In this document: positions 1 to 64,000 of the stretch, in pieces
How the letters are laid out: each line of letters begins with the position of its first letter
How positions within the stretch are numbered: the first letter of the stretch is position 1
Source of the DNA: a virus
Lineage: Duplodnaviria > Heunggongvirae > Uroviricota > Caudoviricetes
Length of the DNA stretch: 64,000 nucleotides
Direction: 5' to 3' (one strand)
IMG/VR virus record: IMGVR_UViG_2571042690_000019
Notes under the pieces: model-generated
The model's input: only the letters and a program-made list of their open reading frames with translations
Told to the model about the DNA's origin: nothing
Database searches by the model: none
Position numbers and translations under genes: made by a program

Positions 1-267
1 CTGCCGGTTGAAATCCGCCTGTACGATCGTCTGTTCAGCGTGCCGAACCCAGGTGCTGCGGATGATTTCCTGTCGGTGATTAACCCGGAATCGCTGGTGA
101 TCAAACAGGGTTTTGCTGAACCGTCGCTGAAAGAAGCGGTAGCGGGTAAAGCATTCCAGTTTGAGCGTGAAGGTTATTTCTGCCTCGACAGCCGCCATTC
201 TACGGCGGAAAAACCGGTATTTAACCGCACCGTTGGGCTGCGTGATACCTGGGCGAAGTTAGGTTAA
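1..267 (+). CDS. glnS: glutaminyl-tRNA synthetase, 3' end (partial; gene continues upstream of window)
   Basis: In-frame translation from base 1 reads [32 protein letters not shown]...[18 protein letters not shown]-stop, matching the enterobacterial GlnS C-terminus from memory. The listed ORF start at 40 is only an internal Met. Confidence 0.8.
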
Positions 268-292
268 TAGGTATTTCGCCACATAAAAAAGT

Positions 293-318
293 AAACGCCG
301 CTACTGCGGCGTTTTTTA
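293..318 (+). terminator. rho-independent terminator after glnS
   Basis: GC hairpin aacgccgc-tact-gcggcgtt followed by a T6 run; the convergent methyltransferase gene stops inside the T tract. Confidence 0.6.
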
Positions 319-2610
319 CTTCATTATTGCAATTATATCGTTAGCAACTACACGTTTTGACGCCTTGCAGGACACCGACCGTCTGGCTGCCATATGATGT
401 ACTTTAAACCCGTTTCCTTCATATAGTTCACGGATGTTTGGCGCACCACTATTTGTTATCACTACCTTAGCGCCGCGCTGGTGGGCTTCCACCAATAGAG
501 ATACCAGCCGTTTCTGTTCGTCGAAACGGAAGCTATTTCCTGAATAACTGGTAAACCCTTCTGTATCCGGCAGCGGTTCATACGGCGGATCGCAAAAAAT
601 CACATCGCCTTCACCAGCCGCCTCGATGACGCCAGCAAAGTCACCTGATACAAAGGACGTGTTTTTGAGTACGTCATCAGCCAAAAATGCCTCCATCTCT
701 GCATGTGGGAAGTAGGGCGCTTTGTATTTGCCATACCCCACGTTGAACTCGCCATTTTGGTTGTACCGCGTTACGCCATTAAAACAGTGCCGATTAAGGT
801 ACAAAAAGGCGGCAGCATGATGTAGCTGGTCATACTCTCCTCTGTTAAATGCCTCACGCACTTCGAGGTAAGCGTCAGCGTTGTTGTAATTTTGGAAAAA
901 ACTATATGACAGCGTGACGAGCGAATGTCCTTCTCGCTGCAATGTCTGATAGAAGTTAATCAGGTCACCGTTAATATCATTAAGCAGGTTGTGGCGAAAT
1001 CCTGCATTCGTAAATACAGAACCGCCACCAACGAACGGTTCTATTAACCGCTTGCCGTGTGGTAGATGCTCAAGCACTGTAGGCAACTCTGAGAATTTAC
1101 CGCCTACCCATTTGAAGATCGGACGCTCATATTCATCCGGAGTCCGGAGTTTTCTTGTGTAGGTAATGGTATTTATTTTTTTTGGCTGTTTAGCTTCCAC
1201 AGTCGCAAGAATGCGACACCCAATCCATTGCATAACAGGAACTGCCATGCTGTTGCCAATCGCTTTGTAACGCGGCCCGTCAGCAGCGAGCATCGCGGCC
1301 TCTTCTTCGCTTAAATCTGGATAGTGATTGCGAAGGTATGCCAGTTCATCTGAGGAAATTGTTTTACGCTTTTCCGTAGGGATCAACGTATGCCCATCAG
1401 GAAAACCTTGCAGCCTTTCACATTCGACAGGGGTAAGACGGCGGACAGCTACTTCTGCGTTTCTTACTTCATAGCAAACGGCTGTTGGATTTTGAGCCAT
1501 TAGAGATGGTGAAGTATTCTTAGTTGCAGCATGTTGTGTACCGCTCATACGCTCAGGAAAAGCTAATGTAACAAGATGCTCATGGCTTTCTTGCTCACGC
1601 GCCCGCAATGTACCATGCCCCTCTGACCAAAAACCTGCTCCTGTGCTGCTAAAAACGGCAAGGTCAGTGGCATCTTTAAAGTCTCTTGCCTTTACTGTCG
1701 ATGCGGTTTCATCGTCAATATATTCCCCAAATGCCGCCATCCTGAAAGCGTTTACGGCTTTCGTCGATTTCATACCGGGGGGCATGTCAGCGTGTAGGCA
1801 TGGATTTAGGCTTTCGCCACTGATTGCAGCGCCATTTGCAATAATGGCGGAAGCGATTTCCTTCTTTTTTCGGCTCGGCGCAATATTCCGGCGCACGCCT
1901 TCGAACTCAAAAAGTATCGTTGCGGGATCGAGGTCTGTTCGAGCACTTGCGACAACAAACACGCGTCGGCGTCGTTGCGCCACTCCGAAGTATTGGGCAT
2001 CAAGGATTCTCCAGGCCACTTTTCGCTGCGGTCCATAAATACAACCACACTGCGGCCACTTTGGAGCATGGCAACTGGTTTTGACATCCCACCGCCAGAA
2101 CGCGTTACTTTTTCGCGATTCAGGTCGAGCACCTGGTTCGAATGGCGCATCTTCTCCAGCCAATCCGGCAAGGAAACATCCGAAGGCGTTATCTGCCGAT
2201 GACAAGACTCCTGGGACATTTTCCCAGACGATAACGGCTGGTTTGAGAAATGACTCAGCCCGTTTGTCGTCAATTGCATTTGCAAGCTCCACATACTTTA
2301 AAGTTAGCGCGCCACGCTCATCATCAAGCCCACCACGTAATCCAGCGATACTGAATGCCTGACAAGGTGTTCCCCCGACGAGCACATCAGGGGATTCGAT
2401 TTCCCCAGCCAGGACTTTTTTGGCAAGTTTTGTCATATCGCCAAGGTTGGCGACATGGGGCCAGCGGTGCGCAAGAACGGCAGATGGAAAAGGCTCGATT
2501 TCAGCAAACCACGCCGGACGCATACCCAACGGTTCCCAGGCAATGCTCGCTGCTTCAATTCCACTGCAAACTGAACCATATCTAAGGTTAACGTTCTGCT
2601 TCACCACCAA
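316..2610 (-). CDS. dmt: fused DNA methyltransferase: N-terminal C5-cytosine MTase domain and C-terminal Dam-like N6-adenine MTase domain
   Basis: N-terminal half has m5C motifs ([26 protein letters not shown]); C-terminal half has Dam motifs ([18 protein letters not shown]). P1 encodes a fused Dam/Dcm-type methylase (dmt), from memory. Confidence 0.7.
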
Positions 2611-3493
2611 CGGCCTCCACTAGCGAAGTGAACATCGCGGATAATTCAGCAGTAAACAGGATAAAGTCAGCGTCAAATCGTTGCGCAACATCCTCTCGAT
2701 CAATATCGTCGTTCTGGTCGTACAATTCGTCGCTGAACGACAAAGCCTTGATACTCATATCGTCATTCAGTCTGAAAAATGCACGGTCTTGCCAGTTAAC
2801 CGCAACTGTGGTTGCAACCTTACCAGCTTCTATATGACTCATGATCTCGTCGGATAGCAGGTCCACTTTTTTGCAGCGGACCGCGCCGCCATCATCAAGC
2901 AATGCTTTTAAGGTCGCTTCCTCACCGGCACGGAAACCGTTCGGGAAGCCATTTTTAATCCAGCCAGTGATGGTCAGTTCTAATGGGTCTTTCGGAGAGA
3001 AGGGGACAACGGGCAAGCTGCCAAGCGATTTCCGTAACAAAGCCAGCTGATCCTCTGCTTTTTTAGCACTGCTGGCCTCGACAAAAACCAGATGATTGCT
3101 TCGGTCTATCAGGATTTTAGCTACTGATTTTCTCGTGAAAGCGCGAGGAAGAAGAGAGTGAAGCACTTCATCCTTCAGCGAATCTTTTTCGGTCTTCTTC
3201 AGCTTTCTGTCTTGCTCTTCTTCAAGTTTCAGGATTTTTTTCTGTAACTCTTCTTTGAGTACTTGAGAAGGTAGGATTTTTTCCTCTCGTTTATGCTGCA
3301 TCAGAAGAAAACCCTGGTATTCATGGGTGAGGTTGTCGCCAAGAACGGGGGTCCAACCAGCTTTAGCCATATCCTGAGAACCGCATGGGGTAAACACAAA
3401 CTTGCTAAGGGCTGCATTTACTTCTGCAGTATCCCAGCTAACTTCGCGTGAAAGACGATAGATGAAGATATTTTTGAAAGCGACTGATCTCAT
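2588..3493 (-). CDS. rdgC: recombination-associated protein RdgC homolog
   Basis: 301 aa, alignable by eye along its length to E. coli RdgC ([73 protein letters not shown]...GGEAER). Confidence 0.8.
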
Positions 3494-3503
3494 GTCTCAC
3501 CAT

Positions 3504-3540
3504 TTGTGTTAGAAAATACATATTAATTATCTAACACAAA
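3504..3540. promoter_or_regulatory. inverted pair of C1-operator-like half sites upstream of rdgC-dmt
   Basis: tttgtgttagaaaata...ttatctaacacaaa: perfect inverted repeat containing the TTCTAACA core recurring across the window. Confidence 0.45.
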
Positions 3541-3552
3541 TGGGTGCATTTT

Positions 3553-4206
3553 CTATCCTTTCTTGAAATCGAAGTTGCCAGCAGTGGCCTGAAAGGTTCC
3601 CCCAGCCTTGAAAGCTATGTCCCCGTTAGCGGTGACAGCTATATTTTCCCCATTAACATTGATGTTGTTGGCTGATTTGACGTTAACACTCCCTCCTGCA
3701 TTCACGATTACATCAGCCGGACCAATGATATATATCTGCCCGGACTCATTCATGCCAATCCTTGAGCCTGCTGCCGTATTGGCAATTTCATAGCCGCCAC
3801 CAGCAGTTCGTACTTCAAGAATATTGTTGCGGTGAATAACGAAGTCTTTCGTTGCTGAGATTTGGGGGCGGGGAGGTGCTCCATCTACTTCCGGCGGCGT
3901 CCAGCCGTTGCCTTTGCCAGATGCTTCTGGTGCAACGTTTGGAATTCCTCCCGGTGCATCCTGAGCGGCACCAACTATCATTGGGCGTCTGGTGTCTATT
4001 CGACCGTTAACATCTAAATAAGGAAACTCTACCCAGACCAGGTCACCTTTGACTGTAGGTACAAAAGCGTTCCCGATGGGTAACTGGTATTCCGCCCAGG
4101 GTAGATCGTCATCAGGAACGCCATTCCAGTCAGGTAAAACACGGACTTGAGCACGCATAAGCCCTGCCGGGTGCACAGTTCCAACAATTTGCGCTCTACG
4201 CTTCAT
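3553..4206 (-). CDS. putative baseplate central spike / gpV-gp45-like protein
   Basis: 217 aa; N-terminal OB-like region (GDLVWVEFPYLDVNGR) then Gly/Asn-rich repetitive C-terminus typical of spike beta-helices. Family assignment is a by-eye guess. Confidence 0.35.
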   Translation of the reverse strand: MKRRAQIVGTVHPAGLMRAQVRVLPDWNGVPDDDLPWAEYQLPIGNAFVPTVKGDLVWVEFPYLDVNGRIDTRRPMIVGAAQDAPGGIPNVAPEASGKGNGWTPPEVDGAPPRPQISATKDFVIHRNNILEVRTAGGGYEIANTAAGSRIGMNESGQIYIIGPADVIVNAGGSVNVKSANNINVNGENIAVTANGDIAFKAGGTFQATAGNFDFKKG

Positions 4207-5183
4207 TTGTTAGGCACTCCCAATATCATTCGTGTTGTGTAGCCTACGCGGTCCTCAAAGTGCGCAACATTTTTTACTATCAGCTTACGGGGCATTGATT
4301 CATCAATGCGGTTTTCCTGGTCATAGCGGTATACGATAATCTCTATTACCATCCCCGGTTTTATATCAGGATTGCCTGCGACTTCTATATCCATTTTGGG
4401 GACGAGAGACAGCTGCATATTGCGAAGAGTTTCCATATCAGAGTCGGATATATAACGTACTGGGAGTGAGCTATCGCCATATTCGACGTAGCCATCGGTC
4501 ATGGAATACCCAACAAAACGATATTGATTCTTTGCTGTTGTCGCATGTTCCTGTTGGAGTAGGCGCATTTTGGACAAAGTGTATTCTGCTTTAGGGTTAT
4601 TCCCCTCGTAGGTAAATGATGGCGTTTGCTTCATCAGATCAGCCAGGGTGTAAAAGTTAAATTCCCCCCGGCATACCCAACATAATGCACCTTTGTCTCG
4701 CGCTATCTCCGAAAGCATTTTTGACGGTTTGTCACCGGCATTCAGATGATATGTAACTGCGCGTTTTAGCACGCTGCTGGTAATTTTAAGCTTGCCGGAA
4801 TATGCCTTGAATATAGCGTCTGGTGTTTTGTTGGTATGTAAATTTGTGCGCGGGGAGGGGATCTTAAACCTGCGCACGTCTTCACTGACAGCAATAACGG
4901 TAACAACATCACCAGCCAGCATTGCAGACGTAACAAAGAAATCTGTTTTAAAAGTGCCTGCATTACCGTTTGGATCGCCCATTTCAGCCACCAGCGATGC
5001 ACCGTATTTGGCTTTCCAGTCATCAATTACGGTGCCGGTAGCGTCATGAATTTCCAGTTTTAGCAAAGGGGCTTTGAGGCTGGTTTTTTCTACATATACT
5101 GCGGTAAAAATCCAGTCTCGTGGCACTTTGTTATCGTTAATGAGCACTGACTGTAGAAAATATTGTTGTAACTCCTGGGCCAC
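4203..5183 (-). CDS. hypothetical protein (same operon as spike-like gene)
   Basis: 326-aa ORF; stop overlaps downstream start (ATGA-type coupling). Confidence 0.5.
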   Translation of the reverse strand: MAQELQQYFLQSVLINDNKVPRDWIFTAVYVEKTSLKAPLLKLEIHDATGTVIDDWKAKYGASLVAEMGDPNGNAGTFKTDFFVTSAMLAGDVVTVIAVSEDVRRFKIPSPRTNLHTNKTPDAIFKAYSGKLKITSSVLKRAVTYHLNAGDKPSKMLSEIARDKGALCWVCRGEFNFYTLADLMKQTPSFTYEGNNPKAEYTLSKMRLLQQEHATTAKNQYRFVGYSMTDGYVEYGDSSLPVRYISDSDMETLRNMQLSLVPKMDIEVAGNPDIKPGMVIEIIVYRYDQENRIDESMPRKLIVKNVAHFEDRVGYTTRMILGVPNK

Positions 5184-5186
5184 TTA

Positions 5187-5954
5187 TCACCCCATAGATA
5201 TCGAGGTTTCGGTAATAATACGTTTTGCGTCCAACTCCCATGCTGTGATCACGTCTGCAATCACACTTATCGGCGCTTGTGTGGCATAAATACGCTCTTC
5301 TCCAATTGGTGCTGAAACATCCGTAAAGCCGACTTCTTTGGCATCCTGTATCGAGCAAATCAGCGGGACCGGAACACGAACAAGGTGAGTGGTTGCTTCA
5401 AATTGTGTACCTGTCATCAGGCGAAGCCGTGCGCCCAGCGAATTACACATCAGACTCATGGTCGCTTTATCAGTTGCCATTAACGTAACGTCATACGTCA
5501 GAATGGCCTGGGTGTATTCCAGTTCTGCTAAAGGCATTCCGGTATCCGGTTCGCAAAAACTGGCTACTTTTTTGCGGTCAATCTGCTGATCATCGTTGAT
5601 ATAATTGATATCCATAGTGCGTGAGATATTGACCAGGGGGAGAGCATCCCGGTTAATGTTCTGGTTTTCAGGTTTTCTCCCTTGCCCGGCATTTGCGCGA
5701 CGAACTGCTTTAAGAAACTCGATCGCATTGTCGAAACGGGCCACATAGACACGCTCTGCTGGTGGACGATTCAAGAATGACGCAAAGCGTTTTTCTTCCG
5801 GCGCGGGGGCCACCAGTAAGATATCAGAAAAAATGTTGCTGATTAGCGTCGCAAACGCGTTATCCACGTTTTCAAAGCCCGTGGTCTGGAATTTTCCTGT
5901 GCGTGAGGTTTGCCATTCACCTGTTCGCGCCAGGAGGGTTTTATTTGAAGTCAT
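5187..5954 (-). CDS. hypothetical protein
   Basis: 255-aa ORF tightly packed in the same minus-strand operon. Confidence 0.5.
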   Translation of the reverse strand: MTSNKTLLARTGEWQTSRTGKFQTTGFENVDNAFATLISNIFSDILLVAPAPEEKRFASFLNRPPAERVYVARFDNAIEFLKAVRRANAGQGRKPENQNINRDALPLVNISRTMDINYINDDQQIDRKKVASFCEPDTGMPLAELEYTQAILTYDVTLMATDKATMSLMCNSLGARLRLMTGTQFEATTHLVRVPVPLICSIQDAKEVGFTDVSAPIGEERIYATQAPISVIADVITAWELDAKRIITETSISMG

Positions 5955-6754
5955 TCGATCACTCCGTTTTGAGTCGTATCAAAATTCCTGGCTGGTATGC
6001 AGTAGTAAAGCGAACCAACATGCTGTGTGCCGTAGCTAAAAATACGGTGCACGTACCACCAGCGGCGGGCTACGCCGTTTACCATCTCTTCATTCCATTC
6101 AAGAATTGAGCCGACGGGGACGTTATTTGCTGCAATACGCAGAATCAGAACATCATCGGTTAAGCCATCCTGCTCACCGTCTGCGTCAATCGCATGGAAA
6201 GAGTCACGCCCGTCCGGGTTATCCAGCACATAAACGATTTCAGGTTCCTGGTAAGTCAGTTCGCGTTGGTTGTTATCCAGTTCAGTGAATGACTCTTCTC
6301 CTGTTTCGTCGCTGACTACCCCATATGTGCCAACATCTGGTCGATATAAGAGAGCCTGAAACGCGTCTGGGCTGGATTCAATAATCAGCATCCAGTCTGC
6401 GCGGATTTGGTCGTTAAAGGCTTTATGCCCGTTATAGCGTGCTTTTAACTGTGGAGTCGGTTCTCTGCCAGCCAGGGAAGATGGAAGTATGGCTATATCT
6501 GATTCGCCAGCATCCGGAGTAAGGCCACCGTTGCTATCAGCAAAATTATCATGGCTATCAGCTTTGGCGGCGGGTTGCTCTTCCAGAATGCTGAATGAAT
6601 CCGAACCGGTATTGCCATGTTCCGGCGCGCCTCCTGCATTCGCTTCAATCGGCGCTGGCGTTTCTCTCTGCGTGCTGTCATGTTCTGACTCCTTACTTGC
6701 CAGGTTTGCATCGTCAGCAAACCATTCGTCAAAACGGCCCATAAGCATCCTCAA
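5951..6754 (-). CDS. hypothetical protein with acidic low-complexity N-terminus
   Basis: 267-aa ORF, first gene of the 6754-to-3553 operon; stop overlaps next start. Confidence 0.5.
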   Translation of the reverse strand: MRMLMGRFDEWFADDANLASKESEHDSTQRETPAPIEANAGGAPEHGNTGSDSFSILEEQPAAKADSHDNFADSNGGLTPDAGESDIAILPSSLAGREPTPQLKARYNGHKAFNDQIRADWMLIIESSPDAFQALLYRPDVGTYGVVSDETGEESFTELDNNQRELTYQEPEIVYVLDNPDGRDSFHAIDADGEQDGLTDDVLILRIAANNVPVGSILEWNEEMVNGVARRWWYVHRIFSYGTQHVGSLYYCIPARNFDTTQNGVIE

Positions 6755-6904
6755 AGGTCGATCTGTCAGGTATCGAAAGGAAGATTTTCGGGAGATTGTG
6801 ATTTTGGATGAAGGAGGGGGAATTCATAAAATGCACTTGCGCACAGTGCAACGGTGCGCTATAGTTATGGCATTCGGTAATCATCACGGAGGATCAAATG
6901 ACTA

Positions 6905-7207
6905 ATGACCAAAAAAATTAACATAAAGGATTTCAGGGATGCGTGGCTTGATGATTTTTTTGAATTTTCAACACCACATAGAAAGATACCTCCTGATATT
7001 CATATGACATTGTCACGGAAGTTGGACATTATCAATGCCGCAACTACCTGTAAGGATTTAAGATCACCACCAGGTAATCGGTATGAGGAACTGTCAGGGA
7101 AGCTAAATGGCTATTCATCAGTAAGGGTGAATAAGCAATATAGGTTAATTTTTAAGTGGGTTAACGGAAAGGCCGAGGACTTGTATCTCGACCCTCACAA
7201 ATACTAA
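6905..7207 (+). CDS. higB: type II toxin HigB (RelE/ParE superfamily)
   Basis: 100 aa; toxin-first arrangement; C-terminal RLIFKWVNGKAEDLYLD resembles the HigB killer-protein family. Confidence 0.7.
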   Translation: MTKKINIKDFRDAWLDDFFEFSTPHRKIPPDIHMTLSRKLDIINAATTCKDLRSPPGNRYEELSGKLNGYSSVRVNKQYRLIFKWVNGKAEDLYLDPHKY

Positions 7208-7277
7208 AACAGATACCCGGTTACGGACCGGGTTCTGACCAGAGTCCACTTAATACGCACGCTAGTAAGGGCAAAAA

Positions 7278-7616
7278 ATGAAACAGGCAACCAGAAAACC
7301 GACGACCGTAGGTGATATCCTGCTGTACGAATACCTGGAGCCGTTAGAGCTGAAGATCAACGAGTTAGCAGAAATACTTCATGTTCATCGTAACACCGTA
7401 AGCGCTCTTGTTAATAACAATCGTAAGCTAACGATGGATATGGCATATCGCCTGGCAAAAGCATTCGATACTTCTGTAGATTTTTGGATTAATCTTCAGA
7501 CCGCAGTAGATCTGTGGGAAGTCGAAAATGATATGCGCGTCCAGGAAGAGTTAAGTCGTATCAATACTGCTGAAAAATTTATTTCTCAGCGGAACCTGAA
7601 TAAAAAAGCAGCCTGA
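7278..7616 (+). CDS. higA: HigA antitoxin (XRE-family HTH)
   Basis: 112 aa with HTH (INELAEILHVHRNTVSALVNNNRKLTMDMAYRLAKAF), immediately downstream of higB. Confidence 0.7.
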   Translation: MKQATRKPTTVGDILLYEYLEPLELKINELAEILHVHRNTVSALVNNNRKLTMDMAYRLAKAFDTSVDFWINLQTAVDLWEVENDMRVQEELSRINTAEKFISQRNLNKKAA

Positions 7617-7672
7617 TATAGTAAAACACATACAAAAAGCCCACTTAGCAAGTGGGCTTTCCTTTGTAATTA

Positions 7673-7873
7673 ATGAACATTAAACCTATCCGTACAGAAC
7701 AAGATTATGAGGCCGCACTGCGTGCGGTCGAACCGATGTTCGATAACGAACCGGAAATGAATACTCCGGAAGGTGATTTCTTTGAGGTTATGAGTCTTCT
7801 CATTGAGGAGTACGAGAAGAAACATTACCCAATTCAACCACCATCACCTGTTGAATCTTTTAACTATCCATAA
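7673..7873 (+). CDS. orphan antitoxin-like N-terminal domain (YgjM/HigA-type), no HTH
   Basis: 66 aa IRTEQDYEAALRAVEPMFDNEPE...LIEEYEKKHYPI resembles the N-terminal domain of YgjM-type HigA but ends before any HTH. Confidence 0.4.
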   Translation: MNIKPIRTEQDYEAALRAVEPMFDNEPEMNTPEGDFFEVMSLLIEEYEKKHYPIQPPSPVESFNYP

Positions 7874-7894
7874 TAAAAGTAATCAGGATAAGCT

Positions 7895-8623
7895 ATGATG
7901 TCAGAAAAAGTTAAAGATAATCCGTCTATAAATGAAACAGAACTAAAATCATTTTCTGAAATAATAAAAGATAAAATATTTAACAAGGTTTTTGCATATG
8001 TTGTCATTTCTTTTCTAATTTTTAACTGGAAGGATATTTTAATTATATTAAAGTCAAAGGACGACATCCTATATACATTATCTATTGTTTCTGTTGGTGG
8101 TAATGTCCCGTTCATTGATAATTGGATTGTATCCCCGTGGGTTTATCACGTTGTAATCCCATTTATTTATGGAGTATTTGCATCTGTGTTAGCTCCTGTT
8201 CTCACACTGAAGATATCTAAGCTAACAAGTAAATTATACACTGAAATAAGATATTTAGATGAAGTTGCTGATTATGATAAAAGAATAGAATTGCAAAGAA
8301 AGAAAACAAAGTTAAATCAAGCAACCAATGACGCTAAATATTCAAAACAAATCTTAGATGAAAATGAAAATAAACTTAATGACTTGGTTACGAAACAGCG
8401 AGAAATTTGTGGCGCGATAAAACTATTGCATACTGATGTTGGCAGTATTATTGAACTATATAAAAATAAGGGGGTTAGCATTGAATCTCCGCAAGATTTA
8501 TGTGATTTTATAGTCGCTATAAAAAGCACATCATTCTATAATGATGACAAGCATTTTAATAAATTGGTGTCTGATATTTCCAGTTTGTTTGATAATACTG
8601 GAATTGATCTTTCAAAAAAATGA
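7895..8623 (+). CDS. AT-rich membrane protein with C-terminal coiled coil (unknown function)
   Basis: 242 aa; three hydrophobic segments then a Lys/Asn-rich coiled-coil tail; local GC far below the rest of the window. Confidence 0.55.
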   Translation: MMSEKVKDNPSINETELKSFSEIIKDKIFNKVFAYVVISFLIFNWKDILIILKSKDDILYTLSIVSVGGNVPFIDNWIVSPWVYHVVIPFIYGVFASVLAPVLTLKISKLTSKLYTEIRYLDEVADYDKRIELQRKKTKLNQATNDAKYSKQILDENENKLNDLVTKQREICGAIKLLHTDVGSIIELYKNKGVSIESPQDLCDFIVAIKSTSFYNDDKHFNKLVSDISSLFDNTGIDLSKK

Positions 8624-8656
8624 AAGCCCAGCATAAACTACTAGGCTATGTGTGGT

Positions 8657-9850
8657 TTATGCTTTTTTTACATACTCCATGAACATTTTTTCAGCTTGTG
8701 CTGGTGGTGTTCCAGCCATGACAAGCGCATCAATGAACGCCTGCTTCTTCAGTGCGAACTGATCGGCAAGGCGTTGCTGAAGCTCCTTGTTTTTCTGTTT
8801 CTCACGTTGCAAGGCCGCTTCTTTTGCTGCCGCCCGTTTTTTCTGTGCATCTGACAACTTTCTGGCCTTGGTCAATTGGTCACGTAGTTTGTCGATCTTG
8901 CCGTTGTCCTTTGCCAGTTTTGTACTTAAAGCTGCCTGGCGCTTCTGATAGAGCCTCCATTCGCGTTTGGCGGCTTCAACGTTCGTTTTACTGCTACGAT
9001 TGCGATTAAACTCCTTCTCGTCTTCTTTTGAGAAGTGTTTGGTTGTACGGCGGCGATCGTCACCAAATGCAATTTGCGTTGCAGCCTTTTGTAGCGCACG
9101 AGCAATACTCATTTGCCAACTGGCGGACTGTAACCGCGTCATTGAGTGGATCACGTGTTTACAGGCGACGCCTTGCAGCTTCGGGTTGCGAACTTTTGGA
9201 TAGGCGTATTCTTTTGGCGGTGCCAGGGCAAAGTTACCCGCAGTGGCGATGTAACGATACCAGTATTGATGACGACCACAGTCACAATCGAAAGACACTC
9301 GCCCGGCGCACAGTGATTTAGTGATTTTGAGAGCTGATTTATCGTCTTCTGCGATGTCATCAACCATCTGATCCCATTCTTCAAAGCGTATCCGGACGAT
9401 ATGGTGCTGGTGGACGGATATATCCGATGCTTCTACGCGGATATTAATCACATTGTGGCGAAGAGATACGGGTGTAGCTCTTTTGATACCAGATCCGTCA
9501 TCCACGGCGTTATTTGCACGCTTAATATCGATTGCCTGGCTGGATGCCACCAGCTGGGCGTATGTGATGCCAGCCGTCTTGCTGTCATATTTTTCGCGCG
9601 TTTTACTCCGTAGCTTTTCGAAACCTTTCAGGTCGTCTCGCGTGAAGAACGTGCCGCCTTTTTTCTTCCCTAACTTGAGAATATCTTCGGCGGATTTGTT
9701 CCTCAGTCTACCTGGCGTCAGCGTCCGGTGAGCTTGTCGGCGCTTACGGGTTTGTTCTTTCCTGATAAGGTCGAATAAACGCGTGAAGTCCTTAGAGGAC
9801 AGGCCGTCAGTGATATAGCGCCCGTCCTGGTTTTTCAGGAAATCAGGCAT
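8657..9850 (-). CDS. hypothetical protein with SWIM-like zinc finger and basic coiled-coil C-terminus
   Basis: 397 aa; CDCGRHQYWYRY...GVACKHVIH fits CxC-Xn-CxH; C-terminal third is K/R/Q/A-rich. Confidence 0.5.
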   Translation of the reverse strand: MPDFLKNQDGRYITDGLSSKDFTRLFDLIRKEQTRKRRQAHRTLTPGRLRNKSAEDILKLGKKKGGTFFTRDDLKGFEKLRSKTREKYDSKTAGITYAQLVASSQAIDIKRANNAVDDGSGIKRATPVSLRHNVINIRVEASDISVHQHHIVRIRFEEWDQMVDDIAEDDKSALKITKSLCAGRVSFDCDCGRHQYWYRYIATAGNFALAPPKEYAYPKVRNPKLQGVACKHVIHSMTRLQSASWQMSIARALQKAATQIAFGDDRRRTTKHFSKEDEKEFNRNRSSKTNVEAAKREWRLYQKRQAALSTKLAKDNGKIDKLRDQLTKARKLSDAQKKRAAAKEAALQREKQKNKELQQRLADQFALKKQAFIDALVMAGTPPAQAEKMFMEYVKKA

Positions 9851-10172
9851 TTTCTATCTCCGGTTCCGCGCTTGCGTAATCACGGATCTTGTTCCTCAGC
9901 CATGCCACATCAGGAAGAGTTAACGTGGTCCCTGCGGGCATTTCTTCAATTTCTGACTCATGGCCCACCAGCACCCGGAATACCCAGCGCAAATCTGCAT
10001 TGCCATACGCCCTGTAGGCTGCAAGGTCTGAACGATATACTTCATCAATCTTTATCGTGTACTGGAAATTATCAGAGTGATACTCCGATACCCGCTTAAT
10101 CATTTCCTGGTGAAACAGCGCACGAAAAATATCGTCTTCAATGTACCTATCGTCGAGTCTGCTATAGCCCAT
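9843..10172 (-). CDS. hypothetical protein
   Basis: 109-aa ORF overlapping the start of the upstream gene by 8 bp. Confidence 0.4.
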   Translation of the reverse strand: MGYSRLDDRYIEDDIFRALFHQEMIKRVSEYHSDNFQYTIKIDEVYRSDLAAYRAYGNADLRWVFRVLVGHESEIEEMPAGTTLTLPDVAWLRNKIRDYASAEPEIENA

Positions 10173-10365
10173 AACAAAGCCTCTCAGTCATAACCTGGGG
10201 GAAACTGTATGCAGGGTGTGAAATGCGAGAAACAGACAGGCCACCAGTTCAGGGGGATGTGGTTCATAAATCCCCTCACTGGTGACAAGTGACTTTCATT
10301 AATCTTTATGCGGGGGCCAGCTTCATTTGCTGGCATTAGATTAAAAATCAAACGGAGTAAATGAC

Positions 10366-10500
10366 ATGGATGTTATCTTCGAATTATTAATGCTAATTGA
10401 TCTGTTTATGAACGCTTCATTGACCACTCAAATACTCGCGTCAATATTTTTGTTACTCTTCTACCTGGTATTGAGGGAGTTAACAAAGCTACTAATGTGA
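10366..10500 (+). CDS. small hydrophobic peptide (44 aa), possible membrane toxin-like
   Basis: ATG preceded by GGAG at about -10; MDVIFELLMLIDLFMNASLTTQILASIFLLLFYLVLRELTKLLM; below the ORF-track cutoff. Confidence 0.3.
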   Translation: MDVIFELLMLIDLFMNASLTTQILASIFLLLFYLVLRELTKLLM

Positions 10501-11196
10501 TCAAAGTATCACGGTATCTTCATCAACTTCTTTCCCAGTCAGCGACTTTGGCTGGGAGGTGCCTGCTTTAACTTTTTCATGCCCAATAATGGACAGGAAC
10601 GAAGCGAGTATGCCTGTTTTTTGCTCTTTCTCGACTGTACCGGTCATCTGCTCTACGTAATCCGCACTGGCAACATTGTGGTATACGGTCGCGTAGCAAC
10701 ACAGGATCATCAAAATATGTTCCGGCCTGATATCCTGCCAGTTCACCCGGTAAACTTCTTCTCCGTTACCGTTGTATTCGGTGTCAACGATGGAGTCGGG
10801 AATTTCGAAAGCACCTTTATTGTTTTGCGGCAGGGATAATAGCTTCTGGAGTTTTAGCTCTCTGTATCTTTCCATCCCTACGATGATCGCAGCTCTGCCG
10901 TCGGCATGACGTGTCTTGAGTGTTACCTGGCTTGCTCCGGTGCCAGCGGAGATCGTTGGCGTAATTTCGTCTACCAGCACCTTAAATTTGCTTTTCCGCA
11001 GGGCTGCTATAGCTGGAGGAATCTTTTGCTTTTGTTCCAATGCTGACGCGGGAAGGGGTTTTACTTCGTTAATCACGAGAGCACCGTCTTTCAGTATTGC
11101 AGTGAGCATTTGCGGTTTGCTGGTGGTCAGGCTGAATATTGCTATCTTCTCCATTGTCCTTCCTCCACGGATGACGGATACAAAAAAAGGCCGCAC
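10501..11196 (-). CDS. hypothetical protein
   Basis: 231-aa ORF, no recognisable motif. Confidence 0.5.
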   Translation of the reverse strand: MRPFFVSVIRGGRTMEKIAIFSLTTSKPQMLTAILKDGALVINEVKPLPASALEQKQKIPPAIAALRKSKFKVLVDEITPTISAGTGASQVTLKTRHADGRAAIIVGMERYRELKLQKLLSLPQNNKGAFEIPDSIVDTEYNGNGEEVYRVNWQDIRPEHILMILCCYATVYHNVASADYVEQMTGTVEKEQKTGILASFLSIIGHEKVKAGTSQPKSLTGKEVDEDTVIL

Positions 11197-11389
11197 ATGG
11201 CGGCCTGCTTTGGCGTTATGACTCCCTACCGCGCTTCGGCTGAAAGTTAATCGTCAAAAGAACCTTCAACGGGAGCCGTTAGCGCGATGGATTATGTGCA
11301 GTTTGTGATTTCCAGAATAGTGTCAACCACTTTTTGAGGATTTTATTATTTGACCGAAACTTGGCCTAAATCATGTTGATGTAGTTGAT

Positions 11390-11407
11390 TGTTTTTATAA
11401 CATAAAA
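11390..11407. promoter_or_regulatory. weak C1-operator-like variant
   Basis: gtttttataacataaaac, one mismatch from the TTTTCTAACATAAAA form; upstream of the secreted-protein gene pair. Confidence 0.25.
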
Positions 11408-11422
11408 CTTCATTTTGTTTAC

Positions 11423-12046
11423 ATGAAGGATGGTGTAGTGAAGTTAAGGGTTTTAGGGGCCGCGCTCGCGGCTATGTTGGGATGCGTATCTGCTAATACT
11501 GCCAATGCAACTGCGTTACCTGCACAATTCAGGGCAGGGCAGCAGGTTATGAATAACGCTGTTGGGGATCATTCACAAGCGGCCATTATGGACTTTTGCA
11601 AGAGGGAGGGCATTCCATTACGGCCTGTTGGAACTCAGTTTATTGGTAAAACTGACTTTTGCGTTTTTGCATATACAGCATATCTGACGGACAAAGCTAT
11701 AACAAAAACAGGTTATTCAACCAAAGATACTCTTTCCAGATTAAGTCAGGGATGGCAGCAATTCGAAGTGTATCGCCAGCAAGGATTAGGTGAGTTATTG
11801 CAACCACTTTTTATGCTTGCGTTGGTGCCAGAGGGGCAGCAATTTTTGGTTAAAAAGGGAATGCTTCGCCAAAGTGATATTGCCGGGTTCGATAGCATGA
11901 TGGCTTATGAGCGCAAACTAACCGAGCAGCGAAATAAAAAACCATCTGCTTCATGTGTGCAAAGTAAAACAGCAGAATACAGTGCAGTAGCCGGGCCTTT
12001 AGCCAAACAAATGGCAGAGCAATGGTGTAAAAAATACGGGCAATAA
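11423..12046 (+). CDS. secreted/periplasmic hypothetical protein
   Basis: 207 aa with N-terminal signal-peptide-like segment (LGAALAAMLGCVSANTANA). Confidence 0.5.
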   Translation: MKDGVVKLRVLGAALAAMLGCVSANTANATALPAQFRAGQQVMNNAVGDHSQAAIMDFCKREGIPLRPVGTQFIGKTDFCVFAYTAYLTDKAITKTGYSTKDTLSRLSQGWQQFEVYRQQGLGELLQPLFMLALVPEGQQFLVKKGMLRQSDIAGFDSMMAYERKLTEQRNKKPSASCVQSKTAEYSAVAGPLAKQMAEQWCKKYGQ

Positions 12047-12066
12047 GTTACGCAGCGGAGGCAGAA

Positions 12067-12459
12067 TTGAACAGATTGGCTATTGCTTTACTGGCGTCTT
12101 TCCCTTTGATCGCGAGCGCCGGAAATTTACAAGTTAAGTGCGGTCGGTTTGATATAAAAATCTATCCAGATGCCATATTTCTGAATGGGAATAAGGTTGA
12201 TAACGCACACCGAAAAACTGAATCTGACGTAATGAGCTATGTGTTCCAGGAGTATGCGGAGATGGGGGGAACTTACACGCTGTACTCGCTGGATGTTCCT
12301 TCTCGCGGTGATATGACATTATCCCATCAATGGCAGAACGCCGATGGCGAAGCTCTGCGCGAGGTTAAAACAGAAAAATGTGGCACTTTCCATTCTTTTA
12401 AAGGGAAAGCGCCAAATGTTAAATCTGTGCTTGAAAAACAGCGCGCAGGTGAGCTTTAA
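12067..12459 (+). CDS. secreted/periplasmic hypothetical protein
   Basis: 130 aa with signal peptide (MNRLAIALLASFPLIASAG). Confidence 0.5.
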   Translation: MNRLAIALLASFPLIASAGNLQVKCGRFDIKIYPDAIFLNGNKVDNAHRKTESDVMSYVFQEYAEMGGTYTLYSLDVPSRGDMTLSHQWQNADGEALREVKTEKCGTFHSFKGKAPNVKSVLEKQRAGEL

Positions 12460-12767
12460 ACACCTTTAACCACGGAGATGCCGTTCCCTGCACGATAGCT
12501 GCGGGGAACGGAATTCTCCATCAGGTCACGAATTACTCCCGCCTCATGTAGTTCCTCTGTTTCCCAGTATCTGTTTGTCACCAGATCCAGGCTGGCTATG
12601 ACCTTGTGCCGGTCATTCGGCATAGCCAATTTTTCTGCTATAACCATCAGTGAAAACTCTTCATCCAGTAGGATTTGATACCAGACTTTTGCCAGTTCCA
12701 ACTCTCTAATGAGGGTGAAGCGCCGCTCAAGTGTGGCGGCAGAATAAGTGAAATCTATTTTTTTCAT
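12456..12767 (-). CDS. hypothetical protein
   Basis: 103-aa ORF convergent with the secreted-protein pair. Confidence 0.4.
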   Translation of the reverse strand: MKKIDFTYSAATLERRFTLIRELELAKVWYQILLDEEFSLMVIAEKLAMPNDRHKVIASLDLVTNRYWETEELHEAGVIRDLMENSVPRSYRAGNGISVVKGV

Positions 12768-12826
12768 CGTGCGGATAATCCGATTATTTGGCAGTTAAAT
12801 CCCCGGCGTCGCCGGGGATGCAGCAT

Positions 12827-14005
12827 TTAACTAACAATCCAGTCCATAGCAATAACATCCTCTGGAGCTAAATCAATAGCATGGATTTTCCCGTCACGGA
12901 TGGTGCGCCAGTGCTTTCGTGATCCACCTTCGGGCCACACCCATATACCTTCAGGCCAGGAAGAACGACGACACACTGTTGCGTATCCAGTCCTGATCTT
13001 CTCTCTGACGGTATGTAGTGACAGATTATCCTTTGGGCTTTCAGGCACAGGATGGTGGATTGCCTGAAACATCCCCATCTTTGGATGATACCAGCGTTTA
13101 TTGCGTGGTTCTGCCTCCGACATCACCTGCTTAAAGGCTTTCCGGAAGGGGGCACGTGATCCACCTTCGGGCCACACCCATATACCTTCAGGCCAGGAAG
13201 AACGACGACACACTGTTGCGTATCCAGTCCTGATCTTCTCTCTGACGGTATGTAGTGACAGATTATCCTTTGGGCTTTCAGGCACAGGATGGTGGATTGC
13301 CTGAAACATCCCCATCTTTGGATGATACCAGCGTTTATTGCGTGGTTCTGCCTCCGACATCACCTGCTTAAAGGCTTTCCGGAAGGGGGCCAGGGCCACA
13401 ATGGAACGTCGCGCAAGCAAACCGTCGGGAGTTAAAAACTCATGCGTATCTGTGGGGATCCGGTAAGCGTTGACCAGGTTGCGGCATTTGGCTTCAGTCA
13501 GGCCGCATTTCGCCGCTAACTGGCGATAGCCAATGTAGCCTTCCGGAATATTGCCTTTCTTTATTTGCTCGACGGTTTCAGCGACTTTGGTCACTTGTGC
13601 CGATACTTCGGCTACCTGGGCATTAACGGCGTTGATCCGGCGTTCATGCTCAAGATGCATTTGCGCCATTTCAGCCAGAATTTCGGCTTTTGATTTTAAC
13701 TGTACCCGGGCATTCTCCAGTTCGCGCCAGCGGTCCACCAGCCGGGCGGTGAATTCGGGAGAGAGCTGCGCGACGACGACAATACTATCGCGCTTGCCTT
13801 GCTCGCCTTCGAAGAAATAGGCTTTTGTGTATTTATTAGGGCTAAGTGATTGATTATTCTCAACTGTAGCCAATGGCGTATGTTGGATAACTCCTTTAGC
13901 AACAAGTCTTTCGATGCTGCGTTTAACATCAGAGTGACGACTTCCCACCAGTTCCGCGATCTCAATGCTGGTCATTGTCGCTTTTTGAGAGATGGACAGA
14001 TTCAT
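12827..14005 (-). CDS. Rha/Ant-family antirepressor (immI-like module 1) with internal duplication and C-terminal fusion
   Basis: N-terminal Rha-type HTH (MTSIEIAELVGSRHSDVKRSIERL); paralog of 53204..53956; a 79-aa segment occurs twice in tandem; C-terminus matches the separate small ORF 53007..53207 of module 2. Confidence 0.65.
   Translation of the reverse strand: MNLSISQKATMTSIEIAELVGSRHSDVKRSIERLVAKGVIQHTPLATVENNQSLSPNKYTKAYFFEGEQGKRDSIVVVAQLSPEFTARLVDRWRELENARVQLKSKAEILAEMAQMHLEHERRINAVNAQVAEVSAQVTKVAETVEQIKKGNIPEGYIGYRQLAAKCGLTEAKCRNLVNAYRIPTDTHEFLTPDGLLARRSIVALAPFRKAFKQVMSEAEPRNKRWYHPKMGMFQAIHHPVPESPKDNLSLHTVREKIRTGYATVCRRSSWPEGIWVWPEGGSRAPFRKAFKQVMSEAEPRNKRWYHPKMGMFQAIHHPVPESPKDNLSLHTVREKIRTGYATVCRRSSWPEGIWVWPEGGSRKHWRTIRDGKIHAIDLAPEDVIAMDWIVS
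12918..13391. repeat. perfect tandem direct duplication, 2 x 237 bp, inside the antirepressor gene
   Basis: Sequence from about 12918 to 13154 repeats at 13155 to 13391 (gtgatccaccttcgggccacaccc...cttaaaggctttccggaaggggg); 237 is a multiple of 3, so in frame. Confidence 0.9.
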
Positions 14006-14220
14006 CAGTGCACCTCCACGCAGTTCATTGGCAGATTCCAGTAATTGAGGATCTCCATCGCATCAAGAGTGAAGCGAGCAGCAAAAATGCAGGGTTCTTC
14101 GGGAAGGTATGAGCGCGCCTCTGCTTCGGTAGCAGCCATTACGCAGATATAAAGGTGTTTTTGGCAGGAATAGAAACGCCAGATAAATTCAGAATGAGTT
14201 GGGGTAGGGATAGTAGCCAT
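14005..14220 (-). CDS. Icd-like small protein (immI module 1)
   Basis: 71 aa directly upstream of the antirepressor; paralog of 53911..54135 (shared EFIWRF..LQKH...AATE.EARS); size and position match P1 icd from memory. Confidence 0.45.
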   Translation of the reverse strand: MATIPTPTHSEFIWRFYSCQKHLYICVMAATEAEARSYLPEEPCIFAARFTLDAMEILNYWNLPMNCVEVH

Positions 14221-14224
14221 ATTG

Positions 14225-14400
14225 GCAGCCTCCTTTGACTAAGTTAAGGAGCTACCGCGTGAGGTTCCAATCTCAATGGCGGTAGCACTGACTGGGTTGG
14301 AACTACCGGCGTCAAAGGGAACCGGCCTGCCTTTCGGCAGCCCAGCCAGCACTACCATTGATCTCTGAGCTAAACGCTAAGTATGGCTGTGCGATGGCAT
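14225..14400 (-). ncRNA. candidate c4-like antisense RNA / structured leader (immI module 1)
   Basis: Non-coding stretch with nested hairpins (gctaccgc...gcggtagc; ggcctgcc-tttc-ggcagcc) and GGTTCCAA / TTGGAAC complementary heptamers. Coordinates approximate. Confidence 0.25.
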
Positions 14401-14404
14401 GACA

Positions 14405-14427
14405 CAAAAAAAGACGCGTTCGGCGTC
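14405..14427 (-). terminator. rho-independent terminator (minus strand)
   Basis: Minus-strand RNA gacgccgaacgcgtc followed by U7. Confidence 0.5.
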
Positions 14428-14469
14428 TGTGTCGCCTTTGACATTATCCGGGGTTCCAATCCCGGCACC

Positions 14470-14486
14470 CGTTTTTCTAAGGTGCC
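14470..14486. promoter_or_regulatory. C1-operator-like variant upstream of immI module 1
   Basis: ccgtttttctaaggtgc, TTTTCTAAGG variant of the recurring core. Confidence 0.3.
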
Positions 14487-15020
14487 GTAGAAATATACCC
14501 CACGATAATGCCATGGCGCAACAGTCAGTATTTTATGCTTTGGCGGATTTCTTCCGGGCTTGCTTGCAGGCGTAGGCCATTGCTTTAGCTTTCACTTCAT
14601 CCAGCTTCCCGGTGATCACTTCTTTTCCGAGAGTGACAAACCAGTCATAGCAACCGCCAGTAATGTTCTTGATTTGAAAGTTGAGGTAGCGAACAGTCAT
14701 TTTGACACCCCCAGCGCGAGTAAAGAATGCAGATTATCGCGTGAGTGGTGGACGACGAGTGATGGGAAAAGACTGTAGTTGTTCATAGTGTAGTGACTCC
14801 TTGCTTTCGGAGCCGCCATTGACTGTTCCACGGTCTGGTGGCGGCGCAATAAAGGCTGGAACACCGTGAGTCAACGGGGGCTTTTCAGCCACCTATATTG
14901 CACCGCCATAGGTATAGCGGCGGCAATAATACGAAAAACTAAACAGTTTGTCTCAAAAAGTTGACCGGTGTGCCAATCGGTAGTGAATGTACATCGGGGA
15001 AATTTACAATTCAACTTAAA

Positions 15021-15033
15021 ATGTTAGAAAACT
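15021..15033. promoter_or_regulatory. C1-operator-like site
   Basis: atgttagaaaact (reverse complement AGTTTTCTAACAT) at the 3' end of the ref-like gene. Confidence 0.4.
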
Positions 15034-15610
15034 AATTTATCAATTCAATCGCCATCTGATACAACGCCATTTCATCGGCATTGTGCCGTATGAAATCTGC
15101 TTTTCCGCCTATTTTTCCATCAGCATGAACAGGGACCAGCCAGGGATATTGTTCTCGGACCTCGGCTGGCGCTGCGTACTGGTGGTGCCATTTACACAAA
15201 GGGAGGACATATTTATGCGCGTTCTCTGCCGTTCTCCCGAAGATATGGTGCAGGGATACTACTGGGCTATGTTGCCCGTGAATATGGCAGGCAATGCAGG
15301 GGAGAGTACCGATAGCGGTCTGTATCCGGCGTTCATCGGCTGTGAGTGATCTGCCCTTCAGGCCGCGTGACGTGCGTGTTTTTTTGGGCGGAGCGGATAC
15401 AGCTTTATCTTTTCTCCGCTGTTCATATTGCTTTGCTTTTTCAATTTTCTTTTGCCGATATTCAGGCGATGCGGCTTTTTCTCTCGCTCGCTGCTGCTGG
15501 CGTTGAGCTTGTTGAAGGCGCTTTGCCCTTTGTTCCTCTCGCCAGGCCGGGTCAGCCAATTTTTGCATGGCTTTTTGTCTCTGTTTCTCCCAATAACTCT
15601 GTTTCTGCAT
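15032..15610 (-). CDS. ref: Ref-like HNH endonuclease (RecA-dependent nuclease)
   Basis: 192 aa; highly basic Q/R/K-rich disordered N-terminus then Cys/His core (LPCIACHIHG...SLHHIFGRT...LPLCKWHH), as recalled for P1 Ref. Confidence 0.55.
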   Translation of the reverse strand: MQKQSYWEKQRQKAMQKLADPAWREEQRAKRLQQAQRQQQRAREKAASPEYRQKKIEKAKQYEQRRKDKAVSAPPKKTRTSRGLKGRSLTADERRIQTAIGTLPCIACHIHGQHSPVVSLHHIFGRTAENAHKYVLPLCKWHHQYAAPAEVREQYPWLVPVHADGKIGGKADFIRHNADEMALYQMAIELIN

Positions 15611-15677
15611 GATGGCAGTCTCTTACTTTTCAACGATTTTTCTATGATTGATCAAAATGGTTAGATATTCAAAATTG

Positions 15678-15695
15678 ATTTTCTAACATAAAACA
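15678..15695. promoter_or_regulatory. C1-operator-like site in divergent promoter region (ref / 15856 operon)
   Basis: gattttctaacataaaac. Confidence 0.45.
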
Positions 15696-15855
15696 TTAAT
15701 ATCATTCCTGATAACTGTTTGGAGGACATGATGCTTATAGCTTTAAGTGCGATCCACCAGCCATCTGTGAATGAGATTGGCCTGTTCTATGTGTTGGTTT
15801 TCGGGGCGTTGGCGCTACTTGAGCTTGGTATTGAGCTTTTCGCAGTGCTTATGTT

Positions 15856-16506
15856 TTGCGTCACGATTCTGGGGAAATTTTGATGGTGAAACGTGTTTTG
15901 AAAATTTACATCGCGGGGCCGATGACTGGTTATCCAGATTACAACCGTGCGGCGTTTAATGCGAAAGCGAGCGAGCTGATGTCTGAAGGGCATATCGTTC
16001 TGAATCCAGCTGTGTTACCTGGTGGCCTTTGCCAGAGTGAATACATGGATATTTGCCTGGCAATGGTGCGTTCTGCTGATGCGATCTATCTGCTCAATCA
16101 ATGGGAAGAATCGGTTGGTGCTCGCGCAGAGCACGCGCTGGCTGAAAAGCTGGGGCTGACTGTAATTTATGAGTCACAAACCAACATTGAATGCCAGGTT
16201 GCTCCGCATATTTACCGTGAACTGGTAAATGCGTTACGTGATGTTGCTATTGAATGTCACGGCACGGATCAGCTTCGCGCCCGCTTAAGCAAAACCCTTT
16301 CCAGTTACCTGTCTTTGGCTGAAGGATACAACCTCCGGCAGCGGAGAATGGTCAAATTAATCACGCGTTTATCTCAATCCCTGGCAAATGCCGAACCAAC
16401 TAATCCGCTACCTAATGACGCAATGAATTACCTGAAGTCATGCGGCGTTGTTTCTGAAGATGCAGTTCGTTTTGTGGAGTTTATGTCTCAGAGGATGTCA
16501 GCGTGA
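15856..16506 (+). CDS. nucleoside 2-deoxyribosyltransferase-like (DUF4406-type) protein with extra C-terminal module
   Basis: N-terminal IYIAGPMTGYPDYNRAAFNAKASEL...ADAIYLLNQWEESVGARAEHALAEKLGL; C-terminal HIYRELVNALRDVAIECHGTDQLRARLSK is shared with the 538-aa protein at 24449..26065. Confidence 0.45.
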   Translation: MRHDSGEILMVKRVLKIYIAGPMTGYPDYNRAAFNAKASELMSEGHIVLNPAVLPGGLCQSEYMDICLAMVRSADAIYLLNQWEESVGARAEHALAEKLGLTVIYESQTNIECQVAPHIYRELVNALRDVAIECHGTDQLRARLSKTLSSYLSLAEGYNLRQRRMVKLITRLSQSLANAEPTNPLPNDAMNYLKSCGVVSEDAVRFVEFMSQRMSA

Positions 16507-16820
16507 GCTGGCGGGGATGGGGAAGGGCGGAAATCATGATACTCCGCCAGTGCGCCGGGACTATGACAGTCGTGAGTATTGGGAGGCTGATCGGGCGTAC
16601 CGGTAGTGCTGTCAGAACCAAAGCGCGGCAACTGCGGATCTGCATGATTCTGAAAGGAGACTTTCACCCGTCAGCCAAATACCGGCAGGGCGATATAGAA
16701 CTGGCACGGCAGCTTCATCGGTGTGGTGTTCCCCGCCGTGAGATCGCAGAAAAACTCGAAATGCCCTTGAGCATGATTAATCAGTACGTTTATTTCGAAA
16801 GGAGAGTACATGAAGTCTGA
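16503..16820 (+). CDS. small HTH DNA-binding protein
   Basis: 105 aa; C-terminal HTH-like GVPRREIAEKLEMPLSMINQYV; start overlaps upstream stop. Confidence 0.45.
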   Translation: MSWRGWGRAEIMILRQCAGTMTVVSIGRLIGRTGSAVRTKARQLRICMILKGDFHPSAKYRQGDIELARQLHRCGVPRREIAEKLEMPLSMINQYVYFERRVHEV

Positions 16821-17313
16821 AGGTTTAACGCCAGCACAACTGGCAGAGCGTAACGCTGAGTATGTAACGGAAATTTCCCGACTTGAGAAAGAACGCTCGG
16901 CGCTGGCGGCGGAGAATGAACTGGCTCGTAAGGCAGTTCAGGCATTCTGCGATGTTGTTGGCGACAACACCGAGGTTATCGCTGAGGAGGTTGGGCGAGA
17001 TGGCGTTCTGGTTATTTTGGAGGCCATGAAGGCAACAGGAAATATGCCAGCCACCGATGCTTTCCTGGCTGAAATTCGTGCGGAGGCTCGCAACGAGGGG
17101 ATTAACTATACCGCAAGCCGTCTTGCTGCTGCTTTCAACCACGGATTTATCAATAAGTCTTTACGTGAAGTTTTCGACGTTACACGCATGATTCTGTCAG
17201 CGAAAGAAGAGTTGGCTAATGAACCGCACCCGATTGATGGCCTGTCCGGTGAATATGCGGAGAAATCCCTTGAAGAATGGGCGGAACAGATTCGCAAAGG
17301 AGCTGACAAGTGA
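16810..17313 (+). CDS. coiled-coil paralog family member 1
   Basis: 167 aa; family motifs SALAAENELARKA, PATDAFLAEIRAEA, AEQIRKGADK. Confidence 0.5.
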   Translation: MKSEGLTPAQLAERNAEYVTEISRLEKERSALAAENELARKAVQAFCDVVGDNTEVIAEEVGRDGVLVILEAMKATGNMPATDAFLAEIRAEARNEGINYTASRLAAAFNHGFINKSLREVFDVTRMILSAKEELANEPHPIDGLSGEYAEKSLEEWAEQIRKGADK

Positions 17314-17720
17314 AGAAGATGATTTTTGTCGCGGCATTGTTGGTGAATATCCAACAAGTGCATGCTTCAGCAGCTATTGTAGCCTCTACCGCCGCGACTA
17401 CGGCTGCTGTAGCTGCTGCGAACTCTGCGAATATCGCAAACCAACAGGCACAGCGTGCTGCTAATGCATCAGCCAGCGTTCACTCAATCACCATTAAGAG
17501 CAGTAAGCAAAATCTGGGATTCATAACGTGCGGCACGCGTTCTAATGAAGCTGTAGGTTCACTTGGATGTACGGTATATGGGGGTAGTGAGAATAGAGAA
17601 ATTCCATGGAAAACGTGGCCCGGATACGTTCTTGGCTCGAAGCTCCCGGCCAGTTATGAAGTAAACGCCGTATCGTTTGATCACTATAACGGCGTGGCAA
17701 CGGTCTATTTTGCATATTGA
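17310..17720 (+). CDS. small secreted protein
   Basis: 136 aa with signal peptide and Ala/Thr-rich repeat. Confidence 0.45.
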   Translation: MKKMIFVAALLVNIQQVHASAAIVASTAATTAAVAAANSANIANQQAQRAANASASVHSITIKSSKQNLGFITCGTRSNEAVGSLGCTVYGGSENREIPWKTWPGYVLGSKLPASYEVNAVSFDHYNGVATVYFAY

Positions 17721-18514
17721 GGCTCCGCATGAAATTCTCCAAATTTTCTGAGTTGGTGAATCGTATTTTGTCCAACAACCACAGCCATCGTCGCGATATG
17801 GATGTAACGATCGTTGTTCATTCGCCTGGCAGCATTGGTTCAACACCCTCAGTTGAGGTTCAGTCAATTCACGCTGGTTTTGATTGGGATTCCGGGAAAG
17901 TGCTGATTTTCCCAGCACAGCCACTGACCACGCTAACACCAGAACAGATTACTGATATTACTGATAGTGTGCGCAAAGGTCAGTCCTGGCACGCATATCA
18001 GGAATACAAGAAGCATAAAGAGCAGTTGGAAAAATTATCGATTGAACTTGATACCGCAAAACAGCGCATTGCAGAGCTGGAGGGTAATCGCGCGGCGCTG
18101 GCTGCGGAGAATGCGAGACTGAAGGCGATATGTGAGGATCGCCGCACGTTCATTATGAATGGCGTGCAGCTTGGTTTTATCAAGGTGCCAACAGTGGAAA
18201 TAGATCCAGCTCTTGAAACAATTCGTATCGCCCTATCACCACAAAAAACCACTCCTGCGACCGACACTTTCCTAGATGAAGTGAAGACTGAAGCACGCAA
18301 GGAGGGCGCTTACTTTGTGGCGAATAGAATGCTGGCTGCCTGGGAAGCTGGTTTTATTGATGATACTGCGAAGAACGCCGCGGATATTGCCCGGATGATT
18401 CTTACCTCTACTGAGTTTATGGCTAATGCGCGGGAAGGCGATTTTGACCGCTCATTCTCTGATGGTGTTCTCGAAGATATCGCTGAACAGCTTCGCAAAG
18501 GAGGCAGCCAGTGA
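17717..18514 (+). CDS. coiled-coil paralog family member 2
   Basis: 265 aa; AKQRIAELEGNRAALAAENARLKA, PATDTFLDEVKTEARKEG, C-terminal AEQLRKGGSQ overlapping the next GTG start. Confidence 0.5.
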   Translation: MRLRMKFSKFSELVNRILSNNHSHRRDMDVTIVVHSPGSIGSTPSVEVQSIHAGFDWDSGKVLIFPAQPLTTLTPEQITDITDSVRKGQSWHAYQEYKKHKEQLEKLSIELDTAKQRIAELEGNRAALAAENARLKAICEDRRTFIMNGVQLGFIKVPTVEIDPALETIRIALSPQKTTPATDTFLDEVKTEARKEGAYFVANRMLAAWEAGFIDDTAKNAADIARMILTSTEFMANAREGDFDRSFSDGVLEDIAEQLRKGGSQ

Positions 18515-19152
18515 GCGAGCTTTACTATCAGACGTTACGTGAACGTTTTTCACCGAAACCAGCGCCTAAATGCTCTGTTTGTGGCGAGGAAATGTCAATG
18601 CAGCGCATATCTGGATCACATGTTGTTTATGCCTGTTCCGGCATGGAGGACGACGGATGCTTCAAAACTGGACGAACTTATGCTGACGAGCATTACAAAA
18701 AATCGCGCATAACAGTAGTTGATGATAGCGATCCTGATGTGATTGAACTGCTGGAAGAGAACATGGAGATGGCTCTAACGCTTGAGAAGCTGCGTGTTGA
18801 GCTGGAGGCTGCTAAACAGCGTATTGCCGAATATGAAAGCAATTGCGGGGCGATGGTGGCGGAATGCCAAAGCAAAAAAGCAGCTCTTGAGGCAATTCTT
18901 AGCCATTGCCCAATTAATCATCCAGATATAGACATCGCATGTATAGCGAACATCGCTCATAACGAATTAGGCGGGGCGAAAAGCACTACATCTAAGGCAT
19001 ACCTTGTAGAAATACAGGCACAAGGGGTGGAGGCATTCGCTTTGACGATGCGCGATACCGGAGATGATCCATTTTTTGATTCCGTTGCTTCTGCTTGCGC
19101 GGATGCAGCTGATAGGTTCGCTGCCCAGCTTCGAAAAGGAGGCAAACAGTGA
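18511..19152 (+). CDS. coiled-coil paralog family member 3
   Basis: 213 aa from GTG; N-terminal VSELYYQTLRERF module, CxxC...C, LEAAKQRIAEYE, C-terminal AAQLRKGGKQ. Confidence 0.5.
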   Translation: MSELYYQTLRERFSPKPAPKCSVCGEEMSMQRISGSHVVYACSGMEDDGCFKTGRTYADEHYKKSRITVVDDSDPDVIELLEENMEMALTLEKLRVELEAAKQRIAEYESNCGAMVAECQSKKAALEAILSHCPINHPDIDIACIANIAHNELGGAKSTTSKAYLVEIQAQGVEAFALTMRDTGDDPFFDSVASACADAADRFAAQLRKGGKQ

Positions 19153-19397
19153 GTAATACCGCACGACTACAGCTTGGTTTTTTACCGCTATCAAAAACCA
19201 TCGTGTTGGCAAAAATGCGTGACTTAGGGGATGGAACAAAACGTCGTGTCGGCAATGATCGCGGTCGTGATGTAACCAACGAGGCCGCACAACTCGTTTG
19301 GCATCTAGTCATGGCTGAAGGCGGTGAAATTAATTGGGAGCTGGATGATGGTTCTCGCATGGTATTAAAGGCAGAAAAGCAGGAGCCACCACAGTGA
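19149..19397 (+). CDS. hypothetical small protein
   Basis: 82-aa ORF from GTG overlapping the upstream stop. Confidence 0.35.
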   Translation: MSNTARLQLGFLPLSKTIVLAKMRDLGDGTKRRVGNDRGRDVTNEAAQLVWHLVMAEGGEINWELDDGSRMVLKAEKQEPPQ

Positions 19398-19687
19398 ATA
19401 TCGACACCACGATAACGATTGATACGGCCCTAAATACCGGTCTGGCACTTCTCGGTTGGCTTTACATCATGTCCAGTACATGGCGATGGCTGGGTTCCAT
19501 TTTCCTGAAACAGTGGAAAAAACGGCGCAAACAGGAATTACGCCAGAAGGCATTAGAAGCGTTCTATGACGCATTTGAACTTAGCCGCATTGAACCAGGC
19601 ACAACAGCCAGGATAGCGACAAAAGGCGACCTGATGATAGTGATGTTCCGACAGGAGAAAGCAAATGGCAGCAAAGCGAATGACTAA
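19394..19687 (+). CDS. hypothetical small membrane protein
   Basis: 97-aa ORF with one hydrophobic segment; translationally coupled. Confidence 0.35.
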   Translation: MNIDTTITIDTALNTGLALLGWLYIMSSTWRWLGSIFLKQWKKRRKQELRQKALEAFYDAFELSRIEPGTTARIATKGDLMIVMFRQEKANGSKAND

Positions 19688-19889
19688 TCGCGAACTTGTT
19701 GATGCCGCGATTGAACTTGCTGGCGATTTTTATTCCATGATGGGGTACACGCATCGCCCCGGCTTCAAATATTGGGAGTCTCCGCACCCGCAAGAGCAAC
19801 GGGTATTTCAAATGGCCTGTCGCGCTTTTGAAGTTATTCGCGGTTCTGATGTGATGGACGCGGTTGCTGATTTGGAGGATGAAGAGTGA
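19665..19889 (+). CDS. hypothetical small protein
   Basis: 74-aa ORF in the operon. Confidence 0.35.
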   Translation: MAAKRMTNRELVDAAIELAGDFYSMMGYTHRPGFKYWESPHPQEQRVFQMACRAFEVIRGSDVMDAVADLEDEE

Positions 19890-20197
19890 ACACAATTAAA
19901 GAAATGCCGGTAGAACGTGATGAATATGGCTGCTGGACACATCCGGAGTATGAAAAGTTTTGCGCAGGTCGTGAATATATATCCACTGAGGAATTTGACG
20001 CCTGGATGAAGGAAAATAATCTTCAGTGGACTATTCGCAGTATGGATGAAGATGATTTTGGTCTGGACGCAGCTGGTCCCGATATTGCCGCCTGGGAACC
20101 GGAGCGACCAGAGGGTGAAGGCTGGTTTGTTGGCTCTATTCATGACACTGAAGATGGTCCGGTTTGTATCTGGCTGCGGGAGAAGGTTGCCGCATGA
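19886..20197 (+). CDS. hypothetical small protein
   Basis: 103-aa ORF; stop overlaps the phosphatase start. Confidence 0.35.
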
Positions 20198-20886
20198 TCC
20201 AGGCTATGCATGAAATGAATTTATATAGCCGTATTGATGGTTCTGGCTACAGAAACATATGGGTTGTTGGTGATCTGCATGGTTGCTACACCAGACTGAT
20301 GTCCGAACTCCATCGTGTGGATTTTGACCCGACGCAGGATTTACTGATATCGGTTGGCGACCTTATCGATCGCGGTACTGAAAATGTCGAATGTCTGGAA
20401 CTATTGCAGATGCCCTGGTTCAGGGCAGTAATGGGGAACCATGAGCGGTTGATGCTTGATGCGTTAAGTCCTGATGGCAACGTGAATAACTGGCTAATGA
20501 ATGGCGGACAATGGTTCTTCATGCTGGACACTGATCAGGAAATATTAGCCAAGGCGCTGGTGGAGCTGGTAAAGCGTCTGCCATATATCATTGAGTTGAA
20601 CACCGGGCATGAAACTATCGTTATAGCCCATGCCGACTATCCAGGTGGAGAGTACCAGTTCGGTAAGGATGTGTCGTTTTTTGATGTTGTCTGGTCGCGC
20701 AGTCGCGTCGGTGATTCGATAGATGGCATTGGTGGAGAAATCACAGGCGCAGATCGCTTTATCTTTGGGCACACACCGGTACGAAGACCAAAAGCATACT
20801 GGAATCAGCACTACATAGACACGGGCGCGGTTTTTTGCGGAAATCTGACGCTAATGCAGGTGAAGGGAGGGCAGCTTAAAGTCTGA
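20194..20886 (+). CDS. ppp: Ser/Thr protein phosphatase (lambda PPase-type metallophosphatase)
   Basis: Motifs GDLHG, GDLIDRG, GNHE; start placed at the ATGA-overlapping ATG (20194) rather than the upstream in-frame Met. Confidence 0.75.
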
Positions 20887-20907
20887 TCAAATCATTTACG
20901 CACTCAA

Positions 20908-20948
20908 AATGCGTTAGAACATTGATTTTAGTTTTCTAACATATTATT
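20908..20948. promoter_or_regulatory. inverted pair of C1-operator-like sites upstream of 20984 gene
   Basis: gcgTTAGAAcattgattttagtTTTCTAACatattatt. Confidence 0.45.
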
Positions 20949-20983
20949 TTACCGCTCGGAACAAAACAGAGTCGGTATACATT

Positions 20984-21979
20984 ATGAGTGCAATAATCAC
21001 ACCTCATTTCGTGAACGGAGCTGGTGTGGCTGTCTTTCCGGTAGACAAGCCCACCAGTAACTACATTGGCGCAGGCCGCCGTTTCATTATCTCCCCACTT
21101 CCGCGTGAACAGGCTGAAAACACGCCAGATGGCGTAGTGGATCTGAACTATTCGCTGGTTGCCAACCAGTCTCTGAAACCGTTTTTTCAAAGCGAGCGCG
21201 TATTTAACGCGTTGGGCGGTGAAGATTCGCTTGTTCATTGGGTAAGTTCCAATATCCACGATTGCCAGGCGCACGATAAGCGCGATTGCAGCCACCAGCT
21301 AACCACTCATTTCTATAACGGCTCTGCCGTTCGCCTGTGCTGGAAGCATGATGCGGAATACATGATGAAGGGGTACAGCAAGCTGGACGACCAGTTATCC
21401 CTGAATCGTGCCAACTGGGTTATGAACTGGGCTGCGAGCGAGTTAAAACTACCGCCAGAACGCGATCTGAGCATGGTTGAACTCACTTTTTGGGCCATTC
21501 GCCGGAATCTGAAAGATGAGCTGCCAGATGAAGCCGGTCGCATTGCATTTTGTCAGCCAAAAACTGAAATCCCTACCGGTACGCTGAAAGAATCAGATAT
21601 CACCTGGGAGCACAGTACCCGCGAGCTGGTGGACATAACCGCAGAGCAGATCGTCAACCTGTCTGTAGATGAGGATTCCGGCCTGCTTTATATGCGCCGA
21701 CCAAAAGCGGTCCTCGGTAAAAGCCCGGCTTATCTCCGGTTTGTGGTTTCTCGTCCGTGCATCGGATGCGGTGGCAAAGTTAACCACCCGTTCATGTACC
21801 GCGCCCGCTCGTTAAACGAACACGACCGCTGGGCTGTTCCTCTTTGCGATGACTGCGCCAGAAGCGCAGAAAACGATGTCCGGGCATGGGAAAAAGCACA
21901 TGGCATACGCCTTTACGTAGCCGCTAACCAGCTTTTTGACTTCGCCATCGAGCGCGGAGTGATCACTTTCAATAACTGA
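20984..21979 (+). CDS. hypothetical protein with C-terminal Cys-rich (Zn-binding-like) region
   Basis: 331 aa; CIGCGG...HDRWAVPLCDDCAR cysteine cluster. Confidence 0.5.
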   Translation: MSAIITPHFVNGAGVAVFPVDKPTSNYIGAGRRFIISPLPREQAENTPDGVVDLNYSLVANQSLKPFFQSERVFNALGGEDSLVHWVSSNIHDCQAHDKRDCSHQLTTHFYNGSAVRLCWKHDAEYMMKGYSKLDDQLSLNRANWVMNWAASELKLPPERDLSMVELTFWAIRRNLKDELPDEAGRIAFCQPKTEIPTGTLKESDITWEHSTRELVDITAEQIVNLSVDEDSGLLYMRRPKAVLGKSPAYLRFVVSRPCIGCGGKVNHPFMYRARSLNEHDRWAVPLCDDCARSAENDVRAWEKAHGIRLYVAANQLFDFAIERGVITFNN

Positions 21980-21983
21980 TGAG

Positions 21984-22685
21984 GTGGATCAAAAAATGAA
22001 AGAACGCGGGATGATTTTTAACGATGAGATGGTCAGGGCCATCCTCGAAGGAAGGAAGACGCAGACTCGCCGACCTGTAAAAAATGTCAGGGCCGATAAC
22101 TGCCTGGTTATCCGTAAACCGACAAAGAAACGCAATGGTATCTATACCCACGTTATGGATGCACCTGAACATGGTTTATGCCCGTTCGGTAACGTTGGTG
22201 ATCGCATATGGGTCCGTGAGGCGTGGGCGATATTAGGCAATGAGGATGGTTGCAGTGTGGACTGGAACGACAACCTTTGTCGTGGCGATGAGAAGAACGC
22301 AGCAAGGATTTATCGGGCCAGTTGTGAGCAAAAGCCGGGTGATTACGGCTTGTGGTCGATACCCGATGATGCCGACTGGAAACCTCACACTGTGAATGAA
22401 AAATTTGATGGCGGGTGGTGTCCATCAATTCACATGCCGCGCTGGGCATCGCGCATTCTTCTGGAAATTACCAACGTGCGCGTTGAGCGGTTGAACGATA
22501 TCAGCGAATGCGATGCAAGGGCTGAGGGCGCACCAACAGAATCGACCCTCATTGGCGATAAGCATTACCCAAGTTTCCGTAGCCTATGGAAATCAATTTA
22601 TGGCGAAGATAGTTGGAACGCTAATCCTTGGGTGTGGGTAATCGAGTTTAAGCGTATTCAGGGGGCAACCAGTGAGCAAAATTAA
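21984..22685 (+). CDS. putative ASCH-like domain protein
   Basis: 233 aa; N-terminal MIFNDEMVRAILEGRKTQTRRP resembles the ASCH signature from memory; tentative. Confidence 0.35.
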   Translation: MDQKMKERGMIFNDEMVRAILEGRKTQTRRPVKNVRADNCLVIRKPTKKRNGIYTHVMDAPEHGLCPFGNVGDRIWVREAWAILGNEDGCSVDWNDNLCRGDEKNAARIYRASCEQKPGDYGLWSIPDDADWKPHTVNEKFDGGWCPSIHMPRWASRILLEITNVRVERLNDISECDARAEGAPTESTLIGDKHYPSFRSLWKSIYGEDSWNANPWVWVIEFKRIQGATSEQN

Positions 22686-22854
22686 CTATCAAGAACTGCG
22701 CGAGGCGGCGGAACAGGCAACGCAAGATGAATGGGTAGCATATATTTTGCCGGTCATAACGGCATTTATCCTGCGCGCACGTCTGAGGGTAGGCATTGCG
22801 GATACTTTATTGACTGGCCTGGCGTCTGTCAGGGGCGGGAGAGCATCAGCATGA
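22672..22854 (+). CDS. paralog-family N-module small protein
   Basis: 60 aa from GTG; VSKINYQELREAAEQ matches the N-terminus of 23261..23707. Confidence 0.35.
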   Translation: MSKINYQELREAAEQATQDEWVAYILPVITAFILRARLRVGIADTLLTGLASVRGGRASA

Positions 22855-23264
22855 GCATCAGAACCTACGCAGTGAATTGCAATGACGCATGGCTAAACAC
22901 CGAAGGTGATGACATCTCCGGCTCATACGTTAAGTACAAAGACCATCAGGAAGTGGTTGCCGCTCTTGAGGCCAGGTGCGCGGCGCTGGCAGCGGAGAAT
23001 GCGGCGCTTAAACAGTCGGAGAAGGAATTTAATAACTTCTGTCGTCAGGAGTACTACGGTTGGGAGGACAACTTCACGGAAACCCCAGCTACCGACGCTC
23101 TCCTGGCTGAAGTACGTGCGCAGGGGGTGGATATGGCTCGTAACGCGATGATTGATTTTGTTGATGGTGAAGTTGGGCCAAACAAGAACGTTCCGGGGCT
23201 GATTAGAGGCGCAGAGATATGCGTAAGTATTGCTGAACAGCTTCGCGAAGGAGGCAACCAGTGA
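22851..23264 (+). CDS. coiled-coil paralog family member 4 (C-module)
   Basis: Start moved to the ATGA-overlapping ATG; AALAAENAALK, PATDALLAEVRAQG, C-terminal AEQLREGGNQ. Confidence 0.45.
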   Translation: MSIRTYAVNCNDAWLNTEGDDISGSYVKYKDHQEVVAALEARCAALAAENAALKQSEKEFNNFCRQEYYGWEDNFTETPATDALLAEVRAQGVDMARNAMIDFVDGEVGPNKNVPGLIRGAEICVSIAEQLREGGNQ

Positions 23265-23707
23265 GCAAGATTGATTATCAAAAGCTTCGTGAAATCGCTG
23301 AAAAAACAAAAATTGCTGGTGAAGCACCTGTAATGCCTTTCGATCAGCGAATTAATGCGCTTAACGATTTTATGAAGCACTTTTCGCCAGATATCGCGCT
23401 GGCATTGTTGGATGAACGGGAAAGAAACCAGCAATACATCAAACGCCGCGACCAGGAGAACGAGGATATTGCGCTAACGGTAGGGAAGTTGCGCGTTGAG
23501 CTTGAGGCAGAAAAACAGCGGGCAAAGGATCTGTTTATGGAAAATGCTCGGCTTAAGTCAGGTATAGCCGGTCTGATACACCTCGGTATTCGATATGCAG
23601 ATGTTGATGTCATGAAAATTGCTGGAGATGCCCAGCTTTCTACCCCATGCACTGACAGCATCATAAACAGCATTGCAACAGGCATTCGCATCAACGGAGG
23701 TGAGTAG
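23261..23707 (+). CDS. coiled-coil paralog family member 5 (N-module type)
   Basis: 148 aa from GTG; VSKIDYQKLREIAEK...LRVELEAEKQRAKDL. Confidence 0.45.
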   Translation: MSKIDYQKLREIAEKTKIAGEAPVMPFDQRINALNDFMKHFSPDIALALLDERERNQQYIKRRDQENEDIALTVGKLRVELEAEKQRAKDLFMENARLKSGIAGLIHLGIRYADVDVMKIAGDAQLSTPCTDSIINSIATGIRINGGE

Positions 23708-23879
23708 TGCGTGTGGCATGTATTGGCTTGTTACCGTACCCGACTCGTTTTTGGGCTTCTGCGCTAATTGCAAAGCCGTATGTCCTGATGGCTGACAACA
23801 TCATCCCGGCACCAAAGCGCCGCCATACCGGTATTGCAGCGGCACGACGAGCAGCAAAGAGACGCAGGAGAGCAAAGCG

Positions 23880-24056
23880 ATGAAAAACCGTAAGGCAAAA
23901 CGACTTTTTTTACAGCGACCTGTGCGTGTGGTGGAGCTGGTTATTAGCAACCATAAGATAGCGGTACTCCATCCATTTGGTCAGGTGGCTTTTGCCGCAA
24001 AGCGTAAGCCTACTGCGTCACAGAACAGGCGGAAGAAAGGGTACGCTGTAAGATGA
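23880..24056 (+). CDS. small basic protein (tandem paralog 1)
   Basis: 58-aa ORF MKNRKAKRLFLQRP...; the same MKNRKAK N-terminus restarts at 24053. Confidence 0.3.
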   Translation: MKNRKAKRLFLQRPVRVVELVISNHKIAVLHPFGQVAFAAKRKPTASQNRRKKGYAVR

Positions 24057-24241
24057 AAAACCGTAAAGCAAAGATTCTGTTAGTTCGTAGAAACGCTCCT
24101 GGCGTCTGGCAGTGGGTGAGACTCAGCAACCGACGGATGGGGTTGATGAAATATTACGGGATGATGGATTGTGGTTTTTGCAAAAAGCCCAGCGCGGCGC
24201 AAAACCGCTGGAAAAACCACTTGCGCACTAAAGGAGAGTGA
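24053..24241 (+). CDS. small basic Cys-containing protein (tandem paralog 2)
   Basis: 62 aa MKNRKAKILLVRRN...; ATGA overlap with the previous ORF. Confidence 0.3.
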   Translation: MKNRKAKILLVRRNAPGVWQWVRLSNRRMGLMKYYGMMDCGFCKKPSAAQNRWKNHLRTKGE

Positions 24242-24242
24242 T

Positions 24243-24452
24243 ATGGCTATTGCCGCAAGTTACACAATGCATCTCTATTGTGACTGCCGCCAGTGTACGG
24301 AAGGTGTATATCCAGTGCCAGACTTCGGTGAGTATATAGGTACGTCATGGGCTGGCTGTGCAAAAGAGGCGCGCAAGGATGGCTGGCGAATAAGCAAAGA
24401 CAAAACGCGTGCTTTTGCGCCCGGGCATAAAGTTTTGAGGATTAACAAATGA
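24243..24452 (+). CDS. small Cys-rich protein
   Basis: Start at the ATG with a strong AAGGAG RBS; MAIAASYTMHLYCDCRQCTEG.... Confidence 0.35.
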   Translation: MAIAASYTMHLYCDCRQCTEGVYPVPDFGEYIGTSWAGCAKEARKDGWRISKDKTRAFAPGHKVLRINK

Positions 24453-26065
24453 CCACTATTACCAGAGAACAAGCTCTGAAAATTATTGAGGCAGCCGATG
24501 AGGTTATTAGTGCGCTTGCCGGAACTAACGAGGATGTTCACCCTGGTAGCGATAACATGCTACGCCTGTGGGATGACCTGAATGACCGTTACGCGCCGCC
24601 GGAAGTTGTGCGTGAGCTGGCACGAATTGCACTGGCATCGCTGGAAGCAGAACCAGTTAAACGAGTTAACTCAGATCAGATGCGCCGAGTCTGCTTAGAA
24701 GCTAATCGCCATTTAGATAAATATGACGCGATGGCGAAAGAGGTAAATAAGTTGCTTGGACGCATCGCCCCGCCAGCACCGGTAGTGCCTGAAGAAGCAA
24801 CTCCGGAAAACGTAGAAATGCTCTCTGGCTATGTTTCAACGTACAAATTAACCGATAGCGAGCGCGATATTGCTGCCGAAATATGGAACGCCTGCCGCGC
24901 CGCCATGCTTCAGTCCGGAAACTTTCGGGAAAACAAGAATTCGTCAACCAATAATTTTCGGGAAATCGCGGAAACGTCAACCAGCTATCCGGCAATTCCT
25001 AGTGAGGTGTTGTCCGCAATCCTGAAGGTTGCCAGGATTCGTGCCGATTTCGATGATTTTGACGGTGACAGGCGAGGTATCGGTGATTGTCTGGATGAGG
25101 CCGAGCAAGAGCTTATCGTTACCATTAACAAATATGCCAGTCAGTTGGCAGCAGAACCGATAGCGGCTAATGACGTTCGAGAGCAGCAGACAGCCGTTCC
25201 GCCAGTTCCAGAAATACAGGCTGATGTCGCGCAAGCAATTGAAAATCTCAAGCAGAAGTTAGTGGAATGCAATCGCTATAACTACTGCGCAGATGCAGTT
25301 AAAGGCGTAGAGGATGCCAGCCGCGTCTTGGCACTCCAAAATCAAAATATGTCAGCACCGGTAACGCCGGAGGCCATTGAAAACGCAATTGAATATATCC
25401 GCAGTATCGCTTTTCACATCGATGAAGACGATTACCACGGCAAGCATATTGCGTATTTCATGCGACAAGCATTGGCCTGGCTGGAAGGGCATTCATGCAG
25501 CGACGACAGGCTGGGTAAGGCCGACAATCAACCCGCATCTGGTAACCAGGCTGCCGAATCCAATCGCGGTAATGAGTGGACCGGCAATCCTGATATTGAT
25601 AACGCCATCATCATGCTCGACCGCATAGATACGGCGGAAAGTTGCGATGATGACCGTATTGAGGCCGTTAAGGCTGTGTTGCGTAGACTGGCAGGCAACT
25701 ATCCGGATATTCCGGATAGTTCGGTGCCAGCGCCAGGAAAGGGCGTCACCGGTGAACGTATCCGCATTAAGCCGCATGTTTATCGCGAACTGGTTAACCG
25801 TCTCCACGATACAGCGATCAAGTGTGCTGGCACCCAGCAATTACGAGAAAGAATTAGCCGTGTTTTGGGCGACGTTATTACACCAGATCATCATAAACAA
25901 GCCGAGAAAAGTGGCCTGGAAAGGTGTCGCCTTGAGGCGGCATTAAACATTAAGCCGGGGCATACGCTTGGCATTATTGATGCACTATTGGTTCATAAGA
26001 TGGCCAGGGCTTTATTGCCGCTGGTGGCTGAAAAGCATGAGGTGGACCATGCCAACGAAAGCTGA
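24449..26065 (+). CDS. large hypothetical protein (538 aa)
   Basis: Long ORF; C-terminal KPHVYRELVNRLHDTAIKCAGTQQLRERISR is shared with 15856..16506. Confidence 0.5.
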   Translation: MTTITREQALKIIEAADEVISALAGTNEDVHPGSDNMLRLWDDLNDRYAPPEVVRELARIALASLEAEPVKRVNSDQMRRVCLEANRHLDKYDAMAKEVNKLLGRIAPPAPVVPEEATPENVEMLSGYVSTYKLTDSERDIAAEIWNACRAAMLQSGNFRENKNSSTNNFREIAETSTSYPAIPSEVLSAILKVARIRADFDDFDGDRRGIGDCLDEAEQELIVTINKYASQLAAEPIAANDVREQQTAVPPVPEIQADVAQAIENLKQKLVECNRYNYCADAVKGVEDASRVLALQNQNMSAPVTPEAIENAIEYIRSIAFHIDEDDYHGKHIAYFMRQALAWLEGHSCSDDRLGKADNQPASGNQAAESNRGNEWTGNPDIDNAIIMLDRIDTAESCDDDRIEAVKAVLRRLAGNYPDIPDSSVPAPGKGVTGERIRIKPHVYRELVNRLHDTAIKCAGTQQLRERISRVLGDVITPDHHKQAEKSGLERCRLEAALNIKPGHTLGIIDALLVHKMARALLPLVAEKHEVDHANES

Positions 26066-26333
26066 ATTACAGGTGCGCGTAGATGAGCTTGAAAAAGAGA
26101 ACGCGAGCCTCAAAAAAATGCTGTCGCGGGCGGAAAGGGAATTATCAGGCAAATTATTGCCAGAAGAACTGCCACCAGCAGATATACCTGATCGAGTGTC
26201 CTGGTGGATGAAGTATTTCCGTGCACCGTGGGAGGCGTTTTGGTGCTACGACCATCGCAGATGGTGTGATGAACTTGATAGCAATTTTCCCTACTTTGCG
26301 GAAGGGAACACCTGCCCTCAATGCAGGGGATAG
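26049..26333 (+). CDS. small coiled-coil protein with C-terminal zinc ribbon
   Basis: Start at internal ATG (MPTKAELQVRVDELEKENASLKK...); ends ...CPQCRG. Confidence 0.4.
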   Translation: MPTKAELQVRVDELEKENASLKKMLSRAERELSGKLLPEELPPADIPDRVSWWMKYFRAPWEAFWCYDHRRWCDELDSNFPYFAEGNTCPQCRG

Positions 26334-26700
26334 CATTTGACGAAATCGATCACCCTATCCTGAACTTCAGAAAGAAGGTCTTTTTCACGCGCCAGGACGT
26401 CAGGATATTGACGTTCTGGCCTTACCAGATGCCGGAGCTTCCCATTAAGCAGAATGGCCTCAGAAAACACTTTTACGCTGTGCTTTATCCCCTCTGTTTC
26501 ACTTTTCAGCGTCAAAATAAAGCGCAATTGCTTATTAGCCTGATTCGGATTCAATACACGAATTTGCAGTTCGTCTATGCTGTTTCGCAATGGGATTGAT
26601 GCCACCACACTGGTGCAGTCTCTGATTGTCTGAATTGAACGGCTAACATTGAGAACGTTATTGTGCATGTGCCTGATCCACTAACTCCTGGAGGTTTCTT

Positions 26701-26952
26701 GTGTCAGATCGAAATATAGCAGCTAAAAGCCAGGAAGAGCGAGACAAGGTGAACGTAGACCTTGCCGCCAGCGGCGTTGCTTACAAAGAACGGCTGAATA
26801 TACCTGTGATTGCAGAGCAGGTGGCCCGTGAGCAACCGGAAAACCTGCGCGCCTATTTCATGGAACGGCTACGGCACTACCGGCAGTTAAGCCTCCAGTT
26901 GCCAAAAGGGAGCGATCCGGTGTATCAGAACGAGGATGCACCAAAAAAATAA
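26701..26952 (+). CDS. hypothetical small protein
   Basis: 83-aa ORF from GTG with GGAGG 7 nt upstream. Confidence 0.4.
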
Positions 26953-27037
26953 CGGCAAGATGGGGGAGAAATGTGATTAGCCCCCAGCGTGGCGCGCCTA
27001 CAAACCCCGCTTTCACAAACTATGCCTTTTCAATGTA

Positions 27038-27057
27038 TACTGTATGAATAAACAGTA
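27038..27057. promoter_or_regulatory. LexA (SOS) box upstream of humD
   Basis: TACTGTATGAATAAACAGTA fits CTGT-N8-ACAG. Confidence 0.6.
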
Positions 27058-27075
27058 TCATTGAGGTAAAACGCT

Positions 27076-27465
27076 ATGGGCTTCCCTTCTCCTGCGGCGG
27101 ATTATGTTGAAAGCCGAATTTCTCTTGATCAGCAGATAATTAGACATCCTTCAGCGACCTACTTCATGCGGGCAGCTGATAGCCATCACCGTGAGGGAAT
27201 ATTGCAGGGTGCTTTGCTGGTGGTTGATTCCTCGCTTACTCCGGTTGATGGTTCTCTGCTTGTGTGCGCTATGGAGGGTGAATATCGCATAAAGAGATAC
27301 AGGAAGTATCCGCGCCAGCACCTGGAGGACTTAAGCACCGGGAAGAAAGAGGCGTTACCAGTAGATGACGATGGATACACGGGCAGTAATGCTGTTTTTG
27401 GTGTGATCACTCATGTCATCAATGATGCCCGAAGTGGGGAATTTGATGATTGTCCGGTTATTTAA
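27076..27465 (+). CDS. humD: UmuD'-like protein
   Basis: 129 aa; GFPSPAADYVESRISLDQQIIRHPSATYFMRA...FGVITHVI aligns with the UmuD C-terminal domain and lacks the N-terminal cleavage segment, as recalled for P1 HumD. Confidence 0.75.
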   Translation: MGFPSPAADYVESRISLDQQIIRHPSATYFMRAADSHHREGILQGALLVVDSSLTPVDGSLLVCAMEGEYRIKRYRKYPRQHLEDLSTGKKEALPVDDDGYTGSNAVFGVITHVINDARSGEFDDCPVI

Positions 27466-27500
27466 GCTGCAAAGTGCTGGTGCTTTATGCCTGTGAAGTT

Positions 27501-27531
27501 TATAATTGTGTACACATAACGAGTACACGAG
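27501..27531. promoter_or_regulatory. phd-doc promoter/operator
   Basis: TATAAT -10 element followed by palindrome tgtgtacaca and a second gtacac half-site just upstream of phd. Confidence 0.45.
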
Positions 27532-27537
27532 GTGTTT

Positions 27538-27759
27538 ATGCAATCCATTAACTTCCGTACCGCGCGTGGCAACCTTTCTGAAGTGCTCAACAATGTTGAA
27601 GCCGGGGAAGAGGTTGAAATCACCCGCAGAGGCCGTGAGCCAGCAGTAATTGTCAGCAAGGCTACTTTTGAAGCCTACAAAAAAGCGGCGCTGGATGCCG
27701 AATTTGCATCCCTGTTTGACACCCTGGACTCCACCAACAAGGAACTGGTTAACCGATAA
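27538..27759 (+). CDS. phd: Phd antitoxin
   Basis: 73 aa [49 protein letters not shown]..., as recalled for P1 Phd; the ORF-track start 27532 is 2 codons too far upstream. Confidence 0.9.
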
Positions 27760-28139
27760 TGAGGCATATATCACCGGAAGAACTTATTGCGCTTCATGAT
27801 GCGAATATAAGCCGCTACGGCGGCCTGCCGGGAATGTCAGATCCGGGTAGGGCAGAGGCCATTATCGGGAGAGTTCAGGCCAGAGTTGCCTACGAAGAGA
27901 TCACCGACCTTTTCGAAGTCTCCGCCACCTACCTGGTGGCTACGGCGAGAGGGCATATATTCAATGATGCCAATAAGCGTACCGCGCTAAACAGTGCGCT
28001 GCTATTTCTACGCCGTAACGGTATACAGGTATATGATTCTCCCGTGCTGGTGGAACTTGCGGTGGGGGCCGCAACTGGTGAAATCCCCGTATCTTCAGTA
28101 GCGGAAAAACTACGTGAATTATTTGGTTCCAATATTTGA
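27759..28139 (+). CDS. doc: Doc toxin (Fic-fold kinase)
   Basis: 126 aa [39 protein letters not shown]...[19 protein letters not shown]; overlaps phd stop. Confidence 0.9.
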
Positions 28140-28174
28140 AAAGAAGCCCGCTCAACCAGGCGGGCTTCCTACTA

Positions 28175-29269
28175 TCACTCAATGATTTTTTCTGCTGTCA
28201 GCCAGCTAATTTCTTGCCTGTCTTTCGGCGGTTTTAGCATGTGGGCGTATTCAGCGACATTCTCCCACGAAATTGTTTTTGCCCACTCAACGATAGCATT
28301 GTGATCTGCAGTGAAGAGTGGAATGGTGTGCGATTTCAACCATTCTAATGTCGTGACGCCATGTTTTTTGGCGTGGTGCTGCGCATGATGCCGGGCTATC
28401 ACTCGTAATGGTATTGTCCATTCACTACCATCAGGCATCGAAAAGCGCATTGTCTTCGGCATATCTGATTCAAGAACAGCCTCCCTAATACCAGGGAACT
28501 CACCAAGAATCATACGACGATAGTCATCACTATTTCGCCCGCCATACCTTTCGGCAAAATGATCAAGATATTCTTGGGTAATAAATGGTGAATCCTCCGC
28601 ACTCAGCTTAATGGCTTTATATACACCACTCGGATTATCTTCAGCTAAAGCACGTCCATGATGTGAATCATAAAAAAAGCCTATTTCCTCTGGTGACGGA
28701 ATTGAAGTGAGCAATATGCGTGAATCACCACTAGTCATGCTTGCCCACACAATGCTGTATGCCTGATCGCTGATATGTGCGGAATCCACAATAATGAATA
28801 AAAGATGGTCGGCGTAGTGACCTGCAATGCTATCTTCATAGTTAAGGCGGAAGTTACAAAAGCACATTCCCCAAAATTCATTGAACATCAGACCGCTATC
28901 ACCGACCTTAAAATACTCAATGATAAAAGGTTGTTTTTTCAGCAATGCCTCCCAACATTGCCACACATATGCAACAATTCCTCTTTTGCAAACATTTGAT
29001 TTTGGATAAACAATTACTGTCCGGGAATCAGGATACATAATCGTATAAAGGGTACTAATAACAGCAAGCACTTGCGGTCGTCCGATCCCATACGGAGTGG
29101 TGACAGTAGCTTTTGCATTATTGGGCTGTATAGCTTCAACAATTTGTTGTTGCTGGTGGCTTAAATCAATATCAAACAATTCTTTTGCTGCCAGTACCCA
29201 ATTGTCTTTATATTTCTCCACCAGCGACAGCCAGCGCGGATCTTTATAAATATTGCTCTTAGTCGCCAT
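28175..29269 (-). CDS. terminase large-subunit (PacB) paralog with degenerate ATPase motifs
   Basis: Start moved to internal ATG (MATKSNIYKDPRW). Aligns with pacB at 34358..35866 but Walker A is PYGIGRP (vs GHGTGKS) and Walker B FIIVDSA (vs LILDEAS). Confidence 0.5.
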   Translation of the reverse strand: MATKSNIYKDPRWLSLVEKYKDNWVLAAKELFDIDLSHQQQQIVEAIQPNNAKATVTTPYGIGRPQVLAVISTLYTIMYPDSRTVIVYPKSNVCKRGIVAYVWQCWEALLKKQPFIIEYFKVGDSGLMFNEFWGMCFCNFRLNYEDSIAGHYADHLLFIIVDSAHISDQAYSIVWASMTSGDSRILLTSIPSPEEIGFFYDSHHGRALAEDNPSGVYKAIKLSAEDSPFITQEYLDHFAERYGGRNSDDYRRMILGEFPGIREAVLESDMPKTMRFSMPDGSEWTIPLRVIARHHAQHHAKKHGVTTLEWLKSHTIPLFTADHNAIVEWAKTISWENVAEYAHMLKPPKDRQEISWLTAEKIIE

Positions 29270-30026
29270 CTGCCACTTCCTTAACTTCTTCTTTGGCCTG
29301 TTCTGCAATCGCCGCACGGCATTTCGCCCTGGCTGTAGCGATTGCTTCAGCTCGCACATCGTCTGGAATCGTTGACGTGATATACATATCCAGTTCTTCG
29401 GCACGGAATACTGTTTGGTCCAGATATTCGCGTAGCATCCAGGTAAATTCGAAATCACACGCGATAATCTCTGCGCTACCTTCTGCACCATTTGGGAAAT
29501 GAATAAATGCCTGTTTAGCCAAACCGATAACACGACATGCGGTTGCCAAAACAGCGACAACCAGGTTTACATTTTCACACGCTACGGGCTGGTTAACGCC
29601 GGAGATTACTCCATTTAACTGTCGGTTATATGGAAGGTAGTTTGAGATGCGTTCTACGCGCCATGTGCCAGTCAGGCTGCCATTTTTAAATATAATTGGT
29701 GTAACGGATAGCCCAAGCTCGCGTATAAGTCGTTGCGCTATAGCAGGATCATTAAACAGGTCTAATGCTACACATTCGAAAGACTGCGCAAGGGCAAACA
29801 GTTCTTCCAGAGAGTAGTCTTTGCCCCTGGCGGTGATGTAACGACGAACGCCGCTGTCTGCATCACTCCATATAGCTACGCCATGCTCTTCATTCAGCTC
29901 TTCATTAAAGCCGAGATACGTCATGATAGTGCGTTCAATCGTGTCAAACGGCAGTGACATGTCGGCGTTAACAGCCACCAGCAGGCCATTACGCAAGCGG
30001 TATTGAATTGTTTTAGTGCTTTCCAT
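29259..30026 (-). CDS. hypothetical protein
   Basis: 255-aa ORF in the same minus-strand operon. Confidence 0.45.
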   Translation of the reverse strand: MESTKTIQYRLRNGLLVAVNADMSLPFDTIERTIMTYLGFNEELNEEHGVAIWSDADSGVRRYITARGKDYSLEELFALAQSFECVALDLFNDPAIAQRLIRELGLSVTPIIFKNGSLTGTWRVERISNYLPYNRQLNGVISGVNQPVACENVNLVVAVLATACRVIGLAKQAFIHFPNGAEGSAEIIACDFEFTWMLREYLDQTVFRAEELDMYITSTIPDDVRAEAIATARAKCRAAIAEQAKEEVKEVADGD

Positions 30027-30032
30027 GTCAAA

Positions 30033-30473
30033 TCACTCCACAACAAACCAGTCACAGGCCAGCAGGTCGCCAACTGAAGGCACCCACGGAACAACTACAC
30101 CTTGTGCATTTTTTAAGGCGAAATAAGCACCATACGGAACGAGGTCGCCGGGGAAATATCCCTTAATGGCTTCCATTCGTGCCGGGTACTGTCCTTCAGG
30201 AACCAGCCAGCAGAATTGGTTTTCGCCGTTCCACCCGCGTCGAGCAACTTTCTTGCCTTCCTTCAGCCACATCAGCGCGTCTGAAAAGTCGGCTGCTTCA
30301 AGGTCGATTTCTTCTTGCTGGGTGGTGATGCCACCAGCAGAAATAGTTACGCTCCCGGTAAGATTAATCATCACGCCGTTGTCATCCGTAATGATGACCG
30401 TGGTTCCATTTTTTTTGTGAGCTTTGTATTTGGGACGGAACTTAAAAAGCTCTTTCGTTGCCATGTTATTCAT
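30033..30473 (-). CDS. DUF2829-like (Tad2-like) protein with N-terminal extension
   Basis: 146 aa; DALMWLKEGKKVARRGWNGENQFCWLVPEG resembles the DUF2829 signature from memory; DUF2829 is the fold of the Thoeris anti-defense protein Tad2. Confidence 0.4.
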   Translation of the reverse strand: MNNMATKELFKFRPKYKAHKKNGTTVIITDDNGVMINLTGSVTISAGGITTQQEEIDLEAADFSDALMWLKEGKKVARRGWNGENQFCWLVPEGQYPARMEAIKGYFPGDLVPYGAYFALKNAQGVVVPWVPSVGDLLACDWFVVE

Positions 30474-30487
30474 AGTCTTTTCTCTGC

Positions 30488-30982
30488 TTATAACTTTTCG
30501 TACTGAAGCGGTGAACGCTTAATTTCAAAGTGGCCTTCCGATGTGCTACCAAAGCCACCAGCACCACGCTCCGTTTCGTTGAGTTCCTCAACCTCGACTA
30601 GTGAGACTTGTTCAACACGCTCAAAAATTCCTTGCATGACAGCCATTCCAGGCTTGAGACAAACGCCTTCCCCGCCTGGATCAGTAATCAGTTTTGCCAT
30701 GATTTCGCCGCGATAATCGGAGTCGATAATTCCTACGCAGTTAGCCAGGCGAGTATGTTTTTTGCAGCCCAATCCTGATCGCGGATAGAGTTTCAGACAC
30801 CAGCCGGGCGGGATCTCCATAGCCAGTCCGGTATACACCCACCAGCTTGAGGAAATTGCACCATTGCTATCGACGCATGGTTTTATTTCAACAGCCTCAA
30901 AATCCATCGCCGCCGATCCGGAGGTGGCATAAGCTGGAAGTTTTGCTGCCGGATGTAGGCGTTTCACTTTTACGTAAATCAT
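30488..30982 (-). CDS. dut: dUTP diphosphatase
   Basis: Trimeric dUTPase motifs: RSGLG, GIIDSDYRGE, RGAGGFGSTS. Confidence 0.8.
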   Translation of the reverse strand: MIYVKVKRLHPAAKLPAYATSGSAAMDFEAVEIKPCVDSNGAISSSWWVYTGLAMEIPPGWCLKLYPRSGLGCKKHTRLANCVGIIDSDYRGEIMAKLITDPGGEGVCLKPGMAVMQGIFERVEQVSLVEVEELNETERGAGGFGSTSEGHFEIKRSPLQYEKL

Positions 30983-31455
30983 TGTTTTTTAGCTCTCTGC
31001 GTGAAGGTGTAAACCCGACGTTTGATATGTGGAACGGTAGGAACAGGAAGACAGGAACTTTCAATAACTCCTTGCTCCTCCAGCGATCGCACCGCCCGCA
31101 AGAACTGCGACGTGTCGCCGCCAAACTGGCGGGCATAGGTGCTGCCGTTATGAAGTATTTGAGCTATTACCCGAGCTTTTGTCTGGCTGTCACGATATGC
31201 GAATAGCCGCACGGCCTCTTCTGGCGCAATCGCTAACTGATAGCCTTTCCCGGCACGGTGTCGAATGAATCCATGCGCCAGTAGGTTTTTGAGTTCGTTA
31301 CGAGTGCGAACAGATCCGTAACCCAGGAAGTGTGGATTGATAACGACTGGCTTAAACCATTCCGTAGGTGCTTTAGCTAATAGAGCTAACAGCTTCCCGG
31401 ATAATTCTGGATAGGAAGACGGGTAACAATTCAGAGATGGGTAATAAGTTTTCAC
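30979..31455 (-). CDS. hypothetical protein
   Basis: 158-aa ORF; start overlaps upstream stop. Confidence 0.4.
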   Translation of the reverse strand: MKTYYPSLNCYPSSYPELSGKLLALLAKAPTEWFKPVVINPHFLGYGSVRTRNELKNLLAHGFIRHRAGKGYQLAIAPEEAVRLFAYRDSQTKARVIAQILHNGSTYARQFGGDTSQFLRAVRSLEEQGVIESSCLPVPTVPHIKRRVYTFTQRAKKQ

Positions 31456-31796
31456 CGACGCCCCCTTGCAGGATATCGACCGGCATTAGTATCCGGTGCA
31501 ATAAAGCCGGTAGTGGGGCGAGTGAAAGCGAGATTAATCTTCTCGACCATAGTGCGATAATTTTCCTGATAGTGGGCCAGGAGTTTTTCGGCGGCAATGA
31601 TGGTTACTTTCCGGACGTAGCTTTCTGCTTCCTCCAGATTTCGCCAGTTTTTTTCGAGGGTAAACACAGGGACGGCCTCAAGCCCGGTCATGATGCCGAA
31701 CACAACGACAGCATGACTGTTCTTAACACCAGCGGCGAAGGTTACGGTGTAACCATCCACCTTGAAGCGTCTTGATTCCGTGATTTGACTCTGCAA
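31452..31796 (-). CDS. hypothetical protein (first gene after operator, downstream of cre)
   Basis: 114-aa ORF. Confidence 0.4.
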   Translation of the reverse strand: MQSQITESRRFKVDGYTVTFAAGVKNSHAVVVFGIMTGLEAVPVFTLEKNWRNLEEAESYVRKVTIIAAEKLLAHYQENYRTMVEKINLAFTRPTTGFIAPDTNAGRYPARGRR

Positions 31797-31850
31797 AGCA
31801 CCCTCCTAAATAGGCGAGGGTACTTTACAGCAAAGGCGTTAATCTAAAAA

Positions 31851-31870
31851 GATGTGTTAGAATTTTAATT
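31851..31870. promoter_or_regulatory. C1-operator-like site between cre and downstream operon
   Basis: gatgtgttagaattttaatt. Confidence 0.4.
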
Positions 31871-32898
31871 TACGAATCCATCAGGCGGCTATTAGCCCCC
31901 ACAGACACGCCGCCACGGCGAAGATACCGCATAAGTGTTTCCGGTTTCTTCCAGGTTCCTTCCTGCATGATCTCCACCATAGACACCTGCTTTTCAGCCA
32001 TATCAATAGCGGCCCCGACGCGTGCACTATGCCCAGTCCACGTCCGGTATCTTCCTTTGTTTGGCGTAGCATCTCTTTTATTCAGCAACACCCAGGCGTC
32101 GCTGAATATTTTCTCCATTGCAGGTGCAGTAAGGGGCGTTGTCGTAATCCTGGCCTTATTGCTACGGTGTATCGGCGGGAACAGCACCGCGTCAGGATGT
32201 TCACGAAGCCCGGAAACATCCAGCCAGTCATTCAGCACAGCAGTAGTGCGACGGGAAAGCACCTTATCAAGCCCGGCGGCGGTCGTTATTGTCTTCGTGT
32301 GTGAAATATGTAGCGTGACAGTGTCACCTGTTTGGTCCAGATCTCCTACACGAATACGCGAGATTTCCGACATACGCATCAGCGTATTGTATGCAACAAA
32401 GAGAAAAGCCCGGTTGCGCTGGTCCACCAGCCGTTCTGACCTGGACAGCAGGACGTCGAGCAGTTTCAGGTCGTCCCACCGCAACGGTATAGCCTGGCCT
32501 GTTCGCTCGCCTTTTTCCGTTGCCGCTTCACGCCGGATGCGCCGCATGGCCAGAGACACACTTTTATCGTCCGACAGCGGCGGGAGGCCACATTGCGAAA
32601 GCAGCATGTTAAGCATGGCATAGTGCTTATCAATGGTGGTCGAAGCCAGATCAGCATCATGCAGCTGAAGAAAATACTCGCGGGCCATCTCTGGTGAGAT
32701 CGGGAACCAGGCGAGCTGGCGAGCGTGACACCATCTCGCCCAGGAGTGAAACACTAACCGGAGATCGCGCAAAGTATTCGGCGCGTAAGCCCCCTGGTCA
32801 TTCATGAACCGCATAAAGTTTTCTGCGGCCTCCTGGTACTCTTTGCCAATGTTGCGCAGAAAACCACCGGAGCTGCCAGAGATAATTAATTTACTCAT
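31870..32898 (-). CDS. cre: Cre-like tyrosine recombinase
   Basis: 342 aa (P1 Cre is 343 from memory); aligns by eye along its length (WFPISPEMAREYF, AVSLAMRRIRRE, AYNTLMRMSEISRIRVGDL, GHSARVGAAIDMA, catalytic-Tyr region TLMRYLR). Confidence 0.8.
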   Translation of the reverse strand: MSKLIISGSSGGFLRNIGKEYQEAAENFMRFMNDQGAYAPNTLRDLRLVFHSWARWCHARQLAWFPISPEMAREYFLQLHDADLASTTIDKHYAMLNMLLSQCGLPPLSDDKSVSLAMRRIRREAATEKGERTGQAIPLRWDDLKLLDVLLSRSERLVDQRNRAFLFVAYNTLMRMSEISRIRVGDLDQTGDTVTLHISHTKTITTAAGLDKVLSRRTTAVLNDWLDVSGLREHPDAVLFPPIHRSNKARITTTPLTAPAMEKIFSDAWVLLNKRDATPNKGRYRTWTGHSARVGAAIDMAEKQVSMVEIMQEGTWKKPETLMRYLRRGGVSVGANSRLMDS

Positions 32899-33049
32899 GA
32901 AACTATTTAACCTCTATATACAGATGACGCTACGCGAAAAATATAAAAATGACAGGGTAGCTATAAGTTAATTTTCAAGATTCAAGCCTTTGATCCGAGG
33001 CACGTATTTTCAGTGATGTCAACACTGATCATCTACCCATGATTATAGC

Positions 33050-33083
33050 CTAACTTTAAATAATGCCAATTATTTAAAGTTAT
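33050..33083. other. lox-like recombination site (13-bp inverted arms, 8-bp asymmetric spacer)
   Basis: cTAACTTTAAATA-ATGCCAAT-TATTTAAAGTTAT; arms match at 12 of 13 positions; compare loxP ATAACTTCGTATA-GCATACAT-TATACGAAGTTAT; about 150 bp upstream of cre. Confidence 0.6.
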
Positions 33084-33180
33084 AAAATGCCGATTTTTTT
33101 TAATCCATCATAGATTGATGATGACCAGTAACACGTTGCCTTCATGGTCTTTAATTTGCGAAGTGTGGTTTCTACGGTTG

Positions 33181-33197
33181 GTTTTCTAAAATTGATG
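33181..33197. promoter_or_regulatory. C1-operator-like variant
   Basis: gttttctaaaattgatg, TTCTAAAA variant. Confidence 0.25.
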
Positions 33198-33259
33198 ACA
33201 AAAAATCACAGTTCGATCCTTTACTCACTCTGTTATTCGACATAAATTTGTCATAGTAA

Positions 33260-33280
33260 TTTTATGTTAGAAAACTAAAT
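33260..33280. promoter_or_regulatory. C1-operator-like site overlapping promoter of 33293 gene
   Basis: ttttatgttagaaaactaaat. Confidence 0.45.
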
Positions 33281-33292
33281 CGAGTAGGAATA

Positions 33293-34330
33293 ATGAGTAA
33301 GAAGTCGATCGAGAAAGAGTACAAACGGTTCCTGCAAACCGCTGAACGGTGGAAAGAGCTGGTGGTCGCAAACTCTGTTTTCCATGATACCAGTTATGCT
33401 GGCGAGGAATTCCGCCATGTTGCATTAACGCATGACCAAAACATATTAGAAGAAGCTGAAAAATGTCTTGCTGAATGGAAAGCCTTCGTTGACATGTGCC
33501 GCGATGCCGACGGCAAAGCGTCGAACATTGTTGAGTCTGTATATTCTCCGATCCCATTCATCATTGAGGACACCAATCAAAGCACGCATGTCGTTGTGCA
33601 AAGCGCTACAACAACACGTACATTTACACGTGAACAATTGCTAAAAAAATACGACAAAATCATAAAGAAAAGCCTTAAAAATAGGGTTTTTTCTCAAATC
33701 GTAGGTGATCTTGAAGAAGAACAGCGCTTCTTTGAAGCTGAGCCTGAAGGCGAGATCTACCGGGCGCGTAAAGAGGCATATACAGATGTTGTGCTGACAA
33801 CAAACATCGAAGGCAGCAATGCCCTTTCTCGCTTTAGAGTTGGCGCACATGGTGCATTGGTTTTCGCAAGACTACCGAAGACAACGATCCCCGTTGTCAA
33901 TAATGTTGGTGAACGCCGGAGCATTACAATTTATTCTGGCGTCGAATCGGTACCTTGCAGCCTTCTCGGCGATTTTAACTTATATCGTGTTCGTGACCTG
34001 GAAAAACACCAGCCAAGCTATGTTGCGAAGTCGTACATCTTAAGGAACATCGATATTCGCAATGAAAGCCTTAAGCAGAAATCCGCTAAGATGCTGGAGG
34101 ATGCCGATCCGGCTATTCGCCATATCATTGAGCGTAAGATACGTACATCACGTGAAGCAATGGCAAGGCTGGATAAAATGGATCTGGAATTGTTAGACGT
34201 AATGATGGCCTCTGGAGACGACCTGACCGGCATTAAACTGAATGAAGCTCGTAAAAAATACGGCAAAGCAATCGAAGAACGTTACGGATACACATTCCCC
34301 CAAACGCAGTACGCCGCGAAGCTCTGGTAA
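33293..34330 (+). CDS. hypothetical protein; candidate primary repressor (C1-like) by position only
   Basis: 345-aa ORF with an operator in its own promoter, divergent from cre/lox and convergent with pacB, as c1 is in P1. No sequence-level recognition. Confidence 0.3.
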   Translation: MSKKSIEKEYKRFLQTAERWKELVVANSVFHDTSYAGEEFRHVALTHDQNILEEAEKCLAEWKAFVDMCRDADGKASNIVESVYSPIPFIIEDTNQSTHVVVQSATTTRTFTREQLLKKYDKIIKKSLKNRVFSQIVGDLEEEQRFFEAEPEGEIYRARKEAYTDVVLTTNIEGSNALSRFRVGAHGALVFARLPKTTIPVVNNVGERRSITIYSGVESVPCSLLGDFNLYRVRDLEKHQPSYVAKSYILRNIDIRNESLKQKSAKMLEDADPAIRHIIERKIRTSREAMARLDKMDLELLDVMMASGDDLTGIKLNEARKKYGKAIEERYGYTFPQTQYAAKLW

Positions 34331-34357
34331 TCACAACCGGCCCCGCATCGCGGGGCT

Positions 34358-35866
34358 TTATATATCCAGATCCGGCATTTCGATATCCGCCAGAACCTGA
34401 TCTCGGAAAGTTGCCATTTCGGCACCAATATCTTCATTAGCAGGCACATAGTCCACCAGCATAGTGAAGCAGTAGGTATCCCATCGGTCAGGCGATTTGA
34501 TGTTTAGCTTTTGCCGCATGTGCTCTTTGCGCATCATCGCCATTTTCCCTTCTTCATTCAGTAAAAAGGGGATTTTTGACGCTTGCTCTGCCGTTTTAGG
34601 GTCACTGTCTATCCGCATACGCCCTGACTTTATGGCATCACGCGCCATAATGTTTGCGTAGGCACGCTGATTAACAAATCGCTCCCTGTCTTTGTTCGCA
34701 AACATGGGTTTTCCCCACCGAATACGTACCGGGTTCGCACCACGACGCACCAACTGCGCACACGTATCAGAACCAAAACCATCAGCATCAACCGCGATTG
34801 TTATATTCGGGTATTTTTCCGGCGTACATTCGTTATATATGAAGTCAGCAAAGGCCAATGGGTCCATAGTGCCAGGCATCTCCATTACCTTAAAGTTAAC
34901 AACGCGCCGCTTATCCCTGTGACCTGATACCTTGCAGATGTTGAGGACCGACTTATCTCGCCCATTACCAACGTCAGCCGTTGCCACCCATCCCCAGTTT
35001 TTCTCCAACAACACCTTGCGGCGAGCAGAGCGATCGCATTCATCACGACCAAGCAAATAGCCGTTAATTTCTCGTGGGAACTGACCAAGCACCTTGACCA
35101 TGTACTCAATAGAATCGCGCCCACCATATTCCAGAAGCTTCTCCTTGATGAATTGTGGTGTGACGAACGGTGATTCTTCCGAGTTAAGAACAATTGCTGT
35201 CCAGATCCCTTTCGGGTTGTCTGGGGTTTTTGCTCGAGAATGGTGCGAATCGTAGAAATAACCACTTGGCCTTGTTGGCTGGGATAGCATCAACATCCGG
35301 TTATCTTCTTCAGTAAGAGCACCGGTCATTACGCCGATCGCCTTATCAGATATACCAGATGCTTCATCCAGAATTAGAAGCAAATGTGCCGCGTGTTCCC
35401 CCGCCAGCGCTTCTTCGTTGCCGAGTCGATAACCTTTGCAGAGAACTTCCCAAATCCCCTTACGGGAGCGCTCATAAAACATGGTGTCAGAGAGGACAAA
35501 ATAGGTCTGCAACCACCCATGACGCTTAACTGCATTCGCCCAATACTGTTTAACGTATTTGAATACGCCTGTTTTTACCTGGCCTATCTTGTTAGCAACA
35601 ATGATGACACGGGCATCGGGGAACAGGATCATAAAAATCAACAGCAACATCGCGGTAAGGGACGACTTCCCCGTTCCGTGTCCGGACGTGACGGTCGTCC
35701 TACTCCCCGTTTCCTGCACTGACTGAATGATCTGCTGCTGCTGGTGGGAGGGGAACATCCCAAAAATATCGACTACAGCCTGGGTAAAGTTGTAGCGGTA
35801 TTTGATTACCATATCGCGCCAGCGTGGATCGCTGGTGACGCATTTAATCTTGCGCCCGCCAGCCAT
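34358..35866 (-). CDS. pacB: terminase large subunit
   Basis: 502 aa; Walker A GHGTGKSSL, Walker B LILDEASG; directly downstream of pacA. Confidence 0.7.
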   Translation of the reverse strand: MAGGRKIKCVTSDPRWRDMVIKYRYNFTQAVVDIFGMFPSHQQQQIIQSVQETGSRTTVTSGHGTGKSSLTAMLLLIFMILFPDARVIIVANKIGQVKTGVFKYVKQYWANAVKRHGWLQTYFVLSDTMFYERSRKGIWEVLCKGYRLGNEEALAGEHAAHLLLILDEASGISDKAIGVMTGALTEEDNRMLMLSQPTRPSGYFYDSHHSRAKTPDNPKGIWTAIVLNSEESPFVTPQFIKEKLLEYGGRDSIEYMVKVLGQFPREINGYLLGRDECDRSARRKVLLEKNWGWVATADVGNGRDKSVLNICKVSGHRDKRRVVNFKVMEMPGTMDPLAFADFIYNECTPEKYPNITIAVDADGFGSDTCAQLVRRGANPVRIRWGKPMFANKDRERFVNQRAYANIMARDAIKSGRMRIDSDPKTAEQASKIPFLLNEEGKMAMMRKEHMRQKLNIKSPDRWDTYCFTMLVDYVPANEDIGAEMATFRDQVLADIEMPDLDI

Positions 35867-37230
35867 TAATCATCCTCCGGCGGTTCTATCGCGATATCAT
35901 CATCTCCGGCGTCATACCCTGCATCAGATGCATCATAATCACCGTAAATTTCAGCCGTTGCCGAAGGGTCAATATCCAGCTCTTCGTCGTTGGCCTCGAA
36001 TTCTCCAGCTTTACGCTCGCCATTGCGGTCGTAATCTCCGCACCCCAATTCTTCAACAATGGTTGCCACATCCGCCCGGCGCTCTGCCAGCCATTGCGGA
36101 TGGTTAGCCTGAAGCGTTGCAAACTCCCTTGCCTCTTTGTCCAGCTGTTCATCATCAACATCATTGACGTCAGAAACAGGTGGTTCGAGAAGAGTGATAG
36201 CTTTCGCCGCGCGCGCCGCGAGGATAGCCGGGACGCTGACACCCTGGCGCTCGATGTATTCAGCAACACCGATATCATCCAGTTCCTCGCGCTCACGCAT
36301 ACGTATAGCGGCGGCGATAACTCTGGCTGCGCGTGCGTCAGCGCCAATGCGATATTCAATCTCTTTGCCACGCTGTTCGGCCTGTAGGCGTGCTAATTCG
36401 AGTTTTTCTCTGGCCTCAGCCTCTTTGAATGCTTGCTGGCGAGCGCTCTGACGAAGCTTTTCATCCCCCTGTCGCAGCTTTTGTTCGGACTGATATATAG
36501 CTGCCAACCTACTGATAAAATCATTCATGTAGTAGGCCGCGTCACTGATTAGACCGAGAAGGCGCTGCCCAGGGTGCATTCCTTCTGGCTCTTTATCGCC
36601 CAAGGCGTCTATTTCCGCCTGTAGACGTTCGGCCTCCTGATCAACAATGCTTTGATACTGAAGTGCGCGCTCTTGCGCCATTTGAATTGCTAACCGCAGG
36701 TGTTCTTCTGCGCCGTTCTTCATCATATCGCGAGCCACATTCGTAGTTGGCAATGTGGCACGCTGCACAGCACCGTCAGGGATCATTGCAGAAGATCCCT
36801 CAATTTTTGGGGCGTTTTTATCTTCTTCGGGGATCATTTTCGCCATTTTTTCGCGCAATGATCTCCTGACAGATTCTTTTATCTCATTGTTATTATTTGA
36901 ATTATTTTCATGATCCGAAGTTTTCTTTCTCGGCATACTTCGGAAAGAACCTGCGCCCTGCGAATTGTCAATTTCTGTAAATTTTGTTTTTTCTGCACCC
37001 TCTTCCAGCTTTTTTGTTGCTCTTCCCGCCCGTTTTTTTTCAGGTGATTTGGTGCTTTTTTTTGTTGTCTTTACCTGCGACCGCACCTCATTTTTTTTCA
37101 TATTGAGATGCTTTCTGGCTGTATTGAAGCTAAGGCCATGCTCCTCACAGTATTCCTTTACAGTGATCCCTTTTTCTTCACGCAACGCTATAAAGCGGGC
37201 GCGGTGCTCCTCCCAATTAACCAGACTCAT
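35866..37230 (-). CDS. pacA: terminase small subunit / pac-recognition protein
   Basis: 454 aa; N-terminal HTH-like region, long charged middle, acidic tail; position upstream of pacB; contains a GATC cluster. Confidence 0.55.
   Translation of the reverse strand: MSLVNWEEHRARFIALREEKGITVKEYCEEHGLSFNTARKHLNMKKNEVRSQVKTTKKSTKSPEKKRAGRATKKLEEGAEKTKFTEIDNSQGAGSFRSMPRKKTSDHENNSNNNNEIKESVRRSLREKMAKMIPEEDKNAPKIEGSSAMIPDGAVQRATLPTTNVARDMMKNGAEEHLRLAIQMAQERALQYQSIVDQEAERLQAEIDALGDKEPEGMHPGQRLLGLISDAAYYMNDFISRLAAIYQSEQKLRQGDEKLRQSARQQAFKEAEAREKLELARLQAEQRGKEIEYRIGADARAARVIAAAIRMREREELDDIGVAEYIERQGVSVPAILAARAAKAITLLEPPVSDVNDVDDEQLDKEAREFATLQANHPQWLAERRADVATIVEELGCGDYDRNGERKAGEFEANDEELDIDPSATAEIYGDYDASDAGYDAGDDDIAIEPPEDD
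36781..36915. other. candidate pac site (GATC-hexamer cluster inside pacA)
   Basis: Five GATC within 135 bp, each in a TGATC(C/T) hexamer on one strand or the other; P1 pac is a TGATC(A/G) hexamer cluster inside pacA, from memory. Confidence 0.25.
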
Positions 37231-37619
37231 AAAGCAACACCACGCTTTTTAACGGCGGCATTCCACAGCTTATTCGCCATGTCCACCAGCTCTCGTTGCT
37301 CTTTTCGCGCCTGTTCGACTGATTTCCTGCTACAGTTTTTAACCAGTAAACTGCCATATTCAGGGGTTCGCCCACGCACCTTGAACTGATATCCGTTCAG
37401 GCCATGCAACCAGTATTTTCGTGGGTAAACACGATCATCAAGCTCACAGATTGCCCTGCTTGAACGAACAAAATGACGAATGATGTTAGTTACACTTACT
37501 CGTGAAACATGGAGATGAGGGTATTTTTCTTTGGCGAGAGTGGTAATTTCAGTGACTGTCAGATAGCAGTCAGCCCTGATCATGATATCCGCAATTTCTG
37601 CGCTGCTGATTTGTTCCAT
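37227..37619 (-). CDS. putative late-promoter activator (Lpa-like), by position
   Basis: 130-aa ORF immediately upstream of pacA, coupled stop/start, operator-like site upstream. Confidence 0.3.
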   Translation of the reverse strand: MEQISSAEIADIMIRADCYLTVTEITTLAKEKYPHLHVSRVSVTNIIRHFVRSSRAICELDDRVYPRKYWLHGLNGYQFKVRGRTPEYGSLLVKNCSRKSVEQARKEQRELVDMANKLWNAAVKKRGVAL

Positions 37620-37696
37620 TAATCCCCCGGGCAGGAAATGACCGAGGGGATGATAATGAGAATGTTAAAACTGTATAGACTGGTAAAAAGATGATT

Positions 37697-37728
37697 GTAT
37701 TAGAAAATTAATACTAAATATCTAATGC
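37697..37728. promoter_or_regulatory. weak C1-operator-like pair
   Basis: tgtattagaaaattaatactaaatatctaatgc, with ATTAGAAAA / ATCTAAT half-sites. Confidence 0.3.
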
Positions 37729-38120
37729 TACCAGCGAGACAAACGAACAACATGTTTCACTTTTGCGATCCACTGTCCGCGATAACTATTGATTACGGCC
37801 TGTGCCAGCTTCAAATTGGCTTCAAAATCAGCCTTACTACCATCAGACTCCACCAGCATTCCTCCATCTATTTCTGGTAAACATAGATAATCCTGCTCAA
37901 CCTGCAGCGGCATTGATGGCTCTCTGAATGGGGTTACTTGCTCTGCTTTCCAGCGAAATCTAACCCTTATCCCCCTGGTGGTCATTACTAGATAGCCTGT
38001 TATAGTGCTTTTATGGCCCACATCAGTACGCGTGGCATTGCATGACACGATCTTACAGTTAGCGATAGACCACTCCATATTGGTGGCCTGTTGAGTGCTT
38101 AATTTGGTAGTCCCGTACAT
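37728..38120 (-). CDS. hypothetical protein
   Basis: 130-aa ORF; start abuts upstream stop. Confidence 0.4.
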   Translation of the reverse strand: MYGTTKLSTQQATNMEWSIANCKIVSCNATRTDVGHKSTITGYLVMTTRGIRVRFRWKAEQVTPFREPSMPLQVEQDYLCLPEIDGGMLVESDGSKADFEANLKLAQAVINSYRGQWIAKVKHVVRLSRW

Positions 38121-38695
38121 CAGAAAGCCTCCCAGTCAGTCGCGATAATATCCACACCAGTTGCAAACCAGTCTGTCTGCGCCTGTAAATCCCCATTCAT
38201 CATTACCAGGCGAGGCATCACCATCACATCGCACCCTTCCACAATATCGAATGCCTCTTCCGGCAAGAATTCGAAGAGCTTTTCTTTGCTGCCAATACTG
38301 CCACGGAACATCGATATATAGCTCCCTTTGGGCCATGATGTCCGCCGGGCATCAAGCCCTTTCATCATCCAGTAAAAAGCCGAGGAAAAAGGGATATTCT
38401 TTTTGCCAATGATTACATTATTCGCTTCTGTGTACTTCAGGAACTTAACTAACCTTACCATTGACTCGGATAACGCAACGTATGGCTCATGATTGATTGC
38501 TGACACGCTTACACCGTGCAATCCAACGCTTACCACTGTCATATCGCCGCTCTGTGCGGTTTCGATATTGACGCCTTTGCGAACTAATGAGGCGTAAAGT
38601 TCCTCTCGCTTTTGGGTCCAGCGTTCCCGCTTCCCTATGAAGTCACTCAAAATGAGATCTTCTTCTGCATATGCGTTATCGTTCGCCATTAACAT
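38120..38695 (-). CDS. hypothetical protein, possibly with DUF2829-like segment
   Basis: 191 aa; AFYWMMKGLDARRTSWPKGSYISM loosely resembles the motif in 30033..30473. Confidence 0.4.
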   Translation of the reverse strand: MLMANDNAYAEEDLILSDFIGKRERWTQKREELYASLVRKGVNIETAQSGDMTVVSVGLHGVSVSAINHEPYVALSESMVRLVKFLKYTEANNVIIGKKNIPFSSAFYWMMKGLDARRTSWPKGSYISMFRGSIGSKEKLFEFLPEEAFDIVEGCDVMVMPRLVMMNGDLQAQTDWFATGVDIIATDWEAF

Positions 38696-38916
38696 AACGT
38701 CTCCTTTTTACACGCGCGACCATCTCTCGGTTAAACCGATAGAGATGTCGAAACTTCGTATTAATTAAGGGTTACAGCCTGAGCGGCTATATGATGAATT
38801 GAAAGGAGTTGTGGCGGTGGTGCCTCCACCTGCCAGGTCAGCCACGCCCGGCGACGACACTTATCAGAACCTCAATGAATGAAAATGGCTTCGTCACGAG
38901 CGCATAGCCGCAATTA

Positions 38917-38965
38917 CCACAACGGAAACGGCGCTCGCGTTAATTAAACGCCTTTTCCTGTTGTG
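38917..38965. repeat. long-stem hairpin element (family copy 1)
   Basis: ccacaacggaaa...tttcctgttgtg arms enclosing a smaller hairpin; flank gcgcatagccgca also recurs at 40081. Confidence 0.4.
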
Positions 38966-39149
38966 CGCCGTACTCTTCCGGCTGTCACACCGAATCGCCA
39001 GGATGGTGAGTCCTCGGTCCGACGATATGAACGGGGCTTGCACATTCCGGCTACCTGGTTTGTTGCCTGAGCTAGGGGAAAAGGTAACCCCTTTAACGTC
39101 ACCAGACCGCTAACGACGCATGTGCCAGACGCCGTGTTACAACCAAATA

Positions 39150-39225
39150 TGGTGGCCCCTACCGGACTTGAACCGGTGACCGTGCGATTATGAGTCGCCA
39201 GCTCTAACCACTGAGCTAAGGGGCC
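39150..39225 (-). tRNA. tRNA with CAU anticodon (Ile2-lysidine type, or Met)
   Basis: Minus-strand GGCCCCTTAGCTCAGTGGTTAGAGCTGGCGACTCATAATCGC...GGTTCAAGTCCGGTAGGGGCCACCA; close to E. coli ileX from memory. Confidence 0.85.
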
Positions 39226-39236
39226 AATTAGTTTTT

Positions 39237-39350
39237 ATTTTCGACGCCTGAGATTCTTCGCTACTTGTTCTACTCCGTATACGATCACAAGCAGAAATAG
39301 CAAAGACCATCCAGGGTTCTTATCAATATACGTCCAAAAATCCATCATGA
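39237..39350 (-). CDS. tiny membrane peptide (about 37 aa)
   Basis: MMDFWTYIDKNPGWSLLFLLVIVYGVEQVAKNLRRRK; below ORF-track cutoff. Confidence 0.25.
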
Positions 39351-39509
39351 GTTCCTGAACGCAGCTTTAATAATCGGCAATAGCAATACCACAGCTACTG
39401 AAACCAGTGCCCCATCAGCCAACACCGACATCACTTTGCTGGTGAAATCCACCAGCACGGACAAAACGAGAAAACCAATGGCGCACGCAATACGCGCCTT
39501 GCCAATCAT
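39346..39509 (-). CDS. small membrane peptide (54 aa)
   Basis: MIGKARIACAIGFLVLSVLVDFTSKVMSVLADGALVSVAVVLLLPIIKAAFRNS; ATG overlaps the TerB-like stop. Confidence 0.3.
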
Positions 39510-39943
39510 TACAGATAATCTTCCACACGAAGGCCCAAACGACGGCCTACTTCTTCCAGTACTTTGTGTTCTGCTGGCTCGATTTCACCGTCCGCTTCTG
39601 CAATCGTCAGCATGTTAACGAATACTTCTTCCGCTTCTTTTGGATCATTTTTGATATCTTCAATTTCGCGAAGGATATTCATGCGACCAACACGGAAACC
39701 AGCTTCCAGTTGCTCAGTAAAACGGGTGATTGTTGCGGTAATTTCGTTGCCAAAATGACTTAAGCGAGGATTAGAGCGGACAAGCTGATCAAGTTTCGCT
39801 GTTTCTTCCTTTTCGATTTCACCATCTGCGGCAGACACCAACAAACAGCCACCGATAATGGCCTCCATCAGATCGCGATTCTCAACCCTTTTCAGCTCTA
39901 CTTTTGCTGAAGCGACTTTCTTACCGAAAAATTTACCGAACAT
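39509..39943 (-). CDS. TerB-like tellurite-resistance-family protein (TciA-like)
   Basis: 144 aa with the paired-helix acidic pattern of TerB (LLVSAADGEIEKEE...LTIAEADGEIEPAE). Confidence 0.55.
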   Translation of the reverse strand: MFGKFFGKKVASAKVELKRVENRDLMEAIIGGCLLVSAADGEIEKEETAKLDQLVRSNPRLSHFGNEITATITRFTEQLEAGFRVGRMNILREIEDIKNDPKEAEEVFVNMLTIAEADGEIEPAEHKVLEEVGRRLGLRVEDYL

Positions 39944-40098
39944 TGGTTATCCCTCAATAAACATGACGTATTTATTAGGTTGCGGTGCCTGGTGCCTCCA
40001 GGTGACGTTAACCAGTTAACAATTAACGCCGGGATGTTTGACTTAACCACTAAGGAGGATTGTTTTAACTGTTCCGCGTGCGCATAGCCGCATTCACC

Positions 40099-40208
40099 GC
40101 AATGGTAAGAGCACTTGGCTGGCTGGGCGGCGATGACGCCTGTACGCATTTGGTGATCCGGTTCTGCTTCCGGCATTCGCTTAATTAGCCAAATACTCTT
40201 AACGTTGC
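40099..40208. repeat. long-stem hairpin element (family copy 2)
   Basis: Arms gcaatggtaagagcacttgg / ccaaatactcttaacgttgc, about 20 bp with a few mismatches, about 70-nt interior. Confidence 0.4.
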
Positions 40209-40210
40209 AC

Positions 40211-40297
40211 TGGCGGAGAGTAATGGAATCGAACCATCATCGCTTGCGCAATGGGACGGTTTTCAAGACCGTTTGAGCACCATGCTCCCTACTCTCC
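40211..40297 (-). tRNA. non-canonical class-II tRNA-like gene, anticodon UGA (Ser-like)
   Basis: 7-bp acceptor GGAGAGT/ACTCTCC, discriminator G, CCA; anticodon arm ACGGT-CTTGAAA-ACCGT; long variable arm with GCAA tetraloop; T arm TTCGATT; D arm unusually short. Confidence 0.35.
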
Positions 40298-40399
40298 AGT
40301 GATTGTGATGGTCGGTGCTGAACTCCGACACAGGGTTGTAGCAAGCCCCGCAAAGCGCGCACTACTGTAGTTGCGGCACATCAGCCTGTGCATTCACCA

Positions 40400-40488
40400 C
40401 AATGTTGAGAACACTGGTTGTCACGCTGCAACGCAACATTTATTCGTAGATTGGGATATGACCCCGTTACGCCAGTGTTCTCAACGTT
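40400..40488. repeat. long-stem hairpin element (family copy 3)
   Basis: Arms caatgttgagaacactgg / ccagtgttctcaacgtt, 17 bp; interior about 54 nt. Confidence 0.4.
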
Positions 40489-40630
40489 ATAGTGCCGGTT
40501 ACGGTTCCGGCCAGGCCTCTTCCTCAACGGGGTGTTCTCCATACGGACTACCGTTTATTGGTCGTTCCTGCGGTTTATGTTGTGAAGCCAGATGCTTATC
40601 TTCTGGTTGCTTCAAAGAGCTGCACTTCAT

Positions 40631-40698
40631 CACAACGGTAAGAGCACTCGATGCATTTAAGCCAAGCCCCATAAGGGAGAATGCCCTTACCTGTTGTG
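40631..40698. repeat. long-stem hairpin element (family copy 4)
   Basis: Arms cacaacggtaagagca / tgcccttacctgttgtg with a one-base bulge. Confidence 0.4.
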
Positions 40699-40826
40699 TT
40701 GTGATGACCGGTGCTGATCTCCGGCTTGCGGTTATTTCAGACTCTCACGGGCGTTTAATTGCCCCGCCGAACAGCTCTTTTCCGCAATAGCTGCAATGTC
40801 TTTCGCGCATCAGCCTGCGCATTCAT

Positions 40827-40913
40827 CACAACGGTAAGGGTACTTCGTAGGGATTCGAACCCTCTGCCAAGCTCGGCGATCTCCGACGTCGCAAAATACC
40901 CTTACCTGTTGTG
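40827..40913. repeat. long-stem hairpin / tRNA-like remnant (family copy 5)
   Basis: Arms cacaacggtaagggta / tacccttacctgttgtg; interior has a T-arm-like gggattcgaaccc and a D-arm-like hairpin but no anticodon arm; abuts tRNA-Thr. Confidence 0.4.
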
Positions 40914-40914
40914 C

Positions 40915-40990
40915 TGGTGCCGATTAACGGACTCGAACCGCTGACATCCTGCTTACAAGGCAGGCGCTCTACCAACTGAGCTAAACCGGC
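40915..40990 (-). tRNA. tRNA-Thr (anticodon UGU)
   Basis: Minus-strand GCCGGTTTAGCTCAGTTGGTAGAGCGCCTGCCTTGTAAGCAGG...GGTTCGAGTCCGTTAATCGGCACCA. Confidence 0.9.
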
Positions 40991-40992
40991 AT

Positions 40993-41068
40993 TGGCGATG
41001 GTGGATGGATTTGAACCATCGACCCGTTGATTAACAGTCAACCGCTCTAACCGCTGAGCTACACCATC
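40993..41068 (-). tRNA. tRNA-Asn (anticodon GUU)
   Basis: Minus-strand GATGGTGTAGCTCAGCGGTTAGAGCGGTTGACTGTTAATCAAC...GGTTCAAATCCATCCACCATCGCCA. Confidence 0.9.
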
Positions 41069-41267
41069 ACTTGCCGGGTACGTCTCCGGCGAGGGCTTCC
41101 ACCTCCGTATGCTTTTCGGCGCACCGCGCCCTGGGTGCAATTCGGTAACAGGGGATGCACAACCCTGGCTTCCAGCGTGATTAGCGCCTTCAGCATGACG
41201 GGATATACCCGTAGTAGGATGTTATCCCAGAAAGCCATTAACCAATGGCTGTTACGCGGGAGGGACG

Positions 41268-41344
41268 TAACAGGTAAGGGCGCTGACCAGAAAGACCTGA
41301 CCCTTCTCATTCATCTGGTTAATCACACCAGCGCCCTTGCCTGT
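41268..41344. repeat. long-stem hairpin element (family copy 6)
   Basis: Arms aacaggtaagggcgctg / cagcgcccttgcctgtt, 17 bp with one mismatch. Confidence 0.4.
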
Positions 41345-41524
41345 TATGCCTCCCCGTTCCCTAATACACAGACGGGGACACTCTGCGGTCGATTTTTTGA
41401 CGGGGGACGACTCATACCCCGTGGCGTCAGGCTTCTTAGGCCGCTACCATCATCAGATCATCGTTTGCATTTACTTTAATGGTCGGGTTCTAAACCGCCG
41501 CAAAGTCGCTAACCATGACGAAAA

Positions 41525-41552
41525 CCCTAAAAAAGCCCACCCGAAGATGGGC
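41525..41552 (-). terminator. rho-independent terminator (minus strand)
   Basis: Minus-strand RNA gcccatcttcgggtgggc followed by U6. Confidence 0.4.
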
Positions 41553-41571
41553 AAATACGCTACATCTCACA

Positions 41572-41650
41572 CAAGAAAGAAGCCGACTGCCTGAGCTGGA
41601 TTCACTTTCAAATGCCCGCTGAAAGGGATCACAAGTCGGCTTCTTTCTTG
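41572..41650. other. perfect 17-bp-stem hairpin in non-coding region
   Basis: caagaaagaagccgact ... agtcggcttctttcttg with a 45-nt loop. Confidence 0.5.
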
Positions 41651-42132
41651 ATGCGGCACTCTCTCCGCCCGTCACCGCTCTGTCTCGGTTGTCGCGTTTG
41701 CCACGCCAGCCGTAACGAGGTTTAAAGTCTTTGCACGTTTCCATCACTCGACTGCCGTCTGTGGCTGTTCGTTGCAGCGGGGGTGCCTCCCCCTGGGGAT
41801 ATCCCCGGCCTTACCCCATTCTTTCAAGACACAATGCAAGGCCACATCCGCATAGGTGCATTACCGCAACATTAAGGAGACTCAGGGCAAAAGGTAACCG
41901 CCACAAAAATCCCTATGCCTCCTTAATGTTGAAGATGTGCATTGATGATTAGATGCAGCATGTACCGTTACTCTCTGCCGGACCATCATCAATGAACACC
42001 TTAAAAAGACCTTCCGTGGCTCAACATGTATTGTCGTTTACTCCGCAAAGTGCTCTCTCTGAAACCACTTTCCGCACTAAACCTGTTGAACTTTGGTCTG
42101 CTCGGTGCCAAAGCGTGCTCTTGGTTTACTAT

Positions 42133-42153
42133 ACTTTTCTAACACTTTAATTT
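42133..42153. promoter_or_regulatory. C1-operator-like site
   Basis: acttttctaacactttaattt. Confidence 0.4.
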
Positions 42154-42288
42154 GTTAATTGCTGGTGGGCATACAATAACCAATAAGTGACTATCAAGCC
42201 CAGCAAGCGAAACGTGGGTACCGCCCACCAGCAAGGAAAATTCTATGTTAAGTCATCTTCACAATCAATACATTCAAATTGTGATTTT

Positions 42289-42308
42289 AGATTTCTAACA
42301 CATTATTT
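42289..42308. promoter_or_regulatory. C1-operator-like site
   Basis: agatttctaacacattattt. Confidence 0.4.
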
Positions 42309-43511
42309 CCCGTAAAGATCTTCTACACCCCCATTCTTCTTATCCCATTCGTTCGCCCATACCCGGCAAGCGTCAATGATTTCCTGACGACGATCTCCTT
42401 GCATGAACGGAATGCTTTCATGGAAACAGCTTGGAATGCAGGCCACACTGAATACAGTATCAAACTCCGTCTGCTTGATTGCCTCCAGCGTCTCCGGACG
42501 CATTTTTAATTCATCGATTGGCGCATCCTTAGAGTCCATAATCCGGCGATATAAGCGCGGAAAATCCGTCTCCAGGTACGCCATAATTTTATCTGCGAGA
42601 CATTCGTCTATGTCGGTATTCCAGTCCTTTTCGAAGCCCGGCAGGCGATAGTAAAGCGGCGTTCCCCATACCGATGGGATCACATCCATCGTTAACAGGC
42701 GATTAGTTCTGATTTGTTGATGGTAATTAGCCGTCAGCAGTGCTTCGCCACGCTGCCCAGTTTCCGCAACCAGGCTGTGCGGATACTCATGGATGTAGGC
42801 AATGGCATCCCTTCCATCATACATAAGTGGAAATGTCTCTGGTCTTTGTCCCATGCCACAAGCACGGTTCAGATCGTGACCAAGCTGTGAACACTCTCGC
42901 TTTAATGTTTCGATAATGCTCTGCGCTGTAGCCAACTTTTTACGCAGTGTGACGCCTTCGCCTTGATAATCAATGCATTGCTGATTGAGCTTGGTTAAAC
43001 GCTCTTTTAGTTCCCGGCGCTCTCTTTTCAGCGTGCGGTTATCCTTCTCCGCAACATCCAGCCGCTTTGTCAGGCTTGGCGGATAGTCTTTTTTGTAACG
43101 GTTCAAATCGGCTTCGGCAGATTTACGCAGTGTATTTGCCTGTTCAAGACGCGCTTCCAGATTGCCGATCTCATTACGCATATTCGCGGCAAATTGATTA
43201 ACTGCATCGCCCAGGCTTTCAACTGTCGCTGATACGCCTGTGACTTGTGAAAAACGGATCAAGCCATCATTAACGGCTTGTTGGTATTCCTCAAACTGAT
43301 CCACCAGCTTATTGTAATCAACTGCCCCATCATCAAGCAGCTTGTTGATTTCCGCCACTAGGTTATCTGTAGTGGCAATGACACTCTCGTGCAGTCGCTT
43401 TGACAGGTCATCACCCGGATTCCGTTTCTGTATAAGAGCGATTTGTGTGCGCAGCGTTTCAATTGCTGTCGAGATAATTTCCAGATTAGAAGTATCAGTG
43501 TGTTGACTCAT
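42303..43511 (-). CDS. hypothetical operator-controlled protein with N-terminal coiled coil
   Basis: 402-aa ORF flanked by operator-like sites; N-terminal 200 aa predicted coiled coil. Confidence 0.5.
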   Translation of the reverse strand: MSQHTDTSNLEIISTAIETLRTQIALIQKRNPGDDLSKRLHESVIATTDNLVAEINKLLDDGAVDYNKLVDQFEEYQQAVNDGLIRFSQVTGVSATVESLGDAVNQFAANMRNEIGNLEARLEQANTLRKSAEADLNRYKKDYPPSLTKRLDVAEKDNRTLKRERRELKERLTKLNQQCIDYQGEGVTLRKKLATAQSIIETLKRECSQLGHDLNRACGMGQRPETFPLMYDGRDAIAYIHEYPHSLVAETGQRGEALLTANYHQQIRTNRLLTMDVIPSVWGTPLYYRLPGFEKDWNTDIDECLADKIMAYLETDFPRLYRRIMDSKDAPIDELKMRPETLEAIKQTEFDTVFSVACIPSCFHESIPFMQGDRRQEIIDACRVWANEWDKKNGGVEDLYGK

Positions 43512-43525
43512 TGCTATTCCCGTTA

Positions 43526-43549
43526 CTTTGTTAAATTATTTTTCTAACA
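43526..43549. promoter_or_regulatory. C1-operator-like site in promoter of 42303..43511
   Basis: attatttttctaacatatattatt, 15-35 bp upstream of the start codon. Confidence 0.45.
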
Positions 43550-43624
43550 TATATTATTAGTTTGATGACAGTATCGAAAGATGCAATAAACAAAAAACCC
43601 GCTAATTGGCGGGTTTTTATGCAA

Positions 43625-43939
43625 TTACTGTGTTGCAGCCTGATAAATAAGATACGCGATAAATACAGGTACGATGGCCAATTGCAGCAATGAAAGTAGC
43701 CTCATTACTGTTATTGGGGTAACTCCATCCACGTATTGTTTCTCTGACATTTTCCCGAACCAACTAACCGACAACAGTGCCGAGTTTTCCCCCAATTCCA
43801 GCTCTCTGAGAGCTTCACGGATTAACGGCGCTGTCACAGCCTTAACCGGTGTGCTCAACGTGATACTCCGCGTCCTCCCCGCATCGTCAGCGAACGCCAG
43901 ACTCACATAATATTTTTTGCTCAATGTACAAACTCCCAA
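43625..43939 (-). CDS. small membrane protein
   Basis: 104 aa with C-terminal hydrophobic helix. Confidence 0.35.
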   Translation of the reverse strand: MGVCTLSKKYYVSLAFADDAGRTRSITLSTPVKAVTAPLIREALRELELGENSALLSVSWFGKMSEKQYVDGVTPITVMRLLSLLQLAIVPVFIAYLIYQAATQ

Positions 43940-44121
43940 TCATCAGCGCTTGCACTTTCCGGGGTTATGTGAACCTTATCGCCAGTAACAATATTGCGAG
44001 CTTCAAAACTTCCATTGATACGTTTCGAGATCTCAATACATAGAGCCTGCTGCCATGAGCGACGACGAGCGATAGCATTAGTTCCTGCAGGGATAAGTTC
44101 TGCCACGTTAAGTAACCGCAA
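43921..44121 (-). CDS. hypothetical small protein
   Basis: 66-aa ORF coupled to the downstream gene. Confidence 0.3.
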   Translation of the reverse strand: MRLLNVAELIPAGTNAIARRRSWQQALCIEISKRINGSFEARNIVTGDKVHITPESASADDWEFVH

Positions 44122-44135
44122 AACGATTTCTCCGT

Positions 44136-44630
44136 TTAATCAAGACAAACATACTCCGTGATAGCTTTTATGGCTTCAGCGGCACTGCGCGCCTCAAAGC
44201 AGTAGTAACCGGCTTCTGTGAGGCGAGTCATCCAGACGAGTTGTTCGGGAGTCAGGCGATTTCTCCCATGTTTCATCTCAATGCGCATTCCGTGGTATCC
44301 CCCACAAGCAAGGTCTATAGAAAGATCGGGATATCCCTTCTTTTGGCCCTCTGCCACCATTTTTATTGCCGTCCTTATGCCTCGCAGGCCACCGTTTGGA
44401 GTGGCGTGAGTATGCTCATACACATAACGCATATTGCGATACATCCAGTCCAGGACGCGAACCTGCTCGTAATGCTCATGGTTCCTTTTGATTAGATCTG
44501 GGTTTTTCTCCAGTTCTCTAAGAGCTGCGGCATGTGGGGATGTTTCAGAATATTCACTGCGACGCCTTCTCTTTCGCGCTATTTTTCTAACACACCCATT
44601 GATAGTAAATATGCGAAATAATAACAACAA
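44136..44630 (-). CDS. VRR-NUC-like nuclease domain protein
   Basis: C-terminal GYPDLSIDLACGGYHGMRIEMKHGRNRLTPEQLVWMTRLTEAGYY resembles VRR-NUC; an operator-like site lies inside the annotated N-terminus, so the true start may be a downstream Met. Confidence 0.45.
   Translation of the reverse strand: MLLLFRIFTINGCVRKIARKRRRRSEYSETSPHAAALRELEKNPDLIKRNHEHYEQVRVLDWMYRNMRYVYEHTHATPNGGLRGIRTAIKMVAEGQKKGYPDLSIDLACGGYHGMRIEMKHGRNRLTPEQLVWMTRLTEAGYYCFEARSAAEAIKAITEYVCLD
44581..44598. promoter_or_regulatory. C1-operator-like site
   Basis: atttttctaacacaccca. Confidence 0.4.
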
Positions 44631-44766
44631 CGTTAGATTTGTAAAACAAGAGAGATACTACTCAAGGATGGTCTATATGCAACAGGTCGGATTTGCTTTT
44701 AGAGTAAAGAGTGACCTTAATCAACAAGGAGGGTAAATCGCATGGCATTTACCCAACCTGTTATTT

Positions 44767-45027
44767 TTAAAGGGTTATTTTATCCTGTTCGGATAATTCT
44801 TTGATTGTCTTGTCGATTGCGATCAACCAACCTTCATAGGTTAAATCATCAACAAGTTCTACCAACTTATCATCGGTGTGAGGAAAGTATATCCAGCTCC
44901 AGTTCGCAGGGTTTTCTGCTTTTCGCAGCGTAAAAACCTTCTTGTATCGGTGGAACTCAAGGATATACCCCTTCGATATGGAATATTCCTTTAGGTCTTC
45001 GACCGTAAACCTACGATTCTTTCGCAT
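44767..45027 (-). CDS. hypothetical small protein
   Basis: 86-aa ORF. Confidence 0.4.
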   Translation of the reverse strand: MRKNRRFTVEDLKEYSISKGYILEFHRYKKVFTLRKAENPANWSWIYFPHTDDKLVELVDDLTYEGWLIAIDKTIKELSEQDKITL

Positions 45028-45029
45028 GG

Positions 45030-45464
45030 CTACCCCATAATTCGATATTTCTCTATAGACTCGTCGTAACTTGTGTACACGTATGGCTCTGTATCATCGG
45101 CATAAGGTGCGACTTCCAGAGCATGAACAGGATTGTTTACCGCGTCATTTTCCAGGCGATCGCTCGAATACAGATGCCCAGCCAAAACCGTAAGCGCCGG
45201 GCGACTCATTTTGTAGATCTCTGCCACATCACTATCTACAACTTGTCCAAATGATATGTCGCCGCGCTCCAGCAATAACGTTTTAAGCGCAGGCCACCAC
45301 GGCCCATAAAGGTGATAAAGCTGTGGATCTCGTTTCAGCCTTTCCACCATGCCATTCAGATATGCATCCAGAAACGCCTCTTCACTCCTGCCATTGAGCG
45401 CCTGCGGCAAAATGTCCTCAAGGTAGGATTCCGTCGGTTTTACAGTGTCAATTAATGTCGTCAT
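45030..45464 (-). CDS. hypothetical protein
   Basis: 144-aa ORF directly downstream of the giant gene. Confidence 0.4.
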   Translation of the reverse strand: MTTLIDTVKPTESYLEDILPQALNGRSEEAFLDAYLNGMVERLKRDPQLYHLYGPWWPALKTLLLERGDISFGQVVDSDVAEIYKMSRPALTVLAGHLYSSDRLENDAVNNPVHALEVAPYADDTEPYVYTSYDESIEKYRIMG

Positions 45465-45500
45465 TCAAATTCGGCCCCAGTTGGGGCCGCTCCTTATCTG

Positions 45501-48500
45501 TTAGGCCGCATCGGCGATTATTTTACGCAGTTCATCTACCGAGTAACGCGTAGATACCATCCATGCAGGACGGTCAAAGTTCACATCAGCAACCGGGTTT
45601 GCTTCAAAATTCCAGAAACGTCCGCCAATCTTCTTAATCGCGTCTTTGGCGTTCCGTATTGTCGAGGAACCTGGTTGGTCGGCAATGAGATAAACCGCGC
45701 CAACGTCCTCGCTGACGCTCCACCAGCGCCCGCGAACACGCGCCTTAGCGCGAATCGGCTTATCATTAACCACAATGATATAGTCATCATTCGCCGCTTC
45801 ATCAGCTCTGGCTTCAGCCACTGCCGCCTGCTCTTCTCTTTTGCTTTCAGCCTGCTCAAGCCTTTCCGCGATCTCTGATTCAGTGGCCCCGCCGTTTTTC
45901 AGCGATACATAGTCCTGCCACGTTGCCGATTTGAGCGTATCCGGCAACTCATTCACATAGTCGCCGTCTTTCAACTCACGGGCGCGGCGGGTAGCCATTT
46001 CTACCAGGCGATTAACAGAAACAGCATCAGCAAAATCGTCCTTACTAATGTGTTTTTCATCAAATGCATTGATGACAGCCCCCACCTTAATCCACTGTGC
46101 TGCCGGTGATTCCAGGGGGTTATCAGCCTGAACAATGGCGAGTTTCGCTCCATCTACCCCATTATTCGCCAGCTGTTCCAATGCCGCCCATCCATCTGCA
46201 TCACTGAGTGATTTATATTGCTCAAACAATGCATCGCGCCAGGCCACCAGCGCAGAACGTGTTTTTTCGATCTTCGCCTTAATTTTCGCGATCTTGACCT
46301 GATTAAACATCCGTTCAATATCATCGATATTGCTAAAGGCTTTCATCCTGCCCTGGAATAAACGGTATGCCAGCACGGTCCTCCAGAATGATTCCAGACC
46401 TTCTCCGGACGGTTTGCGGAACAAGCTAAGAATATCTTCAGAAGTGACTTTATTAAGCGAACGACCTGACAGACCACGCCCAGCCATCCAGTTTTCGAAC
46501 TCATGGGCAACATCATCCATCGTTGCCTGTGCGCCCCATGCCTGCATTCCCTGGGTGTAATCATACCCATACAATGCCTGGAGGAATCCCTCGCCGTCCA
46601 CGATATTCAGCGGGTTATCACTGGCTTGTATTTTTGCCACTTCACGCTTCAGCGCCTCGTCGTTGCCATCAGGATATATCCATCGCTCAGGTGCTATATC
46701 CGATGCTCGCCCGATTTTTTGGCCTATCACGCCATCATAGGCCGATGACAGCGCGATCTGACCATCATCTGTGCGATATGCCCAGTATTTAATAGCTGAC
46801 CCACCGCCCCATGCATTACCAGGTTTACCAGCAATAACATTCATTACCCCATTGCGAATAGCATCATAGAACTGATCGCGAGTAAGTATTGTTGATAGCT
46901 GGTGGCACTGAACACCACGCGCAGCCGTTGCGCGCGATTCAGCTACCCCCTCTTCAAAAGTTACCGCTTCAATCACAGAGTCAAACGGCAATGTAACGAT
47001 TGACCCCGGTGCTCGAGCGTAACGACTTGCTCTATCCAGCCAGGCGATACGGCAGAGGTATTGTGCTTTTTCACCGTCAATTTTTTCCACCCGGACAATC
47101 GCTGTTGTTTCGCGATCATCAATGACTGCACGGTAATAACTACCTTTATGCAACAGGATATTCTTGTCAGTGCGCATATATTCCTGTGGGTTCTGAATAA
47201 CATCGATACTGATATCCAGCACACCAGACTTAATAGCGCGCTCCACATCACCACGAGAGCGTTTCATTATGGTATCCGCGTCTTTTGCCCTGGTGATCGC
47301 AAACCGCAGCACCCGCGCACGTTTTCTGTAGCTACTCAACTGCTCAAGCGCGTATTTTTGCCCATTCCTGTTCGTACCCGCTTTTATCAGGTCGTCAAGA
47401 TTGCGCTGGTAATACTCTATCTGTTCCATCGCGCTTTTCAGTTCTGTCTCCATCATGCCGATATCTTTTCCGGCGGCGTTTGCCGCTTTCAGGTAGATAT
47501 CGAGAGCATTGTTGGCCTCGCGCTGTGCTTTCAGTTTCAGACGTTCTTCACGCTCTTGCGCCTGGCGAGCCATGATTGCGCGGCGTTCTTCCGGGTTTGC
47601 CGCCAGCATAATGGCGCGTTCATCAGCATCATCCGCATCACCATTGGCGATCTCTGACATGTCGGATGTCATCACCATCTTGATCCAGTCTTTCTTACGT
47701 TTCAGCGTATCCAGACGGAAGTCGTCGAATGTGCCTTTGCCACAATAGTAGTGAACATTGACCTTTTCTTGCGGTGAACCTACGCGCGCACCGCGCCCAT
47801 TTCGTTGGTCGATACTGGCTGGTGTCCAGGGTAGTGTCAGGTGGTGGATATCGGTTGTCCCGATGTGCAGGTTAATACCTACTTCAGCCTTCTTGTTACA
47901 GATTATGATGCGCGTGCGACCTTCGTTATAGTCGGCGGCAATACCTTCCATGCCCTCAAGGCCAGCATCATTTTTAGCGGAGAGATAATCCTCATATTGG
48001 GCAAGTTTGCTGTAGTAGGTTTCCCATGTCCCTTCTTTGTATTCACCGTTTTTGTTTGGAGTAGGTTCGGTCGGCTTATTCACCTTCTTCAGCTTGATGC
48101 CACCAGCCTGGCTAACTGTCGTCGCATTGATAATGCCAATCTCCTGCTCCGGCATTTGCAGTGCACTGGCGATAATACGGCGCAGCTTCTGGTGCTGGGC
48201 TTTTTCATCAATAAAGACGATCTGCTTACCGTTCTTCAGACCTTCACGAAGATTTTCGATCAGCGCGGCATACTTCGGCGGGATGGGGTGCGACACCTGC
48301 TGCATATCAATGCCGGCAGCCGCAATGGCCTTCAGTATTTCAGCTTCCAGTTCAATGCTGGCACGTATTTCAACATGCGTCGGATGTTCACTAAAAGCGG
48401 TCTTCACTACCTTGCTGGTACGCGTACTGACCAGCCCGCCAGCGCCGTCTTCCTCGGCCTCATCAACATCATCTGCCACTTTACCGCCAGCTACTTTTGG

Positions 48501-51500
48501 CAAGGCATCAGCAATAGCTTTTACCTGGTCTGCAAGCTCAACGGGGAACTGGAATGTAATCGCACTGGCATACAGATCCGGGTCTATAGCAACCTTATCC
48601 ATGTCACGGATGATGGAGAAGATGAAATCATCCGGTTTGTCGTTAGTGATATGCCCGTTTTCATCGACTGTCAGCTCATCATTGCGACTTAACTCCTGAG
48701 CACGCTTACGAAGCTCTTCATAAGCAGTCTCCTGCTCCCCTGTCATCGGGATCTGCAAGGTGTTCTCGATGATGTCGGGAATTTTAACCGTCGCTCCGAC
48801 ATCTGCAGCAGTCTTCAGAGTGGTCCAACGATGGAAAATACCACGCAGGCCGTCAAGGTTCTGGAAGCCCACCAGCCCCTGCTTCTCTTCCACTTCCCCG
48901 GAAATTTTCTGGACCTGAACTGTGGCTGTTTTGCCAAACACACGAACGAAATCATCAGGCGTAATGATGCCCATACGCATCCACTCTTCCTGCGGAATGA
49001 CAGTAGACAGCATGTTGAAGGCATCAATCGGACTGTTCACCAGCGGTGTTGCCGTCAGCATGACTACACCACGCCCGTTGTTGCGTTTCATCATGTACGC
49101 AGCTTTTACAGCCATGTCGCGGGCCATCTTGGATACTGCCGGGTTAGGCAAATATGCCAGTTGTCCCGCTTCACGCCCGGCATTAAAGGAGTTGCGGTAA
49201 TTATGCCCCTCGTCGGCAATCACGCTATCGAAGTTCATATCCTCAAAGTACGGGATATTCTGCTTCTTCGTTGTACCGGTATTCGCGGCCTGATCCTTAA
49301 TCTTGTTCTTCTTCTGCGCATCACGGTGTTTACCGGACGCCAGGTCAAGACGCCCCATTTCCACAGCATTAAAGACAGCTTGCTGTGAGTTCTCCTCGAT
49401 GGTTTTTTCTCGTAGCGGGATAGACGCGAATTGTTCTTTTGTCATGATGACCGTTCGCCAATTTGACGACGGGATCATGTTCATACGCTGAACGATAACG
49501 GCGCTGGCGGACTCTTTCACAACATTTCTGGTAAGAGGCTGCCCGTTACTGTCGAGGCGTGGTTCGCCATTTTCATCAAGCACCGGCGCGGTCAGAATAT
49601 TTCCGCTGTCATCACGAACTTCATCCAAACCGATAAACATCATATTGGCGAAGGCATCAGCACTGTAGAAACTCTGTGCCTCGTGATACCAGTTCTGATA
49701 AACCGCCTTCGGAACAACAATACACGTGCGTTTAGTGCGACCTGTTTCGAAGTTATACGCCTCAAGCGCAAGCGCGGTCGTGGTTTTACCCAGCCCGGTA
49801 CCAAATCCCATGATGCCGCGCCCATCTTCTGACAAGCGCCGAACTTCTTCATTCTGATAAGTAAGAGGAATGCGCTTTCCACTAAGCCCTTCCAGGCCAA
49901 GCGGTGCGTCAGAATGCGTGAACGGAATGAAACCATTGAATGCGTCGTTATACTCGCGGGCTATCTGATCAGCCTGCGGGTGAGTGCGTAACCAGTCGTT
50001 AAAACTAACTTCCAGTTGAGCAATTTTATCCAGGTACTCGTTAGCGTTCTGCCCACGCGGTTTAACACCGTTCAGGTAGTTTTCTAACTGGTTCAGGAAG
50101 CCGTCTTTATTGTTGGCCTTCTTGAACTCATTCCCGTTTTTGCCGTTTACGGTTCGTAGCTGATAGCCGGTAAATACACCGTCCTTACCTTCGTAATCGT
50201 CCGGAGATACCAGAATGCCATCGACGACCTTCAGATCAGGTTCAGTGTACTTAAACTCGTCATAGCCCTGCTCTGCCAGGAACTCTTTTATCAAGCGGCG
50301 ATCCAGCCAGCGGGCATTCAGATTAACGGTGACTTTATTTAGTGGCGTGAAAATACGTTTCTCTTCGATTTTCGCCAACTGACGCTCAAAGTTCGCTTTC
50401 TGCTCACCTGTTGACGCATCACGCCAGCCCATCAGCAATGCTGTTTTGGTTGCAATATCGCCGCTGGTGGCGCGGTCCATCGGCAGCAGGCAGCCATACC
50501 CATCAATAGCGATATCATCAAATTTCGCCAGGTATTCAAGGGCCGCGTCGTCGTCCTCTGGCAGTTCACCAGCAAACGCCTCACGAAAGTCTCCCAGCGT
50601 TATAGGATTAAGGGCTACATCACTGAAAAGATGTGCTATCACTTGTTCAGGACGTGTAAAGTCAATACCGGCAGCACCATCCGTTACATCAAGTCGCCCT
50701 GCCAGAAGGTCAGAAGTGGAACCATCCTGTTTCACATTGCCAGTGAACGTCATCCAGTTTTTAGCGCCAGCTTCAGCAAGCCCATTCAGCTTAATGGCGT
50801 GCGGTGGTCCATACTTCGCAACTTCTGCTGCCGCCAGGCGGGATGCATCTGCCAGTTTGTCATCAACGTTCACACCCAGGTTACGCAAATCAAGTGCCTT
50901 GTTGATCAACTGACCTATCAGCGCACCGCGCATAACGCGCTCCCTGTCTTTTTCTCGCTGCTTGCCAGCAAAGCGAATCATTGCTGCCACTTCATCACTG
51001 ACAACCGATGGATAGTCGGACGCGATCGCCGATATCTGGTCCCATGACAAAGCCAGAATCCCGTTTGTTGACTGGAACGCGATCTGCAGATCGCCAAACG
51101 TCGAAACACCATATCGACTTACATCAAGCGCGGAGGATTTGGTTGTCGTGTCCTTAACCCATTTCAGACCATCAAACTCATGCCAGATACCGCCTACAAG
51201 GCGTTTATCGCCCACTTTCGCGCCCTGCCATGCCTGAGTAGTTACGCCGAGCAAATCCCAATTGATGCGACTATCAAAGCGACGAGATAGCGCGGTTTTC
51301 ATCGACTCATTGGATACACGACCGTCTTTTTTCACCACCAAGGTATTGCGGAAGCTGGTACGTTCCATGTCGCCGTAAACAAATCGCTTCCCTTCGGTTG
51401 TAAACCATTTTCCTTTGAGGAAGGTATCCCAAAGGACGTTTGCCGATTTGAGTGTTGAATCATCCGTGTCGGGGATCATCTCCAGGAAGGTTTCCGGGTG

Positions 51501-52337
51501 TTTACGCAATACCCATACGTCCACCACGGTATCTGTACCGGATTCGCTGAACGTACCAGAAGGCATACGATGTGCGCCCAAAAATTCCGCTTTACGGCTG
51601 ACTTTATCGCGCAATTTTTTATATTTCGCACCATCGGTCATGCCATTCGGCACCACCAATACGATAAGCCCACCAGGTTTAACCTTGTCGATCGTGCGCA
51701 GCACAAAGTAATTGCCAACGTTCTTCTCGTTTGCATATGCCGGATCAAGCCCGGCGACACCGGAACGCCCTTCACCAAACGGTACGTTACCAACAGCGTG
51801 ATCATACATTGCGTCTTTCGCCGCCAGCGCCTCAAACGCCCCGATATTCACATCGTCTTCCGGGTGCAAAAGCTGGTTTATTCGACCGGAAATCTGAGAC
51901 AGTTCGGCGCTGGTCATTATCATGCCCTGCCGTTTTGTCTCCTGGAAAATACCTGTGCCCGCTGATGGTTCCAGTACGTGCCCGCCATCAATACCGTAGT
52001 CAGCAAACAGATCCCATATACCTTCAGCCATAAACTGTGGCGTGTAGTATTCGTATTGGCTGCCCTCACCATCTGTCAGGCCGCCTTCACCGGTATACCC
52101 GGCAAGAATCTGACGTTGTTCGTCAGTTAATTTCGCCCCATCGAAGCCGGGCGGAAGGGAATTAAGAAGATTTACTGCGGCATTATTTGCTGCCCGGCGT
52201 GTTTTCTGAATACTGACGCCATCGGCTTTCCTGACGCCAAAGGTCGCAACAGCACGTAATTTATGCAACCGACTAACAATTTCAATCAGTTCGCCTAAGC
52301 TGGAGGCTTCACTGATTGAATGAAGTAGTTTGTCCAA
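45501..52337 (-). CDS. darB: giant DarB-like protein: N-terminal adenine-MTase-like domain plus SF2 helicase
   Basis: 2278 aa (P1 DarB about 2255 from memory); N-terminal MTase-like motif (HAVGNVPFG); helicase Walker A GFGTGLGKTTTALALEAY and DEGH box IADEGHNYRN. Confidence 0.6.
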   Translation of the reverse strand: MDKLLHSISEASSLGELIEIVSRLHKLRAVATFGVRKADGVSIQKTRRAANNAAVNLLNSLPPGFDGAKLTDEQRQILAGYTGEGGLTDGEGSQYEYYTPQFMAEGIWDLFADYGIDGGHVLEPSAGTGIFQETKRQGMIMTSAELSQISGRINQLLHPEDDVNIGAFEALAAKDAMYDHAVGNVPFGEGRSGVAGLDPAYANEKNVGNYFVLRTIDKVKPGGLIVLVVPNGMTDGAKYKKLRDKVSRKAEFLGAHRMPSGTFSESGTDTVVDVWVLRKHPETFLEMIPDTDDSTLKSANVLWDTFLKGKWFTTEGKRFVYGDMERTSFRNTLVVKKDGRVSNESMKTALSRRFDSRINWDLLGVTTQAWQGAKVGDKRLVGGIWHEFDGLKWVKDTTTKSSALDVSRYGVSTFGDLQIAFQSTNGILALSWDQISAIASDYPSVVSDEVAAMIRFAGKQREKDRERVMRGALIGQLINKALDLRNLGVNVDDKLADASRLAAAEVAKYGPPHAIKLNGLAEAGAKNWMTFTGNVKQDGSTSDLLAGRLDVTDGAAGIDFTRPEQVIAHLFSDVALNPITLGDFREAFAGELPEDDDAALEYLAKFDDIAIDGYGCLLPMDRATSGDIATKTALLMGWRDASTGEQKANFERQLAKIEEKRIFTPLNKVTVNLNARWLDRRLIKEFLAEQGYDEFKYTEPDLKVVDGILVSPDDYEGKDGVFTGYQLRTVNGKNGNEFKKANNKDGFLNQLENYLNGVKPRGQNANEYLDKIAQLEVSFNDWLRTHPQADQIAREYNDAFNGFIPFTHSDAPLGLEGLSGKRIPLTYQNEEVRRLSEDGRGIMGFGTGLGKTTTALALEAYNFETGRTKRTCIVVPKAVYQNWYHEAQSFYSADAFANMMFIGLDEVRDDSGNILTAPVLDENGEPRLDSNGQPLTRNVVKESASAVIVQRMNMIPSSNWRTVIMTKEQFASIPLREKTIEENSQQAVFNAVEMGRLDLASGKHRDAQKKNKIKDQAANTGTTKKQNIPYFEDMNFDSVIADEGHNYRNSFNAGREAGQLAYLPNPAVSKMARDMAVKAAYMMKRNNGRGVVMLTATPLVNSPIDAFNMLSTVIPQEEWMRMGIITPDDFVRVFGKTATVQVQKISGEVEEKQGLVGFQNLDGLRGIFHRWTTLKTAADVGATVKIPDIIENTLQIPMTGEQETAYEELRKRAQELSRNDELTVDENGHITNDKPDDFIFSIIRDMDKVAIDPDLYASAITFQFPVELADQVKAIADALPKVAGGKVADDVDEAEEDGAGGLVSTRTSKVVKTAFSEHPTHVEIRASIELEAEILKAIAAAGIDMQQVSHPIPPKYAALIENLREGLKNGKQIVFIDEKAQHQKLRRIIASALQMPEQEIGIINATTVSQAGGIKLKKVNKPTEPTPNKNGEYKEGTWETYYSKLAQYEDYLSAKNDAGLEGMEGIAADYNEGRTRIIICNKKAEVGINLHIGTTDIHHLTLPWTPASIDQRNGRGARVGSPQEKVNVHYYCGKGTFDDFRLDTLKRKKDWIKMVMTSDMSEIANGDADDADERAIMLAANPEERRAIMARQAQEREERLKLKAQREANNALDIYLKAANAAGKDIGMMETELKSAMEQIEYYQRNLDDLIKAGTNRNGQKYALEQLSSYRKRARVLRFAITRAKDADTIMKRSRGDVERAIKSGVLDISIDVIQNPQEYMRTDKNILLHKGSYYRAVIDDRETTAIVRVEKIDGEKAQYLCRIAWLDRASRYARAPGSIVTLPFDSVIEAVTFEEGVAESRATAARGVQCHQLSTILTRDQFYDAIRNGVMNVIAGKPGNAWGGGSAIKYWAYRTDDGQIALSSAYDGVIGQKIGRASDIAPERWIYPDGNDEALKREVAKIQASDNPLNIVDGEGFLQALYGYDYTQGMQAWGAQATMDDVAHEFENWMAGRGLSGRSLNKVTSEDILSLFRKPSGEGLESFWRTVLAYRLFQGRMKAFSNIDDIERMFNQVKIAKIKAKIEKTRSALVAWRDALFEQYKSLSDADGWAALEQLANNGVDGAKLAIVQADNPLESPAAQWIKVGAVINAFDEKHISKDDFADAVSVNRLVEMATRRARELKDGDYVNELPDTLKSATWQDYVSLKNGGATESEIAERLEQAESKREEQAAVAEARADEAANDDYIIVVNDKPIRAKARVRGRWWSVSEDVGAVYLIADQPGSSTIRNAKDAIKKIGGRFWNFEANPVADVNFDRPAWMVSTRYSVDELRKIIADAA

Positions 52338-52488
52338 AGGATTTCCCCCTCTAAACCGTAAAAAATTCCGCTATGCGGTACGGTTGAGAGGGTATGGAGA
52401 ATGTTATTTTCAGGGGGACGATACTACCGTCAAAATCACATACTCCCCATAGTTTGCCTACTTATTAACCCATGACCGGGGGAAAAAT

Positions 52489-52974
52489 ATGGCAAACATT
52501 GAACCTCGCTGGCTAATTGAAGCCCGTAAGCACATTGGCCTGACTGAAATAAAAGGCGCTAAACACAACCCTGAAATCGTTCAGTTCTGGCGCGACATCA
52601 AGCGCGGCGGAATTAAAGACGATGAAACGCCGTGGTGCGCAGCATTTGTCGGTGCAATGCTGGAACGTGTAGGCATCCGCTCAACAAGATTTGAGTCGGC
52701 AAAATCCTATCTGGATTGGGGCGAGAAATTAGATACACCGGCATACGGATGTATCGTTGTATTTACCCGCGTAGGCGGTGGGCACGTAGGCTTCGTTGTC
52801 GGACGCCGCGCCAATGGCGATCTGCTTGTCTTGGGTGGGAACCAGGGGGATGCGGTAAATATTCGCGCATTCCCAACATCAAGAGTGTCTGGCTATCGCT
52901 GGCCTGCTGGCGAACCACGCAATACCGCTCTGTTACCAGTCGGAGACGCAGCAACCTCAACTAATGAGGCATGA
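52489..52974 (+). CDS. CHAP/NlpC-P60-like cell-wall hydrolase family protein
   Basis: 161 aa; candidate catalytic Cys (TPWCAAFVG) and His (GGGHVGFVVG); resembles phage peptidase family from memory. Confidence 0.45.
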   Translation: MANIEPRWLIEARKHIGLTEIKGAKHNPEIVQFWRDIKRGGIKDDETPWCAAFVGAMLERVGIRSTRFESAKSYLDWGEKLDTPAYGCIVVFTRVGGGHVGFVVGRRANGDLLVLGGNQGDAVNIRAFPTSRVSGYRWPAGEPRNTALLPVGDAATSTNEA

Positions 52975-53006
52975 AAAAAGCCCCGGCCTGGCCGGGGCAT
53001 CACGCT

Positions 53007-53207
53007 TCAAGTCACGATCCAATCATTACCGACTATATCAGCCGTCGATAAATCAACTTCCCGGATCTGGAGTCCATTAATACAAAACCATCCGGTAGTA
53101 GAGTAATTATCAGGCCAGGCCCATACACCAACACTCCATGCTTTACGGCGGCACACTTCAGCCTGTCCTTCCCTGATTTTTTTTACCGCCTGCATGATGT
53201 CCATCAC
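53007..53207 (-). CDS. small protein downstream of antirepressor 2
   Basis: 66 aa; homologous to the C-terminal segment fused onto the module-1 antirepressor. Confidence 0.4.
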   Translation of the reverse strand: MMDIMQAVKKIREGQAEVCRRKAWSVGVWAWPDNYSTTGWFCINGLQIREVDLSTADIVGNDWIVT

Positions 53208-53956
53208 TCACCTCCCCAACCGATCACCTGGAATTGCCCCATTTTGGGGTGATACCAGCGTTTTCCTCGGTGTTCAGCCTCCGACATCATCCGGTTAAAA
53301 GAATTCATGAAGGGAGATAAGGCCACGATGGAACGACGCGACAATACCCCCTCTGGAGTTAAAAACTCATGTGTATCGGTGGGAATCCGGAAAGCGTTAA
53401 CCAGGTTGCGGCATTTGGCTTCGGTCAGGCCACATTTCGCCGCCAGCTGGCGGTAGCCAATGTAACCTTCCGGCATATTGCCCTTCTTGATTTGCTCGAC
53501 GGTTTCAGCGACCTGGCTAACCTTTGACTCAACAGCATGAAGCCGCTTTTGCTGCTGAACTGCATTTGCAGCCATTGCGGCGATCATCTCTATTTCGGTC
53601 AACGGCTGGCGTACTTGTTCTTCCAGTTCGCGCCAGCGGTCCACCAGCCGGGCAGTAAACTCAGGACAAAGCTGTGCGACTACAATGATACTGTCTCGTT
53701 TGCCTTGCTCGTCGCTAAATCGGAACACCTGAATTAATCGAGAACGCCCCATTACATCTATTTTTGGTTCATCCTCAATTTGAGGACGAACAATAACGCC
53801 GGATTCGGCTAATGTTTCAATGGTACGCTTCACATTGTCATGACGTTTTCCCACCAGCTCCGCGATCTCAATGCTGGTCATTGATGGCTTTTCAAGAATG
53901 CAGATATCCATCAGTGTGCCTCCGCAATGCCGGGATTGGTAATATTGCGATACCAA
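53204..53956 (-). CDS. Rha/Ant-family antirepressor (immI-like module 2)
   Basis: 250 aa; paralog of 12827..14005 (MTSIEIAELVGKRHDNVKRTIE, QLCPEFTARLVDRWRELE, YIGYRQLAAKCGLTEAKCRNLVNAFRIPTDTHEFLTP). Confidence 0.65.
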   Translation of the reverse strand: MVSQYYQSRHCGGTLMDICILEKPSMTSIEIAELVGKRHDNVKRTIETLAESGVIVRPQIEDEPKIDVMGRSRLIQVFRFSDEQGKRDSIIVVAQLCPEFTARLVDRWRELEEQVRQPLTEIEMIAAMAANAVQQQKRLHAVESKVSQVAETVEQIKKGNMPEGYIGYRQLAAKCGLTEAKCRNLVNAFRIPTDTHEFLTPEGVLSRRSIVALSPFMNSFNRMMSEAEHRGKRWYHPKMGQFQVIGWGGE

Positions 53957-54135
53957 GGATTAGTGTTTGGTTGTGGGGAAGTAGAGAAACGACCAGTAAG
54001 AACACCATGCTGATCAGGGATCAGAGAACGGGCTTCTTTTTCGGTTGCGGCAATTGCGAAGTGATCGCAGTGTTTTTGCAGGGAGTGGAAACGCCAGATG
54101 AATTCTGGACGTGAGCAAGGATTGGCATTAACCAT
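53911..54135 (-). CDS. Icd-like small protein (immI module 2)
   Basis: 74 aa, overlaps antirepressor start by 46 bp; paralog of 14005..14220. Confidence 0.45.
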   Translation of the reverse strand: MVNANPCSRPEFIWRFHSLQKHCDHFAIAATEKEARSLIPDQHGVLTGRFSTSPQPNTNPWYRNITNPGIAEAH

Positions 54136-54139
54136 AGTT

Positions 54140-54420
54140 ACGGCCTCACTAACAGGTTTAACAACCTGCTACCCGCTGTCAAACAGGTGGCAGGACGTGA
54201 CAGGGTTGACAGACTGGCGTTAGTGAAACCAGCAGGCCGAAGCCTCCCCATCACGCCCCACCATAATTCGGGCGTAACGTGGTTTACGGACACAAAAATA
54301 CCGCAATATCGGAAATCTGCGGTTGTCCGCACTAACATTCAGGCTGTCAAACCTGGTCGCAGAATTTGCTACGACGGCATGAATATAAGCCTGAAAACAT
54401 GGAAGATCAACTAAAAATTT
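54140..54420 (-). ncRNA. candidate c4-like antisense RNA / structured leader (immI module 2)
   Basis: Non-coding stretch with TTGACAG and complementary CTGTCAA heptamers at 54177, 54206 and 54344. Coordinates approximate. Confidence 0.25.
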
Positions 54421-54482
54421 CAGCAATGGATGACTTCAGTCGATGATGCAGATCATACATTCCGATTTAGAAACAGCAAATT

Positions 54483-54500
54483 AATTTTCTAACATAAATC
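54483..54500. promoter_or_regulatory. C1-operator-like site upstream of immI module 2
   Basis: aattttctaacataaatc. Confidence 0.45.
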
Positions 54501-54548
54501 ATCGAGCGGGCATTTTCCGATCATTGGGATGCTTTGTAGACACACAGG

Positions 54549-55511
54549 TCATCCCCTAAAGCCCGCCGGGATTGACCAATCCTCACGGTCAAATTCAGAC
54601 CGATAGCCACGCTGTTTCATCAGGTCAAAGGCTTCACCAATGGTTGCACACCCCTGGGAGCCAGAATAATCCATTGAGAAATCCAGGGCACTGGATTGTT
54701 TAGGCTTATTCACTGCGGTAGCGGCACTACGTATCCATGCAAATTTTTTTGCCAGCTTTTCAGCGGTACGATACAGAGCCTGCCGTTTTGCGTGCCCCTC
54801 GTCTGAACGACGCTTTGCAGCTCTCGCTTTTGCCGCCGCCAGGCAGTGGTTGGTATGTTCTTCCCTGATTACTGGTTTTTTATCCAGCACCCCATTATCC
54901 GCTTGAGAACTATCTGCTGGTGAAGCCTTTGGCTGAACCGCGCATGATCTTTCTCTTCTTTTTGCTATAGAGTGACTCTTATTTTCTATTGGCTGTTCAT
55001 TTTGAACATGGGGGGGCTTGTTCAATTTGAACAGGGGGTTCCCAGTTTCAAAAAAATAACGAACCTTTGAAATCAACTGCTTAACCAGTTTTGTGGCGTT
55101 GGCAAATTTGATGCCCTGCTTACCCCCTATCTCCATTGCTACATGAATGAAGTGGAGAAATTGTGTCGTAAACCGATATACGTTACACACCTGGGCATTG
55201 TTATTCGCTACCTGATGTTGCTTAACAAGCATTCCGCACTTCGTCGCTTCAGCAAATGCCCTGCGCACAGTAGAAATACTGCGTCCTGTAATCTCGGACA
55301 TATCAGCATATGAGCGACGGATCATGTATTCATCGGTAGCCCCTGCCAGGTTGGCGAACTCGGCAATAATGGCGCTATGTGAAGGGGAAAGAAGACCGCT
55401 ATGACGGGCAAAAAAACTCAACTGATGACCTTTGATTTTTTTGTGGTATTCAGTGTTGTTTTTATACTCAGAAGTGTTGAAAGTTACTGAAACTGAATTT
55501 AAAATACTCAC
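54549..55511 (-). CDS. HTH DNA-binding protein, possibly replication initiator (RepL-like)
   Basis: 320 aa; HTH-like ITGRSISTVRRAFAEATKCGMLVK; operator-controlled promoter upstream; RepL assignment is a guess. Confidence 0.3.
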   Translation of the reverse strand: MSILNSVSVTFNTSEYKNNTEYHKKIKGHQLSFFARHSGLLSPSHSAIIAEFANLAGATDEYMIRRSYADMSEITGRSISTVRRAFAEATKCGMLVKQHQVANNNAQVCNVYRFTTQFLHFIHVAMEIGGKQGIKFANATKLVKQLISKVRYFFETGNPLFKLNKPPHVQNEQPIENKSHSIAKRRERSCAVQPKASPADSSQADNGVLDKKPVIREEHTNHCLAAAKARAAKRRSDEGHAKRQALYRTAEKLAKKFAWIRSAATAVNKPKQSSALDFSMDYSGSQGCATIGEAFDLMKQRGYRSEFDREDWSIPAGFRG

Positions 55512-55681
55512 CAGATAGTTCCGTGAAAAAATCTATCTACCGTATAAATCTATGCCAGTGGATTTATACACCAAAAAGCCGCTTCTCAGCGGCTTTTGCT
55601 TTTTTTGGCAGTCGCTACCGGAGCAGTGACCGCGATCCTACTCGATCCCATCCACCAGGATCAACAGTGTATATAAATACA

Positions 55682-55700
55682 CTATGTTAGAAATTTAACT
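55682..55700. promoter_or_regulatory. C1-operator-like site
   Basis: ctatgttagaaatttaact. Confidence 0.4.
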
Positions 55701-55711
55701 TAACAAGGCGA

Positions 55712-56710
55712 TCACCCCCTTCTGGAAACGAAGAGTAACGGGGTGGTGTTTTTGTTCTCCTTCGGTGATAACTCTGGTTCTTTCTTGCCTGATACCGGTA
55801 AGCCATAAGTAGCATTTGCCCCAAGAGATTCAAGCATCGCAGCCACTATGCGGGCATCATCTTCAGACTGCATACGGCAGAGCGCCCGGCGCTGTTCTGC
55901 GCTGATAAAAACAGGCATTTCCTGGATAGCGTCACGCAAAATCCGGCGGCATTGCTTTGCATTTTCCCCCTGGCTTTCCATCATCGCTGTTTGAGCGCGC
56001 AGCTTATCTCGAAGCTGTATGTTTTCCACTTCAAGGAGCATCAATTCTGATTCCAGGGCTTCACGATGTGCAGATTCGAGCATGGCTTGCTGATTTTTCA
56101 TTGCCGAAAAGTGGTGAACCAGATCCGTAGCAGCGTTATCGGTAAAACCTTGTTCGATAAGTGCTGCATGAATAGCCGCATCGCGCTCTTCTGCTGATTC
56201 AAGCATCAGGCTTTTCTTGTCGAGGCTGATATAGTTAGGCACAGTTACGTAATCAAAGCCGTGGAAAGACTTTACCAGGGATACCGATGAATCTGGACCA
56301 GATGTAGCCCACGACCAACCACCAGCACCAGAATTAATCATGCCCTGAACAATACGCCCGGTGTCTGTATCCAGTATTTCCTGCGTATGAGTAACAATGC
56401 CGTTGTCGTCAATCGAAATGTCGATAGTCCTGTTTGACGGCACGTTCTCCAATACAACAGGCTTCCCATCTACCATCACAACAGAGACTTCCGGCAAGTT
56501 CAGGCTTTTCGTTTTGTTATAGTGCATCGCCCGGCGACCATGACCGTAATAACCATACATCTCACCCAGCGCGATACGCTCTTTTGTTTCTGGCGAGTTG
56601 AATGTGTCTCGTACCGACTGAATGACGTAATTTCGGTTGTTCTGCGGTGTGTGTTTGCGGATTTTCTCTACCAGGGAGAAGCGATCCGTAACAGTATTCA
56701 GTGATTGCAT
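55712..56710 (-). CDS. hypothetical protein (last gene of long minus-strand late-type operon)
   Basis: 332-aa ORF. Confidence 0.5.
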   Translation of the reverse strand: MQSLNTVTDRFSLVEKIRKHTPQNNRNYVIQSVRDTFNSPETKERIALGEMYGYYGHGRRAMHYNKTKSLNLPEVSVVMVDGKPVVLENVPSNRTIDISIDDNGIVTHTQEILDTDTGRIVQGMINSGAGGWSWATSGPDSSVSLVKSFHGFDYVTVPNYISLDKKSLMLESAEERDAAIHAALIEQGFTDNAATDLVHHFSAMKNQQAMLESAHREALESELMLLEVENIQLRDKLRAQTAMMESQGENAKQCRRILRDAIQEMPVFISAEQRRALCRMQSEDDARIVAAMLESLGANATYGLPVSGKKEPELSPKENKNTTPLLFVSRRG

Positions 56711-56723
56711 TATTTCCCTCCGG

Positions 56724-58406
56724 TTAATTGCTCATCACAAATTTTGCAAAGTTTATTAACTGTTCTGGCGTCCAGTTTTCCGGATCGTCACCGGACGACA
56801 ACGGCGCGGATTCGTACATACCATGCTCGTTGTTTTGCTCTGATTCATTCGCCTTAAACTCTTTGATCATGGTGTTGAGAGTGTCATCGTCGATGTGCAA
56901 CTGCTCAGTGAACAGATAACGCATAAACGCGTCGCTACCAGCCAGTTTCGGGTTGTTCTGGATCTGGTCCATAATTTGGGAGATGACAGCAACAAAGTTG
57001 GCGCGTGCATCCAGTTCTCGGTTTTCCTCTTCCTGGATAGCAGTGTTCATTGAGTTGAATTGCACGTCATAAGGGCGGTTTGTTTCGGTGTAAACCTTGC
57101 CGTATTTATAAGCGAGGTGAATGTCCAGAAGCCGATAAATAGTTCGCTGGGCGGCCTGTCTGATCCAGTTCGCACGCAATGCAGCCTGGATAGCAGTTTG
57201 CTGCCAGCCGCCTTCTCCAAGCCCTCCGCTCATCTGATCAGCCCAGCCAAGCATTGTTGCGTCAATGCCGAGGCTTGCAGCAAGCTGCCGGAGGTGAAAC
57301 ATAACGTCTTCGATACCACTGATATCTGCGGGTATGGATTGCGTATCAATGGTGATGCCGTTCTTCCCGTCTCCCATAACAGGTATCAGATGGTTAAGCA
57401 CAGTCGGAATAGCGTTGGCATTAATCGACCTTTGCGCCACCAGGTCACTATGACGCTTCAATGCCTGGCTGACGCCACGCGTATAGTTCGCCGCATTAAC
57501 CGGGTCCAGTGTGTTCGTCGTAAGAGCAATCAGGCGGTCAATTTTGGCTGCATTATTTCGCGTTGATTTCAGCGCGGCGAGCGAAGCACATAAATTAAGG
57601 TAAGGTTCATAGCTGTATTCCAGGAATGAAGTTCCGTAATTCTGCGTCTCCATTAACGGCTTATCAGCCTGATCACTTAACAGTGAGTACCCTTTTGTGC
57701 CGTAGCTAACCGGAATAACTTTATGCTGTGGCGTCCAATAGGGATTTTTCATGGAAACCAGATTCCACGGTTCGGTTATTACTCTGCGCAAACTATGCGT
57801 ATCCAGAATGTAATCACCACTGAAACCTACCAGCTGGCTACCACGATAAAACTCCTGGACGAAGTGTGGCAGAGTGTAATAACTGGACTCAATGCCTGTT
57901 ATCCCCCTGCCCTGTTCAGCATAAGGTCGGACATAAGACACCCCAAAGATAGCCATAATCATGGCCCATGAAGGAAGTCCGTCATTAATCATCGCCCCCA
58001 AATCAGCGGTTAACTCTTCACATCTACTTACTGCCTCGGCATCGGAACCATCCTTTGGCGAAAGGATGAATGCTTGTCCGGTTTTTTTTGAAGGCGCAAG
58101 CGCATGTGCAATGTGAATGTTTAAAGCCGTCGAGATAGTCGGGCTTTTAGCCATCGTTTCCAGGATGTTGTACTTTTGCAGGCGCTCGCCGGGCAGTTCA
58201 GCGGATAAAGAAATTGAATCTGCTGCACTCGTCATGCCATCGCTGTTGCTCCCCAGTATACCTGGACGTAAAGCAGACAGGCCGGAACGAGCAACGACAC
58301 TATGCCCGCTCGTAAAAACGACCGGATCGGCGGGCGTAACATCACCACCGTTGAAGGCTTTCTTCAATGCTGACAGAAAGCCTTTGTTTTTGTCTTTCGT
58401 TGCCAT
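56724..58406 (-). CDS. hypothetical virion-associated protein
   Basis: 560-aa ORF; function not recognisable. Confidence 0.5.
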   Translation of the reverse strand: MATKDKNKGFLSALKKAFNGGDVTPADPVVFTSGHSVVARSGLSALRPGILGSNSDGMTSAADSISLSAELPGERLQKYNILETMAKSPTISTALNIHIAHALAPSKKTGQAFILSPKDGSDAEAVSRCEELTADLGAMINDGLPSWAMIMAIFGVSYVRPYAEQGRGITGIESSYYTLPHFVQEFYRGSQLVGFSGDYILDTHSLRRVITEPWNLVSMKNPYWTPQHKVIPVSYGTKGYSLLSDQADKPLMETQNYGTSFLEYSYEPYLNLCASLAALKSTRNNAAKIDRLIALTTNTLDPVNAANYTRGVSQALKRHSDLVAQRSINANAIPTVLNHLIPVMGDGKNGITIDTQSIPADISGIEDVMFHLRQLAASLGIDATMLGWADQMSGGLGEGGWQQTAIQAALRANWIRQAAQRTIYRLLDIHLAYKYGKVYTETNRPYDVQFNSMNTAIQEEENRELDARANFVAVISQIMDQIQNNPKLAGSDAFMRYLFTEQLHIDDDTLNTMIKEFKANESEQNNEHGMYESAPLSSGDDPENWTPEQLINFAKFVMSN

Positions 58407-58470
58407 GAATCACCGCAAATTGTTTCCAGTTTTGCGGCAGCATAATCAGTATGTGATTTCAGCGGTTGGT

Positions 58471-59868
58471 TTAGTTTTCCATACTGCAATTATTTAGAAC
58501 TGTAGAATTTTCAAACATAGCAAAGTTCAGACCTTTCCCTTCGCCAAATTCACCCTCAATTTCATCAGATACAGCAGACAAAATACGACGCAGATCAACA
58601 TCGCCACCGCCGAACATATCGCCCAATGCCTGTTGTTTATGAGTCAGCTCGTCGTTGATTTTTTGCGCCATTTTTTTGAATGCGGCCCCCATACGCTTCG
58701 CACTGCGATTATTTGCTACGATGAATAGCGCCAATGCCTCAGCTTCCGGTGTACTGTCGCCGAATAACCCCCTTTGGGCGATCACTTCTTCAACGGCCTG
58801 ACCGTTGTCTTTGGCTTCACGTACAAGATTAATTGCTTCCTGGAGTGCTGCTATCGCCTGTGTATCCAGGCCATTAACCTGCTCTATACCGTCCACTAAG
58901 CCTGTTACTGCGTCATGGTGAGCGTCGCCAGACAGCGACTGCATTTGCGCAAAATCGCTGGCTGCCGTATTTAATGCGGTCAGGATATTACGCATTTCCG
59001 GATCTGGCTCTTCCGACACCAGCCGAACAAGCCTTTCATCCTTGTACGCTTTGGCAAAAATTGCATTCTGGATGCGATCGATAAGCTGTTTCGTGGGACG
59101 CCCATCGGCAGTAAGCAAGCCTGCCGTCGCTGTATCGCCAATTTCGCGCAAAAAAGCACGAATAAACGCATCATTGGACCGCGCCAGCAGATTTCCATCA
59201 TCTGAAGGATTAAATAGCGCCATGACGCTCTCAGTGAGAAATTGCGCATCCGCATACGCTTTTTCACTTGCTGCCATCTCTTGCAGATCGCTAATGTTTG
59301 AATCGCGGGCAAATTGAGCGCGGTCTACATCTGTGAGTCTTTCTCGCACCAGTACGGGCATAGACATTTGCGAAATTTCGTCAGGATTCAGACCAAACTC
59401 TTTCGCATGGTCGATCAGGTACTGACGATACTCATCCGCCTGTCCTTGCTCATAGGCACGCCAGATACCCATACTCCTTCCGTTGCCGGATTCAACAACG
59501 TTGTCCGGACCAACTATCGGCGCTCCGTGGCTGCTCATACCGGAATCCGTTAATTGTGCCGGGCGTAAATTAGAGGCAATACGGTTAACCTGGAGTTTGC
59601 TGGATAACCGGGTACGATCTCGTGGTTGGAGTTCTTCCGGGAAGGCCGGGTTAATCGTACCGTCAAGGTTGTTCGAAATGATCAGACTGCTGGCATCAAC
59701 GACCTTAAAAGCCGTCTTTACCTCTGCACCTTTGCTGGTGACTACGTAGCTACTTCGCCCCAGGCGTGTTTCTTTCCTCTCTAATGAAGAAACCAGAGCA
59801 ATGACGCTGTTAATATCTGTGGCCCCGGAAAGCGCAGAAGTAACTGATTTGTTCAAAATACACTCCAA
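58471..59868 (-). CDS. hypothetical virion-associated protein
   Basis: 465-aa ORF. Confidence 0.5.
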   Translation of the reverse strand: MECILNKSVTSALSGATDINSVIALVSSLERKETRLGRSSYVVTSKGAEVKTAFKVVDASSLIISNNLDGTINPAFPEELQPRDRTRLSSKLQVNRIASNLRPAQLTDSGMSSHGAPIVGPDNVVESGNGRSMGIWRAYEQGQADEYRQYLIDHAKEFGLNPDEISQMSMPVLVRERLTDVDRAQFARDSNISDLQEMAASEKAYADAQFLTESVMALFNPSDDGNLLARSNDAFIRAFLREIGDTATAGLLTADGRPTKQLIDRIQNAIFAKAYKDERLVRLVSEEPDPEMRNILTALNTAASDFAQMQSLSGDAHHDAVTGLVDGIEQVNGLDTQAIAALQEAINLVREAKDNGQAVEEVIAQRGLFGDSTPEAEALALFIVANNRSAKRMGAAFKKMAQKINDELTHKQQALGDMFGGGDVDLRRILSAVSDEIEGEFGEGKGLNFAMFENSTVLNNCSMEN

Positions 59869-59950
59869 CTATAGAGAAAGCTGTGAGTGTAAAAAGTGTG
59901 TGATTTATGTGAGAACAGATAAGTGAAAGGGGCATTTCAGCCCCTTTTGA

Positions 59951-60319
59951 TTACCCGGCATAACCGTTAGCTTTCACCCAGCTTATGGTCTGCTCTTTAG
60001 CCTGCTCCAACGTAAGGAACTCGCCAACATAGTTTGAGATCCCACGCAGCGCATCAATAAATTCCATTTGTGTGGACTTTGTGAAGACACCGCCCAGGAA
60101 GTCAGTCACTATCTTAGGGGCTTCATCTACAACAGGATCAGTCTGTTGTTGCGGTTCCGCTGCCGGTTGCGCGGCAGTCCCCAGGCCCAATTTCAGCATC
60201 ACATCAACAATCTGCTTACCAATGGTGACGCGTTGCAATACTGGCGCAGTTTTCTGCGCCTGCATTAGATCTGATAGCTCTTTACCTAATTTCAGGCGGT
60301 CTAAAACAGAGATGGTCAT
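59951..60319 (-). CDS. small protein (DdrA-like by size and position)
   Basis: 122-aa ORF directly downstream of the 652-aa gene. Confidence 0.35.
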   Translation of the reverse strand: MTISVLDRLKLGKELSDLMQAQKTAPVLQRVTIGKQIVDVMLKLGLGTAAQPAAEPQQQTDPVVDEAPKIVTDFLGGVFTKSTQMEFIDALRGISNYVGEFLTLEQAKEQTISWVKANGYAG

Positions 60320-62277
60320 TAAGCACCTCCCTGCTGAATTTCAGCCAGAATGTTGATCAGGTAGTCAACTGCTGCACCAACAGTGGCTTCGTTCTCGTCG
60401 TATCGACCTGCACTGATTAGAGCGTTTGCTGCTTCCTGCACATGATCAAGTTCAGCACTGATGACCGTCAGATCGCGGGATGTAAACTGCTCCGGCACGG
60501 ATTTCAGGTACTCCAGTGCTTTATCTGCCTCCTGATCAGCTTCACTTGCTGATTCACCCGTTTCTTCTGGCTCCTGTTCTGGTGCTGGTTGTGGTTGTGA
60601 TTCTGGCTCAACCATATGCTCTGTTTTTACTTCGCTTGAATGATTTTGAAGGGCGTTATACACGTCCATAATGAAAAGGTTCTCCCCATCACTAAGTGGA
60701 TACGCCACGTTTGGAAACGCTTTGCGGAAAAGAATTTTCACTTGCGCCTTGAATGTTTTCAGGTCACTGCCAAACAGGTCCACATAGCCATCAATATGTT
60801 TCGACATGCTGGACGCAACCAATTGGTCTGCAAAATCTTTCAGCTCATCTTCATCAGGAAGATAGAGCAACTCGTACTGGCTGACTTCTTCATCTGTCAG
60901 TTTACGGTCATACGTAATGATACCGTGACGAGCATATTCGTAATACTGATCAGCCTGGTCAGGACGATCAAGCACGGCTTTATTTCCATCCGGAACAGCA
61001 CCAACACCAGCCGGGCGAGATTGAAGTGCATAGTGGTATTTACCTACATCTTGGCTCTCTGGTTGTAATACTGGGTTCGTTTCGGGGTCTGTCTGTGGTA
61101 GTTCGGAGTCTTCCAGCTGGCCTGGTAACACATCAACTTTATATTTATCTGCGTTATGCTCTCGGTAGGCTTTAAGTAATTTGGTTGCAGCATCTGCCAA
61201 ACTGCCTCCTTTGACAGCACTGGCATCAATACTGAATTTACCTTCAGGTGCTACTATCGTAACGAAATTATCACTGCCGGACGTGACATAATTAACTTCA
61301 GCGCCATTATCCAGCACTGTTTTTCCGTCAATGGCAAGATTATGTTTTACATGTCGCAGCTGGTCACTAAACGCTCGTTCTTTCGTTTTTTCACCTTTAG
61401 CAGACAACAATTTATCGCGTTTTGCTTGTAATTCCTCGTTGATGGCTTTCTGGGAATCAAGTTTTTTTTGCATCTCCGTAAGAGCAGCACGCTTTTCAGT
61501 CAGCCCACGTTGCGCAACTTCCACCTGATCAATCATTATTGACCGTTCTTCTGCCAGTTTATCTGCTTCATTGAGATAACTCTCAATATCTGCCTTCATT
61601 TTGTCCTGGCGCTCTTTTGCTTTCTTAAATTTTTCGCTGTTACGCTCAATCAAATTAGATAGCGCCTGGCATACCTGGCTTAAAGAAACATCTCTCCCAC
61701 CAATCGGGGCGACAACGTGAGTTACGTTACGCTTATTAAGTAAAAACTGAAATGCAACAAGCTCGTCGTTACTCTTTATTTTTGCCCCGTCAGCTGTTGG
61801 AGAGTGGAAAATTATGCTTGTAGTCTGCCCGTCAGTAAGCGGTATCTGCGCGGTCAAAACAGGGATATTAGCTACCCGACGTACACGACCGATAATCGCA
61901 CCACCAATACAATTACGTCCATTTTCATCGGTCCCAGCTTCATCAGTCCCTGCCATAATATTCGTACCATTCAGGCCACGATTCAGCGCACGGACGAAAG
62001 CTCGCATTGTTTGAGCTAACCGAATTCTGGTTGTAGTTATGGACTCAAACATAGCTTCGTCAGACACAACCAGAATTTCATTGCCCATATAGGCAAGCTC
62101 AATATCTTCTAAGGTCGCCGCCTCAAAAATCAGGTCATCTTCGCTTAATTCTTCTGAAGACCAGCGACTTGGCATATAGCCGGGGATCGTATCAGCAAAA
62201 GTAGACTGAATATTAATTCGTAAAGGATTGTTAATCATGCTCATCCTCCAGGCGCGCGATTTCTTCTTTAAGAGCAC
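60319..62277 (-). CDS. large head-internal / antirestriction-type protein (DarA-like by size and synteny)
   Basis: 652 aa (P1 DarA about 639 from memory); coiled-coil centre, acidic C-terminus; follows holin-like and membrane-anchored genes. Confidence 0.35.
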   Translation of the reverse strand: MLLKKKSRAWRMSMINNPLRINIQSTFADTIPGYMPSRWSSEELSEDDLIFEAATLEDIELAYMGNEILVVSDEAMFESITTTRIRLAQTMRAFVRALNRGLNGTNIMAGTDEAGTDENGRNCIGGAIIGRVRRVANIPVLTAQIPLTDGQTTSIIFHSPTADGAKIKSNDELVAFQFLLNKRNVTHVVAPIGGRDVSLSQVCQALSNLIERNSEKFKKAKERQDKMKADIESYLNEADKLAEERSIMIDQVEVAQRGLTEKRAALTEMQKKLDSQKAINEELQAKRDKLLSAKGEKTKERAFSDQLRHVKHNLAIDGKTVLDNGAEVNYVTSGSDNFVTIVAPEGKFSIDASAVKGGSLADAATKLLKAYREHNADKYKVDVLPGQLEDSELPQTDPETNPVLQPESQDVGKYHYALQSRPAGVGAVPDGNKAVLDRPDQADQYYEYARHGIITYDRKLTDEEVSQYELLYLPDEDELKDFADQLVASSMSKHIDGYVDLFGSDLKTFKAQVKILFRKAFPNVAYPLSDGENLFIMDVYNALQNHSSEVKTEHMVEPESQPQPAPEQEPEETGESASEADQEADKALEYLKSVPEQFTSRDLTVISAELDHVQEAANALISAGRYDENEATVGAAVDYLINILAEIQQGGA

Positions 62278-62866
62278 GTGTCTTAGCTACTTCCTGAGAC
62301 AAGGCAGCTTTAACATTACCCGTATCTTGCATTACTTTGTCTGACTTGCTCTGGAGTTTAGACAGTTTGTCGTTAGCATTAGCGATATCTTCACGGAGTG
62401 CATCACGTGATTCTTTCGCTTCAGCTAATTTCTGAGCGTTAGATTTAACTCCCTGCCGCTTCTTATTTCCGTCATCAATATTTTTTGCTGCACGAGCAAG
62501 TTTTCGAGCTAATGACTTCTGGAAAGAAGTTGCTCCACGATTAAATAAAGCCGCAAGAGATTTCCCCAAAGCCGACATTGTTTTTACTGGCTTGAACGGT
62601 ACTGTTTTACCATTCAGTTTGATCCCAGATATATCACCGGTATCGTTAACCTGAACTTCCATTGTCTGTTCATCAATACCAATAAGGGTAAACGTGCGCG
62701 TCATGATCCCATCTTTCTTCCTGCCATTACTTGCAGGGATCACCCTCGCTATCTTGTAACCACCTTTGCTGATTTCTTTGACGAGTTTTGACAGCCCCTT
62801 TTCGTTTAACTCATCATAATTAAGAAGAACATAATTATTCTTATTTGACATCCCAGTCTCCTTCAC
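62231..62866 (-). CDS. hypothetical protein with basic coiled-coil C-terminus
   Basis: 211-aa ORF overlapping neighbours. Confidence 0.4.
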   Translation of the reverse strand: MKETGMSNKNNYVLLNYDELNEKGLSKLVKEISKGGYKIARVIPASNGRKKDGIMTRTFTLIGIDEQTMEVQVNDTGDISGIKLNGKTVPFKPVKTMSALGKSLAALFNRGATSFQKSLARKLARAAKNIDDGNKKRQGVKSNAQKLAEAKESRDALREDIANANDKLSKLQSKSDKVMQDTGNVKAALSQEVAKTRALKEEIARLEDEHD

Positions 62867-63287
62867 GCTTTTCGATCGTAAACTGGCGCTCTATGCAGTC
62901 ATTGATAGGGAAAATGCGATAAAGCGGATTCAGTCGACAGTTACCGTTAGTCAATGTGACTTTCAGATCCCACTTCGTTGGCTCAAGATATTTCGTATCG
63001 ATGAGCAAATACTCTTCTCTCTCACCGCGTTTTGAGGCGTCAACTGGTCGCGTTTTCCCTGAAATAACCACAGATGGATTTTTCAGGTCTTGCAACCAAT
63101 ATTCGATTTGAGCATTGCTGACCCAGCTTCGCTTAACACGTAGCGAAACAGGAAATGCTATAGCGGATTCTTTCACTACAGCGTCACCAATACTCAAAAT
63201 CTCAACACTCTTGCGACGAAAAATGAAACGGTCAATGATGGCAACAAATGCCATGATAAAAATGAAATAATTTCCAAAGTTACCCAT
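62841..63287 (-). CDS. membrane-anchored protein (LydB-like position)
   Basis: 148 aa with N-terminal TM helix. Confidence 0.35.
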   Translation of the reverse strand: MGNFGNYFIFIMAFVAIIDRFIFRRKSVEILSIGDAVVKESAIAFPVSLRVKRSWVSNAQIEYWLQDLKNPSVVISGKTRPVDASKRGEREEYLLIDTKYLEPTKWDLKVTLTNGNCRLNPLYRIFPINDCIERQFTIEKREGDWDVK

Positions 63288-63613
63288 TATTTCTCTCCAC
63301 CTTTTCCCCCATTCGCTATTACGCTTAAGAGATTCAAGACGTTACTAGCTCTGGACTTCAAGCCCTGTAAAATTTCACTACCGTTGTTACTGGCAATCAG
63401 AACAACGCAGAAAATGATACCTTCAGGCCATTCTTGGCTAACCGCCACCCCATACCCCGCAAGCCCGGCTGTTACCGCAGTAAACAATTCACTCGCAAGA
63501 TTGAGCAGGGACGCAGAAATGCGCCCGTCTCTAACTCCGAGAAGGAATACGCCGGTTCCACTTAGTAGGGATGTTATGACTACTACAGCCAGATTTTCAT
63601 AATCTGCAAACAT
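63287..63613 (-). CDS. holin-like small membrane protein (LydA-like)
   Basis: 108 aa with three hydrophobic segments and a charged C-terminus; first gene of the operon. Confidence 0.4.
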   Translation of the reverse strand: MFADYENLAVVVITSLLSGTGVFLLGVRDGRISASLLNLASELFTAVTAGLAGYGVAVSQEWPEGIIFCVVLIASNNGSEILQGLKSRASNVLNLLSVIANGGKGGEK

Positions 63614-63716
63614 ACCCCTCCAGAAATAACATCTAATGCGCCACTAACTTAGTCAGTTTGTTATTTCCTTACAGGACATCTTCTAGGATCGTATCCTTAG
63701 CATACAAGGGAGACAT

Positions 63717-63760
63717 ATGCTTATTGGATACATTCGCATATCAACAAATGATGATGCGCC
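63717..63760 (+). pseudogene. N-terminal fragment of a serine invertase gene (Cin/Gin/Hin type)
   Basis: ATG with AAGGGAG RBS encodes MLIGYIRISTNDD (compare Cin/Gin MLIGYVRVSTNDQ), then the frame runs into unrelated sequence antisense to the invertase C-terminus below. Confidence 0.4.
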
Positions 63761-63829
63761 GCGCGATAAATGCACTCTATCTTGTGCGATAAATGGCATC
63801 CACGCGGCGTTTCATTATTTGAAAAAGAA

Positions 63830-64000
63830 TTACATTTCAGGTTGCGTTATGACAGTCCCAACAGGGTGATAGCGGTAGATCGTTGACAGTCCAATATCAT
63901 AGATAATTGCCAGCCGCTTTCTGTCATACCCTTTCTGGAGCAATCTTGCGATCTGCTCATGCTGCTCCTTCGTCAGTTTCGGGCGACGTCCTCCAACTCT
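63830..64000 (-). CDS. serine DNA invertase, C-terminal HTH part (partial; gene continues beyond window end)
   Basis: Minus-strand translation ...RVGGRRPKLTKEQHEQIARLLQKGYDRKRLAIIYDIGLSTIYRYHPVGTVITQPEM-stop matches the Cin/Gin/Hin C-terminal HTH. Confidence 0.6.
   Translation of the reverse strand, partial: RVGGRRPKLTKEQHEQIARLLQKGYDRKRLAIIYDIGLSTIYRYHPVGTVITQPEM

Follow-up and report, generated by a model that had tools for sequence, protein, structure and literature searches.

A tmRNA-like RNA without a recognisable tRNA-like domain in the tRNA-operon leader of a D6-like phage-plasmid

Introduction

A tmRNA, the RNA that serves ribosome rescue in bacteria, is defined by the presence of a tRNA-like and an mRNA-like module on one ribonucleoprotein. 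In the Escherichia coli form, SsrA, translation resumes at a GCA codon that has U at position -5 and A at position -4, and the stop codon of the tag lies in a small hairpin that is followed by a pseudoknot; U85 and A86 of E. coli tmRNA matter for frame selection. To our knowledge, all known trans-translation mechanisms need an alanyl-tRNA-like domain that is tethered to the tag template. Reduced forms have also been recorded: the 'TLD-only' tmRNA of mycobacteriophage DS6A was reported to inhibit host tmRNA, and the tmRNA database also holds CDS-less tmRNAs (PMC4131195, PMC11915505). A form that keeps the tag only is not listed in PMC4131195 or PMC11915505.

A second described system that bears on the present locus is the ban-operon leader of phage P1 (NC_005856), which comprises Pban/Op72ab, a 'dicF-like region' and trnA. 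The two annotations of this P1 region, a C1 operator and the 'dicF-like' note, make no mention of a tmRNA-like RNA. Here we describe such an RNA, 181 nt long, in the homologous region of a D6-like phage-plasmid; no prior description of it was found in the literature, and it goes unmentioned in a preprint on the P1 transcriptome (10.64898/2025.12.28.696737) and in the papers on the tmRNA database.

Results

A probable minus-strand RNA operon in the gap before the tRNA array

The window (the whole 64-kb stretch of DNA that was analysed) is identified from its sequence as a D6-like phage-plasmid of the P1 family. An earlier note on this DNA had marked a 1.2-kb gap between the tRNAs and a 402-aa gene as having no convincing ORF, and had proposed it as a locus for non-coding RNAs or as a replication or partition site. 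The first point holds, as no CDS lies between tRNA-Asn and the 402-aa gene in the PGAP annotation of the identical plasmid NZ_CP032875.1, and the longest ORF of the region, an 85-aa minus-strand frame (41490-41747), has in-frame stops on both sides in homologues and an unconserved start codon. The central part of this frame is seemingly conserved, with some synonymous changes, and its substitutions by codon position (7, 6 and 11) are free of a clear bias.

All conserved features of the region read as RNA on the tRNA strand, in the order operator and promoter, leader of about 700 nt, terminator, 181-nt RNA, family hairpin, 190 nt and tRNA-Asn, with the tRNA-Asn/Thr/Ser array downstream. Folding of the minus strand from 42240 to 41525 gave a minimum free energy of -264 kcal/mol, compared with -227 +/- 7 for shuffled sequences (z = -5.0), and the stretch 41560-41069 reached z = -3.15 against shuffles. 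We consider that the gap probably represents the 5' part of a minus-strand RNA operon and the counterpart of the P1 ban-operon leader. The features of its upstream part are as follows.

42284..42301, minus strand: D6-type C1-operator-like site (ATTTTAGATTTCTAACAC on the plus strand), just past the stop codon of the pmgS-like gene
42240..42268, minus strand: predicted sigma-70-type promoter from a consensus scan, with -35 TTGATT at 42268-42263, a 17-nt spacer and -10 TAGAAT at 42245-42240
42159..42234, minus strand: 5' stem-loop with a 12-bp stem, a perfect inverted repeat (42159-42170 / 42223-42234)
42136..42152, minus strand: second operator-like sequence of half-site quality, a direct repeat some 85-100 nt past the predicted start of transcription
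41867..42005, minus strand: two adjoining long hairpins (42005-41929 and 41931-41867), found as inverted repeats
41668..41735, minus strand: most conserved leader block, from an alignment of 19 homologues
41572..41650, minus strand: perfect 17-bp-stem hairpin, an inverted repeat (41572-41588 / 41634-41650) with a 45-nt loop
41529..41552, minus strand: intrinsic terminator from a terminator scan, GCCCAUC-UUCG-GGUGGGC followed by U6

The hairpins, minus-strand terminator, family hairpin and operator-like repeats of the earlier note were all recovered in place. A gene-poor stretch rich in inverted repeats, lying in a plasmid prophage, could in principle work at the DNA level, as an origin of replication or as a site for partition or packaging. 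A repeat search, however, returned no iterons and no repeats with at least three copies, only two-copy short repeats and hairpins; the homologous P1 stretch, the ban-operon leader, is transcribed and bears no origin or partition annotation; compensatory changes preserve RNA-type pairs, including G-U, on the tRNA strand; and the 181-nt element also occurs in virulent phages that are not maintained as plasmids. We regard a DNA-level role as extremely improbable, and the proposed replication or partition site is not upheld.

Predicted operator and promoter, and structured leader, of the D6 lineage

The motif AAATTAnnTTTCTAACAY has 12 copies in the window, one of which is the site at 42284..42301, a good copy that is placed about 15 nt upstream of the -35 hexamer, is kept in D6-lineage homologues and may be bound by the C1 repressor. 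The shorter 9-mer core of the operator gave 17 matches where 11.6 were expected, an over-representation that is not significant. In CP069647 and CP099353 a second, inverted operator copy abuts the -35 hexamer, an arrangement that resembles the bivalent Op72ab operator of P1. The direct repeats TTTCTAACAC(T/A)TTA(A/T)TT at 42136-42152 and 42292-42308 had been taken for operator-like sites. Both are members of the 12-copy motif and the right-hand one stands beside the promoter, but 42136-42152, which is kept in homologues, matches only the TTTCTAACAC half of the operator consensus. The promoter itself is predicted to start the leader/tRNA operon transcript and corresponds in position to P1 Pban; its -35 hexamer shows no variation among the five homologues whose alignment rows reach it (that of D6 begins further downstream), and its -10 hexamer is kept in five of six, the other having a 1-nt deletion.

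The structured leader of about 700 nt is confined to the D6 lineage. Its 5' stem-loop, which was not in the earlier note, shows a compensatory change in divergent plasmids, from GGGC/GCCC to GGGG/CCCC. Further along, the inverted repeat 41867-41887 / 41911-41931 has 21-nt arms that are 86% complementary with a 13-bp perfect core, caacattaaggag, and adjoins a further 21-nt inverted repeat, 41929-41949 / 41985-42005, likewise new here; the two long hairpins are 97-99% paired across six homologues, and two pairs of hairpin 41931-41867 are changed on both sides. The 17-bp hairpin carries two compensatory double changes, in CP069647 and CP099353. Over the whole leader structure, which was derived from the window sequence itself and draws its support from no more than about two independent lineages, pairing is kept in 95.4% of cells, seven pairs are changed on both sides, and 0/500 shuffles reach the covariation score. 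Within the block 41668..41735, one 30-nt bin has a single variable position among the 19 homologues, as against 7 and 14 in the adjoining bins. The block is also present in a Pantoea plasmid, and we take it to be non-coding because the overlapping ORF has stop codons in homologues.

The terminator stem (41552-41535) has 7 bp with five G-C pairs, a UUCG loop and a following T6, as in Rho-independent terminators, and forms the exact left boundary of the homology between P1 and D6. From there on, P1 and the window share terminator, 181-nt RNA and the 3' segment to tRNA-Asn at 92% identity, in the same position and on the same strand, and in both lineages a repressor operator, predicted in the case of D6, stands at the leader promoter. 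Upstream of the terminator they differ: P1 has about 170 nt that include the 'dicF-like' segment, which is not shared by the D6 lineage, and its promoter lies inside dmt, whereas the D6 lineage has an unrelated leader of about 700 nt after the pmgS-like gene and a different operator sequence. In other members of the RNA family, an unrelated hairpin takes the place of the terminator, 5' of GUUUUCG.

The 17-bp hairpin lies directly upstream of the terminator, the pair having the layout of an sRNA 3' end, and hairpin, spacer and terminator with U-run (41650-41529) together present a typical sRNA architecture. With the covariation of the hairpin, and with the different, 'dicF-like'-annotated body that precedes the same terminator in P1, this could mean that the locus makes small RNAs, either from hairpin and terminator or from the 181-nt RNA, that base-pair with host or phage mRNAs, its tag-like frame being incidental. 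Against this reading, no DicF or other sRNA family was found by Rfam at E up to 10 in P1 (locus L002, 5000-5800) or in the window (41060-42320), and base-pairing alone does not explain the coding-type constraint on the tag described below. A small RNA at the 3' end of the leader is compatible with the tmRNA-derived reading that we prefer but leaves the 181-nt RNA unaccounted for; as an explanation of the locus we judge it quite unlikely.

A 181-nt core carries a tag reading frame and a covarying pseudoknot

An Rfam scan of the region, as suggested by the earlier note, gave a sole notable match, to tmRNA_permuted across the tag (22.8 bits, E = 0.006-0.026, below the gathering threshold of 47); beta_tmRNA scored 7.9 bits (gathering 84) and RF00023 gave no match. 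A family model built in this analysis, R1, finds one copy of the RNA, hereafter the core, in the window at 186 bits. The core and the features that follow it are listed here.

41347..41527, minus strand: tmRNA-like RNA without a recognisable tRNA-like domain (the core), from Rfam, family model R1 and homology
41436..41468, minus strand: tag reading frame, GCA AAC GAU GAU CUG AUG AUG GUA GCG GCC UAA, reading ANDDLMMVAA and stop
41388..41422, minus strand: H-type pseudoknot 3' of the tag, with S1 41422-41417 / 41405-41400 and S2 loop 41411-41408 / 41391-41388
41351..41378, minus strand: terminal hairpin S3 with a conserved 13-15-nt loop, YUGUG(U)AUUAAUAA-like, situated where the T-arm of a tmRNA would be
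41259..41355, minus strand: hairpin-family copy 6, a folded inverted repeat (41259-41285 / 41329-41355; AACAGGCAAGGGCGCUG ... CAGCGCCCUUACCUGUU) directly 3' of the core
41069..41258, minus strand: conserved 3' segment into tRNA-Asn, a variable hairpin and then about 150 nt in which P1 and D6 hardly differ

From its 5' end the core consists of GUUUUCG, a D-loop analogue (UCAUGGUUAGCGAC), the resume context, the tag ORF, the pseudoknot and the terminal hairpin. The tag frame, which ends in a degradation signal of the hydrophobic-Ala-Ala type, has no start codon, neither AUG nor GUG occurring in frame between the upstream UAG and its GCA; the UAAAU that precedes it places U at -5 and A at -4. In a set of members gathered with an anchor outside the tag, all 77 have a 10-codon ORF that opens with Ala and stops at codon 11. 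Tag codons vary synonymously (codon 1 GCA/GCU, codon 2 AAC/AAU, codon 10 GCC/GCG/GCU), which argues for translation of the tag, and other phages carry the tags ANDNTFLAVA, ANDSEVLMAA, ANEEMYLAVA and ANDDVVLMAA. The resume signal reads UAAAU before GCA in the window, UAACU before GCU in ZQ1 and UAAUC before GCU in S118, with the UAA at -5 to -3 invariant.

Stem S2 of the pseudoknot is 100% paired and each of its four pairs is changed on both sides; its complement is present in 72/73 members, and five variants occur (GUCG/CGAC, CCGA/UCGG, CCAG/CUGG, CCAA/UUGG and UAGAA/UUCUA). The covariation score of the core was 0.249 compared with 0.140 for shuffled alignments, and was reached by 0/500 shuffles. 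Hairpin S3 likewise keeps its pairing while its stem differs by lineage: UCCCCGU/ACGGGGA, AUCC/GGAU, GCCCUGA/UCAGGGC, ACCCCGU/ACGGGGU and GCCC/GGGC. On the 5' side of the tag, a PK1-like pseudoknot was not identified in the core.

The motif of the family hairpin also flanks the core in L031, L023, L249 and Bas77. For the 3' segment 41069..41258, no match to an Rfam family or an ORF was found, and long-range helices sought in it by column covariation among P1-type sequences were swamped by P1/D6 clade linkage.

The core is widespread among unrelated phages

The core family was found in 692 phage records and 618 plasmid records. It is present in P1, in D6-type phage-plasmids, which are frequent in clinical E. 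coli and Salmonella, and in virulent phages of the therapeutic type (Kuttervirus, Felixounavirus, N4-like); core-bearing phages include Ackermannviridae, Ounavirinae, Schitoviridae, Roufvirus and siphoviruses, and the core usually lies inside tRNA clusters. In several phage genomes the strand opposite the element bears the annotation of a 'hypothetical protein'.

This distribution bears on whether the core is the decaying remnant of a tmRNA gene that was once captured, and the region a functionless processing leader or spacer of the tRNA operon. The tRNA-like domain needed for tmRNA function is absent, the Rfam score is below threshold, and tRNA arrays, in which the core sits, abound in spacer hairpins. 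Yet the domain-less architecture persists across unrelated phage families, virulent ones included, with compensatory changes that preserve the pairing of both pseudoknot and hairpin, with an invariant tag length and synonymous codon changes; and in Bas77 the core adjoins no tRNA and has a predicted promoter of its own. A relic is thus very unlikely. The proposal of a non-coding RNA locus, by comparison, is borne out by the covarying leader hairpins together with this widely conserved, tmRNA-related structured RNA.

The core resembles the tag half of phage two-piece tmRNAs

A 20-mer around the resume codon retrieves phage contigs with bona fide permuted tmRNAs, recognised by ARAGORN and by Rfam at 100-144 bits; the genes used for comparison are IMG/VR loci L008, L019, L032, L045 and L065 (RF01850 / RF04321). 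Their resume context is identical to that of the window, AAAGUAAAU followed by GCA AAC GAU GA. Both they and the core have a 5' D-loop analogue, UCAUGGUU.CGA, a tag of the form AND...(L/V/I)AA with a stop after it and, beyond the tag, an H-type pseudoknot whose third loop is A-rich. The bona fide genes have, in addition, an acceptor piece (T-arm GGCGGUUCGAUUCCGCC, then CAUCUCC-A-CCA) some 200 nt upstream and a GGGGAUG acceptor strand, both of which are absent from the core; the terminal hairpin with its conserved loop, in turn, is found in the core only. No named phage with a bona fide permuted tmRNA was matched in INPHARED. We conclude that the core probably descends from a phage two-piece tmRNA gene of the beta-proteobacterial type and has lost its acceptor stem, T-arm and CCA end.

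With E. coli SsrA (RF00023) the core shares the resume codon GCA, its upstream U (-5) and A (-4), the stop codon in a small hairpin and the pseudoknot that follows. The tags of the two, ANDENYALAA in SsrA and ANDDLMMVAA in the core, both have 10 residues, begin with AND and end with AA. The core differs in its length (181 nt versus 363 nt) and in having no acceptor stem, G3:U70, T-arm, CCA, PK1, PK3 or PK4, and sequence similarity is limited to GCAAACGA. The 15-mer AGTAAATGCAAACGA matches mostly unrelated bacterial genomes, among the matches listed, presumably in their own tmRNAs. A crude RNAduplex search for pairing between the core and E. coli ssrA gave no signal, 16/40 shuffles being as good. 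The stable RNAs rnaC and rnaD of T4 were rejected as homologues, their best R1 match reaching 4 bits.

Search for a tRNA-like half

If the core were part of an ordinary functional tmRNA, its tRNA-like domain would have been missed, either because it is divergent in cis or because it lies on a separate acceptor piece elsewhere in the phage. Such a reading agrees with the peptide-level constraint on the tag, which implies trans-translation, and with the two-piece nature of the bona fide relatives. ARAGORN with default settings, however, was negative for tmRNA in the window, in P1 and D6 and in six further phages, the Rfam tmRNA models were also negative at their thresholds, and no acceptor stem, T-arm or CCA end was found for the core by ARAGORN, Rfam or T-loop scans. 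With relaxed settings (-ps80), ARAGORN returned low-score one-piece tmRNA models that use the tag of the window.

Some candidate elements were found nearby. A T-loop scan of all 64 kb gave only the four tRNAs and one hairpin-embedded T-arm, GAGGGUUCGAAUCCCU, in the family hairpin 40916-40822, which also contains a GCGAC motif similar to the one in the core. Ackermannviridae have tRNA-like RNAs, their T-arms good and their CCA ends present, at 10-200 nt from the core, and in L067 and FSL SP-058 the sequence just 3' of S3 pairs with the region of GUUUUCG at the 5' end. Neither G3:U70 nor an acceptor strand that would pair with the core, however, is present in any of the candidate tRNA-like elements. 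A separate acceptor piece was likewise not detected by T-loop and acceptor-complement scans of the 64-kb window, about 28 kb of the replicon lying outside it.

Alignment of the core with the bona fide genes L019, L045 and L065 showed that the GGGGNUG acceptor strand is absent and that GUUUUCG aligns with the pre-acceptor leader. Upstream of the core, where an acceptor piece would be located, there is only an unrelated hairpin or terminator or, in Bas77, a promoter. In Bas77, L023 and L078 the core is present with no T-arm or tRNA within several kb, and the consensus-like promoter of Bas77 ends about 10 nt before GGUUUUCG, directly preceding the core; this predicted promoter indicates that the core RNA is autonomous. 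Together, these observations make an ordinary tmRNA with an overlooked tRNA-like domain unlikely.

Discussion

Support for the core comes from homology, structure, covariation, a peptide-type constraint on the tag and a wide distribution among phages. Like the DS6A TLD-only tmRNA and the CDS-less tmRNAs, the core is a reduced derivative that keeps one of two functional modules, but as their mirror image: those forms have a tRNA-like domain without a tag template, the core a tag template without a tRNA-like domain.

The features described above allow us to propose a mechanism. The sigma-70 promoter at 42268-42240, beside the D6-type C1 operator, would drive the structured leader of about 700 nt, which would end at the terminator 41552-41529; read-through transcripts would run into the 181-nt RNA, the processing-type hairpin, the 190 conserved nt and the tRNA-Asn/Thr/Ser array. 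The core RNA would be made in lytic or derepressed growth and released by tRNA-processing enzymes, and the leader may, through the upstream hairpin and terminator, give rise to a small RNA of its own as well. Host ribosomes would then decode the tag frame as part of a process connected with trans-translation. Most likely, the core would compete with or replace the mRNA-like domain of host tmRNA-SmpB, giving the phage control of tagging; alternatively, it may titrate SmpB or rescue factors.

How the tag might be decoded is far less certain than the anatomy of the locus and its tmRNA-derived identity. That P1, D6 and hundreds of further enterobacterial phages encode a free-standing 'mRNA-like domain' RNA, whose tag is decoded without a tRNA-like domain of its own, is a possibility that we put forward tentatively, with more doubt than confidence. 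Decoding could proceed by capture of ribosomes already entered by host tmRNA-SmpB, whereby the host tag would be swapped for the phage tag, or by structure-driven, initiator-independent entry at the Ala codon. The proposed decoding has no precedent, since no tethered alanyl-tRNA-like domain was found in the core.

A conserved, covarying family that holds only the tag may represent a new way to feed a tag template to ribosomes, or else be a sign that an acceptor RNA, so far undiscovered, is provided in trans. The element accounts for an unannotated gap in hundreds of phage genomes, and the question that it raises is open to direct testing by standard P1 genetics. If either mode of decoding is true, the phage would control ribosome rescue and the proteolytic fate of the rescued proteins. 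Given its presence in P1, in D6-type phage-plasmids and in virulent phages, the core family is relevant to the way in which infecting phages deal with ribosome rescue and ClpXP/SspB proteolysis in the host.

Genomic context of the region

Sequence identity of 41070–42300, flanks included, is 100% with ~92-kb E. coli plasmids (for example, NZ_CP032875.1) and 98% with phage D6, which places the window among the D6-like plasmid prophages of the P1 family. On the minus strand lie the genes for tRNA-Asn, tRNA-Thr and tRNA-Ser as well as a 402-aa pmgS-like gene, and the region is therefore read in that direction. Its P1 equivalent is, according to the P1 annotation, the ban operon leader, in which Pban with the bivalent C1 operator Op72ab is followed by a 'dicF-like' segment, ~480 nt of unannotated sequence and trnA (tRNA-Asn). 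Identity between the window and P1 (92%) is limited to 41000–41555, with the homology edge exactly at a terminator stem; 41556–42300 is D6-lineage-specific and present in 120 plasmid records.

The structural elements described in the earlier note were all located: a perfect 17-bp inverted repeat (41572–41588/41634–41650), a second inverted repeat (41867–41887/41911–41931), a minus-strand terminator (41552–41535 plus T6), a copy of the family hairpin, a repeated motif (41259–41285/41329–41355), and two operator-like repeats (42136–42152 and 42292–42308). The region also holds no credible ORF, as had been proposed: PGAP annotates none, and the longest is stop-interrupted in homologues. This longest candidate, an 85-aa minus-strand ORF, was rejected on its interrupting stops and unclear codon-position bias. 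Both halves of the region fold significantly more stably than shuffled sequence (z = −5.0 and z = −3.15). Of the two functions suggested for it, a non-coding RNA locus was borne out, in the form of a tmRNA-like RNA and a folded leader; an origin or partition site was not supported, and a DNA-level site of this kind is unlikely.

A tmRNA-like core related to two-piece phage tmRNAs

The sole noteworthy Rfam match in the region, also found in P1, was to tmRNA_permuted (41436–41541, minus strand; 22.8 bits, E = 0.006–0.026, below the gathering score). It contains the frame UAAAU GCA AAC GAU GAU CUG AUG AUG GUA GCG GCC UAA, which encodes ANDDLMMVAA followed by a stop and has no in-frame start codon. 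A 20-mer spanning the resume codon matched at least 120 viral contigs, some of which hold complete permuted (two-piece) tmRNA genes as called by ARAGORN, with tags such as ANDERFALAA, ANDEKFRIAA and ANDDVYNLALAA. These bona fide phage tmRNAs score 100–144 bits in Rfam as tmRNA_permuted or beta_tmRNA, and share with the P1/D6 core a D-loop analogue (UCAUGGUU.CGA), the resume context and the post-tag pseudoknot. Unlike the core, they carry a GGGGNUG acceptor strand and, ~200 nt upstream, an acceptor piece; the conserved 5′ GUUUUCG of the core aligns to the leader ahead of that strand.

A covariance model of the core, built from 12 diverse members, found exactly one copy in the window (41527–41347, minus strand; 186 bits). 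The pseudoknot helix, in which the post-tag hairpin loop pairs with the 4 bases 5′ of an invariant CGCA, was paired in all sequences of a structure-blind MAFFT alignment, with 4/4 pairs changed on both sides. Five versions of the helix are known in the family (GUCG/CGAC, CCGA/UCGG, CCAG/CUGG, CCAA/UUGG and UAGAA/UUCUA). The overall covariation score of the core was 0.249, as against 0.140 in shuffles, and was attained by 0/500 shuffles. The stem of the post-tag hairpin and that of the terminal hairpin vary in sequence by lineage with pairing retained, and the terminal loop is conserved (YUGUG(U)AUUAAUAA).

For a non-circular test of the tag, members were gathered by a 15-mer located 5′ of the resume codon. 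In 77/77 unique members the frame was 10 codons long, with Ala first and a stop at codon 11.

Codon use in 46 distinct tag-region sequences
Codon 1: GCA (42), GCU (4)
Codon 2: AAC (41), AAU (4), AAA (1)
Codon 10: GCC (29), GCG (11), GCU (5), CCC (1)
Stop: UAA (44), UAG (2)

Tags in other phages include ANDNTFLAVA, ANDNAFLAVA, ANDSEVLMAA, ANEEMYLAVA and ANDDVVLMAA. A translated, ssrA-like degron has this pattern. A pure relic is an unlikely description of the core.

Downstream of the core in phage FSL SP-058 lies a terminator (L262 1749–1779; UUUGCCCAUCUCCCUUGAUGGGCUUUUUUU) whose 5′ arm, UUUGCCCAUCU, is common to the terminator upstream of the P1/D6 core (window 41529–41555) and is similar, too, to the T-stem plus acceptor 3′ strand (CCGCCCAUCUCC) of bona fide phage tmRNAs.

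Search for a tRNA-like domain

ARAGORN with default settings called zero tmRNAs in the window, P1, D6, Klebsiella plasmids and six other phages. A T-loop scan of the full 64 kb recovered only the four tRNAs and one T-arm inside the family hairpin at 40916–40822, and an acceptor 3′ strand complementary to the core was not found within the window. The core of siphovirus Bas77 has a near-consensus promoter (TTGACA, 17 nt, TAGATT) ending ~10 nt ahead of GGUUUUCG, and neither a tRNA nor a T-arm was found within 5 kb; there the core is probably an autonomous transcript without an upstream acceptor piece.

The main rival explanation is that the core is served by a divergent or trans-acting acceptor. 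Relaxed ARAGORN thresholds did give low-score one-piece models that use the same tag, with unconvincing tRNA-like halves. In the Ackermannviridae, the core is adjoined by odd tRNA-like RNAs whose T-arms and CCA ends are good; they carry acceptor strands of their own and lack G3:U70. On comparative sequence evidence, the core is probably a new and widespread tmRNA variant without the tRNA-like half.

Several tRNA-like elements were noted in passing. The family hairpins are long and imperfect, with 20–25-bp stems on ACAACAGGUAAGGG...CCCUUACC(U)GUUGU, and occupy inter-tRNA spaces (minus strand, 40925–40810, 40710–40615 and 40500–40385, within 40385–40925; also 41360–41255); the motif also flanks the core in the unrelated phages L031, L023, L249 and Bas77. 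Inside the hairpin at 40916–40822 (minus strand) are a perfect T-arm (GAGGGUUCGAAUCCCU) and, similar to the core 5′ end, a UUUUGCGAC motif; the hairpin resembles a tRNA-like or TLD-like RNA whose acceptor stem is too long. Salmonella phage S118 (Kuttervirus; L259 843–2924) and phage ZQ1 (L263 1690–1812) carry, besides the core, several non-canonical tRNA-like RNAs in a ~2-kb gap without a CDS or ARAGORN tRNA call; recognised by neither ARAGORN nor Rfam, they have good T-arms and CCA ends and no anticodon arm (for example GCCGUU, an 8-bp arm, UUUGGGUUCGACUCCUAAA, AACGGC-U-CCA, beginning 8 nt past the core). Klebsiella plasmid CP067502.1 has two tRNA-like sequences uncalled by ARAGORN downstream of its Klebsiella-type core (L003 2830–2905 and 3318–3400), one reading GCAAACA...AGUGGUUCGAUUCCGCU UGUUUGC G CCA and the other with the T-arm GCGGGUUCGAUUCCCGC. 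Phage T4 rnaC, the stable 'species 1' RNA (L265 2909–3047), begins AUCGAUUCGAGG and ends in a canonical T-arm (CCGGGUUCGAAUCCCGG) and acceptor-like 3′ strand, reminiscent of the tmRNA tRNA-like domain; by the core model it is not homologous to the core.

Distribution of the core

The P1/D6 block occurs in 618 plasmid records, and a Klebsiella-type core query retrieved 692 phage records by blastn, including Kuttervirus, Aglimvirinae, Suspvirus, Felixounavirus, Schitoviridae, an Aeromonas Roufvirus and several siphoviruses; phage members were confirmed by the core model at 96–131 bits. The core usually lies within phage tRNA clusters, on the tRNA strand, and is unannotated or under an overlapping 'hypothetical protein' annotation. 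The searchable literature yielded no description of this RNA. In a systematic tmRNA survey covering RefSeq phages and plasmids, ssrA was reported from mycobacteriophages only (PMC4131195), the 2025 tmRNA database lists forms without a tag CDS and no tag-only form (PMC11915505), and a kuttervirus genome announcement gives zero tmRNAs (PMC10112204).

In the IncY P1-like plasmid NZ_CP020936.1 (L005 1286–2590), a truncated core (model positions 33–138 only) lies ~40 nt downstream of the end of an IS-borne TnpB gene, and the RNA seems to have been naturally disrupted there. Elsewhere in the window, Rfam matches 39981–40101 (minus strand), between tciA and tRNA-Ser, to the gammaproteobacterial sRNA STnc100 below threshold (40.1 bits; gathering 47).

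Predicted promoter, putative operators and D6-type leader

Features of the D6-type leader
42284–42301: operator-like copy, good motif match
42268–42263 (−35, TTGATT) and 42245–42240 (−10, TAGAAT), minus strand: sigma-70-like promoter with a 17-nt spacer, directly downstream of the pmgS-like stop codon
42234–42159, minus strand: 12-bp stem-loop opening the predicted transcript
42136–42152: operator-like copy matching half of the motif only
42005–41867, minus strand: two long hairpins, followed by GC-rich hairpins
41735–41668, minus strand: nearly invariant ~70-nt block, also in a Pantoea plasmid, followed by the 17-bp hairpin and then the terminator

In aligned homologues the −35 is invariant in 5/5 covering it and the −10 is retained in 5/6. 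The motif AAATTAnnTTTCTAACAY occurs in 12 copies in the window (3514, 15029, 15681, 20934, 31862, 33272, 42137, 42293, 43542, 44585, 54487 and 55692; the copy at 43542 precedes the pmgS-like gene), which are probably operators of a D6-type C1 repressor. Their layout is like that of the P1 C1 operator, which is asymmetric; the P1 sequence (ATTGCTCTAATAAATTT) differs. Two divergent plasmids have an additional inverted operator copy abutting the −35 hexamer, the same paired arrangement as P1 Op72ab. We infer that the leader promoter is under repressor control.

Across 6 homologues, 95.4% of cells in the leader helices are paired, with 7 pairs altered on both sides, and 0/500 shuffles score as high; covariation support is moderate, because the homologues amount to some two independent lineages and the window sequence itself supplied the tested structure. 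The 17-bp hairpin, spacer and terminator are arranged as at the 3′ end of an sRNA. A plain sRNA locus is an unlikely reading of the region. P1 has the same terminator but unlike sequence ahead of it, and the 'dicF-like' label has no Rfam support in P1 or in the window. Plasmids of E. coli O7:H4 and E. marmotae (L253 and L254; CP069647 and CP099353) have a P1-type 'dicF-like' segment (GCGACAGGCGCGGCGGUAAG...) as an insertion separating the D6-type leader from the core, at about 1440–1590, equivalent to window 41556; the leader is thus modular and mosaic.

Proposed role

The operon would be C1-repressed in the lysogen and expressed upon induction, as is P1 ban. Terminator read-through would supply the core and the tRNAs, and RNase P and other tRNA-processing enzymes, along with the family hairpins, would release the core. 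Our best guess is that host ribosomes decode the tag frame in a process connected with trans-translation. Since the tag shows translated-type constraint, we favour as most likely that the core is a competitor of, or a replacement for, the mRNA-like domain in host tmRNA–SmpB, which is the weakest part of the argument and has no precedent; titration of rescue factors is less likely. The proposed tmRNA variant without a tRNA-like half is located in the classic phage P1 family, where it is directly testable.

Follow-up and report, generated by a model that had tools for sequence, protein, structure and literature searches.

The right end of the window, by which we mean the whole analysed stretch of 64,000 nucleotides, joins parts of two different mobile elements. 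It lies in a D6-like (P1-family) phage-plasmid whose own invertase gene, cin, breaks off where the terminus of a transposable phage begins, followed by an invertase gene in the opposite orientation. The best explanation, and in our view a likely one, is that a Mu-like phage inserted into cin and that homologous recombination between two tail-fibre genes S then deleted the rest. The features concerned are as follows (L003 is plasmid pB2C_96).

63614..63716, plus strand: lydA-cin intergenic region, with the cin upstream region and ribosome-binding site; collinear with D6 to 63751 (99.1%)
63717..63751, plus strand: 5' stump of the resident cin, nt 1-35 (codons 1-11 and 2 nt), from the D6 cin alignment
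63752..63829, no strand assigned: tail-fibre/cargo-side terminus of a Bcepmuvirus-like transposable phage; the same end stands beside unrelated flanks
63830..64000, minus strand: 3' part of an invertase gene (C-terminal 56 codons and stop), from the translation and from the full gene in identical plasmids
L003 10058-10083 and 10497-10522, plus strand: crossover sites A and B, 26 bp, alignable with cix/gix
L003 12100-12125, minus strand: crossover site C, inside S, 26 bp, alignable with cix/gix

The final 2 kb of the window match Escherichia phage D6 at 99% identity. On the minus strand the match takes in darA, hdf, lydB and lydA; it then runs into the beginning of cin, a plus-strand gene. At the same position, D6 is annotated with a holin (lydA, minus strand) and a DNA invertase (cin, plus strand). 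D6 homology ends at 63751, 35 nt inside cin, with the upstream intergenic region conserved. Hundreds of E. coli chromosomes carry DNA with 100% identity to the sequence from 63752 onward. An assembly artefact is ruled out, because the same junction recurs with identical sequence in 12 complete E. coli assemblies, 16 PLSDB plasmids (counted at coverage of at least 80%, in a set that overlaps the E. coli assemblies) and 4 IMG/VR contigs. The PLSDB carriers are plasmids of 89-98 kb from human, dog and poultry in several countries. One carrier, p1_000533, has an InsQ/TnpB-family gene between ddrB-like and ddrA-like genes (L083 1203-2411). Elsewhere in the window, four tRNA genes (Met-CAT, Ser-TGA, Thr-TGT, Asn-GTT) cluster on the minus strand at 39150-41068, and the position of a 2278-codon ORF at 45501-52337 suggests darB.

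On the plus strand, the ribosome-binding site AAGGGAG (63706-63712) precedes an ATG at 63717 that opens a 50-codon ORF (63717-63869; beginning MLIGYIRISTNDD...), overlapping the minus-strand gene in antisense. A sequence-only reading of this DNA had described such a start, with a good ribosome-binding site and nearly the Cin/Gin N-terminus, running antisense into the C-terminal helix-turn-helix part of an invertase, and this description is accurate: the ORF extends to 63869 and overlaps the gene at 63830-64000. The cin-derived part of the ORF is confined to nt 63717-63751 (35 nt, 11 2/3 codons), which match D6 cin at 33 of 35 positions versus 29 of 35 for the incoming invertase's own 5' end. 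Because of the match to D6 cin and the conserved upstream intergenic region (99.1%), we regard the stump as the genuine start of the resident cin, syntenic rather than a chance match. The proposed breakpoint inside an invertase gene lies in the resident cin, after nt 35. No full-length cin ending at cixL is present in the plasmid; the remainder of cin, cixL and cixR are all missing. The 50-aa chimeric product had no Pfam match, and a promoter and terminator scan across the junction gave nothing beyond shuffled expectation. The stump and the phage terminus are most likely scars without function, and the ORF at 63717 should not count as a gene in annotation.

The DNA that follows the stump begins with 5'-TG at 63752-63753 (5'-TGATGCGCCGCGCGATAAATG...) and carries two subterminal GCGATAAATG boxes (also given as GATAAATG) at 63763-63772 and 63786-63795. 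It spans the whole gap from the cin remnant to the minus-strand stop codon (63752-63829). The two invertase pieces thus face each other, as had been noted, but their distance is 78 bp and not about 70. In every copy, homology to the window starts at this same base, 5'-TGATGCGCCGCGCGATAAATG, and the flanks differ. Chromosomal termini lie next to ycaL/aroA (L004, L002), on the tmaR side (FORC_031, L005) and on the ppiD side (strain 503440, L013), and in IMG/VR, where an exact-pattern scan returned 65 such termini, 40 different outer flanks occur. The same layout, TGA.G and then boxes, recurs at both ends of the BcepMu record and at the opposite end of the E. coli prophage. The boxes of BcepMu-type ends read GATA(A/T)(A/T)T and occupy offsets 12-21 and 34-43; in the window, the box offsets equal those at the BcepMu genome ends. 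We interpret the boxes as putative transposase-binding repeats. TG...CA termini are characteristic of BcepMu-type rve elements (PMC2628397). Compared with the empty K-12 site, the AVS0247 prophage in ycaL is inserted precisely: its ends read TG...CA, and 6 bp of target (GAAGAA) are duplicated. Taken together, the constant start base beside many flanks, the TG...CA ends with duplication and the BcepMu box layout argue that 63752-63829 is a transposable-phage terminus.

The chromosomal copies are complete transposable prophages in BcepMu gene order. Their rve (DDE) transposase is 100% identical to that of Escherichia phage PhiKM (Bcepmuvirus) and 68% identical to that of BcepMu; they also encode an AAA+ partner, Gam, GemA, Mor, a Portal_Mu portal, Mu F- and G-like proteins and a P2-like tail (Pfam: rve for the transposase, AAA_22 for the AAA+ partner). 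Their invertase gene lies at the tail-fibre (cargo) end. The AVS0247 prophage (L004 20001 to L008 18512), which served as far-end reference, splits ycaL after codon 3, beside aroA; the insertion site is the same in ST131-type genomes, and RefSeq starts ycaL downstream. The FORC_031 prophage (L005/L006) was set aside; it is a defective derivative without transposase and AAA+ genes that abuts CP4-44-like genes. Canonical Mu is ruled out as donor, both by the BcepMu-like transposase and gene order and by its match to this DNA, which is limited to the inside of gin (75% nucleotide identity).

Translation of 63830-64000 on the minus strand gives ...RVGGRRPKLTKEQHEQIARLLQKGYDRKRLAIIYDIGLSTIYRYHPVGTVITQPEM (also ...GRRPKLTKEQHEQIARLLQKGYDRKRLAIIYDIGLSTIYRYHPVGTVITQPEM) followed by the stop, the HTH_7 end of a serine invertase. 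Extension past 64000, which the sequence-only reading had proposed as a check, shows in identical plasmids a full-length gene of 573 bp and 190 aa with its own N-terminus (L003 9431-10003, window-equivalent 63830-64402). Pfam recognizes Resolvase (E=8e-51) and HTH_7 (E=1e-12) domains, to which NCBIfam added nothing. The protein has the motif YIRVSTNDQ with the catalytic Ser9, aligned to Gin and Cin, and shares 77% amino acid identity with Mu Gin, 73% with D6 Cin and 84% with the Min-type invertase. Its nucleotide identity to D6 cin is about 65% ungapped and 68.8% by blastn, and it is identical to the invertase of the chromosomal transposable prophages. Transcription runs towards the terminus. 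The gene encodes a Din-family serine DNA invertase from another element than the resident cin; it is intact and probably the active one. Its nt 19-90, where a Fis-dependent recombinational enhancer would lie, are 75-76% identical to the P1/Mu enhancer stretches, a modest margin over the gene-wide ungapped value of 65-69%. The suggestion of a decayed second invertase is also sound, inasmuch as two invertase genes are present and one of them, cin, has decayed.

Phage-derived DNA in the plasmid is limited to L003 9352 to about 12686-13800, and the D6 backbone is back at 13802. A whole prophage inside the plasmid is ruled out, since the D6 backbone returns 4.4 kb further on; the plasmid copy has no transposase and no second end and is a remnant, not a functional element. 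L003 9352-12686 is 95% identical to the chromosomal prophages. D6 homology restarts only inside the tail-fibre gene S (L003 13802, about codon 193 of D6 S), so that about 3.3-4.4 kb of the cargo end survive. The plasmid S protein (928 aa) is D6-like over residues 1-203 (95% identity) and about 80% identical to the prophage S from about residue 173 to 928, and the two matches overlap at the Phage_fiber_2 motif AATPKAVKAAYDLA, common to both parents. Plasmid S is therefore a chimera, in which an N-terminus of D6 type is fused to distal sequence from the phage. Within the hybrid S, 300-bp repeats are only 74-80% identical to the sampled prophages; hence, either the exact donor is unsampled or S was remodelled later. 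Five such Phage_fiber_2 repeats, mutually 99-100% identical, stand head to tail at L003 12275-13774 (window-equivalent about 66674-68173). Across the plasmids with the same junction, S varies from 1836 to 3531 bp in length, which suggests changes in repeat copy number.

The edge of an invertible tail-fibre segment had been predicted just past the window, and three crossover sites are indeed found there, at window-equivalent positions of about 64457, 64896 and 66499. They share GGTTT(G/A)GG(G/A)GAA and a central TT (..AAACG TT GGTTTGGGGGAA or ..TTACC TT GGTTTAGGAGAA), can be aligned with cix and gix, and border inverted repeats of 229 bp on their outer side. Of the recommended search for 26-bp sites and inverted repeats, the part beyond the window thus succeeded; near the junction within the window no cix/gix-like site was found, only chance-level core matches with two mismatches. 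The choice open to S comprises three collar-domain C-termini (two of them in extra cassettes), with one assembly gene. Inverting pB2C_96 first between sites A and C and then between A and B gives the cassette order seen in pKY1497_2 (L011), and in other plasmids with the same junction S is fused to different cassettes, i.e. further states. Judging from these plasmid comparisons, alternative orientations of the segment do seem to occur, and the module is probably an inversion switch that provides multiple-inversion control of host range by the incoming invertase.

We propose that a Bcepmuvirus-like phage would have inserted into cin after nt 35, with its tail-fibre end towards the cin start. 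Insertion is inferred because the joint falls exactly at the phage's terminal 5'-TG; the transposition into cin remains an inferred step, as the plasmid has lost the opposite phage end together with any target duplication. A crossover between phage S and plasmid S, in direct orientation and at the shared Phage_fiber_2 motif, would then have removed everything in between: the prophage apart from its cargo end, cin beyond the stump and the old C segment. The hybrid nature of S suggests that such a crossover took place. What would be left behind is the 35-nt stump, the 78-bp terminus, a complete invertase gene, three crossover sites, the cassettes and a chimeric S. That Bcepmu-like phages do land in plasmids follows from the conjugative IncFIA/IncFII plasmid NZ_CP043512.1 (L086) of Enterobacter kobei, which carries a whole related prophage (nucleotide identity of the transposase gene, 90%). 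However, a D6- or P1-like plasmid with a whole prophage in cin, the expected intermediate, was not present among 72,556 PLSDB plasmids. Three further observations count against the proposal: the 300-bp repeats of the hybrid S are only 74-80% identical to those of the sampled prophages; another D6-type junction is found 17 bp further inside cin, for which a second insertion or else a flush deletion has to be assumed; and Min-type plasmids have 67 bp between the cin remnant and the terminus, because of which the Min-type join cannot be a simple strand transfer.

The missing intermediate would be accounted for if the joint had the same origin but the module had reached a D6-like plasmid by a transduction-like double crossover, with one exchange in the lyd/cin flank and one in S, from phage DNA that had been packaged by the headful together with plasmid flank past its tail-fibre end. 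Packaging of host DNA past the right end is a trait of Mu-type phages, and this route yields the same end product. No sequence feature separates it from deletion in situ; we consider it unlikely. The junction could also be unrelated to transposition, if Cin/Gin-type recombination at a quasi-site in cin, or random illegitimate recombination, had met the phage terminus by accident. Din invertases do use quasi-sites, and the Min-type join is not flush with the terminus. However, nothing at 63740-63765 resembles a crossover site, and the foreign DNA starts at the exact base of the element end, as it does in more than 40 unrelated contexts, which makes such a coincidence very improbable. A crossover site at the breakpoint was rejected, the window offering only core matches with two mismatches, at chance level.

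The sequence-only reading took the pieces for fragments of a single invertase gene, split by inversion or another rearrangement so that its N- and C-terminal parts now face each other. Their convergent arrangement, 78 bp apart, agrees with this, but other observations contradict it. The gene on the minus strand is complete and has a start of its own, it has only about 65% (ungapped) or 68.8% (blastn) nucleotide identity to D6 cin, and it is identical to a chromosomal transposable prophage invertase; the stump, in turn, is closer to D6 cin (33/35) than to the 5' end of the new gene (29/35). The complete gene in identical plasmids refutes the split-gene inversion, which we regard as almost certainly wrong: the two pieces belong to different elements. 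Nor is the breakpoint an invertase crossover site: it is the terminus of a transposable phage, with no cix/gix-like site near it in the window. That reading had itself named a complete minus-strand gene, with no inversion sites nearby, as evidence against it. This applies in large part, since the gene is complete; inversion sites do exist, beyond the window.

Insertion into cin followed by deletion through S can be compared with related scars in other plasmids. In the D6-like plasmids of W444 and CUVET16-559, the same terminus is joined at cin nt 52, 17 bp deeper. At the W444-type junction (L010 7297-7400; also NZ_CP150992.1), 17 bp of the cin start are duplicated in tandem, and of the invertase only the last 32 bp are left, after which a different gp53-like tail-fibre cassette follows. 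Two insertions, or else a single flush deletion, would account for the nt-52 joint. In Min-type P1/P7-like plasmids such as p2-S1-IND-02-A (L012 3697-4005), a cin remnant of nt 1-177 with stop codons is followed by 67 bp of no assigned origin, a variant terminus (TGATGTGCC...; compared by means of the related prophage L013) and a reversed invertase. Among the IMG/VR termini, the Min type is the most frequent context (22 of 65). When its donor terminus was sought in E. coli chromosomes by megablast, matches began only inside the invertase gene. The GenBank record of P1 equates p15B nt 7147-7408 with the P1 cin upstream region and the first 173 nt of cin, a spacing that fits the Min-type arrangement. 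A reversed Min-like invertase has also been described in pJIE250-3 (PMC6906374).

The exchange of Cin for a foreign, opposite invertase next to a cin stump is thus already known for p15B-type plasmids, and the D6-type scar is a second, independent example beside the p15B/Min type. In both, the Cin module of a P1-family plasmid is replaced by a reversed foreign Din-family invertase with several tail-fibre cassettes and a neighbouring cin 5' remnant. The Min type differs in its P1-like rather than D6-like backbone, in having cin nt 1-177, 67 bp and then the terminus in place of a flush joint at nt 35, and in its seven tail-protein cassette ORFs (L012 annotation), versus fewer in L003 with three crossover sites. 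The p15B Min system has six crossover sites. In our literature search, a terminus beside the D6-type or Min-type invertase was not described and neither substitution (D6-type or p15B Min) was attributed to a transposable-phage end; the early p15B papers lay outside the reach of this search and may hold priority.

Similarities extend to the classical inversion systems. As in the Mu G segment with gin, the invertase lies by the right end and is transcribed endward, the tail fibre has alternative C-termini and the site cores are similar. Unlike Mu, which has MuA and its own gene order, the donor combines BcepMu order with a transposase of the Tn552/rve type; it lacks com/mom between invertase and end, and its module consists of three sites, short cassettes for collar domains and only one assembly gene. 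With Cin and the C segment of P1/D6 the new module shares the slot between lydA and S, the role of a host-range switch and a 73% identical recombinase. However, cin of P1/D6 points at the segment and has its stop codon within cixL, whereas the new gene points away from it, cin is cut to 35 nt and both cix sites are lost. The donor resembles BcepMu and other Bcepmuvirus members (PhiKM in E. coli) in its TGA.G end, box offsets, transposase and gene order; the plasmid remnant, unlike BcepMu, is an immobile fossil without transposase and second end.

In the P1 record (L085 2679-2750), cin nt 19-90 are annotated as the enhancer of Cin-mediated inversion, and the D6-type joints at nt 35 and nt 52 both lie inside this Fis-dependent stretch. 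With both joints inside nt 19-90, it is possible that transposition favours the Cin enhancer as a target. The capture at cin nt 35 (D6 type) and that in the p15B/Min type are clearly independent of each other, which makes at least two events, and the nt-52 joint is a possible third capture. A broader idea, which we put forward tentatively and with more doubt than conviction, is that Bcepmu-like phages inserting in or beside cin might time and again provide P1-family phage-plasmids with a new host-range switch, through capture of the phage's cargo end.

Overall, an odd gene arrangement is explained as a legible recombination scar, an instance of ordinary mosaicism with an unusually clear mechanism. 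It offers base-pair evidence for what would be a two-step swap of a host-range module between a plasmid-prophage and a transposable phage, and thus for one route by which phages may exchange such modules. If the broader idea of repeated capture is true, the same route could underlie the invertible tail-fibre module common to Mu and P1.
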